From positions 88,749 through 126,925 of the forward strand of contig CAZUBM010000003.1 in NCBI GenBank assembly GCA_964618805.1: a DNA stretch of 38,177 bases, in the 5' to 3' direction. Source of the stretch: an uncultured Nitrososphaerota archaeon (GTDB lineage: Archaea; Korarchaeota; Korarchaeia; Korarchaeales; Korarchaeaceae). The position numbers and the translations under genes were made by a program. The notes below the pieces were generated by a model. The model was not told the origin of the DNA and searched no databases. It saw only the letters and a list, made by a program, of their open reading frames with translations. Position 1 is the first letter of the stretch; the number at the start of each line of letters is the position of its first letter. This document shows, in pieces, positions 1-38,177 of the stretch.

Positions 1-1
1 A

Positions 2-418
2 AATGAGCTTGTCATTACCGTTCAATCCCTAGCAAGAAGCGTTGGCTCTTTGAGCGATACAGTGGGCTTCGGCCTTGAAGATATAGCTAAAGTTGTTCTA
101 CCGGGATGGCTTCAGAGAAACGAAGGTATAATCGTTGAAAAGCTGGAAAGAAGATTTTTCAGCGTAGATGGTGAAGAGATAGAGGTCAATTTATATGGAG
201 AAGGGATGAGGAATGGCAGAAAAGTAGTTGTTGTAGGCGAGGCTAAGTCAAGGATATATGGGGATGATGTCTGGAAGTTCCACTCTAAGATGGAGAAGAT
301 AAAGCATTTAATCAAAGAAGATGTTTTCAGGGTTATGTTTGGTTACTTAATACATCCTTCTGCTGAAGAGAGGGCTAAAGAGTTAGGAATTGCGGTCGTA
401 GCTTCATATATGAGATAG
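2..418 (+). CDS. PD-(D/E)XK-fold hypothetical protein, C-terminal part (5' end outside window)
   Basis: Frame is open from position 2 (NELVITVQSLARSVGSLSDTVGFGLED...). The motifs GFGLED, EIEVNLYG and VVVGEAKSRI resemble archaeal coiled-coil plus restriction-endonuclease-fold proteins. Confidence 0.65.
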   Translation, partial: NELVITVQSLARSVGSLSDTVGFGLEDIAKVVLPGWLQRNEGIIVEKLERRFFSVDGEEIEVNLYGEGMRNGRKVVVVGEAKSRIYGDDVWKFHSKMEKIKHLIKEDVFRVMFGYLIHPSAEERAKELGIAVVASYMR

Positions 419-445
419 GAAAAAAGTAGAACAACGATCAATTTT

Positions 446-465
446 CACCTTTTACCGTAAAGGTG
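446..465. terminator. Hairpin between convergent genes, possible terminator
   Basis: CACCTTT-taccgt-AAAGGTG 7-bp stem in the gap between two convergent stop codons, with T-tracts on both strands nearby. Confidence 0.35.
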
Positions 466-486
466 CTTCACAAAGCCATTTTTAAG

Positions 487-612
487 TTATCTTTTCTTTT
501 TATAGCCTAAGCGCGATACATATCTTGGAGGGTGTGGGCTTATCGTCTTCTCCCCGCAAACAGGACATCTTTCAGAGAAGGTATACCTGTGGCACTTGGG
601 ACACTTTCTCAT
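487..612 (-). CDS. nop10: H/ACA RNP protein Nop10 (41 aa, not in ORF track)
   Basis: Manual translation gives MRKCPKCHRYTFSERCPVCGEKTISPHPPRYVSRLGYKKKR, with a zinc ribbon and HPPR motif. The start overlaps the aIF2-alpha stop (TGATG), which is the usual position of nop10. Confidence 0.93.
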   Translation of the reverse strand: MRKCPKCHRYTFSERCPVCGEKTISPHPPRYVSRLGYKKKR

Positions 613-1436
613 CAACTCTCTGGGGCCATCCTCTTCTTGTAACTCTTCTCCCAAGCTACCTCACCTTTGCCCCCTTCTTCCCTTATGGCCTTCAGTATCG
701 TTTCGATTACCTTAGCAGACGCCCTTCTGACAGCCCTGGGGTCTGAAGATTGAATTCTGATAACATACTTAGGAGAGCCCACAGTATATATCTCCACATC
801 TACTCCATCCTCGGATGATACTGCTTTCTTTCCCTTGAGCAGGGCCTCCTTTACGACCTTAACTCCATTAGAGGCAAAGGATAGCAGCTTTACTCCGATT
901 ACCTTCATGTAAATTGGCGTTGTTATGTGGGCCTTAGCTTCAGCTAATAGGGCATTAGCGAGCTCATCATCTAACCCAGCCTTCTTAAGAACCTCTGGTC
1001 CGGTCCTCATAGCCTCTATTAGAGCTTCCATTGGGCTGTCGTAATATCTTGATAGTTTGTTCCATATAGTCGTCGTAAGACTCTCCGGATCCTTTATCCC
1101 AAGCTTTTTAACAGTCATTCTTATAAGGGAGAGAACTCTTCTCTTCTCCTTCCACGCAGCAAGCTTCTTCCTAGCTTGTTCCCTAGAGACATACCTTAAC
1201 GATATGTCTACCAAGCCCCTCCCTCTATCTGCTCTTATCACTCTCCCTACTACCCTTTCTCCTTCCTTAACAAAGTCCCTTATGTCCCTAACTCTTCCCG
1301 ATGCAATGTGAGATCTTGGAACATACGCCTCTATTCCTCCATATTCTTCAAGCTCAACGATCACGCCATGGTCCTCTATCGTTCTAACGATCCCTATGAC
1401 AAGCTCTCCAACGGTAGGGAAGGACCTTTTAGACAT
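612..1436 (-). CDS. eif2a: Translation initiation factor aIF-2 alpha subunit
   Basis: N-terminal S1 domain (FPTVGELVIG...VDISLR) and YTVGSPKY motif. Lies between S27e and nop10. ATG at 1436 preferred to GTG at 1445. Confidence 0.95.
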   Translation of the reverse strand: MSKRSFPTVGELVIGIVRTIEDHGVIVELEEYGGIEAYVPRSHIASGRVRDIRDFVKEGERVVGRVIRADRGRGLVDISLRYVSREQARKKLAAWKEKRRVLSLIRMTVKKLGIKDPESLTTTIWNKLSRYYDSPMEALIEAMRTGPEVLKKAGLDDELANALLAEAKAHITTPIYMKVIGVKLLSFASNGVKVVKEALLKGKKAVSSEDGVDVEIYTVGSPKYVIRIQSSDPRAVRRASAKVIETILKAIREEGGKGEVAWEKSYKKRMAPES

Positions 1437-1441
1437 ACGTC

Positions 1442-1630
1442 TCACTCTTCCTTCCCATATATCGCCATTATAGGGGCAAGAATCTTTGCCTTTCCTCCTC
1501 TAGGCTCTGCAAGGGGCTCATCACAGATTAAGCATTTAACGACCCTAGAAGCGTGAGAATATATCACCTGCTCGTTACCGCAGCTTGGGCATCTGACCCT
1601 TACGAAGAATGTTTGGGTCTTCTTTACCAT
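1442..1630 (-). CDS. rps27e: 30S ribosomal protein S27e
   Basis: FVRVRCPSCGNEQVIYSHAS...CLIC...LAEPRGGKAKI. ATG at 1630 is preceded by an AGGTGA ribosome-binding site. Confidence 0.96.
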   Translation of the reverse strand: MVKKTQTFFVRVRCPSCGNEQVIYSHASRVVKCLICDEPLAEPRGGKAKILAPIMAIYGKEE

Positions 1631-1634
1631 CAAA

Positions 1635-1913
1635 TCACCTCTGAATTTCAACCCTAAGCATCCTTCCGAGGCTTCTCAAACTCTTCCTTTTGCAAACCTT
1701 ACATTCAAGCACAAGCACTATTTTCTTCTTAGTCTTTGCTTTCCTCCTTAACTTCCCTCTTGGCTCTCCTCCATACCCTTTTCTCTTCCTTTCAAGCTGT
1801 CTAATCCCCCAAGAAAGCTTTCTCGGTCTTCCTGCCTTGTAAAGGCTAACTTTATGCTCTGTGTGCTTTCCGCACCTCGGGCAGTAAGTCTTAATCACGC
1901 TTGGCACTTTCAT
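1635..1913 (-). CDS. rpl44e: 50S ribosomal protein L44e
   Basis: MKVPSVIKTYCPRCGKHTEHKV...GYGG...KAKTKKKIVLVLECKVC. Likely start is the ATG at 1913, inside the longer track ORF. Confidence 0.96.
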   Translation of the reverse strand: MKVPSVIKTYCPRCGKHTEHKVSLYKAGRPRKLSWGIRQLERKRKGYGGEPRGKLRRKAKTKKKIVLVLECKVCKRKSLRSLGRMLRVEIQR

Positions 1914-2439
1914 CCTCAGACAACACCTCCACGAGCCCTCTCCTTGCCAGTATCCTTGCGTTCTCCTCGGGTATGTGGGCAACATCTCCTTCGGAGAAGG
2001 GCCCATATACAGCTAGATCTACTCCCACAAAGGCAGGGACTTGGCTTTTAAAAGTTACCAAAACCAACGAAATGCCCTTAATCTTCTCCTTTCCCTCGAT
2101 CATTGGAATTTCTTTTTCTAACTTCCTAACTCCAAGAGCTGATTTTAGAAATCGAAGTTCTTCGTCCACATTTTCTGGAACTCTGTCTGAAGCTAACAGC
2201 GCGGCTACTTTTACGGCCCTCATTCTCAACAGGGAGTTGAGCATGGTATCACATATCTCAGCTTGCTTTTCTAGGATCTTTTTCATAATCGCATTCGAGT
2301 TCAATGCTTCTTCTCTCAATTTCTCTATCCATTCCTTCATTTTATCGTAAAATCCAGGTTCTAGTGGTTGAAGTTCATCGCTTGCCCTCTCTCTAAGCCA
2401 TGCTTTCTCTAACTTCTCATACATCGATTCTTCACTCAA
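1891..2439 (-). CDS. gins15: GINS complex subunit Gins15 (Gins51)
   Basis: N-terminal W..E...ELQPLEPGFY helix region and C-terminal B-domain VPAFVGVDLAVYGPFSEGDVAHIPEENARIL. Directly downstream of priS. Confidence 0.9.
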   Translation of the reverse strand: MSEESMYEKLEKAWLRERASDELQPLEPGFYDKMKEWIEKLREEALNSNAIMKKILEKQAEICDTMLNSLLRMRAVKVAALLASDRVPENVDEELRFLKSALGVRKLEKEIPMIEGKEKIKGISLVLVTFKSQVPAFVGVDLAVYGPFSEGDVAHIPEENARILARRGLVEVLSEDESAKRD

Positions 2440-3632
2440 ATCAGCACCCCTCTTCCCTTAAGAACAATAAATGTAGCAGCTTTGGTGGGCAACCTAATCT
2501 CAAAGTCCTCATCATAAGGACCAAACTTAGTTCCTCCAAGTTCAAATTCTGGAACTGGTTCCACAATCTTTACCTTAAGTTCCCCACCTTTTAATCCAAT
2601 CGCCATCGCTAGGGGGTTGAAGAATTCAAGCTCTGGAGGTGTCAAGGTAACAGCTCTTAGACCGCTCTTTCCATGAAGGCTGTTTGGTATTCTAGTGAAT
2701 CTATGGGGATCAGAAGTTACCTCAGCATCTATCTTTATGCTCATTTCCCTTCTCATTTCTAGAACCAAGTTTCTCAGCATCCTAATAGCCTTAGAACCTA
2801 TACCAAAGAGCTTCTTTCCATCTAGAAGAGCTTCTCTTAGCCCCGGAATGGACTTAAGGTAGTTCGCAGTTCTTTCATTCACCCATGATGGGGGATTTCC
2901 CTCAACGATAGACAAAAGCAGGCGAGAAAACCTCCCCCTCCATCCGCCTTCTCCAACCCTAGGAAGAGAAACACCACCTCCAGATTCTACAAATGTCAAT
3001 GCATTCATGCCAAAGCCAGAAAAGAGGTCAGCTATCTCCCTTCTGCCTATTTTGTCGAGACTCATGGCCCTCTTTTCCCTAACCCTTATGTGATAGCCCC
3101 TATTTCCTGTGTACGCTACTAGTATGTGTTCCTGTTTTATTCCAAGGTCGGATGATAGGAGATCCATTAATCTGAATGCCTCTCTTTTTGTAGCACCTAG
3201 GCAAACTGGACAAATCCACTTAAAGATCTTGATTCTCCTTGATCCACAACTAGGACATTCCTCAGGTGCGGGCCAATTTCCCTTGTATCCGCAGCTCTCG
3301 CACTTCCAGTGATCGTGTTCCTTTCTGCATGAGACTTCTAAGAGATCTGCGTCTATGTCAAACAGAAGTTCTGCTGATTTCAGCCCTTTAGAGCTCATGT
3401 CCTTGGCTCCTGGGTCCTCATACAAAGCTACAGAGTAATAGGCATGAAGTGGAGTCTCGCTTTCAAGCTTAAACCTTAGTTCTTCGATGCTCCTGATTGC
3501 TTTATGTCTCTTAACTGTGCCCTGGAAGTCTATGAACATGAATTCCCTTCTTTCTATCTCAGGAACAAAGGCCAGGGAGGAGTAGCTCCTGTAGTACCTT
3601 CTAAAGGCCTCTCTTATGGGTTCTAAGCTCAT
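2436..3632 (-). CDS. priS: DNA primase catalytic small subunit PriS
   Basis: REFMF, ELLFDIDAD, YTGNRGYHI and IDAEVTSDPHRFTRIPNSLHGKSG motifs. Confidence 0.96.
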   Translation of the reverse strand: MSLEPIREAFRRYYRSYSSLAFVPEIERREFMFIDFQGTVKRHKAIRSIEELRFKLESETPLHAYYSVALYEDPGAKDMSSKGLKSAELLFDIDADLLEVSCRKEHDHWKCESCGYKGNWPAPEECPSCGSRRIKIFKWICPVCLGATKREAFRLMDLLSSDLGIKQEHILVAYTGNRGYHIRVREKRAMSLDKIGRREIADLFSGFGMNALTFVESGGGVSLPRVGEGGWRGRFSRLLLSIVEGNPPSWVNERTANYLKSIPGLREALLDGKKLFGIGSKAIRMLRNLVLEMRREMSIKIDAEVTSDPHRFTRIPNSLHGKSGLRAVTLTPPELEFFNPLAMAIGLKGGELKVKIVEPVPEFELGGTKFGPYDEDFEIRLPTKAATFIVLKGRGVLI

Positions 3633-4576
3633 CTCTTCCTCCTCCTACCATAACTTAAGGGATTGTTTATTCCACAATCCTCAACACATATTCCCATGGA
3701 TCTCAGCTTAGAGCAGCTTGGTGGGAGGTATCCTTTCTTAGCAATTTGCTCTACCTGATAGGCTGCTACCTTTTCCTTAAAATCAGGGATTGACCTAAAA
3801 ACATCTATTACCTTGCTTTTTTCCCAGCCTATTTTGAGTAAATAGGCTGCTAAAGCGAATCTAGCTGCGTGAGGGAGGTTCTCACCCTCAGATACTTTTT
3901 TTAGAAGTTCTTCCATGCAGGGCGCTAGCTTACCAATCCTTCTTCTCTTAGGTAATGATTCCTTCTTAGCTTCCAGCAACCTACGAACCACTAATGCAAG
4001 ATCTTCCAGTGGCTTAGGTAGCTCCTCTTCTATTTTTGATGGTTTAAGCACTCTCATTCTAATAGCTTCAGCCAATAACCTTCTGAATTCCTTTTCTGAT
4101 ACTATTACCTCCCCCTCTCTTAAGTCCCTGTTAACTAACCTCCATTTCTCCCCTCCTAATCCTTTTGCAAGCTCCAGGTACTTATCGTAGGGTATGGCGA
4201 CTAACTCTCCCTCTAAAATCCTTATTTTGATTTCAAAGCTTTCCTCGGCTAATTTCACTAGATTCGGGAGGTACTCACCTTCTGAAAGCTTTAAGAACCT
4301 TTTAGCTTCATGTTCAGCAAACCTGTTCCTCAAGAACTTGTCCCCTAGTCTTTCCACTATAATTCTTGAGATTAGGAAGGAATAAACGTCGTTCATTGGC
4401 CTAATTTCATCTATGGAAAGATCAATCTTCCCTTCTATTGAAGAAAAGAGCCTTCTTAAAGCTCTCTCTCTTGCTCTTAAAAGATCTGGATGATAGGCTA
4501 GATCCTCTAGGTTATATCCCTCTTCCTCTATTAGCTCAGCAGCTTCTTTTGAGAAGGGATACCTAGATATGTCCAT
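3629..4576 (-). CDS. priL: DNA primase large subunit PriL
   Basis: RYPF N-terminus and APCM...GENLPHAARFALAAYL...YQVEQI...YLPPSC...C...C...NPLSY; all four Fe-S cysteines are present. Confidence 0.95.
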   Translation of the reverse strand: MDISRYPFSKEAAELIEEEGYNLEDLAYHPDLLRARERALRRLFSSIEGKIDLSIDEIRPMNDVYSFLISRIIVERLGDKFLRNRFAEHEAKRFLKLSEGEYLPNLVKLAEESFEIKIRILEGELVAIPYDKYLELAKGLGGEKWRLVNRDLREGEVIVSEKEFRRLLAEAIRMRVLKPSKIEEELPKPLEDLALVVRRLLEAKKESLPKRRRIGKLAPCMEELLKKVSEGENLPHAARFALAAYLLKIGWEKSKVIDVFRSIPDFKEKVAAYQVEQIAKKGYLPPSCSKLRSMGICVEDCGINNPLSYGRRRKR

Positions 4577-4585
4577 GTCTTTCCT

Positions 4586-5335
4586 CTAAACAGATAGATG
4601 AGCCAAGTAATATGTTATGTTGGCTCCCTCGAATCCTAGGGAGTAACGCATCCTCATTGGAGTGTTTGTTGAGATCTCTATGCTCATGTCCTGAGCTATT
4701 GCCGCTGGCTTTGCCATTCTTTCTAGGTATGCTAAGCTATAGATGCTCTTGGAAGGCTCATCTGCCCATATGTCTAAGAGTATGGGGTCTTCCCTTGATA
4801 TCTCTATTACGCTCTCCGTCCCTCTCCCAGAAGTCTTGAGCTTCAGCGCTTCTGTACTTATCTCTACTTCTGCTTCATTCCCCACCAGCTCAAGGTCTTT
4901 TATCATCGAAGGAAAGCCTTTACACTCTATCCTTGCACCCGCCTTAAAGTCCACTTTTAACTCCCTCATCTTAAATGGTTCACCAGCTAGCAATGGAAGG
5001 ATAAATTTTCTAGTGTATTTTCCCTTTATCTCGACAGTTATACTGTTCTCATCAAATATTAGTGCAACTGTTTCGGTTGCTTTGGCCCTTTTGAGAACCC
5101 TTATCAATTCTGTGAAGTTTATTCCTACATATCTCTCTTGATCTATGTTAAACTCTGTGAAAAAGGATTTAGGAAGCACTACCTGAACCATCGCTGTCTT
5201 TGCTGGCTCCAAGGCTGATAGGCTAAGCCCTACCTCTGGGTCGATTTTTATAGTCGCCTCCTCCACAAGAAGCTCCACCGCGCTCATGGAGCCTGTAAAC
5301 GTCTTAGTCTCATCTACCATTAACCTAGCTGGCAT
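4586..5335 (-). CDS. pcn: DNA polymerase sliding clamp PCNA
   Basis: 249 aa with ALEPAKTAMV, SIYSLAYL and C-terminal PMRMRY...ITYYLA, next to the primase genes. Confidence 0.93.
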   Translation of the reverse strand: MPARLMVDETKTFTGSMSAVELLVEEATIKIDPEVGLSLSALEPAKTAMVQVVLPKSFFTEFNIDQERYVGINFTELIRVLKRAKATETVALIFDENSITVEIKGKYTRKFILPLLAGEPFKMRELKVDFKAGARIECKGFPSMIKDLELVGNEAEVEISTEALKLKTSGRGTESVIEISREDPILLDIWADEPSKSIYSLAYLERMAKPAAIAQDMSIEISTNTPMRMRYSLGFEGANITYYLAHLSV

Positions 5336-5663
5336 CTTTCAATCCCCTCTCTAACCTAATCTCCAATCTTTCCAACTCCTCTTCAAGCTCAATTGCACTC
5401 CTCAATAGCCTTAAATCTATACCACTCAAGTCCGCAATTGCATTTGCCTGTATCTCCTTCAACTCTCCTCCTCCAGAAAGGACATTTCCTGCAACTAAGA
5501 TTATAGAAGAGAGGTCAAAAGGCTTGATATTTCCAAAATAAACCTTAGCCTTCCCGCTTCCATCTTCTATCACCAAAAAGTTCTCTGCTGAGTGTATTAC
5601 AACTCCAGCAATACATATGTTAACCCCACTCTCCTTTATATTAGCTATCCTCGTTATCTTCAT
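5325..5663 (-). CDS. Small single OB-fold protein (RPA small-subunit-like)
   Basis: VCIAGVVI...LVIEDGSGKAKV...ILVAGNV...EIQANAI is an OB-fold strand pattern, followed by an amphipathic C-terminal helix. Its end overlaps the PCNA start. Confidence 0.7.
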   Translation of the reverse strand: MKITRIANIKESGVNICIAGVVIHSAENFLVIEDGSGKAKVYFGNIKPFDLSSIILVAGNVLSGGGELKEIQANAIADLSGIDLRLLRSAIELEEELERLEIRLERGLKDAS

Positions 5664-5672
5664 ACCAATCCC

Positions 5673-8600
5673 TCACAAGAAGTCCACTAACTTTTTGTGC
5701 CCCGCTGGTTCGACCTCCTTTAGCATTTCTTCACCCAATTTCTCCCCCTCTCTTAGGAATAAGAACATGGATTTTGCCTCTTCCTCAAGTAACTTTAGCC
5801 TTTGATGCACATATCCCATCAAGTTATGTGTTTCAAGTACATCTAGTGCTGGTTGAATGTATTTAACCGCAGATTTGGGGTACATCGTAAGAACGAGATT
5901 ACCTCCGCATTTTTCACACCTTCCAGACAAGGGAGGCCGTCTGTACTTGGCGTTGCATTTGGAGCACCTAAAGCCCTGCATTGAAAACTTCCTTAGGTTG
6001 CCGGAGACGTCTCTTAGGAAGTGAGAGGTTATTGCTCTAGATATAGAATCTTCCGGGTCAACAGCCCTTATCCTAAGCTCCAGTTCAATGTGTTTTTCGA
6101 GCTTGTCGATCATCTTCTCCAACCTCCTATACATGGTCATAAGCGGTCCCTCATCTATTCTTCTCGTTATACTCGTGAAGGAGATTTTTGGATACGGAAT
6201 TCCTTGAGAAAAAAGTTTTCCGACTGTCGGAATTAAGTCCTCCAGCTTGGAGGGACTCTCGTACTTATATGTAATTTCATAAAACTCAAGTGGATAGTGG
6301 TCGACTACCTCCATGTTATAGCTTTCATCGTCTATGTAGTTCAAGTCTATTCTTGTCACTATCAAGAGAGGTACGTCCTCCCTTCCTCCTGGGGTTGCTG
6401 GAAGATATCGTCTGGAGAAGTTGAGCAGCATATCTAAACCCAATATTATGGAATCCTCATCTCCGTCGGCATTCCTCCTCTTTGCAGCATGAAGGAAAGG
6501 ATGTGCAAAAAGCACTGATGCCTTTGTAAAACCTACTATCCTGGCAACATTTGCTATGAAGGTGTGTGGGGATATTGTGAACACGATATGGCCTACAAGA
6601 TCCTTTGGATCCTTAAGATTGTAAAATCTGGGAAGTCCATAAATTAACTCTAATTCATCATCAACAAACTTAGAAACCCTATAAAGATATTCTGCTGCTT
6701 TTTCAGGTATAATTATGTCGTTTATCTTCAATTCAAGGAGCTGATCCTCTCTTTCTAAGGGTTGGCCGTTCAAGTCATGGGTGTAACCAAGTTCTCTTAG
6801 TTTCTCGACGGGAATTCCAACTTCAGAAGGTTTGAAGTGAGTCATCACCGCATTTGTCGTATCAAATCTGCAAGTCCCGTCCTTAAACACATAAAGATCG
6901 TATTTACTCCTCAATATACCCTTTTCAATAGGCTCTGGATATTTATTGTCGTTAGTTAGACCTATAACGCATCTTATTTTTTCTAAATTAACTGCTTCAG
7001 CGCTAAAGAGGGACTCTAGAACCTCATCAATGAGAGATTTGAAGTCTATGCTTGTCTTCCTGTGTCTTACTGCTGGAAGCCTATGAATTGGACAAACTCC
7101 GCCTTGATGTAGTTCTCTGCCGCACTTTGGGCAGAAATAAAGTTGCTCGGTTCTGCTCCCACAGGATCTGCAGAAATATAATGGGGTCTCTTTTCCACAT
7201 TTAGGACATCTTCTTACAGCTATATCCACAAATATGCTTCTCACACTGTAAGCTTGGCTTGCTGATCTGCTCCTTCCTTTTTGAGTTCCTATCGGAAATA
7301 GCAGGTTTACCGGGGGCTTCATTACCCTAGGTTTGGCCTTTTCAGGCCTTCCAAGCCTCATACCTATGTAAAAAGGAGCCTTTGGCATGATTTTTACGGG
7401 AGAAAGCTCATTCAGTACTGAAATTGTGTCCCATCTGGCCTTCTTATCCCACTCAATTTCCTTCTCGAGTCCTCCTAGAGAAACAAGGAGGGATTTTGCA
7501 TCTCCTCCTTCAACAATTATCTCACCGTCAACTACCTTGTGGAGGACCCCTATTATCTCTAGTATCTCCTTTATGTCCTGTTTTAGGGTGATTTTAATCG
7601 TATTCTCAGAGATTTTTCCCGTTTTTAGGGAACTATACAGCTTTGAAAGCTGTTCTATTGTTATGTCATGCCAGAAATAAGTCCATCTTGGGTGAAGAGG
7701 TACATTTAGGAGAAGGCTAAGCCTAATGGCCTCATCGAAATCTCTTGAGGCTTTCTCAACGAAATTAGGGCTTAACTCTACCCCTCTCTCCTCTGCTGAT
7801 TTCTTAATGAGAGAACTCCACCACTCCTCAACCCAAGCTGATGGTAGGAGGGGGTGGTTGTTTTGGAGGAACTCTCCAAACGCGACCAGTACATCCCCTA
7901 GGAAAAGTATCCTATCAACGCTATCTGCATACTCTTTGGCCATTTCTACGCTTTCTAATCTCACTACGGATCCGTCCTTCAACCTGACAATGGGTCCTTC
8001 TATAGAATCTACTGGAATCACTATTGCACTTTTCCCTGGCCTTTCTATTCTTACTTGAGTCCCAACTGCAAGAAATTCATCTAAGATATACATTGTAGCA
8101 GGATGGATTCCCACGGAAGCTAGACCAGTTACCCTCGATCTCCCATACCTAAGCCTAAATCCTCCAGGTCTTTGAGGATGAGAAAGAACTGGTCTTCCAG
8201 CAACCGATTCCCTTAAGAACTTATAAGAAGGGCTTATGTAAGGACATCCCTCTCCAACCTGCTCTTTCTCTGATTTTGTTTGGAACCACTCGAGCCAGTC
8301 CCATCCCTTTATATCATATCCCCTTTCTCTAAGCCTTTTTATAGCCATTAGAAGTTTGGGAGCTTTCTGTAAAATGCAGTCATTGAGAACTAGAATAGCT
8401 CCTCCCCTCAACCTATTTGTTTCTACTGTCCTGAGGTTTCTATAAGCTGAGACCTCTATTTTTTCAGTTGGAGGGCCGTTTATCTCGACAGGCAGGTGTT
8501 CAGCTACATACCTTACTTCCTCAGATCTCGAATTATACTGAAGGTGCTGAACTCTCTTGTAGAGCGAGACTTCCTCAATATACCTCCCAATCTCTCTAGG

Positions 8601-9122
8601 TCCCGGCTTATATGGTGCCAAACCCATTTTTTGCCTTAAATAATCTGCAAGTACCACTACGAGAGCTCCATCAGTTCCCCCAGCCGTTCTTATTGGTCCA
8701 TTGAAGTATATGGAGAGATAATTTGATCCATCGTCTGGATTTCTCCTTATGATCACCTTGTTTATCCCCTCAACCGGAGCCGAAACCGTTGCCCCCGTCA
8801 TAATAGATAGGCCCACTCTAACAGCCAATTCTGCCTTTTCTGCAGGTCCTAGATCTAGGCCCATGTCTCCTGCAAGAATCTCATCTGCTATCTTAAAGGC
8901 AAGTTCTCTCTTTCCCAAGCCCTTAGAGAGCCAGTACGAAATCCTTTCACCTATGTTTGGATAGCCAAAAAGTGCCACAACCCTCTCTGGAAGCGTGTTA
9001 GCTTTCTCGCTTTCCACCTGAAGGGTAACATCATAACCCTTTGATCTAGCCTCATTGGCTAGTCTTATTAACGAGTCAACAGCATTGTCTAGCTCTTTTA
9101 GGTATTCTTCGCTTCTCTGCAT
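5673..9122 (-). CDS. polC: DNA polymerase D large subunit DP2
   Basis: GPIRTAGGT, GGFRLRYGRSR, RLGRPEKA, VFKDGTCRFD, catalytic HAAKRRNADGDED, C-terminal zinc finger and PIP-like KKLVDFL. At 1149 aa there is no room for an intein. Confidence 0.98.
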   Translation of the reverse strand: MQRSEEYLKELDNAVDSLIRLANEARSKGYDVTLQVESEKANTLPERVVALFGYPNIGERISYWLSKGLGKRELAFKIADEILAGDMGLDLGPAEKAELAVRVGLSIMTGATVSAPVEGINKVIIRRNPDDGSNYLSIYFNGPIRTAGGTDGALVVVLADYLRQKMGLAPYKPGPREIGRYIEEVSLYKRVQHLQYNSRSEEVRYVAEHLPVEINGPPTEKIEVSAYRNLRTVETNRLRGGAILVLNDCILQKAPKLLMAIKRLRERGYDIKGWDWLEWFQTKSEKEQVGEGCPYISPSYKFLRESVAGRPVLSHPQRPGGFRLRYGRSRVTGLASVGIHPATMYILDEFLAVGTQVRIERPGKSAIVIPVDSIEGPIVRLKDGSVVRLESVEMAKEYADSVDRILFLGDVLVAFGEFLQNNHPLLPSAWVEEWWSSLIKKSAEERGVELSPNFVEKASRDFDEAIRLSLLLNVPLHPRWTYFWHDITIEQLSKLYSSLKTGKISENTIKITLKQDIKEILEIIGVLHKVVDGEIIVEGGDAKSLLVSLGGLEKEIEWDKKARWDTISVLNELSPVKIMPKAPFYIGMRLGRPEKAKPRVMKPPVNLLFPIGTQKGRSRSASQAYSVRSIFVDIAVRRCPKCGKETPLYFCRSCGSRTEQLYFCPKCGRELHQGGVCPIHRLPAVRHRKTSIDFKSLIDEVLESLFSAEAVNLEKIRCVIGLTNDNKYPEPIEKGILRSKYDLYVFKDGTCRFDTTNAVMTHFKPSEVGIPVEKLRELGYTHDLNGQPLEREDQLLELKINDIIIPEKAAEYLYRVSKFVDDELELIYGLPRFYNLKDPKDLVGHIVFTISPHTFIANVARIVGFTKASVLFAHPFLHAAKRRNADGDEDSIILGLDMLLNFSRRYLPATPGGREDVPLLIVTRIDLNYIDDESYNMEVVDHYPLEFYEITYKYESPSKLEDLIPTVGKLFSQGIPYPKISFTSITRRIDEGPLMTMYRRLEKMIDKLEKHIELELRIRAVDPEDSISRAITSHFLRDVSGNLRKFSMQGFRCSKCNAKYRRPPLSGRCEKCGGNLVLTMYPKSAVKYIQPALDVLETHNLMGYVHQRLKLLEEEAKSMFLFLREGEKLGEEMLKEVEPAGHKKLVDFL

Positions 9123-9245
9123 CTTAGCCTATTTCCCCTTAAGTTCTAAAGGTGATAGGGTAATAAGGTATACCCCGTTGTGAACCTCTCCAGCTTATGA
9201 TAGAAAGCGTTAATACTAATGATATCTTCAAACCTTGGGATTCAA

Positions 9246-9473
9246 ATGGGAAGAAGGAGAAGGATGAGAAGAGTAGTTAGGCGCACAATAAAGCCAGAGA
9301 TGTTTCGATGCCCTGCCTGTCATCATAACTCCATCATTATAGACCTTAACAAAAAGGAAAACAGGGCAGATATACGTTGTCTTGAGTGTGGTCTTCATGA
9401 AGTGCTCGAAATAGATCCTGAAGAGGAAGACGTCGATGTTTACACAAGATTTTATGATATGTTTTATGAGTAA
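9246..9473 (+). CDS. elf1: Transcription elongation factor Elf1
   Basis: MGRRRR basic N-terminus, FRCPAC...CLECG zinc ribbon and VDVYTRFYD. ATG at 9246 preferred. Confidence 0.92.
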   Translation: MGRRRRMRRVVRRTIKPEMFRCPACHHNSIIIDLNKKENRADIRCLECGLHEVLEIDPEEEDVDVYTRFYDMFYE

Positions 9474-10042
9474 GTATGTATCTTCGTCCTTTCATAGCCC
9501 ATTTCAACTGCTTTTTCGTTAACCTGAAGGAGGGGGCCTTTAATTAGTTCTTTAATCGCTTGTTTTACGCTATTTAGACTTGCAAGCCCAGTTGCCTTTA
9601 TGACTGCCCCAACCATCACAGTATTAGGCACAGGAAGGCCAGCTACAGCTAAACCTAAATCAACGGCTATGGAGGTTGCCGCTACTGTAGCTACCTTCGA
9701 GGCCCCTCTGACCTCGATATCTTCGGGATTTCTCTCAGTGTTAACTACTAGAATCCCTCCTTCTTTAAAGCCCTCTATTGCCTTTGGTATTGAGAGAAAT
9801 AAGGGATCCAAAAATACAAGAACATCGGGAGAGTATATCTGACTTCTCAACTTTATTGGTTCATCTGAAATCCTTGAGAAGGCCGTTACTGGAGCTCCTC
9901 TCCTTTCAGCTCCGAAAAATGGGAATGCTTGTGTCCATTTCCCTTCTAAAAAACAAGCTTTTGCCAAGATTCTTGATGCTAGGACTGCTCCTTGTCCTCC
10001 TCTCCCGTGCCAACGAATTTCCGTAATCTTTCTCATGCTCAT
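9464..10042 (-). CDS. porG: Pyruvate/2-oxoacid:ferredoxin oxidoreductase gamma subunit
   Basis: EIRWHGRGGQGAV, QAFPFFGAERRGAPV and PNTVMVGA. Start is probably the ATG at 10042 or 10036. Confidence 0.93.
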   Translation of the reverse strand: MSMRKITEIRWHGRGGQGAVLASRILAKACFLEGKWTQAFPFFGAERRGAPVTAFSRISDEPIKLRSQIYSPDVLVFLDPLFLSIPKAIEGFKEGGILVVNTERNPEDIEVRGASKVATVAATSIAVDLGLAVAGLPVPNTVMVGAVIKATGLASLNSVKQAIKELIKGPLLQVNEKAVEMGYERTKIHTYS

Positions 10043-10067
10043 CAATCTTGTTTGATCCAATGTTAAA

Positions 10068-10077
10068 ACTTTTAAAC
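10068..10077. promoter_or_regulatory. Probable TATA box in the porG / rpoH divergent gap
   Basis: TTTTAAA lies about 30 nt from the porG ATG and just upstream of the structured rpoH leader. Confidence 0.45.
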
Positions 10078-10100
10078 CCATTTCAGCATACTCCAAGTAA

Positions 10101-10190
10101 CCTCGCGCCCCCGGGGGGTGTGATGGCTTTCGAGTTAATAATGAGAAGGCCTGTATTTCATTGGATTCCCTATCTCTGGGGTGGGTAATT
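10101..10190 (+). ncRNA. Candidate structured 5' leader or small RNA upstream of rpoH
   Basis: Two adjacent hairpins with G-U pairs that form only on the + strand (10103-10123 and 10125-10151). The second has a GA...UGA K-loop-like cap. Confidence 0.4.
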
Positions 10191-10192
10191 AG

Positions 10193-10504
10193 ATGAGTAA
10201 GAAAGAAGAAAGACGTTTTGATCTAATGAAGCACAAACTTGTGCCTAAGCATGTTATTGTATCAGAAAAGGAGAAGGAAGAAGTGATAAGAAAGTACGGT
10301 CCCCTGAAGTACTTCCCTAAAATTTCTGCTAAAGATCCGATAGTCCAGGAGATTGGTGCAAAGCCTGGAGACTTGATTAGAATTGAGAGACCCGATTCTA
10401 TTGTTCCATTTTATCGTGTGGTTGAAGGAATTCCTTTAGTAGTTCCCCGGGCGGCTAAGGAGAAGATCAGGGAAGAATTTTCTGATATTGAGGTGGAGGG
10501 TTAG
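10193..10504 (+). CDS. rpoH: DNA-directed RNA polymerase subunit Rpo5 (H), with C-terminal extension
   Basis: HKLVPKH, PKISAKDP, GAKPGDLIRIER and YRVV motifs. First gene of the RNAP operon. Confidence 0.96.
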   Translation: MSKKEERRFDLMKHKLVPKHVIVSEKEKEEVIRKYGPLKYFPKISAKDPIVQEIGAKPGDLIRIERPDSIVPFYRVVEGIPLVVPRAAKEKIREEFSDIEVEG

Positions 10505-10507
10505 AAG

Positions 10508-13500
10508 CTGGCTACAAATAACGAGAATTTTGAGGTTTCTGAAGATATTGATTTTTATCCTATTGTAAAGGCCTACTTTAGAGAGCATTCCCTCGTAGAT
10601 CCACAAATAGAGTCCTTCAATAGGTTCTTAGAGAGAGGTTTGCAGGAAGTAGTTGATTCTCTAGGGGAGATAGAGCTTATCGAGGGGTACAAGCTTATCC
10701 TAGGAAAAATTGAGGTTGGAGAACCAGAAATAACAGAATTTGATGGCTCTAGGACATCAGTTACTCCAATGGAAGCTCGAATTAGAAAGCTTACCTATCA
10801 AGCACCTCTCTATTTGGAGATAAAGGTATATGGAGCGGGAATGGAACTTCATAGAGAGAGCGTCAAGATAGGTTACCTTCCTTTGATGGTTAAGTCTAAG
10901 AAATGCATCCTACATGGGCTTTCCTCAGAGGAGCTAGCTGAGCTAGGTGAAGATCCTTTAGATCCAGGAGGTTATTTCATAGTAAATGGATCAGAAAGAG
11001 TGCTTGTGATGCGAGATGATATAGCTCCCAATAAGATAATTGTGGAAGAGAAGCCAGCAAAGAGCAAGGCATATTCACACGTAGCTCAGGTAATCTCAAG
11101 TAAGGCTGGATTAAGAAGCAGGCTCTTCCTGGAGTACTATCCACGTGATGGCACGATAAAGGCCTCCTTCTGGACTTTAACAAAAATTCCTGTGGCCATC
11201 CTTCTTAAAGCCCTTGGGCTGGAAAGAGACGCCGACATCCTAAAGGCAATCTCAAGCGATGAAGAAATTGCAAATATGTTCATATACAGCTTAGGAGACG
11301 CTGTCAGGAAGCTGATGCTTGGAAAAAAGATGGAAGGAGAGACCATAAGGGAAATGGCATTGGACTACATAGGGAGAAGGCTCGCAAGAGGAGCTCCGAA
11401 GAGAGATAGGATAGCTATTGCAAAGGATTTCCTTCAGAACAGGTTCCTGATACATATCGGGACCACTGAGGCTGATAACATAAAGAAAGCATATTACCTA
11501 ACTAAAATGATCGAGAAACTACTTAAGGTGGTTAGTGGCAGGCAGCCTCCTGACGATAGAGACCATTTCGCCAATAAGAGAATAAGATTGGCAGGAGATC
11601 TGATGCAGGAAGCCTTTAGGTATGCATTCTACCAGCTTGTCCTTAGGACCAGAAGGAAGGCAGAGGCCTTGATAAGCAGCGGCGTATATGAAATAAGTCC
11701 AAGGAGGTTGGTGTCTGGAGAAGGTCAGATTACAAGCAAATTAATCAGTTGTCTCTCAACGGGAATATGGCCAAGGGGCGAGCTAGGAATAAGCCAGAAC
11801 CTGGACAGAACTAACTACATAGCAACACTACAGCATTTGAGAAGGGTTAATTCGCCACTTCCATCCGGTCTTCCACTTCATGAGGCAAGACAGATTCACG
11901 GAACATCAATCGGGAGGCTTTGTCCACTTGAAACTCCTGAGGGGACGAATGTGGGCCTCGTAAGAACCTTAGCTACTTTTGCTGATGTTACTTTTGGGAT
12001 AGATCCCAAGCCCATAATCGAAATGCTGTATGAACTAGGAGTAAAGCCGATTGAGGAAGCTACCCCTGAGGAAGTTGGTTCTCTAACTCCTGTCTTCGTA
12101 AATGGTAATATAGTAGGGCTTACAGACTCTCCAAAGGAGATAATAGCGAAACTTAAGCAAAGGAGATCAGAACTCGATCCCGAAGTAAACATGGCTTACC
12201 GAGAGGAAGAAAACACTGTAATAATTAATGCTGACGAAGGAAGGGCTAGAAGGCCACTTATCCCTGTTAACAAGATTAAGGAAGCTATATCTCTCTTAAA
12301 TAAGGTTGAATCAGGCGAGATAAAGTTCTCAGACCTTGTTAAGATGGGAATTGTAGAGCTGCTCGATGCAGATGAAGAGGAATCGGCTCTGATCGCTCAG
12401 AGTATTGATGAGATCACTCCTGAGCACACCCATCTAGACTTTGCTCCTTACATGATGTTTGGAGTTGCCGCAGGAGAGATCCCCTTTGCAGAACACAACG
12501 CAATTCCGAGGGATATCATAGGTAGTAACATGATAAGGCAGGGCCTAGGACCTTACTCCACAAATTGGAGACTTAGAATGGATAGCAGGGCCTTCTTGCT
12601 CTACTATCCTCAAAGACCGATAGTCAGAACAAGGATTGATGAGATCACAGGGTATTATCTGAGACCTTCTGGACAGAACCTTGTTGTAGCACTCCTTCCA
12701 ATGGATGGCTATAACATGGATGATGCCCTTGTGATGAACAAAGGCTCAATAGATCGAGGATTGGCCAGAGGAATATTCTTCAGGACATATGAGGCTGTTG
12801 CAAAAAGACAAGCTATTGTGGAAGGCGATAGGTTCGAGAACCCCTATCCTCTTGATGGAGTAATGGGAAAGAGGGAGGAGGACAATTACAAGAAATTAGA
12901 TGATGATGGAATAGTAAGTCCAGAGACAGAAGTTGTTGGAGGAGATGTTCTAATAGGAAGAACAAGTCCTCCTAGATTTTCTCCTGAACTTATTGGTGGA
13001 GGAGGGATGCCCTATGCATTTGAGAGAAGGGATACCTCCGTAAGCATGAGAGCATGGGAGGAGGGAGTGATCTCAGACGTCGTTCTTGCAACTACTATAG
13101 AAGGAGAGAAGATGGTAAGAGTAACGGTGAGAGACACAAGGCCCCCCGAAATAGGAGACAAGTTTGCCACAAGACATGGTCAGAAAGGAGTAATTGGAAT
13201 GATATATAACCAGGAGGACATGCCATTTACTGAAGAAGGTATAACTCCTGACATAATACTGGATCCCCATGCAATTCCGTCTAGAATGACGATAGGTCAG
13301 TTGATAGAAATACTTGCAGGCAAGGTAGGAGCTTTAGAGGGCAGATTTGTGGACGGTACTCCCTTCATATCAGAGGAGATTGAAGATTTGGAAGAAGCTC
13401 TCAAGAAGCTGGGCTTTGAGCCATCCGGCAAGGAAGTAATGTACGATGGAAGAACTGGTAAAATGATTCAAGCAAAGATATTCATCGGAATAAGCTTCTA

Positions 13501-13891
13501 TCAGAGGCTAAAGCACATGGTAAAGGATAAGATCCATGCCAGAGCTAGGGGCCAGGTTCAGGTTCTGACAAGACAGCCTGTAGAAGGAAGGGCAAGGGGA
13601 GGAGGCTTAAGACTTGGAGAGATGGAGGGAGAAGTCTTACTCGCACATGGTGCAGCAGCTAGCTTAAGAGATAGGTATATTGAGAGCTCCGATAAGACTC
13701 TTGTTTATGTCTGTAAGAAGTGCGGATCTTTAGCCTTCTTCAACTCACTTACAAACTCCTTCTTCTGTCCGAGATGTAGGGAGGCTGTTGAGGTGATGCC
13801 CTGGATCACAGGTTATGCAACAGTGCTCTTTACACAGGAACTAATGACAGGACTTATAGATGTAAGGCTGCGGGTGGAGGAGGATCTTTGA
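10508..13891 (+). CDS. rpoB: DNA-directed RNA polymerase subunit Rpo2 (B), unsplit; probable non-canonical CTG start
   Basis: DPGGYFIVNGSERV, GRLCPLETPEG, GDKFATRHGQKG, PHAIPSRMT, GGLRLGEME. The conserved N-terminus (IVKAYFREHSLVDPQIESFNRFLERGLQ) lies upstream of the track start at 10640. The start coordinate is inferred. Confidence 0.96.
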   Translation: MATNNENFEVSEDIDFYPIVKAYFREHSLVDPQIESFNRFLERGLQEVVDSLGEIELIEGYKLILGKIEVGEPEITEFDGSRTSVTPMEARIRKLTYQAPLYLEIKVYGAGMELHRESVKIGYLPLMVKSKKCILHGLSSEELAELGEDPLDPGGYFIVNGSERVLVMRDDIAPNKIIVEEKPAKSKAYSHVAQVISSKAGLRSRLFLEYYPRDGTIKASFWTLTKIPVAILLKALGLERDADILKAISSDEEIANMFIYSLGDAVRKLMLGKKMEGETIREMALDYIGRRLARGAPKRDRIAIAKDFLQNRFLIHIGTTEADNIKKAYYLTKMIEKLLKVVSGRQPPDDRDHFANKRIRLAGDLMQEAFRYAFYQLVLRTRRKAEALISSGVYEISPRRLVSGEGQITSKLISCLSTGIWPRGELGISQNLDRTNYIATLQHLRRVNSPLPSGLPLHEARQIHGTSIGRLCPLETPEGTNVGLVRTLATFADVTFGIDPKPIIEMLYELGVKPIEEATPEEVGSLTPVFVNGNIVGLTDSPKEIIAKLKQRRSELDPEVNMAYREEENTVIINADEGRARRPLIPVNKIKEAISLLNKVESGEIKFSDLVKMGIVELLDADEEESALIAQSIDEITPEHTHLDFAPYMMFGVAAGEIPFAEHNAIPRDIIGSNMIRQGLGPYSTNWRLRMDSRAFLLYYPQRPIVRTRIDEITGYYLRPSGQNLVVALLPMDGYNMDDALVMNKGSIDRGLARGIFFRTYEAVAKRQAIVEGDRFENPYPLDGVMGKREEDNYKKLDDDGIVSPETEVVGGDVLIGRTSPPRFSPELIGGGGMPYAFERRDTSVSMRAWEEGVISDVVLATTIEGEKMVRVTVRDTRPPEIGDKFATRHGQKGVIGMIYNQEDMPFTEEGITPDIILDPHAIPSRMTIGQLIEILAGKVGALEGRFVDGTPFISEEIEDLEEALKKLGFEPSGKEVMYDGRTGKMIQAKIFIGISFYQRLKHMVKDKIHARARGQVQVLTRQPVEGRARGGGLRLGEMEGEVLLAHGAAASLRDRYIESSDKTLVYVCKKCGSLAFFNSLTNSFFCPRCREAVEVMPWITGYATVLFTQELMTGLIDVRLRVEEDL

Positions 13892-13904
13892 GGGAGGTGC
13901 CCAT

Positions 13905-16900
13905 ATGTCTTCATTAATAACTCCCTCTCCTAGAAGGGAAGAAGCCATCAGCTATGTGCTAAGGGGACTTCAATTTGGGCTGATGTCCCCTCAAGACATT
14001 AGAAAAATAGGTATGATAGAGATCAGAGAGCCTGCTGCTTACGATGAGGCTGGCATGCCCGTTCAGGGTGGAGTCCTTGATCCAAGGTTAGGGACCATAA
14101 ATCCAAGACAGAGATGTCCCACTTGTGGCAATTATCCGCAGCATTGCCCAGGTCATTTTGGAAGGATAGAACTCGCAAAACCAGTCATTAATATAGGGTA
14201 TTCGAGGTTATTGAAGTACATTCTTAACATGACCTGCCCTCAATGCGGCAAGGTTTTACTTCCGGATAATGAGAGAAAGGAATTAATTAGGAAGGCAAGG
14301 AAGTTCTGGGAAGAGCATCCGAATAAGAAAATAGATGATGAGATATTCAAGGAAGCCCAAAAGAAGATAAACAAATACCTAAGTAAATCGGATAAATGCC
14401 CCCATTGCGGTGCGAGAGTTGAACTCGTAGACCTAAAAGAGTTCTATAAGTTCATAGTTAAGGAACCAGAACCCAGACGATTATGGCCTAACGAGATCAG
14501 GGATAGACTTGAGAGGATACCTGACGAAGATGCTATGATCTTAGGGTTCAATCCTGAAAGAGCCAGACCCGAATGGATTGTAATAACAGTCCTATTAGTG
14601 CCTCCTCCCACCGTTAGGCCTTCCATATTCCTCGAAACTGGGGAAAGATCTGAAGACGATCTAACCCATCTTCTTGTGGACATAATTAAGGCAAATCAGA
14701 AATTGAGTGAATCTATTGCCTCCGGAGCTCCTGATAGCGTTATAGAAGGTGAATGGGAGCTACTTCAGTATTCGGTAGCTGTCTTTTTCCACAATGCAGC
14801 TACTGGTTTGCCTGTAGCTACGCAAAGGGGAAGTAACAGGCCTTTAAAGGCCTTATTCCAGAGATTGAGTGGGAAAGAGGGAAGATTAAGGAAGAACTTG
14901 ATAGGAAAGAGGGTTGATTTCTCCAGCAGAACTGTAATATCTCCTGATCCTATGATAGGTGTTGATGAAGTTGGCGTTCCTGTTGAAATAGCTAAGGTTC
15001 TTACAATTCCAGAATATGTAAATGAATGGAACATAGAGCAGCTAAAGGATCTCGTTTTGAGGGGGCCAAATGAGTACCCTGGCGCTAACTACATAAGGAA
15101 GAAGGGAGAGACAAGGCCCATAAGCCTTAAGGTACTGAAAAGAGATGTTTTAGAGAGGGAAGCAGAGGCATTAGAGCCAGGAGATGTCGTTGAAAGACAT
15201 CTCCTAAATGGAGACTACGTTCTATTTAACAGACAACCTTCTCTTCACAAGCTCTCCATGATGAGCCATAAGGTTAGGGTTCTACCGGGTTCAACCTTTA
15301 GGGTCAACCCTGGGGCATGTGTTCCATATAATGCAGATTTCGACGGAGACGAGATGAATCTCCACGCTCTACAGCTAATGGAGGCAAGGATTGAAGCAGA
15401 GGAATTGATGAGTGTGAAAAAGAACTTGTTGTCTCCAAGAACTGGGGGCTCGATTATTGGAGCAAAGCAGGATCTCATATCTGCTGCATACATTTTGACT
15501 AAGAAAGGCTCCGTTTACACACGTGAGGAAACCTGTGACATCCTAGCAAAGGCTGGCATTACAGAGCTACCAGAGCCAGCCATAAAGAAGCCCGTCGAGC
15601 TATGGACAGGTAAGCAGATTTTCTCTGCCCTCCTGCCTAAAGGTCTTATGTTCGAAGGAAGAGCTGCTGTCTGTGAGGGATGCAGTAAGTGCCTCAAAGA
15701 GGCATGTCCCTACGATGCATATGTTATCATAAAGAACGGAGAGCTCTTAAGAGGGGTTATTGACGATGACATTATCGGCACCCTTGTAAAGGCTAAGTTA
15801 ACGCTAATTGACGTCATAATTAGAGACTATGGGGAGGATGAAGCAGTTAATTTCCTAAACAGAACCATAAGAATGCTTGCTAAGATAGCAGAACTTCAAG
15901 GCATAACGATGTCCCTTAACGAGCTTAGGATGCCAAAGGACTTCTATAAAAAGCTGAGCGAAGTCTTTGAGACGGCATATAAGGATACTTTGGAGAGAGT
16001 TAAGGAATTTGAAACCAGAAGAGCAAGAGTAAGGATGCCCAGAACTAAGGAGGAGATCATAAGGGCATTAATGGAGGAAAGGCTTCTTGACTTTAAGATC
16101 ACAAAGACACTTGACAAGCTGAGGTCTGAGGTTCATGATCTTGTTAAGAGGTATGCAGATCCAAACAGCGACCCGATAATAATGGCAAAAACTGGCGCTA
16201 GAGGTTCTCTCTCAAATCTAGCTCAGGTTGTAGGTTCTGTCTGGCAACAATCCGTTAAGAGTAAAATTGGTTTCGTTTTAACAAGTGGTAGACCTAGGAA
16301 GGGGTTCAAGGATAGGGTCCTATCTTACTTTAAGCCTGGAGATCTTACTTTGGAGGCAAGGGGTTTCGTTAAAAACGGGTATTATGTTGGACTGCGGCCA
16401 GCAGAATTCATCTTTCACTCTATGGCAAGCAGAGATAGCTTGATAGATAAGGGAAGAAGAACGCAGGATAGTGGATACTTCTACAGGAGGATTGCAAACG
16501 CCTTAAAAGACCTATACGTAGCATATGATGGTACAGTTAGGGATTCAGAAGGCAGGATATTCCAATTTCTATTTGGCGGAGACGGATTAGATCCGTTAAA
16601 GATGTTTAGAGGCCATTTAGTCGATTATGATTCGATAATCTCAAAGTTTGTAGAACCTAAACGAGGAGCATCTTTGAAGAAGCTTAAAAAGCTTGTTGAG
16701 AAGAAAGGTTCACCTATAGAACTCGCAGAAAAGCTTTACAAAGCAAAAGCAACTCTTGCAGAGGCAGAAAAGGTAATCGAAGAGGTTAAGAAGAGTATGG
16801 AAAGGGCAAAGATAGAACCTCTCACCCCAATAGGGATAATCTGCGCTCAAAGCATAGCAGAGCCAACAACTCAGATGGTATTGAGAACATTCCATGCGCC

Positions 16901-17888
16901 AGGAGTACTTGCTATGGACGTTACTAGGGGGGTAGAGAGGTTCAAAGAGATAGTTTTCTATGCGAGAACCAGTACTCCCATAATGAAGATCTATTTGAAG
17001 CCAGAGTGGAGCAAAGATGAAGAAAAGGTAAAGGAAGCCATCAGAAGGATAAAAGAGACAACTGTTAAGGACCTAATAACAGAATATAGGATAGATAACA
17101 GAGCTTTCGAGCTGATATTAAAGCCTCACAAGGAAAGGCTTGAGAAGGCAGGTTTAGACATGGAAAAGTTCATCTCATTGATTGAAAAGAAAGTTAAGAG
17201 GATCAGAGGAACTGTTGAACGAAGAGGAGACTCCATAGTAGTAAATATGAGGGAATTAGCAAAGCCAGGTGAGGAGTACAACTATCAAGCCCTCAGAAAG
17301 TGGTCTATGATGGTTGTGAGTGAGAGAATAGGAGGAATAAAAGGGATAAAGCAGGCAGTAGCTGAGCTTGTTAAAACTGAGAAGGGAGAGGAGTTCGTTA
17401 TAACAACACAAGGATCTAACCTAAAAGAGGTGTTAAAACTCGAATTTGTTGATCCTACAAGGACGACAACCAATGATTGTTCTGAGATAGCAGAAGTCTT
17501 CGGGATTGAAGCCGCCAGACAAAGTCTCTTGAACGAATTGTGGGAGGTCCTGAAGGAGCAAGGTCTTGAGGTTGATAGGCGCTATATCTCGTTAATTGCA
17601 GACGCTATGACTAGGAATGGAAACATAGAAGCAGTCAGGCTATCTGCGATGCACATACCTTCAGGATATTTCTCAGTAGCTAAGAGCCCATTGAGTCAGA
17701 TGGCTTTTGAGTGGACAAGACATGTAGCTTTGATTGCGGCACGCAAGGGAGAGGACAATCCAATAAACTCTCCTTTAGATGCGATAATTACGGGACAGAT
17801 TCCTCCCGTTGGAACTGGTATGGTCTCAGTTAGATGGGACTGGAAAAAGGCTAAGGAATTGTTAGCAGAGGTGGGAAGGAGTGTCTGA
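13905..17888 (+). CDS. rpoA: DNA-directed RNA polymerase subunit Rpo1 (A), unsplit A'+A''
   Basis: CPGHFGRIEL, LSGKEGRLRKNLIGKRVDFS, NRQPSLH, catalytic YNADFDGDEMN, then the A''-type AQSIAEPTTQMVLRTFH in the same ORF. Confidence 0.98.
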   Translation: MSSLITPSPRREEAISYVLRGLQFGLMSPQDIRKIGMIEIREPAAYDEAGMPVQGGVLDPRLGTINPRQRCPTCGNYPQHCPGHFGRIELAKPVINIGYSRLLKYILNMTCPQCGKVLLPDNERKELIRKARKFWEEHPNKKIDDEIFKEAQKKINKYLSKSDKCPHCGARVELVDLKEFYKFIVKEPEPRRLWPNEIRDRLERIPDEDAMILGFNPERARPEWIVITVLLVPPPTVRPSIFLETGERSEDDLTHLLVDIIKANQKLSESIASGAPDSVIEGEWELLQYSVAVFFHNAATGLPVATQRGSNRPLKALFQRLSGKEGRLRKNLIGKRVDFSSRTVISPDPMIGVDEVGVPVEIAKVLTIPEYVNEWNIEQLKDLVLRGPNEYPGANYIRKKGETRPISLKVLKRDVLEREAEALEPGDVVERHLLNGDYVLFNRQPSLHKLSMMSHKVRVLPGSTFRVNPGACVPYNADFDGDEMNLHALQLMEARIEAEELMSVKKNLLSPRTGGSIIGAKQDLISAAYILTKKGSVYTREETCDILAKAGITELPEPAIKKPVELWTGKQIFSALLPKGLMFEGRAAVCEGCSKCLKEACPYDAYVIIKNGELLRGVIDDDIIGTLVKAKLTLIDVIIRDYGEDEAVNFLNRTIRMLAKIAELQGITMSLNELRMPKDFYKKLSEVFETAYKDTLERVKEFETRRARVRMPRTKEEIIRALMEERLLDFKITKTLDKLRSEVHDLVKRYADPNSDPIIMAKTGARGSLSNLAQVVGSVWQQSVKSKIGFVLTSGRPRKGFKDRVLSYFKPGDLTLEARGFVKNGYYVGLRPAEFIFHSMASRDSLIDKGRRTQDSGYFYRRIANALKDLYVAYDGTVRDSEGRIFQFLFGGDGLDPLKMFRGHLVDYDSIISKFVEPKRGASLKKLKKLVEKKGSPIELAEKLYKAKATLAEAEKVIEEVKKSMERAKIEPLTPIGIICAQSIAEPTTQMVLRTFHAPGVLAMDVTRGVERFKEIVFYARTSTPIMKIYLKPEWSKDEEKVKEAIRRIKETTVKDLITEYRIDNRAFELILKPHKERLEKAGLDMEKFISLIEKKVKRIRGTVERRGDSIVVNMRELAKPGEEYNYQALRKWSMMVVSERIGGIKGIKQAVAELVKTEKGEEFVITTQGSNLKEVLKLEFVDPTRTTTNDCSEIAEVFGIEAARQSLLNELWEVLKEQGLEVDRRYISLIADAMTRNGNIEAVRLSAMHIPSGYFSVAKSPLSQMAFEWTRHVALIAARKGEDNPINSPLDAIITGQIPPVGTGMVSVRWDWKKAKELLAEVGRSV

Positions 17889-18210
17889 ACTCGATTCTGA
17901 GATTTGGTTAGCGAGAAAAACCGGTAGGATAATAATGGGCCTTAAGAAAGTGAGAAGATTGCTCTTAGCAGGAAACGAGAAGCCAAAGCTTATTATCCTA
18001 GCAAATAACATAGATGAAGAAGCTCGAGCTGAATTAGGGTATCTAGCAAAACTCTCTCAGGTTCCGGTATTGGTATATGAGCAGGGAAGTTTACAATTGG
18101 GTAGAGCGCTACATAAACCCTTTTTTGTCTCGGTTGCTGCTATATTAGATCAGGGTGAGTCCTCTATTCTAGAGATGGTGGAGGAGGGGGGAGGTAAAGA
18201 TTCCGAATAG
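17881..18210 (+). CDS. rpl30e: 50S ribosomal protein L30e
   Basis: KTGRIIMG, KLIILANN and SLQLGRALHKPFFVSVAAILDQGESSIL, in the canonical operon position. Confidence 0.95.
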   Translation: MSELDSEIWLARKTGRIIMGLKKVRRLLLAGNEKPKLIILANNIDEEARAELGYLAKLSQVPVLVYEQGSLQLGRALHKPFFVSVAAILDQGESSILEMVEEGGGKDSE

Positions 18211-18217
18211 AAGGATC

Positions 18218-18655
18218 GTGTTAGGGCCTAGACAATTGAACCTATTGAAAATGTTTCGATACATGACAGGAGTTGCCTCGATAGATGTGGTCATAGATGA
18301 CGAGTACGACAGGTTGATCTTCATTGTTAGCAAGGGAGATTTAGGTAGAGCAATAGGTAGGGGCGGGAGAAAGCTTGAAATAATGAGAAAAATCATTAGA
18401 AGAGATCTCGGCTACACGGTAGAAGTCGTAGAATATGATAATGATCTAAAGGGCTTCATAAAGAATTTATTGAGCCCTGCGAGAGTAAGTGAAATAGAGT
18501 TCATGGGAGAAGGCGAAGGGAAAGTAGCTTACGTCAAAGTACCAGAGGAGGACCTTGGAATAGCTATTGGGAAGGATGGAAGACGAATAAGGAGAGCAAG
18601 GTTGCTTGTAAGAAGATGGTTTAAACTCGGAAATGTTAAAATAGGCTCCTCATAA
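18218..18655 (+). CDS. nusA: Archaeal NusA (two KH domains)
   Basis: LGRAIGRGG, VEVVEY, FIKNLLSPARV and LGIAIGKDGRRI. The real start may be ATT at 18200. Confidence 0.95.
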   Translation: MLGPRQLNLLKMFRYMTGVASIDVVIDDEYDRLIFIVSKGDLGRAIGRGGRKLEIMRKIIRRDLGYTVEVVEYDNDLKGFIKNLLSPARVSEIEFMGEGEGKVAYVKVPEEDLGIAIGKDGRRIRRARLLVRRWFKLGNVKIGSS

Positions 18656-18687
18656 TCTGGTAACATTAAGTGAAAGGGTGAACAAAC

Positions 18688-19128
18688 GTGGGCAAGAAAG
18701 CACCGCTAGGTCTCTATGCTGCAAGAAGACTAAAGGAGAAGTATAAGTGGAAACGCTGGCATGATTACGAGTATAAAAGGAAGCACTTGCGTCTAAGGGA
18801 GAAATATGATCCTTTAGGCGGTGCTCCAATGGCGAGAGGAATAGTTCTGGAAAAGGTAGGTCTAGAAGCCAGACAACCACACTCTGGTCTAAGAAAAGCT
18901 GTTAAGGTCCAATTGGCAAAAACTGGAGCAATTGTATTAGCTTTTGCTCCTGGAGACGGTGCTCTGAATGTAATAGACGAACATGATGAGGTTTTAATTG
19001 CAGGAATAGGAGGATCAAGAGGTAGAAGCCTTGGAGACATACCTGGAGTAAGATATCAAGTCATAAAGGTCAATAACGTTGACCTTCAAGCTATTTTGAA
19101 AGGAAAGAAAGAAAAGCCAACGAGGTGA
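18688..19128 (+). CDS. rps12: 30S ribosomal protein S12
   Basis: [42 protein letters not shown]. Confidence 0.98.
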
Positions 19129-19132
19129 TTTC

Positions 19133-19774
19133 ATGAGCGAGGACGAGAGTAAAGAAATTGAAGAAAAGAAGCCTCAAATCAAACTGTTCGGGAAGTGGCC
19201 ATACGAGGGCCTTGAAGTAAAAAATCCTGCTTTGAAGAAAGTGATTTGTCTTAGACCAGTTTATCTCCCGCATACCGGCGGAAGACATGAACATAAACGT
19301 TTTGGGAAGCTTAAAGTCCCTATAGTTGAGAGACTAGTTAACAGACTTATGTCCCAAGCCATTAATGCTGGTATCAAGAGGGATAGGGTGAACAGTAAAA
19401 ATCCTGGAAAAAAGCTAAAAGCCCTTAGAACAGTAAAATACGCCTTTGAGATAATCGAACTTAGAACGGGCAAGAATCCCATTCAAGTTTTCATAAAGGC
19501 GATAGAGAACGCTGCAATTAGAGAGGAAGTTACCAGGATAATATATGGAGGGGTCAGCTATTTCCATTCAGTGGATACATCACCTACTAGAATGCTTGAC
19601 CTAGCAATCAGACATATAGCTCAAGGAGCAGCTATGAAGGCCTTTAGAAGTCCTATGTCGTTAGCTGAGGCTCTTGCTGAGGAAATAATTGCAGCTGCGA
19701 ACTATGATAGGGTAAAGAGTCATGCAATAAAGAGGAAGGAGGAGATAGAGCGTATAGCTCTCAGTGCTAGGTAA
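19133..19774 (+). CDS. rps7: 30S ribosomal protein S7
   Basis: [59 protein letters not shown] ribosome-binding site. Confidence 0.98.
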
Positions 19775-19843
19775 GTAATAATAATGTTTTATTAGGAGTT
19801 CTGTAAAAATAGGGGAGTTGTATATGGAACGAAAGGTGATCTT

Positions 19844-20086
19844 TTGAGGAGTGAAAAACCCCCGCCACCTCTATCATATCTTAAGAAGGCACATGGTAGT
19901 GAGGTTGTTGTAAAGCTAAAAAATGGCGCAGAGATCTTTGGTAGACTGGTTGTCTGTGACGACATGATGAATTTGGTTCTTTCCTCGGCGATGGAGAGAG
20001 ATCCTGAAACAAAGAAGCCATTAAGGAATGTTGGAGAATTATTCATCAGGGGAAATAACATTCTCTTCATAACCTTAGAAGAGTAG
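19844..20086 (+). CDS. Sm-like archaeal protein (SmAP/Lsm)
   Basis: Sm1 (VVVKLKNG..IFGRL...DDMMNLVL) and Sm2 (GELFIRGNNILFI) motifs. AGGTGA precedes the TTG start. Confidence 0.95.
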   Translation: MRSEKPPPPLSYLKKAHGSEVVVKLKNGAEIFGRLVVCDDMMNLVLSSAMERDPETKKPLRNVGELFIRGNNILFITLEE

Positions 20087-20124
20087 AAAGCTTCTTGGAG
20101 CCATTAACTTACAAAGAATAGGAT

Positions 20125-21420
20125 TTAGCTCGATATCAACTTGTTGAATAAGGATTTACTAACTAAGATTATGCCAAAGAAGGATACAGTTACGGTGATT
20201 AGGACAAAAAAGCTGAGTATCATTATCTTGGTGTGATATCTTGAGACTGCCTTATTTAGTGTCAAGTTAGCCTTTGAAAGCCCTGACGCTGCCATTTCAA
20301 ACAGAGAGGCAGCATTTTCAGGTTCTTGGGGTATCTTCTCCTTTATGTCTTCTGCATTCCTAAGAGCTGTTGTGATGTTTTCAATATCAGATTTGGTGAG
20401 TATCTCTGAATATTCCTCAAAAGTTTGATTCAAAGACTCCAATAAAATCGAAATTTCGTCTTGATATGCCTTCAAAATGATCTCAATAGCAGCAGCCGAG
20501 GCATTAAACGAATCTCTGGCGAGGAGAAACACAGAATTGTTCGCCTCTCGAAAGGCTTCGATCGCCTGCTTTATCCTGATTTCAGCAAATTGAATGGATA
20601 ATGATGCTTCTTCAGGGATTTCTATCTGTCCCTTAGCTGCGCTGTAAAGGGCACTAGCAAACTCTAGAGATTGATTTGCTATGAGGATTTGGTTCCAGGC
20701 CTCCTCCTCTTTGAATCCAAATTTCCTTGATACATAAATTACCACGCGATCTCTTTTCTCACCTATAATATAATTAAGAACAGCCTCTATTTCGAAAATA
20801 CCCTCCTCCCTTGGCGCAGTAAGATTGAAGTTAAGGTTACCAGATAGTTTGCTTAGACTTAGGTTCTCTACGATCACTGTATCATTTATCCTTATTGCCA
20901 GTGTTGGGTTTTCCTCTCCAGGTAAATCTTCGATGATATATGAGAGCATTAATTCAAAAGGCTCATCAGGCGTAAGATTATGCTTATTTGCGTCCATTTT
21001 AAGACCTACCTGAGGTGTTGCTTTTTCTACAAGAACATTCACTTCGTCAGATTCTAAAGTCTCTTGTTTTCCCTCATTTAAATCGTAAATTCTTACAATA
21101 GCTTTTAAGTTAGCAAAAGCTGGTGCTTTTGCTCCTAATGGAACTCTTAAGGATATTTCTTGGGAAAGATTGGTCCCAGGGGGCATCTCTAAACCAACTT
21201 CTTGTAGCGGAGTTGATCCCCAAGGAGTTCTCAACCTTACCCAGAGAACTTTAATTGGCCCGCTTTCTGGAGGATTGGATATCTTAACGGTAGTTGTGAA
21301 CTCAAATCCCGCATAAACCTTTTCTGGTATTATAAGCTCTATGTTTGGCTGAGGAATTGCTAGAACACAGCCATATGTCATTGTTAGAAGAATTAGAAAT
21401 ATTGGCAATAGATATCGCAT
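20125..21420 (-). CDS. Hypothetical exported, C-terminally membrane-anchored protein
   Basis: Signal-peptide-like N-terminus, beta-rich Ig-like first half, Ala/Glu-rich helical second half, many N-x-S/T sequons and a C-terminal hydrophobic helix. Confidence 0.75.
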   Translation of the reverse strand: MRYLLPIFLILLTMTYGCVLAIPQPNIELIIPEKVYAGFEFTTTVKISNPPESGPIKVLWVRLRTPWGSTPLQEVGLEMPPGTNLSQEISLRVPLGAKAPAFANLKAIVRIYDLNEGKQETLESDEVNVLVEKATPQVGLKMDANKHNLTPDEPFELMLSYIIEDLPGEENPTLAIRINDTVIVENLSLSKLSGNLNFNLTAPREEGIFEIEAVLNYIIGEKRDRVVIYVSRKFGFKEEEAWNQILIANQSLEFASALYSAAKGQIEIPEEASLSIQFAEIRIKQAIEAFREANNSVFLLARDSFNASAAAIEIILKAYQDEISILLESLNQTFEEYSEILTKSDIENITTALRNAEDIKEKIPQEPENAASLFEMAASGLSKANLTLNKAVSRYHTKIMILSFFVLITVTVSFFGIILVSKSLFNKLISS

Positions 21421-21509
21421 TATAAGCTCTTAGAATCATGTGCCATAAAATCTTTAAAGAGCATTTCACCATTGATTAACTTTGGTTGGAGTTAGAAAGA
21501 CAAGTCAGC

Positions 21510-23480
21510 ATGCCAGTTTTAGGGATAGATCTGCATTCTGGCTCTCCAAAATCCGCTAAACCTTGCAGATATTCTGTAGTAGTCATGAGAGATGGCAAAG
21601 TAATACTTGAGAGGAGAGGGGTTGATCTCCATGAAATCTTAAAAATAGCATCGGAGATAGGTCCCTGCATCATTGCCACCGATAACATATTCGAACTTGC
21701 TCCGAACATCTCTGGTTTAAGGAGATTTTTCCTGAAATTGCCTTCTGGCACGAAAATTGTTCAGGTAAACAAAGAAGGGACTTTCTATGAGAAATTAAGT
21801 TATGTAGCAAAGAAAGAAGGCTTAGTTATTGGGAAAAAGGCAGACTCTCTCACTGAAGCTAGGGTAGCTGCTATGCTTGCGTCGAAGGGCATAGGAAGCG
21901 AGGTCATTCTCTTCGAACCTGAATGCAGGATCGTAGTGGCACGAAATGCTAGCATAAAGAAGGGCGGATCTGGCACCAATAGATGGAGACGGATGATAGA
22001 GGCAGCGATACTCAACGAAACAAATAGGATAGCGTCCTCCTTAGAAGAGAAAGGCATTGAATACGATTTATATGTACATCAAGCAGAGGGTGGGTTAAGA
22101 AGAGCCGAATTTGTTGTATACGCACCAGAATCCAACGTAATCGATGTAGTTAAACCGAGAGAAAATGGTTCAATCAAAGTAATAATTACAAGAAAAATGA
22201 AGAGAAAGTTAGAATTTGCAGATTCTCGTAAAACTACGCAATCAAGGCCTCTAATAGTTTCCATAGATCCAGGAGCTTCTCTTGGACTTGCTATATCAGA
22301 TTTAGAGGGAAATATCTTAGCTCTTCAAACATTAAGGATGCCCTCAAGGTCGCAAATAATAGGAGAGATAATGAAGCACGGAAGGCCTGTTCTCATCACT
22401 ACGGATGTTTTTCCAATACCTGAAAGGGTTAAAGAGATAGCTAAGATCTTTAACGCTAGAATCGAACCAGCTGCAGATCTTCTGACTCTAAAGGAGAAAG
22501 AAAAGGTAGTTCAGGAATTTGAAGAAGGATCGAAGTTAAAAGCATCAACTTCTCATGAACGAGACGCTCTGGCTGCTCTACTTATAACCTATAAGAGATT
22601 AAATGTCCTCTTCAAGAAGGCAGAGGCTAGAGCTCTTGAAAAAGGAGTTCCTTTCACTATTAGAGTTAGAGAGTTGCTGGTTAAAGGAAAATCAATAAGC
22701 GAAGCTTTGGAACAGGAGCTAAAAGCTGAGTCTCCAGTACAAAGGAGAGAGGTTAAAAAAGTAAAGAGGCGGAGGTCCGCAGCTACAAGCCTCTTGCTTC
22801 AGAGAATTAGAGAGTTAGAAGACAGATTATCGTATTACGAGGAACTGATTCATAAGAAAGATGAGGAGATAGCAGAACTTATGGAACAAATCAGACAGTT
22901 AAGGGAAGAAATCAACCTGGAAATCGAGAGAGATCGAAGAATTGCCAAACGAGATGCAAGAATTAAAGAGTTGGAGCAAGAACTTAGAAGAGCAAAATGG
23001 AGAAACGAGCTACTCTTTTCTAAACTCAAAGAAATGGAGAGAATCTTAAAGGAACCCCCAACCGGTTGGATTCAGGTTTTGGTCTTTAGTAAACTTTCTA
23101 AGCAGGTTTTAGAACTTGCTGTGTCAGAAAAGAAGATAAGAGAAGGAGATGTGCTGCTCGTCATCGATGCAAGCGGTATGGGAAAAACTGCTGTTGAAAT
23201 GTTATCAGAACTAGGGGTTATGGCATTGATCTGGAAGAGAAATCCCCCACCAACAGAGGTAATTCATGAGTTGGAGAGAAGGGGCATTAATGTGATATGT
23301 GGTAGGGATATCGATATATGGTGGAGAGGAGGTATCCCCTACATCAAAGGAGAGATTTTGATGAGAGATCTTCCCGATTCTAAACAGATTTCTAGGAAAA
23401 GCAGAGTTAAACTAGAGGACATATTGAGGGAATACAGGAGTAGGATACTTGAAAATGAAGTTGGAGAAAAGGAGGGATAA
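21510..23480 (+). CDS. DUF460 / COG2433-type protein (RNase H-like folds plus coiled coil)
   Basis: VLGIDL, IIATDNIFEL, KGGSG.NRWRR, LIVSIDPG, HERDALAA and a long coiled coil. ATG at 21510 preferred to TTG at 21486. Confidence 0.85.
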   Translation: MPVLGIDLHSGSPKSAKPCRYSVVVMRDGKVILERRGVDLHEILKIASEIGPCIIATDNIFELAPNISGLRRFFLKLPSGTKIVQVNKEGTFYEKLSYVAKKEGLVIGKKADSLTEARVAAMLASKGIGSEVILFEPECRIVVARNASIKKGGSGTNRWRRMIEAAILNETNRIASSLEEKGIEYDLYVHQAEGGLRRAEFVVYAPESNVIDVVKPRENGSIKVIITRKMKRKLEFADSRKTTQSRPLIVSIDPGASLGLAISDLEGNILALQTLRMPSRSQIIGEIMKHGRPVLITTDVFPIPERVKEIAKIFNARIEPAADLLTLKEKEKVVQEFEEGSKLKASTSHERDALAALLITYKRLNVLFKKAEARALEKGVPFTIRVRELLVKGKSISEALEQELKAESPVQRREVKKVKRRRSAATSLLLQRIRELEDRLSYYEELIHKKDEEIAELMEQIRQLREEINLEIERDRRIAKRDARIKELEQELRRAKWRNELLFSKLKEMERILKEPPTGWIQVLVFSKLSKQVLELAVSEKKIREGDVLLVIDASGMGKTAVEMLSELGVMALIWKRNPPPTEVIHELERRGINVICGRDIDIWWRGGIPYIKGEILMRDLPDSKQISRKSRVKLEDILREYRSRILENEVGEKEG

Positions 23481-23523
23481 CTTTAATTACCCCTTGTAGC
23501 GGCAACTATTTAGGTGATGTTAT

Positions 23524-23691
23524 ATGCCTAGAGGTACACATGGTGCGCTAAACAAGGCAGGAAAAGTTAGATCACTCACCCCAAAGATTGAAAGAAAGCC
23601 AAGAAAGAGTCCATCTCCCAGAGTAAAGATTAGAGCAGTGTACAAGAGGAGATTTATCTTAGGCATCGAGCCTGGACAGGTAGTTAAGTGA
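23524..23691 (+). CDS. rps30e: 30S ribosomal protein S30e (55 aa, not in ORF track)
   Basis: Manual translation gives MPRGTHGALNKAGKVRSLTPKIERKPRKSPSPRVKIRAVYKRRFILGIEPGQVVK, with the HG.L.KAGKVR..TPK signature. AGGTGA ribosome-binding site. Confidence 0.96.
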   Translation: MPRGTHGALNKAGKVRSLTPKIERKPRKSPSPRVKIRAVYKRRFILGIEPGQVVK

Positions 23692-23841
23692 GCTTTGTTT
23701 TCGGGAAATCGAATTGCACTAACTGCTTTTTGAATAATTTTACGCTTAGTCTTTAGTTTGTGTTAGATTTATTAGATAACCTCGGATCTTCCTTTATTAG
23801 TTAGGTATCTTCACATATGCGATGAAGGGAGCGCGATTTCG

Positions 23842-24993
23842 TTGCAAGTCTTTGTGGTCTCTCATCCTCTTGGCTTCCTAGTTGTAGATGGGAAAAAGCG
23901 TGAAATATTCAAAGTAACATTCCCTTTAAACCCCAATGAAGCTGCAAATCGCCATCTAAGCATCAGAAAAGGAGAATATATCGAAGAACTAGCTGAACTT
24001 GTTGAATATTTGAATAATAACCCTCAAATAGATAATATCGTAGTTGATTCTAGGGATCTAAAGAATTTACTAGTTCAAAGGACTCATAAGAAAGTAACTG
24101 TCGATCCAACTGATCCAATTTTTGTTTTTTACAGAGAAAGGTCCTTAGATGTCGCAAGAAGTTTGAACTGGACTGGAGAGGAATCTGGATATAGACTTTT
24201 TCTTGTAGAGCTAGGCATTGAGCTTTCCAGAGGGCTCATAAGATCAGAACTTATGAAGAGAGATAAGCTCATAATTAGGGCAATAGATTACTTAGATCAT
24301 TTAAACAAGGCATTAAACATACTTATCCCGGCCATAAGAGAGTGGCATTCAATACACTTTCCAGAGCTTGATCAGCTTGTGGACGACCATTATACCTATA
24401 CAAAAATAGTCTCAGTCTTTCCTAACAGAAGAGAGCTTAATTTTGAAGGATTGCTTGAGTTAGGTATTAAGGAACGCTTAGCTAGGGATGTGTTAAATCG
24501 AGCTGAGAGGTCCATGGGAGGAGAGTTGAATGAGGAAGACTATCCTATCCTAGGAAATATAGCGAAGCTATGGGTTGATTTGTACGAGAATAAGGAGAAG
24601 GTGGAGAAATATCTTGAAAAGTTGGTTAGAGAGTGTGCCCCAAATCTATCTGCTATAATTCAGCCCCTGATAGTTGCCAGGCTCATTGCGATGGCTGGTA
24701 GTTTAGAGAGACTTGCAATGATGCCCTCTAGCACGATACAAGTTCTCGGAGCTAGAAAAGCTATTTTCTTGCACATGACACGAGGCACTAAACCACCGAA
24801 GCATGGTATTCTCTTCCAAGTAAAGGAGATAAGGAATGCACCAAAGAAATTGAGAGGGAAAATTGCTAGGATCATAGCTGCAAAGGCTGCTTTAGCATCA
24901 AGAATAGATGCTTTTGGAGGGGAGTTTATAGGAGAAAAGTTGAAAAAAGAGATAGAAGAAGAAATTAAGAAAGTTAAGGGGGTAAAAGATTGA
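23842..24993 (+). CDS. nop5: C/D box RNP protein Nop5 (Nop56/58)
   Basis: REWHSIHFPEL, APNLSA, LAMMPSSTIQVLGARKAIF and PPKHGILFQ. Overlaps the fibrillarin start. Confidence 0.96.
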   Translation: MQVFVVSHPLGFLVVDGKKREIFKVTFPLNPNEAANRHLSIRKGEYIEELAELVEYLNNNPQIDNIVVDSRDLKNLLVQRTHKKVTVDPTDPIFVFYRERSLDVARSLNWTGEESGYRLFLVELGIELSRGLIRSELMKRDKLIIRAIDYLDHLNKALNILIPAIREWHSIHFPELDQLVDDHYTYTKIVSVFPNRRELNFEGLLELGIKERLARDVLNRAERSMGGELNEEDYPILGNIAKLWVDLYENKEKVEKYLEKLVRECAPNLSAIIQPLIVARLIAMAGSLERLAMMPSSTIQVLGARKAIFLHMTRGTKPPKHGILFQVKEIRNAPKKLRGKIARIIAAKAALASRIDAFGGEFIGEKLKKEIEEEIKKVKGVKD

Positions 24994-25673
24994 TTAGAGC
25001 TGATGCAAAGTTTCCAGGAGTATATTGGGTACAAATAGGGAGAAAAAGGAGGAATTTAGCCACTAAAAATTTGGTTCCAGGATTTAGAAGTTATGATGAG
25101 CGAGTCATAAGGGTGAAGGGCGAGGAGTACAGGATATGGAATCCAGAAAGATCCAAACCAGCTGCCGCTATACTAAAGGGATTAAAGGATTTCCCAATTA
25201 GGTCAGGATCTAGGATACTTTACTTAGGAATAGCTTCCGGCACGACAGCCTCTCATTTTAGCGATATAATAGGGAAGGATGGGTTGATCTTTGGAGTTGA
25301 GGTCTCTGAGAGAGTAATGAGGGAGCTCATCAATGTTTCTGCTGCTAGAAAGAACATTATCCCTATTCTAGCCTCTGCTAGATCACCCGAAAGTTATGTC
25401 GATGTTGTTAGCATGGTCGATGTGGTTTATGCTGATGTTGCCCAACCAGATCAAGTCGACATCCTCATCAAGAATTGTAACATATACCTTAGAAAGAAAG
25501 GATATGCTATGATCGCTGTTAAAGCTAGTAGTATTGATGTGACTAAACCTCCAAAAGAAGTATACAGGATTGCAGAGGAGGAGATAAGAGGGGCTGGATA
25601 TGAGATCATTCAAACTGTAGAACTATCGCCTTTTGATAGGAAGCATGCAGTAATCCTAGCAAAGAAGAGTTAG
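24990..25673 (+). CDS. flpA: Fibrillarin-like rRNA/tRNA 2'-O-methyltransferase
   Basis: YRIWNPERSKPAAAI, ILYLGIASGTTASH, DVAQPDQ, KASSIDVT. Confidence 0.97.
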   Translation: MIRADAKFPGVYWVQIGRKRRNLATKNLVPGFRSYDERVIRVKGEEYRIWNPERSKPAAAILKGLKDFPIRSGSRILYLGIASGTTASHFSDIIGKDGLIFGVEVSERVMRELINVSAARKNIIPILASARSPESYVDVVSMVDVVYADVAQPDQVDILIKNCNIYLRKKGYAMIAVKASSIDVTKPPKEVYRIAEEEIRGAGYEIIQTVELSPFDRKHAVILAKKS

Positions 25674-26347
25674 GTGAAATCTTCAAGCGTTTTTGATCTG
25701 CTTCCTTCGTTCATCTTCAAGTATGTTTGCCAAGATCTCCTGACAATTGGTGGAATCTCGTTAGATGTTATCAAGCTTGCTAAGAATTCTCGAGTCCTTT
25801 CATCACTCGGATACCCTGATCCAAAATCTCCGTAGATTTCCCTTAGTCTTTCTATTTCCCGATCTCTTACAACTTTAGCCACGATCGATGCGGCGGAGAC
25901 CAATGGATATTTCTTATCTGCAAATGGCTCTGCTACGATATCAATTCTCGAACCATATAGAAACCTGAGTAGCGTCTCAAAGCTTCTTGGCTTAGATTGC
26001 GGGGCATCTACATATACAACAGATGCCCTTGTTTTCTTCAATAGTTCGACCATAATACGTGCTTCAAGGTAATTAAGTCCCCTCCCTGAAAGTGCCCGAT
26101 CTATTTCGGACGGTTGGACCTTCCTCACTAGGACACTTGACGCGGTTGAGCAGATCTGACTGTACAATTGCTCTCTGGACCTTGGTGTTAGAAGTTTGGA
26201 GTCTTTAACACCAATATTCAACAGCTCGTGCTCTCTATCAGAGGGAATAGTGATGCAGGCGATAACTAATGGGCCTATAACCGCCCCTCGGCCAGCTTCG
26301 TCTATTCCTGCTTTTAGAGTGAGTTTTTTAGAGTGTTTTATTTCCAT
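25670..26347 (-). CDS. rnhB: Ribonuclease HII
   Basis: GIDEAGRGAVIGPLV, VKDSKLL, VSAASIVAKV, FGSGYPSD and C-terminal PIP-like KTLEDF. Start is uncertain (26347, 26356 or 26368). Confidence 0.97.
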   Translation of the reverse strand: MEIKHSKKLTLKAGIDEAGRGAVIGPLVIACITIPSDREHELLNIGVKDSKLLTPRSREQLYSQICSTASSVLVRKVQPSEIDRALSGRGLNYLEARIMVELLKKTRASVVYVDAPQSKPRSFETLLRFLYGSRIDIVAEPFADKKYPLVSAASIVAKVVRDREIERLREIYGDFGSGYPSDERTREFLASLITSNEIPPIVRRSWQTYLKMNEGSRSKTLEDFT

Positions 26348-26372
26348 CTTTGGCAATATATCGGTCAATCCT

Positions 26373-26380
26373 TTTTAAAA
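26373..26380. promoter_or_regulatory. Palindromic TATA box shared by divergent rnhB and trm1
   Basis: TTTTAAAA centred about 25-30 nt from both ATG codons (26347 and 26401). Confidence 0.5.
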
Positions 26381-26400
26381 GAGCATAAAGGAATTTCTTG

Positions 26401-27600
26401 ATGGAAGAAAGAGTTTCAATAGACCTAAAGCTGTATACTGAAGGAAGGGCAAAGTTCTATGCAAGCGATTTAGATAAGCTCAAAAGACTTGGTCTCGATT
26501 ATACGAATGCAGAAGTCTTCTACAATCCAAAGATGGTAGTAAATCGGGACATAGCTGTCGCAGTTCTAAGATTGCTTGTTTCAGAGGGCAAAGATACGGC
26601 ATTGGACTTAATGGCTGCAAGCGGAGTAAGAGCATTAAGATTCGCATTAGAAACAGAAGTTTCAAGAATTCTTGCTAACGATCGCAATCCTCTATGTGCT
26701 GCAATTATACAAAGAAACGTACTGCTTAATAATGTCAGAGAAAAAGTCAAGGTCTCTTGCGATGATGCAAATTCTCTTGCAGAGAGGTTATGCACTCAAG
26801 GAGATAGGTATTGGTTCGTTGATCTAGATCCTTTTGGGTCTCCCATTCCATTCCTATCATCGACATTAAAAGCAGTTAGAAATGGGGGGGTCTTAGCTGT
26901 AACGGCGACAGATGAACCCCCTCTATTTGGTATAAAGAGAGATAAGCTCCTAAGAGCTTATGGTGTTTGGGGTAGAAAAACTGATTACTGCAAGGAGTTT
27001 GGATTAAGAGTTCTAATAGGGTACATAGTTAGAGAGGCAGCAAAACGTGATTTAACGGCGAGACCATTAGTAGGCCATGTAACTGGACATTATGTTAGAG
27101 TCTATCTGTCCATAGAGAGGGGGGCTAAGAAAGCCAATAACCTCCTACGTGAAAGTATGGGTTGGATAGAGCATTGTCCAACTTGTGGAAACAGAAGCTT
27201 CATCAAAGGAATGTCTGAAATCCCAGATAAAGGGTTTTGTACTGAATGTGGAAGTAAGTTAATCCCAATGGGACCTCTTTGGATAGATGACTTCGTAGAT
27301 GTTGAAGTAGGAAAAAAGATATTGGAACTCATTCCCAAAGAAAGCATCGGTTTTAAGGAATCCGGTAAAATCCTAGCTACGTTAATTGAGGAATCGGGAC
27401 TTCCTCCTTTCTTTTATTCCTTAGAAAAGGAGTCAAGCGGGCTTAAGCTTCCAACCCCCTCAACTCGCGATGTTTTAAGGGAATTAAGGTCCTTGGGGTA
27501 TAAGGCTGTCCGTTCTCACATAAATGAGAAGGGAATTAAAACAGATGCCCCTCTTTCCCAACTGAAGAAGATAATTAATCGTCTATCAAGTAAGACGTGA
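26401..27600 (+). CDS. trm1: tRNA (guanine-26-N2)-dimethyltransferase Trm1
   Basis: VFYNPKMVVNRD, AASGVRALRF, VDLDPFGSP, LAVTATD, GPLW, IKTDAP and an internal CxxC...CxxC. Confidence 0.96.
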   Translation: MEERVSIDLKLYTEGRAKFYASDLDKLKRLGLDYTNAEVFYNPKMVVNRDIAVAVLRLLVSEGKDTALDLMAASGVRALRFALETEVSRILANDRNPLCAAIIQRNVLLNNVREKVKVSCDDANSLAERLCTQGDRYWFVDLDPFGSPIPFLSSTLKAVRNGGVLAVTATDEPPLFGIKRDKLLRAYGVWGRKTDYCKEFGLRVLIGYIVREAAKRDLTARPLVGHVTGHYVRVYLSIERGAKKANNLLRESMGWIEHCPTCGNRSFIKGMSEIPDKGFCTECGSKLIPMGPLWIDDFVDVEVGKKILELIPKESIGFKESGKILATLIEESGLPPFFYSLEKESSGLKLPTPSTRDVLRELRSLGYKAVRSHINEKGIKTDAPLSQLKKIINRLSSKT

Positions 27601-27760
27601 GCTTGGGGCATTTGTTCGCAAGTTCTCTTCTCTCAACGCATTTAACAATTTTTGGACAAGTAATACATGGAAGTCTTAGGAGTTTAGTGAGAGATTCAAG
27701 ATTCGATAGAGTTTCTTGTCTCCTAACTACCTTTTTCCCCTTTGATACCTTGCTCTTCAA
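27575..27760 (-). CDS. Small Cys-rich protein resembling the Fe-S domain of TFE-beta/RPC34
   Basis: PCITCPKIVKC-x9-CPKLTSYL (C-x2-C-x5-C-x9-C). GGTGA precedes the TTG start. Located between gar1 and trm1. Confidence 0.65.
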   Translation of the reverse strand: MKSKVSKGKKVVRRQETLSNLESLTKLLRLPCITCPKIVKCVERRELANKCPKLTSYLIDD

Positions 27761-27814
27761 CTTTCTTCACCAAGATCTCTTTAGAAGTCTAACAGGACTC
27801 TGATAGGAAAGCCT

Positions 27815-28096
27815 TTAAACGTTGCTTGAGCGTCTTAGAAGCTTCTTTTCTTCCTCCTTCGTAATAAGATATGTATCCGCTCCTATATAATTTTCTGCAA
27901 GGTGAAGAGGAACTAGTATTTTTACCAAAGCATAAGGTCGCTCTACTCTTCCGATAATATCCCTGACTACACCAATTATTTCCATTTTCCTGGTTACAAC
28001 TTTCAGATCCTTAGGATCTCTTTCTATCTTTGTGTAAAGTTTGATAAGGAAATTCCTCGATCTAGTTACCTTGACAATGCGCCCAAAACGTCTCAT
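27815..28096 (-). CDS. gar1: H/ACA RNP protein Gar1
   Basis: MRRFGRI...IIGVVRDIIGRVERPYALVK matches the Gar1 IG.V.DIFG.V..PY motif. Confidence 0.88.
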   Translation of the reverse strand: MRRFGRIVKVTRSRNFLIKLYTKIERDPKDLKVVTRKMEIIGVVRDIIGRVERPYALVKILVPLHLAENYIGADTYLITKEEEKKLLRRSSNV

Positions 28097-28111
28097 TCCA
28101 CTCGCCGGCTA

Positions 28112-28513
28112 TTAATCCGCCTTGCTTTCCTCAAGGATGACGGCATTAAGAACCCCATCCTGCCCAGGTCTTGAGGTGATCCTAGCCAATCCTAATTCTG
28201 TTTTAACAATAGAACCCTTCGTTATTATGTTGTCTCTCGTTAGAAACCTGTTAGCCGGATTTTCAATAACACTCAGAAGTCGCACTCTCTTCGTTTCTTT
28301 GCCTAAATTGAGGTTAACATAAGCATCTGCAAGAAGCTTTATCTTGCGCCCACCTCCTTTCGTTCTCACTACTTTTATTTTTCTGACACCTAAACGAGTG
28401 TTAGCTGGGGGGCCTCCCATCTCATATTTCCTTTTCTTCCTAAATCTCCTTAGTTTAGCACCTGTGGGTGTCCTTCCCCTAAGCGGGATCTTTCCATGAT
28501 AATTTACTGGCAA
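28112..28513 (-). CDS. rps8e: 30S ribosomal protein S8e
   Basis: TPTGAK...RKKRKYEMG, VRTKGGGRK, ENPAN, IITKG, ARITSRPGQDGVLNAV. TTG at 28513 follows GGAGGG. Confidence 0.97.
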   Translation of the reverse strand: MPVNYHGKIPLRGRTPTGAKLRRFRKKRKYEMGGPPANTRLGVRKIKVVRTKGGGRKIKLLADAYVNLNLGKETKRVRLLSVIENPANRFLTRDNIITKGSIVKTELGLARITSRPGQDGVLNAVILEESKAD

Positions 28514-28568
28514 CTCAATGCCCTCCTTAACTAAGAGGGTCAAGAGATCTCTGCCTTTAAAAGGTTGA

Positions 28569-29948
28569 CTAACAATTACCTCTTAAGGCAGTTCCTCTTT
28601 TTGATCTAAGAGATAAGATAACAGTCATTGCGCTTAGAACAAAATAGATATACACGTTCAGGTCAAGCATCCCGGTCTCTATTCCTACTAAAGAGTAAGA
28701 TAAGAGAGTTGCATAGGGACCTAAGAGTGCCTCCTTCTTCTTAGACATGTTAAAGGCGATAGAGAGAAGAAGACCTAATGCAAGCATGGCCAAGATTACG
28801 CCTTTAAAGCCGAAATCAAGTAAGAATTGAGCGAAAATCGTAGCAGTAGTCGATATGCTCCTTCTTCCTCCAGCATAGATTCCTATTATGGTTCTGGGAC
28901 CATATCTTGGCCCTGGAATGAATCTTAATAGAGAAGAGATGCCTGAAAGATGTATTAAACCTCCAGTTACCTGTGACCACCCGTATCTCATAACGATTCC
29001 CTCCAAAAAGCCAGTAGTAATTGTAGGCCTATAAGCTGCAGCCCAGAAGGGATTGGCTGTGAGTCCAGAGAACATTAACCTGATTACACTTGTAATCATG
29101 TAAATAATCACTCCTAATGTAGTCCATAGCAGAAGAGCAAATTTAGATATGTATTTTCTGTAATAAAGCACGGTTAGGATACCTAGGAAGTATGCAAGCA
29201 TCTCAGTTCTGTAACCAAGTAAGAACGTTGGGATAAATCCTATAGCTATCATAAGGAGGAGTTTTATCGAAAGACCATTTCCTTCCCTTTTTTTGAGGGT
29301 AGAAAGCAAATAAAACATTCCAGGAACGCTTGTCCATGCCATATAGTTATATTTAGGCGATAACCTTCGTCTAACGGCCTCATTAAGGATAGGTATGGCC
29401 ATTACCCTTCGAATTTGTAAGAAAAAGCCCAAAAAGCCTATTGCAATCATGATTAATCCTAAAGAAAATATTGTAAGATTGCTTACCTTCGGGGTTAACC
29501 TTTTAGACTCCAGAGAACCCCAAAGAACTCCTGCAAGAAAACATGCAACACCAGAAAAAATAAGGATCAGCGTCTTTAGTCCATAAAGAACGTCTGCTAC
29601 AGCAAAAAATGTTAGAGTCATTAGAGGGAAGGCTATCGGCGATAGTAGATAGTCGATGAGGTATGAGTTATCCAAAAAAGAGATTATCTTAACCATCATT
29701 GAGAATTCAAGAAGCTTTTTCCACGTTTTAATCACGGGATTCAGGAAAAGAGAAAGTGAAGTTATAGCTCTTGAGAAAAACGATCTTCTTGATGCTCTAA
29801 TAAGGAAAATAAACACGTTCTTAATTAGAAGAACGGTTTTGCTCTCACTTACAAGCCCACTTGCTCCCTTAAAAAGCCTTGAGAAAATCTTAACTAAAGT
29901 GCTTTTCTCAGCAGAAGCCACTAGAAATGAAAGCAACAATTCTATCAC
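28569..29948 (-). CDS. Polytopic membrane protein, oligosaccharide repeat unit polymerase (Wzy-like) family
   Basis: About 10 hydrophobic segments with LLGYRT, PGPRYGPR, ISTTATIFAQFLLDFG and GIETGMLD motifs typical of archaeal O-antigen-polymerase-like proteins. Confidence 0.7.
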   Translation of the reverse strand: MIELLLSFLVASAEKSTLVKIFSRLFKGASGLVSESKTVLLIKNVFIFLIRASRRSFFSRAITSLSLFLNPVIKTWKKLLEFSMMVKIISFLDNSYLIDYLLSPIAFPLMTLTFFAVADVLYGLKTLILIFSGVACFLAGVLWGSLESKRLTPKVSNLTIFSLGLIMIAIGFLGFFLQIRRVMAIPILNEAVRRRLSPKYNYMAWTSVPGMFYLLSTLKKREGNGLSIKLLLMIAIGFIPTFLLGYRTEMLAYFLGILTVLYYRKYISKFALLLWTTLGVIIYMITSVIRLMFSGLTANPFWAAAYRPTITTGFLEGIVMRYGWSQVTGGLIHLSGISSLLRFIPGPRYGPRTIIGIYAGGRRSISTTATIFAQFLLDFGFKGVILAMLALGLLLSIAFNMSKKKEALLGPYATLLSYSLVGIETGMLDLNVYIYFVLSAMTVILSLRSKRGTALRGNC

Positions 29949-30836
29949 TTAAGGTTTTGGAATGAATGTAAGTCTTGTCGTGTCAATTATATCACTTAGA
30001 GGCCTAGCATTAGCTAGAATTTCGCCGTAAACTCCAACTCCAACAAGGCTTTCCTTAGTCCCTATGTATATTTCTATCTGATCTGCCATTACTCTCGTGT
30101 AATTTAGGCCAAGTTCTTCAAATATCTGGTTTAGTTTTAGGAGATCTGTGTCTCTGATAGATAGACTTGTTGGATACAATGAAATACTAATGAAATCATC
30201 ATAAACATAGATCTTTTGCACCGGATATGGGACGTATTCGGCAAGCTTCCTCTTAATCTCTATGTATCGTACGGCCGTCGCCTCAAAGCCTGGCATCTCA
30301 AATACGAGAGAATATGTTTGAACCCTTAATGTCTTCACTCCGTACTTTCCAGCTACTTTTGCAGAAATATTTCTCAGACTCTCAACAAATTCTCGTAAGT
30401 CCTTAGCTATGATAGGCTCTTTAACCCTTATACGTATCAGTGAAGGAGAATCTGTCCTAAATATTATCTTTTTTGCGGCTAAATCCTCAAGATAAGCATT
30501 TGGCCCTCCGATAGTCACCGTTCTTCCGTCCATCTTCCCTATAAGCCTAGTTTCCAGGGCCTCAACAAGCAATACTGTCCCCTCAAACTTAGATCCATTT
30601 ACTGTCCACTTCCCATCTATTTCACTATAGACTACAAAACCGTAGTTACTTAGCCTTGTGAATTCCAAGGCCGCATTTTGGATATTAAGCCCCGAGTACT
30701 CTTTAACTTGTTCGCCCGGCCGAATAACTCTAGAAATTAAAGAAAAAAAGAGAAAAAAGATTATTAAGATTACAAATAGGTCAAAGGCGTTAATACCAAG
30801 TATCTTTCCATTTTCCCTATCTAATAGTTTTGGCAA
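29949..30836 (-). CDS. Hypothetical N-terminally anchored membrane protein
   Basis: LLDRENGKILGINAFDLFVILII followed by one transmembrane helix and a soluble domain. Its stop abuts the next start codon. Confidence 0.75.
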   Translation of the reverse strand: MPKLLDRENGKILGINAFDLFVILIIFFLFFSLISRVIRPGEQVKEYSGLNIQNAALEFTRLSNYGFVVYSEIDGKWTVNGSKFEGTVLLVEALETRLIGKMDGRTVTIGGPNAYLEDLAAKKIIFRTDSPSLIRIRVKEPIIAKDLREFVESLRNISAKVAGKYGVKTLRVQTYSLVFEMPGFEATAVRYIEIKRKLAEYVPYPVQKIYVYDDFISISLYPTSLSIRDTDLLKLNQIFEELGLNYTRVMADQIEIYIGTKESLVGVGVYGEILANARPLSDIIDTTRLTFIPKP

Positions 30837-30863
30837 TAAGAGTTCATCTCCGTACCTTAGACT

Positions 30864-32516
30864 TTAGAATTCCTCTCCAAAGGACGGCTTTTCCTCCTCC
30901 TCTTCTTTCTTCTCTTTCTCTTTAGCTTCATATGGTTTTGCTGCAATTATGTCATCAGTTCTAAGTATCAGGATTGCGGTCTCCGTGGCACCCGTCATGG
31001 CATTCTTGACACCTCTGTAAGTGTCGAATATGCCTAGTTTTTCCATGTCTCCTATGTCTCCAGCAAGAACATCAACTCCATAGGAGAGCTTTCCTTCTTC
31101 ATGTTCCTTTCTAAGTTTCATTAGAGTATCAACAGAGTCCATTCCTGCGTTGTCCGCAAGAATTCTGGTTATGCTTTCAAGAGCTGACGCAAACGCTTCT
31201 ATAGCAAGCTGCTCCTTCCCTCCCATTTGAACGGCGTAATCCCTTATTTTCCTAGCTAGCTCTAGTTGCACACAGCCGCCGCCATAGACTAGTTTTTTAT
31301 CCTCTACAGCATTCCTAACAACATATAATGCATCTTTTATCCCTCTCTCTGCTTCATCAAGAATTGTGTCCCCGCCTGCCCTTAGAAGAATGGTTACTGC
31401 TTTTGGATTCACACAGTCCTCTATGAACACTAGTTTGTCTTCTCCTATTTTCCTTTCTTCGACCAACCCAGCTTTTCCTAATACCTCTTCTGTTAGGTCA
31501 TCCAAGTGATTTACGATTCTTCCTCCAGTAGCCTTTTCTAGTCTTTCCATGTCTTTTTGGCTCACTCTCCTAACAGCCAGAATTCCTCTTTGGGCCAATA
31601 CGTGTTGTGCGATCTCGTCTATTCCCTTCTGGCAGAAGACTACATTAGCCCCTGTTGAGGCTATTTTCTCAACTTTTTCTCTAAGCATCGTTGTTTCTTG
31701 ATCGAGAAAGCCCCTCAGTTCCTCAGGAGAAGATATCTGAACCTCTACATCTATCTCAGGCTTCTTAACCTCTAAGGAGAGGTTAATCAATGCTATTTTG
31801 GCATTTCTAATGCGCTTTGGCATGTCAGGGTGTACTACCTCTTTATCTAAGATTATCCCTTTCACAAACTCGCTTTCAGCAAGACTTTTGCCTTTCTTCT
31901 TCATTATCTTTATATCATCAATGTCAGCAATGATCTTTCCATCTCTTTCTTCGGAGACTGCTTTTACAGCCCTCACAGCTACTTCAGCAAGACGTTCTCC
32001 TCCCCCTTTAATGAGTTTGCTGCCCATAGCTGTCATGGCAACTTTTTTCAATAGTTCCTCATTATTGGGGTCTATTTCTATCGCTATTTTATCTAGCTCC
32101 TCTTGTGCCTTCTTTAGAGCCTTTTGAAAGCCTTCTATCACGATAGTTGGGTGTATGTCCTTGTCAAGAAGATTTTCTGCCTCGGAAAGAAGTTCTCCGG
32201 CAAGTACAACACTTGTTGTTGTCCCGTCTCCAACTTCTTTGTCCTGACCCTTTGCAAGATTCACCATCAGCTTTGCTGCTGGGTGTACAACTTCAAGCTC
32301 CTCCAAAATCGCTGCGCCATCATTACTTACGGTAACGTCTCCAAGCGAATCCACTATTATCTTGTCCATCCCTCTCGGTCCCAAGGTAGTCTTCACGGTG
32401 TCTGCAACCGCTTTAGCTGCCATTATGTTGATCCTTCTAGCCTCATCTCCTCTAGTCCTAGAGGTTCCTTCCTTGAGAATAAGGACTGGTTTTCCTCCAA
32501 TAGTAGCTAGGCTCAT
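30864..32516 (-). CDS. ths: Thermosome (group II chaperonin) subunit
   Basis: TTLGPRGMDK, VSNDGA, EVGDGTTT, DKEVVHPDMPK. GGAGGTGA ribosome-binding site. Confidence 0.98.
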   Translation of the reverse strand: MSLATIGGKPVLILKEGTSRTRGDEARRINIMAAKAVADTVKTTLGPRGMDKIIVDSLGDVTVSNDGAAILEELEVVHPAAKLMVNLAKGQDKEVGDGTTTSVVLAGELLSEAENLLDKDIHPTIVIEGFQKALKKAQEELDKIAIEIDPNNEELLKKVAMTAMGSKLIKGGGERLAEVAVRAVKAVSEERDGKIIADIDDIKIMKKKGKSLAESEFVKGIILDKEVVHPDMPKRIRNAKIALINLSLEVKKPEIDVEVQISSPEELRGFLDQETTMLREKVEKIASTGANVVFCQKGIDEIAQHVLAQRGILAVRRVSQKDMERLEKATGGRIVNHLDDLTEEVLGKAGLVEERKIGEDKLVFIEDCVNPKAVTILLRAGGDTILDEAERGIKDALYVVRNAVEDKKLVYGGGCVQLELARKIRDYAVQMGGKEQLAIEAFASALESITRILADNAGMDSVDTLMKLRKEHEEGKLSYGVDVLAGDIGDMEKLGIFDTYRGVKNAMTGATETAILILRTDDIIAAKPYEAKEKEKKEEEEEKPSFGEEF

Positions 32517-32625
32517 TATATCACCTCCTTCATATCTAAGCTCTCATCTTAACTAGCCAGAATACGATTCCTTGAGCATGATATATAAAGGTAATCCCCT
32601 GACTTTAAGCCAAGGGGAGAAGAGA

Positions 32626-33444
32626 ATGCCTAGAATAGGGATAATAGGAGGAAGCGGAGTTTATGAACTTCTCAAAGAGAGCACCGCTAAGGTCATTACA
32701 ACACCTTTTGGGGACATTAAAGTGTTCATTGGACGGGTTGCTGACGAGGAAGTTGCGTTCATACCTAGGCATGGGAAAAAACATTCCATACCCCCATTTG
32801 CGGTCAATTACAAGGGAAACTTGTATGCACTCAATCTTCTGGGGGTAGAAAGGATCATTGCTACGAATGCCGTCGGCTCCCTTAGAGAGGACCTTGAACC
32901 TGGAACCATCATAGTCCCAGACGATTTTATAGATATGACTAAGGGAAGGACCTACACGTTTTATGATGGAAAGACCTCTCTGTATGTCCAAGGGAGGGAG
33001 ATAAAAGGAGTTGTTCACGTTTCTATGACCCCAAGCACCTATTGTCCAGAAATAAGAACCGCCCTGCTAAAGGCGGGAGAGAAGAAGGACTTGCACATTA
33101 GAGACGGAGGAGTCTACGTTTGCGCAGAAGGAAATAGGTTTGAAACTCCTGCAGAAATTAGAGCTTTTAGGATAATGGGCGGAGATGTGGTTGGCATGAC
33201 TGGATGTCCGGAAGCAGCATTAGCAAGAGAACTAACAATTTGCTATGCTACCTTAGCAGTCGTCACAAATTATGCTGCAGGCATTGGAGGTGACAAGAAA
33301 TTGACCCATGAAGAGGTTAAGGAAATATTTTCTGCTAAAATAGAACAAGTGAAGGATGTTATCTTAGAAAGCATCTCTTTTCTGCCGAAAAAGAGAGAGT
33401 GTCCATGTAAGGACGCTTTATATGGAGCGATTGCCGCAACATAA
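32626..33444 (+). CDS. mtnP: MTAP/PNP-family purine nucleoside phosphorylase (likely 6-oxopurine or methylthioinosine type)
   Basis: IGIIGGSG, FIPRHG, AVGSL, EGNRFETPAE, DVVGMT and VVTNYAAG. ATG at 32626 follows GGGGAG. Confidence 0.9.
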   Translation: MPRIGIIGGSGVYELLKESTAKVITTPFGDIKVFIGRVADEEVAFIPRHGKKHSIPPFAVNYKGNLYALNLLGVERIIATNAVGSLREDLEPGTIIVPDDFIDMTKGRTYTFYDGKTSLYVQGREIKGVVHVSMTPSTYCPEIRTALLKAGEKKDLHIRDGGVYVCAEGNRFETPAEIRAFRIMGGDVVGMTGCPEAALARELTICYATLAVVTNYAAGIGGDKKLTHEEVKEIFSAKIEQVKDVILESISFLPKKRECPCKDALYGAIAAT

Positions 33445-33451
33445 TTCTTGG

Positions 33452-33554
33452 TATCAATTACAAGAGTAAGTTGATATAGGAGACGCAAGAAAATATATCA
33501 AGGATTGATATTTAAATATTATAATAATAAAGAAATAAATTATATTATAATAAT
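33452..33554. promoter_or_regulatory. AT-rich pgk-gap promoter region with inverted and direct repeats
   Basis: Four TATCAA/TTGATA half-sites, TTTAAATA at 33511 and a 13-bp direct repeat ATATTATAATAAT at 33516 and 33542. Confidence 0.6.
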
Positions 33555-33562
33555 GATGTAAC

Positions 33563-34768
33563 ATGGATGCAGCCATACCAACCCTCGACAATCTAGAGTT
33601 GCATAGAAAGAGAGTTTTTCTCCGTGCAGATATGAATGTTCCTTTAGACCAAGATGGAAGGGTCATGGATGCAGCTAAGATCAAAGAAGCAGTGATTACA
33701 ATTAAGGAACTTCTAGAGAACGATGTCAGGTTAATAGTTGGAACCCATCAAGGTAAGCCCGGATCTAAGGACTTCTTACCTACCGACTTTCATGCAGAAC
33801 TGCTTGGCAAAGAGCTTGGAATGCATGTAGAGAAGGTAGATGGGATAGCTTGTAAATGTGCCAGAGATGCGATAAGAGGGGTTGAGCCAGGGGAATTGAT
33901 ACTCTTAGAGAATCTCAGATTTAATGCCGAGGAGAACTTGGAACTCCCGCCAAGTAAAGCAATAAATACAAGTCTAGTGAGAAGACTTGCACCTTTGTTT
34001 GACGTTTACATCAATGATGCATTTCACGCCTCCCATAGAAGTCAACCCAGCTTAATTGGTTTCCCATATCTGATGCCCTCTGCAGCTGGAAGAGTGATGG
34101 AAAGAATGTTAATAGAGACAGAGGGTCTAGAGGATGTTGGAGGAAAGAGAATTTATGTTCTAGGAGGCGGAAAAATAGCTGACAAGTTTAGGGTGATGAT
34201 TCACGCTCTAGCTACAAATAGAGCCCAAGAGGTATTAGTTGGTGGCCTAGTAGGAGTTCTAATGTGTATGGCTGCTGGTTATTCTGTGGGAAAAAGCCGA
34301 GATATCTTTAAGGATCTTGCTCTCATCCTACCAGTTGCAAGCGATTCTCTAAGAAGATTTAGAGGAAGGATTTTCTACCCGGTTGACTTTGTCGTACTAA
34401 GGAAAGACAAAACCGAGATAGTTCCAGTGTACTCTATTCCTGATGATGCTAGCATCGTAGATGTTGGACCTGGAACGGTAGAACTCTTCAGAGAGAGGAT
34501 GAAAGAGGCAGATTTAGTCATTGCCAACGGTCCTATGGGGATATTTGAGAACCCTAGATTTAGAAAAGGGACATTAGATTTTGTAAGAGCAGCCATTGAG
34601 GTCTCAAAGGAATTAGTGCTGTGTGGAGGGCATTTAAGCGCAGCTGCAAGAATGGTTGGAAATCTTTCTGGAGGAAAAAGGATTTTTACTGCTGGAGGGG
34701 CTTTGATGTTCAAGATAGCTGGTCTCCCGATGCCAGCCCTTAACGCTTTAAGGGAGGGTAGGTCTTGA
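33563..34768 (+). CDS. pgk: Phosphoglycerate kinase
   Basis: RADMNVP, HQGKPG, LLENLRF, INDAF..SHRSQPS, LGGGK, NGPMGIFE, GGH, TAGGA. Confidence 0.95.
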   Translation: MDAAIPTLDNLELHRKRVFLRADMNVPLDQDGRVMDAAKIKEAVITIKELLENDVRLIVGTHQGKPGSKDFLPTDFHAELLGKELGMHVEKVDGIACKCARDAIRGVEPGELILLENLRFNAEENLELPPSKAINTSLVRRLAPLFDVYINDAFHASHRSQPSLIGFPYLMPSAAGRVMERMLIETEGLEDVGGKRIYVLGGGKIADKFRVMIHALATNRAQEVLVGGLVGVLMCMAAGYSVGKSRDIFKDLALILPVASDSLRRFRGRIFYPVDFVVLRKDKTEIVPVYSIPDDASIVDVGPGTVELFRERMKEADLVIANGPMGIFENPRFRKGTLDFVRAAIEVSKELVLCGGHLSAAARMVGNLSGGKRIFTAGGALMFKIAGLPMPALNALREGRS

Positions 34769-35784
34769 TTCGTGTAGGAGTAGTCGGTTATGGTACAATA
34801 GGCAAGAGGGTAGCTAGTGCGATTCTTAAACAGCCAGACATGGTGCTAGTAGGTGTTGTTAAGAGAACTCCTGATTACTCAGTAAGAATTGGCCTTTCAA
34901 GGGGTATACGCTTCTTCATACCGGATGAAGAGAAAGCCGATCTATGGAATGAAGCCGGGGTTAAATTTTCTGGAGACATAGCTCAATTGTTAGAGAAATG
35001 CGATGTAGTGGTAGACGCAACACCCAAGGGCACAGGAATGCACAACAGAAAGATTTACGAGAGAAAAGGTCTGAAAGCAATCTTTCAGGGTGGAGAACCT
35101 CCAGAAGTTGGTGATCTAAGCTTTGTAGCCCAAGTGAACTACAAAAGTTCTGTAGGAAAGCAGTTTCTCAGAGTCGTCTCTTGCAACACTACAGGACTTG
35201 CCAGGCTTTTACACGCAATAAATCGAGAATATCCGATAGATAAGGCAATTGCACTTCTTGTAAGGAGATCTGTTGATCCAAACCAAGATATAGAGGGGCA
35301 AGTTGATTGTGTTATTCCCTCCTTCGGAATCTCTCATCATGCAAAGGATCTTAAAACGGTTATTGGAGACATAGATGTGGTTACATTTGCTGTCAAAGTC
35401 CCTGTTACCCACTTTCACATTCATATGATCTCTATTAAGCTCAAAGATAGTGTAAGTCCTAACAATATCATAGATCTCTTAGAGGAGACAAGAAGAATTG
35501 CTGTAATCTCATCAAAAGACAAGTTAGGTAGCACTGCTAAACTTCTAGACTTAAGTAGAGAACTTGGACGTTCAAGATCCGATATTTACGAGAACTTAAT
35601 CTGGTTAGATTCTATCTGCACAGAAGGAAAGTGGCTTCATCTAATGCAAGCAATACATCAAGAAGCCATAGTTATCCCTGAGAATATTGATGCTATAAGG
35701 GCAGTCTCAGGTTCAACCGACGCATCCACATCAATGAGCTTAACTGATTCCTCCCTATCAATAGCCAGTTCTAGATTTTTCTGA
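34765..35784 (+). CDS. gap: Archaeal (type II) phosphorylating glyceraldehyde-3-phosphate dehydrogenase
   Basis: GYGTIGKRVA, IFQGGE, catalytic VVSCNTTGL and IHQEAIVIPENIDAIRA. Confidence 0.96.
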   Translation: MIRVGVVGYGTIGKRVASAILKQPDMVLVGVVKRTPDYSVRIGLSRGIRFFIPDEEKADLWNEAGVKFSGDIAQLLEKCDVVVDATPKGTGMHNRKIYERKGLKAIFQGGEPPEVGDLSFVAQVNYKSSVGKQFLRVVSCNTTGLARLLHAINREYPIDKAIALLVRRSVDPNQDIEGQVDCVIPSFGISHHAKDLKTVIGDIDVVTFAVKVPVTHFHIHMISIKLKDSVSPNNIIDLLEETRRIAVISSKDKLGSTAKLLDLSRELGRSRSDIYENLIWLDSICTEGKWLHLMQAIHQEAIVIPENIDAIRAVSGSTDASTSMSLTDSSLSIASSRFF

Positions 35785-35791
35785 TCCTCTT

Positions 35792-36223
35792 TTACAGCAT
35801 TTTTGTACGTAATTTTTCGGCTGCTTCGTTAAACCTCCTCCAGAGGACTGAAAGAGCACTATAAGCCATTACCATAAATGAAAATGCCATGAGAAAAGAG
35901 TCACTTTGCTGAGCATAAGTAGAAGTCGTGCTTGGTAGGGAAATTCCTGTCAATGTCAAGGTTATGGCCATAAGAAATGCCTTTTTTAGGTTATTTGGAT
36001 CTGGAATGTTGTAAAAGAGTTTGGAAATCCTATTTACCATCAAGAATACCATCATTGCCAAAAACATCGCCATTAAATTAGTTAGTGGACCAAAAAGGCC
36101 TTTAGTCCGGGTTCTTCCAGCAAACCATACGTTTAAGAACAGAATGAGGGCTGGAAAGACTGCAGTCCAAGCTAGTATGAGTGCAGCCCAATTTTTCAAA
36201 TCATTCAGTTTTTCAGAGTTCAT
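35792..36223 (-). CDS. Hypothetical membrane protein with about 4 transmembrane helices
   Basis: Four hydrophobic segments. GGTGA precedes the ATG. The ORF fills the gap between gap and tuf. Confidence 0.7.
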   Translation of the reverse strand: MNSEKLNDLKNWAALILAWTAVFPALILFLNVWFAGRTRTKGLFGPLTNLMAMFLAMMVFLMVNRISKLFYNIPDPNNLKKAFLMAITLTLTGISLPSTTSTYAQQSDSFLMAFSFMVMAYSALSVLWRRFNEAAEKLRTKML

Positions 36224-36377
36224 CTCGAAATCACCATGCTTCTCCGATTTCCTACAGGTAATAAAACTCTGAGGATCGATCCTTTATAATATGGGTATGT
36301 TATGAGAGGTGAATTTTTTAAATGGAAAGCATAAGAATTACGCCTGCAGCTATTAAAAAGTGGAGAAAGGTGTTGAT

Positions 36378-37649
36378 ATGTCCGCTCAAAAAGAACATGT
36401 AAATGTGGTCTTCATCGGACATGTGGATCACGGTAAGTCGACGATCATAGGCAGGATGTTCTATGACCTCGGATTGATAAAGCAGTTACCATCGGAGGAG
36501 GAAGCTTCTGATGCTGTATTTGCATGGGTCGTAGACAGGCTAAAGGAAGAGAGGGAAAGAGGTCTTACTATAGACCTATTTCATACAAAGATAGAGACTC
36601 CAAGAAAGATGATCACTATAATTGATGCGCCTGGTCACAGAGACTTCGTAAAGAACATGATCACTGGAGCCAGCCAAGCAGATGGTGCGGTCCTAGTCGT
36701 TTCTGCCAAGAGAGGCGAAGGAGTCCAGGCTCAAACGATCGAGCACGTGTTCTTAGCAAAAACCCTTGGTGTGAGACAAATTTTAGTTGCTATAAATAAG
36801 ATGGATGAAGCGACAGTCAACTACAGTAAAGAAAGGTTTGAGGAAGTAAAGGATCAAGTTGCAGAACTCCTAGCTAAAGTGGGATATGATCCATCAAAGG
36901 CGCCATTCGTTCCAGTGAGCGGTCTGGTCGGTGATAATGTAGCCAAGAGAAGCGATAAAATGCCTTGGTACACTGGTCCTACACTATATGAGCTCTTTGA
37001 TACGTTTGAGGCTCCACCGAAGCCGGTCGACAAGCCTCTTAGGCTTCCCATTCAAGATGTTTACACGATAACCGGAGTAGGTGTAGTTGCAGTTGGAAGG
37101 GTGGAGACTGGAGTGCTTAAACCTGATTCAAAGGTGGTAATAGAACCAATAAGCAAGCTTGTGGAAGCTAAGACAATAGAAATGCATCATCAAAGGTTAG
37201 AAAGAGCAGAGCCAGGGGATAACATAGGAGTTAACTTGAAGGGCATTACTAAGAAGGAATTGAAGAGAGGAGACGTTATAGGCGATCCTAAGAATCCTCC
37301 AGCAGTAGCTGAAGAGTTTACAGCCCAGATCGTTGTTTTGCAGCATCCTACAGCTATAGCTCCAGGGTACACGCCAGTTATTCATGCTCACACAGGACAT
37401 GTCGCTGCTAGACTTGAAGAGATAGTTAAGAAAATAGATCCAAGCTCCGGACAGACCATTGAAGAGCATCCAAGCTTTATAAAGAAAGGAGATGCAGCCA
37501 TAGTACGTTTCAGACCTCTAAAGCCCTTCGTTATCGAGAAGTACAGCGAATTCCCACCGCTGGGCAGGTTCGCTATAAGGGACATGGGAATAACCGTCGG
37601 AGCAGGCATAGTTCTGGATGTTAAACCGGTGGTAAGAGAGAAGAAGTAA
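36378..37649 (+). CDS. tuf: Translation elongation factor EF-1alpha
   Basis: GHVDHGKST, ERERGLTID, DAPGHRDFVKNMITGASQAD, NKMD, LGRFAIRDMG. ATG at 36378 follows AGGTG. Confidence 0.98.
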   Translation: MSAQKEHVNVVFIGHVDHGKSTIIGRMFYDLGLIKQLPSEEEASDAVFAWVVDRLKEERERGLTIDLFHTKIETPRKMITIIDAPGHRDFVKNMITGASQADGAVLVVSAKRGEGVQAQTIEHVFLAKTLGVRQILVAINKMDEATVNYSKERFEEVKDQVAELLAKVGYDPSKAPFVPVSGLVGDNVAKRSDKMPWYTGPTLYELFDTFEAPPKPVDKPLRLPIQDVYTITGVGVVAVGRVETGVLKPDSKVVIEPISKLVEAKTIEMHHQRLERAEPGDNIGVNLKGITKKELKRGDVIGDPKNPPAVAEEFTAQIVVLQHPTAIAPGYTPVIHAHTGHVAARLEEIVKKIDPSSGQTIEEHPSFIKKGDAAIVRFRPLKPFVIEKYSEFPPLGRFAIRDMGITVGAGIVLDVKPVVREKK

Positions 37650-37676
37650 CCTTCCCTTCCTTACCTTTGTTTTTTA
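37650..37676 (+). terminator. Pyrimidine/T-rich tract after tuf, possible terminator
   Basis: ccttcccttccttacctttgtttttt immediately after the stop codon. Confidence 0.4.
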
Positions 37677-37711
37677 GCAGGCAACTCTAATGGATCTTCG
37701 GAGGGATTCTG

Positions 37712-38026
37712 ATGGTAGAGAAACTGAGGATAGAATTAGTGAGTACTAACGTTGAAAGCTTACAAAAAGTTAGTAGAGAGTTTAAAGAGGCCGGTGAAAA
37801 GATGGGAGTTAGGATTAAAGGTCCTATTCCTCTACCAACTAAAAGGTTAAGGATTACCACGTTGAGAAACCCTTCTGGTGAGGGCACAAATAAGTTTGAC
37901 AGGTATGAGTTAAGGATCCATAAGAGGATAATAGATGTCTTAAACCCAGATGAGAGGTTCATTAGGAAGATAATGGGAATAACGATACCGGATGATGTAA
38001 AAGTTAGCATAGTCATGATGGCATGA
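37712..38026 (+). CDS. rps10: 30S ribosomal protein S10
   Basis: GPIPLPTKRLRITT.RNPSGEG...YELRIHKRIID, downstream of tuf. Confidence 0.97.
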   Translation: MVEKLRIELVSTNVESLQKVSREFKEAGEKMGVRIKGPIPLPTKRLRITTLRNPSGEGTNKFDRYELRIHKRIIDVLNPDERFIRKIMGITIPDDVKVSIVMMA

Positions 38027-38124
38027 TTTGAGGAAAACCTCTTCTTTTTCGCTTCTTCAGAAACCTTCCAAACAAAGTTAAGGGGAGATTGACCTTATTT
38101 AATCATCATGGAGAAGGAGAGAGG

Positions 38125-38177
38125 CGCCGGGGGTGGGATTTGAACCCACGCGGCCCGAATGGGCCACCGGCTCTCAA
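38125..38177 (-). tRNA. tRNA-Ser(UGA), 3' part (5' end outside window)
   Basis: Reverse complement reads T-TGA-GA-GCCGG, long variable arm GGCCC-ATTC-GGGCC, T-arm GTGGG-TTCAAAT-CCCAC, acceptor strand CCCCGGC and discriminator G. CCA is not encoded (CCT follows). Confidence 0.88.

Follow-up and report, generated by a model that had tools for sequence, protein, structure and literature searches.

Putative stepwise rebuilding of the nucleotide-addition machinery in the only Rpo1 of a korarchaeal family

The rpo1 locus and its genomic context

The window, that is, the whole 38,177-nt stretch of DNA analysed here, carries an unsplit rpo1 gene (rpoA; 13905..17888, + strand) encoding 1327 amino acids (aa) with Pfam Rpb1 domains 1-5 in order (E-values 1.5e-86, 7.7e-66, 6e-40, 2.4e-13 and 6e-66). 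Upstream on the same strand lie rpoH (Rpo5; 10226..10504; Pfam RNA_pol_Rpb5_C, E 6.5e-18) and an unsplit rpo2 (rpoB; 10508..13891; seven Pfam Rpb2 domains), and downstream lie the L30e, NusA-KH, S12 and S7 genes (17881..19774, +), identified by Pfam. The order rpoH-rpo2-rpo1-L30e-nusA-S12-S7 is the canonical one. The TAG stop codon of rpoH (10502-10504) is in the frame shared with rpo2. Because the conserved N-terminus of Rpo2 is encoded 5' of the earliest ATG, GTG or TTG codon (10640), the CTG at 10508 is likely the start codon of rpo2.

A search for a second rpo1 in the source genome (G000; 62 contigs, 93.7% complete, estimated contamination 3.4%) returned a single match only. Together with the canonical operon, this agrees with the earlier note, which had taken the enzyme for the housekeeping RNA polymerase (RNAP). 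Moreover, a related single-contig genome (G013, 99% complete) carries only the family-type rpo1. The rpo1 genes of the relatives are fused as well, and an unsplit rpoA is listed for Korarchaeota in Table 1 of PMC3082918. Two of the closest relatives, P0011 and P0022 (63-65% identical in the region), are named 'Candidatus Korarchaeum sp.', and the source names of the closest proteins would place this Rpo1, from a hot-spring archaeon, in the Korarchaeaceae. The family (f1) comprises five genera, whose Rpo1 proteins are 59-64% identical to this one (about 60% overall).

Changes around the active centre

All motif strings quoted in the earlier note were recovered in the translation of the open reading frame at 13905..17888 (+). 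The bridge helix (BH), EFIFHSMASRDSLIDKGRRTQDSGYFYRRIANAL (aa 834-867; 16404..16505, +), was delimited from the translation and alignments and compared by profile alignment; its numbering converts to that of M. jannaschii (mj) by subtracting 32 and to that of yeast Rpb1 by subtracting 22. At the N-terminal BH hinge (BH-HN), A841-S842 (16425..16430, +) replaces GG in the alignment, and the region reads M-A-S-R-D-S; the canonical Gly hinge is absent, a deviation inside Rpo1 that gives no ground for excluding the protein. Across the family, GGREG has become (A/S/T)SR(D/E)S. Position 842 is Ser in 16 of 16 aligned family loci, and all 148 other representatives have Gly there; these are the scorable part (106-148 per site) of the best 150 by similarity to the query, a non-random set without bacteria. 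The supposed invariance of both hinge glycines therefore stood for the second, whereas the first (841) is weakly conserved, with Ala in 47 of 148. In the central 'labile' region of the BH, K849-G850-R851 (16449..16457, +; alignment) replaces T-A-V, the other representatives having T (142/148), A (145/148) and V, C, I or L (148/148). The Q855D/E change is the common state in eukaryotic enzymes. R852 (mj R820) and the C-terminal hinge S-G-Y are kept; the helix reads T-Q-D-S-G-Y near this hinge and contains no proline.

The trigger loop (TL) and its C-terminal base helix, AQSIAEPTTQMVLRTFHAPGV...VTRGVERFKEI (aa 981-1016; 16845..16952, + strand; alignments; yeast numbering is this Rpo1 plus 88), are changed at conserved columns 985, 992, 999, 1008, 1010, 1011 and 1014, reading HAPG and GVERF against the canonical H(Y/F)AG and GLPRL. 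Meanwhile, the metal-A-binding motif NADFDGD (aa 476-482; 15330..15350, +; alignments) and TL residues Q990, L993 and H997 are intact, as had been claimed.

The F-loop segment WQQSVKSKIGFVLTSGRPRKG (aa 780-800, nt 16242-16304) begins 18 nt 5' of the start given in the earlier note. It opens with WQQ (16242..16250, +) in place of the conserved GQQ; among 136 other representatives, 134 have the Gly and none has the Trp. This Trp (W780) is shared with G001, G002, P0003 and P0004, and is absent from the same-genus G003. The reported F-loop insertion is real: it consists of eight residues, IGFVLTSG (16266..16289, +), in the funnel/F-loop region of 16 of 16 aligned family loci. No such insert was seen in korarchaeal families f2-f5 or the displayed outgroup loci, nor, in alignments, in solved Pyrococcus RNAP chains or human or yeast Pol III.

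The elements originally named (BH, TL and F-loop) are thus all changed, but the remodelling is wider and also involves two further Rpo1 segments and Rpo2. In Rpo1, aa 284-326 (14754..14882, +), which we take to be the switch-2 region, are changed at conserved columns 290, 293, 294, 298, 307, 311 and 322. Within aa 1236-1272 (17610..17720, +), presumably switch-1, the canonical IGRHG(V/I)SGEK..LARAAFE is unrecognisable and the segment is six residues longer. In Rpo2, six ultra-conserved columns (443-464) are changed in the remodelled segment QHLRRVNSPLPSGLPLHEARQI (11831..11896, +), which we assume to be fork loop 2; the outgroups have SPLSRSQPHFEARDLH and the family SPLP(S/P/A)GLPLHE.RQ(I/T)H. 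Additionally, the motif LGEMEGEV (13613..13636, +; canonical FGEMERDC) is changed at columns 1037, 1042, 1043 and 1044 in all family members. In the link-domain segment PFAEHNAIPRDII (12482..12520, +), aligned against the outgroups, HN(Q/S)SPRN(T/S) has become HN(A/N)(I/L)PRDII, with the invariant Arg retained and with S replaced by I/L and N by D. The link domain forms the connection between the NTP and both the F-loop and the N-terminal end of the BH (PMC3270539).

AlphaFold2 gave a mean pLDDT of 64 for aa 690-1060 (48-row alignment), with BH and TL below 50, and of 73.7 for aa 128-1327, with values below 50 at 782-811 (the insert), the BH core (840-863), the TL (981-1008) and the switch-like segments. 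The best PDB matches had E-values of 1e-44 to 1e-50 over aa 740-1030.

Distribution and conservation of the changed positions

Nine of nine full-length family members, from five genera, carry the signature, so that the substitutions are fixed across relatives. Independent same-genus assemblies (Rpo1 97% and 95% identical) and four further genera share the same states, and a sequencing artefact is therefore dismissed. The substitutions stay within the Korarchaeota-level group: K849, S842, G850, P999 and E1011 occur in 0 of 46 outgroup genomes from three other phyla. Among the other scorable representatives (106-148 per site, best 150), S842, R851, E1011 and W780 were never found, and K849, G850, V992, P999 and A985 were found once each. 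In a search of 1.84 billion representatives, the top match scored 392 bits and the next 197. One metagenome protein that resembles the family, P0023, retains Gly at 842 and shows Arg in place of the TL His; S842 is thus not universal among family-like proteins.

The changes listed in the earlier note (GG>AS, EG>DS and TAV>KGR) differ in range: E844D is genus-specific, but T849K and G845S, like Q855D/E, are old and phylum-wide rather than particular to this genome. Specifically, T849K, G845S/T and Q855D/E occur in all five korarchaeal families, A850G, Q860Y and A999P in f1-f3, and G842S, V851R, T992V, P1011E and the 8-aa insert in f1 only. Judged from these sequences, the changes appear to have built up stepwise across nested korarchaeal clades.

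One candidate correlate and one candidate cause were set aside. TFS loss was rejected, since the source genome encodes TFS, as do 16 of the 18 other genomes of the family. Thermoadaptation is an unlikely cause: named Pyrococcus, Thermococcus and Desulfurococcales proteins, presumably from hyperthermophiles, keep the canonical F-loop segment, and the one Desulfurococcales BH inspected has the canonical second hinge Gly and D-T-A-V.

Ultra-conserved Rpo1 columns were defined as those at least 95% conserved in the 46 outgroup genomes (315 columns), and 44 of them are fixed-different in the family. Within funnel, BH and TL, a test region picked after the changes there had been seen, 21 of 72 such columns are changed (29%), compared with 23 of 243 (9.5%) elsewhere in Rpo1 (odds ratio 3.9, p 8e-5); BH and TL account for 9 of 25 and 9 of 27, respectively. 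The background is 37 of 293 in Rpo2 and 11 of 139 in L30e, NusA, S12 and S7 together. When the scan is blind to location, its maximum again falls on the BH, with permutation p values of 0.15 (15 columns), 0.18 (25) and 0.04 (40). The changes are thus denser in the chosen region than protein-wide divergence predicts, but the enrichment is only marginal without a place fixed beforehand.

A long branch contributes to the signal, because the lineage alters 8-13% of ultra-conserved columns everywhere. The changes might accordingly be the product of nearly neutral drift along that branch. The lineage would then have evolved fast throughout, perhaps because its populations are small or because it depends on a community; the BH/TL changes would have little functional meaning, and their apparent clustering would be a selection effect of examining the very place named in the earlier note. 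The comparable change in Rpo2 and in L30e, NusA, S12 and S7, the marginal location-blind scan (p 0.04-0.18) and the root-to-tip distance of the family, the longest in a tree of Rpo1 and Rpo2 without BH/TL (1.01 vs 0.64-0.92), are consistent with this. Nevertheless, we consider it unlikely. BH and TL are tightly constrained both within the family (identity 0.92; rest of Rpo1 0.65) and between the three outgroup archaeal phyla (0.83-0.89; rest 0.49-0.58), yet between family and outgroups identity falls to 0.54 (0.42 for the rest); therefore, a shifted optimum rather than relaxed constraint is indicated. Of 66 columns in the region, 20-21 deviate in the family and 23 in the more distant family-like P0004, compared with 11-16 in eukaryotic Pol II/III and 9-13 in DPANN-type enzymes. 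Moreover, the density of changes in the region is 3-4 times the background, and several states are unique against the 106-148 other representatives (best 150). At these sites, single changes have severe effects in both M. jannaschii and yeast, according to the available text of PMC2988716 and PMC5127505.

A probably rebuilt active centre and its relation to known systems

We judge it probable that the family has a single, essential Rpo1 whose nucleotide-addition machinery was rebuilt stepwise, the new version being under strong purifying selection and its loss- and gain-type changes offsetting each other. The rebuilt parts would be the BH, TL and funnel/F-loop, with fork loop 2, the link domain and the GEMERDC motif of Rpo2. 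The chemistry would be unaltered, with NADFDGD, TL Gln/Leu/His, BH R852, the hinge S-G-Y and the link-domain Arg kept. The mechanics may be altered: the Gly-based N-terminal BH hinge is gone and a new Gly lies in the central labile region (D-T-A-V to D-K-G-R). The hinge point would probably have shifted toward the helix centre, and the balance of open and closed TL would have been re-tuned.

Published mutagenesis bears on several of these sites. In the available parts of PMC2988716, any non-Gly residue at M. jannaschii G809 or G810 severely lowers activity, G813 is tolerant, and Q817K and V819K are superactive; Q823D is described as superactive in those of PMC2776397. The korarchaeal BH holds two residues that are each superactivating singly (Lys at mj 817 and Asp at mj 823) and, at mj 819, an Arg where the superactivating residue is Lys. 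Two of these mappings are inexact, since this enzyme has Arg opposite V819K, and Q817K replaced a Gln rather than a Thr. The pie charts of Tan et al. 2008, as far as available, give K at mj 817 and G at mj 818 as already minor states among 171 sequences. For yeast, the accessible text of PMC5127505 reports that A1087/G1088 changes are nearly all lethal, that F1086 and P1099 variants are mainly loss-of-function, that pocket variants are gain-of-function, and that BH gain-of-function suppresses TL loss-of-function. Here, the TL linker and base helix are changed at the sites aligned with yeast A1087, F1086 and P1099, where variants are mostly loss-of-function or lethal in Pol II, and the hydrophobic pocket that would hold the open TL is changed at T1080, L1101, I837 and L841. 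An offset of losses by gains would leave the enzyme active. Since published work assigns several of the changes to the loss type and others to the superactivating type, a compensated and re-balanced mechanism is plausible, and the 'compensatory remodelling' of the earlier note plausibly fits the mutagenesis of other RNAPs.

Directional adaptation of the DNA-binding cleft, with BH, TL, fork loop 2 and the switch-like segments as targets and not compensators, seems rather improbable to us. RNAP-binding inhibitors are encoded by archaeal viruses, and escape from such a viral or cellular inhibitor, or a new demand on elongation speed, pausing or fidelity, would suit both the stepwise accumulation over several nested clades and the fact that the changed elements (BH, TL, fork loop 2, link domain and switch-like segments) all line the active-centre cleft; however, neither an inhibitor nor a special partner was found in the window, and TFS is retained. 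That this rpo1 is not the working polymerase gene but an artefact, a contaminant or a further paralogue, either specialised or decaying, is hardly credible despite the 62 contigs and the 3.4% estimated contamination, given a single copy with an intact 1327-aa frame and five Rpb1 domains, a canonical operon alongside other housekeeping genes and the same signature in 8 other genomes (5 genera) and about 20 database clusters.

Returning to the proposed rebuilt, compensated polymerase, a more specific and tentative idea, which we hold to be possible but doubtful, is that the Korarchaeaceae RNAP is the first natural cellular RNAP known to be without the 'invariant' BH Gly hinge, its flexible point lying two helical turns centreward (Gly850, flanked by Lys and Arg-Arg) and its TL linker, open-TL pocket, F-loop, Rpo2 link domain and fork loop 2 being co-adapted. 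If true, it would represent an alternative, evolutionarily stable solution to the translocation/catalysis cycle, with intermediates surviving in sister families (f4/f5, then f3/f2, then f1). The near-invariance in sequence of these parts in archaea and eukaryotes is broken by a whole family in its only RNAP, and our literature search found no published description of this korarchaeal remodelling. Together with the sister-family intermediates, the family offers a natural ordered series of epistatic changes, which can be rebuilt residue by residue because recombinant archaeal RNAP systems exist. Whether the hinge position is movable, which BH-TL-F-loop-link contacts have to change jointly, and how much of the 'universal' sequence is required would thereby become testable. 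Should the changes be neutral, the reading of conservation at these sites would need revision too.

Compared with the solved canonical archaeal Rpo1/RpoA (Pyrococcus furiosus, Thermococcus kodakarensis and Sulfolobus/Saccharolobus), the korarchaeal protein has the same Pfam Rpb1_1-5 order and operon, NADFDGD, TL Gln/Leu/His and the C-terminal BH hinge SGY in common. It differs in its unsplit gene, the lost BH-HN glycines, D-K-G-R for D-T-A-V, the TL motifs HAPG and GVERF, the 8-aa funnel insert, and the altered fork loop 2, link domain and GEMERDC of Rpo2. The nearest parallel in kind is the Nanoarchaeum equitans/DPANN-type RNAP, which, in the available text of Nottebaum & Weinzierl 2021 (PMC8204694), has 'radical substitutions' in the active centre and is active in vitro; it is likewise a natural archaeal housekeeping enzyme in which a whole lineage shares substitutions that cluster at BH, TL and Rpo2 fork-loop sites otherwise invariant. 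In the DPANN type, the BH contains a proline (TPKSGY), and the second hinge Gly and D-T-A are retained, whereas the korarchaeal enzyme lacks the proline, has lost the hinge Gly and has changed D-T-A-V; the Nanoarchaeota-type active site (the T-P-K-S-G-Y proline with the TL substitutions in the accessible part of PMC8204694) was not found in this Rpo1. Natural BH hinge variation is also known from plant Pol IV/V and a few bacteria (PMC2988716, available text), but as proline gains in specialised paralogues or single strains, in contrast to glycine loss in a family's only RNAP. Finally, the sites covered in the available portions of the M. jannaschii (mj G809, G810, G813, Q817, A818, V819, Q823 and M827; PMC2776397, PMC2988716) and yeast Pol II TL (T1080, F1086, A1087, P1099 and L1101; PMC5127505) studies are the same, but those changes are single or double laboratory mutants, whereas the korarchaeal enzyme naturally combines more than 20 changes of this sort, all of them fixed.

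Bridge helix, trigger loop and F-loop across Korarchaeota

The changes in Rpo1 are real and lineage-wide, are concentrated in mobile elements of the active centre, and are now conserved. Every string cited by the earlier note was found in the window Rpo1 translation, with the funnel/F-loop string at aa 780-800, the bridge helix (BH) at aa 834-867, the trigger loop (TL) and its base helix at aa 981-1016, and NADFDGD at aa 476-482. The F-loop insertion that it had described was borne out by an 8-residue gap opposite IGFVLTSG in all aligned solved Pyrococcus RNAP chains and in human and yeast Pol III. The BH and TL aligned residue by residue to these chains without gaps, which allowed constant numbering offsets (subtract 32 from the window Rpo1 residue number for M. 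jannaschii A' and 22 for the yeast Rpb1 BH; add 88 for the yeast TL), and these offsets matched the residue names in the mutagenesis papers. The canonical BH contains four Gly, and the window BH contains two, one of them new. Both AlphaFold2 models of Rpo1 had low confidence precisely in the insert, BH core, TL and switch-like segments, so that the models speak neither for nor against the remodelling.

A word-indexed protein search over aa 740-1030 returned 21 closest clusters that were 63-96% identical, followed by a drop to 44%; two of the 21 carry the source name 'Candidatus Korarchaeum sp.'. Across the five genera of the Korarchaeaceae family (f1), Rpo1 was 59-64% identical and likewise unsplit. 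Because of these names and identities, together with the NCBI lineage, we call the window organism, on sequence grounds, a member of Korarchaeaceae.

The substitutions proved to be fixed in relatives, as the same insert, BH and TL were present in all 16 f1 loci where covered (one ends inside the BH). The consensus was (I/V/L)GFVLTSG for the insert, H(A/S)M(A/S/T)SR(D/E)SL(I/V)DKGRRT(Q/E)DSGYFYRR for the BH and QMVLRTFHAPG(V/L)...VT(R/H/Y)GVERFKE for the TL. Moreover, nested relatives from f1 to the sister families f2-f5 showed a graded series of changes. T849K, G845S/T, Q855D/E and Ala at 841 were found in all five families, including f5, in which the gene is split; A850G, Q860Y and the TL change A999P were found in f1-f3, and G985A in f1 and f2. 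G842S, V851R, T992V, L1010V, P1011E, the changes at 1008, 1014, 1018 and 1019, and the 8-residue insert were confined to f1. G780W (WQQ replacing GQQ; window 16242-16250) is younger than the f1-wide changes: Trp780 occurs in the window, the genomes G001 and G002, and the database proteins P0003 and P0004, and not in G003 of the same genus. A FastTree tree of Rpo2 columns and Rpo1 columns outside the funnel, BH and TL placed f1, f2 and f3 in one group and f4 and f5 in another. Mean root-to-tip distance in this tree, which is midpoint-rooted and gives no dated order, was 1.01 for f1 versus 0.64-0.92 for the other groups.

Some database proteins show related patterns. P0023, a metagenome cluster of four sequences, is a family-like Rpo1 that shares the insert and most signature residues; in it, Gly is retained at window position 842 and the catalytic TL His is replaced by Arg (TFRAPGV). 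Partly similar bridge helices occur in the large subunits P0032 and P0136, which read (G/A)(S/G)RD.LVDTA..T.DSGYFYRR, and P0118, which reads DAMNSRENLMDKSLHT. These three may represent further hinge-changed lineages, or convergence.

Rarity, density and constraint

A HMMER search with aa 760-1030 against 1.84 billion representatives gave 8568 matches with E of 0.001 or lower; the cluster of the family itself scored highest, at 392 bits, and the runner-up reached 197 bits. The remaining 149 of the 150 top-scoring representatives were used to tally states, each column counting those that have a residue there; this sample lies outside the bacteria and, being the most query-like, is if anything biased toward shared states. 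Within it, Ser842 (Gly in 148/148), Arg851 (V/C/I/L in 148/148), Glu1011 (Pro in 103/106) and Trp780 (Gly in 134/136) were absent, whereas Lys849 (Thr in 142/148), Gly850 (Ala in 145/148), Val992 (Thr in 105/108) and Pro999 (Ala in 96/107) occurred once each. The claim that the BH departs from consensus thus held for S842, K849, G850 and R851 and failed for A841, which is common (47/148). Asp/Glu at 855 is even the majority state (119/148); neither Ala841 nor Asp/Glu855 is remarkable globally. Over a common set of 66 region columns, deviations numbered 20-21 in f1, 23 in the more distant family-like P0004, 11-16 in eukaryotic Pol II/III from the same search as P0004 and 9-13 in DPANN-type subunits, with a maximum of 6 and a median of 0 among outgroup loci.

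The outgroups were three other archaeal phyla, in which 26/26, 59/61 and 61/61 genomes had a PF04998 match, and 30 loci were examined per phylum. Lys849, Ser842, Pro999, Glu1011 and the insert were all absent from the outgroup loci shown. For a full-length comparison, rpo2 and rpo1 were taken from 46 outgroup genomes picked for long contigs (14, 14 and 18 per phylum), 8 further f1 genomes and 6 genomes of f2-f5, with every frame aligned against a profile built from the window's Rpo2 and Rpo1 proteins. In Rpo1, 315 columns reach 95% conservation or more across the outgroups; at 44 of them, all nine f1 sequences differ. Changes were denser than protein-wide divergence would give, with 21/72 in aa 765-870 and 975-1020 versus 23/243 elsewhere (Fisher's test: odds ratio 3.9, p 8e-5; neither the columns nor the kin are independent). 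Taken singly, the BH had 9/25 and the TL 9/27, and the funnel segment (3/19) was not enriched. With 90 partial outgroup loci instead, the counts were 18/66 in the region versus 14/161 elsewhere. As background, 37/293 such columns were changed in Rpo2 (45 outgroups, one having no rpo2 in the stretch) and 11/139 in L30e, NusA, S12 and S7 combined (17-24 outgroups with the gene in the fetched 3.5 kb). The tested regions had been set after the earlier note pointed at them; a location-blind scan also peaked on the BH (7/15 columns at 842-860; 13/40 at 806-973), though only marginally, with permutation p = 0.15, 0.18 and 0.04 for three scan widths.

Identity of the BH and TL was 0.83-0.89 between outgroup phyla (rest of Rpo1, 0.49-0.58), 0.92 within f1 (rest, 0.65) and 0.54 from f1 to outgroups (rest, 0.42). 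This pattern points to a constraint on the f1 BH and TL that is shifted rather than relaxed.

Other altered segments and the surrounding genes

The remodelling extends wider than the BH, TL and F-loop. In Rpo2, a segment that we take to be fork loop 2 (window 11831-11896) changed from SPLSRSQPHFEARDLH in outgroups to SPLP(S/P/A)GLPLHE.RQ(I/T)H in f1, the link-domain motif (window 12482-12520) from HN.SPRN to HN.(I/L)PRD with the invariant Arg retained, and FGEMERDC to LGEMEGEV (window 13613-13636); the altered columns of all three are invariant in 45 outgroup genomes. Additionally, the motif GLVKNL has K replaced by R and N by S/T in f1, and by residue spacing this Asn may be the one replaced by N. 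equitans in 'fork loop 3'. In Rpo1, many changes fall in aa 284-326 (window 14754-14882), presumably the switch 2 region. At aa 1236-1272 (window 17610-17720), presumably switch 1, IGRHG..GEK..LARAAFE is unrecognisable, GRHG is lost and 6 extra residues are present. The f1 changes reach the F-loop, BH N-terminus and link domain alike; the structural account in PMC3270539 treats these three as one connected unit.

The rpo1 gene (13905..17888, forward strand) encodes 1327 aa with Pfam Rpb1 domains 1-5 in order and A' and A'' within one frame; an unsplit rpoA was already known for Korarchaeota (PMC3082918, Table 1). Upstream of it lie rpoH (10226-10504) and a likewise unsplit rpo2, and downstream the genes for L30e, NusA-KH, S12 and S7 (Pfam). 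The remaining window genes are likewise housekeeping (PolD DP2, both primase subunits, Nop5, fibrillarin, Trm1, thermosome, PGK and EF-1alpha). The earlier note had taken this for the housekeeping RNAP, and the Rpo1 protein indeed had a single match place across the whole assembly (2.18 Mb, 62 contigs, 93.7% complete, 3.4% contaminated). Two ORFs occupy the stretch from the S7 gene to the Nop5-fibrillarin pair, a 431-aa ORF without a Pfam match (20125-21420, reverse strand) and a 664-aa ORF with DUF460 as its sole match (21486-23480, forward strand). In one outgroup phylum, several genomes (G107, G125, G113 and others) have rpo1 with long open frames of 1498-1927 aa or interrupted matches split over distant places, which could be inteins or insertions.

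In rpo2, no ATG, GTG or TTG occurs before 10640, although the sequence upstream of that point codes for about 45 conserved residues of the N-terminus (window 10502-10640). rpoH and rpo2 share a frame with one stop between them, TAG in the window and TAA in G002. The second codon after this stop is CTG in both and TTG in relatives of genus g3, and a purine-rich stretch, GGTGGAGG(G), ends immediately 5' of the stop. This arrangement suggests CTG as the rpo2 start; stop read-through, which would give an RpoH-Rpo2 fusion, is less likely.

Mechanics of the active centre and known enzymes

Mutagenesis reported for M. jannaschii bears on the same positions. According to PMC2988716, replacing G809 or G810 by any other residue 'causes a severe reduction' of activity, substitutions at G813 matter less, and 817-820 form a third labile stretch in which Q817-S/T/C/K and V819-K are superactive; Q823D, also superactive, imitates the Asp-Arg lock by which bacteria hold the kinked C-terminal hinge (PMC2776397). 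At the equivalent positions the window carries A/S (809/810), S (813), K-G-R (817-819) and D (823). For yeast Pol II, the variant data described in PMC5127505 make nearly all substitutions of the A1087-G1088 linker lethal and the majority of F1086 and P1099 variants loss-of-function. The open-TL pocket there comprises A1076, M1079, T1080, G1097, L1101 and BH I837 and L841; A1076, M1079, G1097 and L1101 variants are gain-of-function, and some TL loss-of-function alleles are rescued by gain-of-function alleles of the BH. The window differs from yeast in the TL (P at 1087, A at 1086, E at 1099, V at 1080 and F at 1101) and in the BH (F at 837 and I/V at 841).

By analogy with these enzymes, the changes would form a compensated set, and an active RNAP with compensated, re-tuned BH/TL mechanics is a reasonably probable reading. 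The gain-type K849 and D/E855 and the new central G850 map to deeper nodes than S842, where the invariant hinge Gly is lost, and the most radical TL changes (E1011), an order that would fit early changes paving the way for later ones. The most specific proposal, a hinge relocation in which the flexible point would have shifted out of the N-terminal hinge into the middle of the BH, is a more doubtful hypothesis.

No description of korarchaeal BH/TL remodelling was found in full-text searches outside the subscription journals. Single positions had already been seen, as the pie charts of Tan et al. 2008 (171 sequences) include K at M. jannaschii 817 and G at 818 as rare natural states, given without lineage comment. 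The closest precedent is the N. equitans/DPANN enzyme, with 'radical substitutions' in the BH, TL and fork loop 3 (PMC8204694). The N. equitans enzyme is active in vitro, its residue set differs from the korarchaeal one, and PMC8204694 nowhere uses the word 'Korarchae'.
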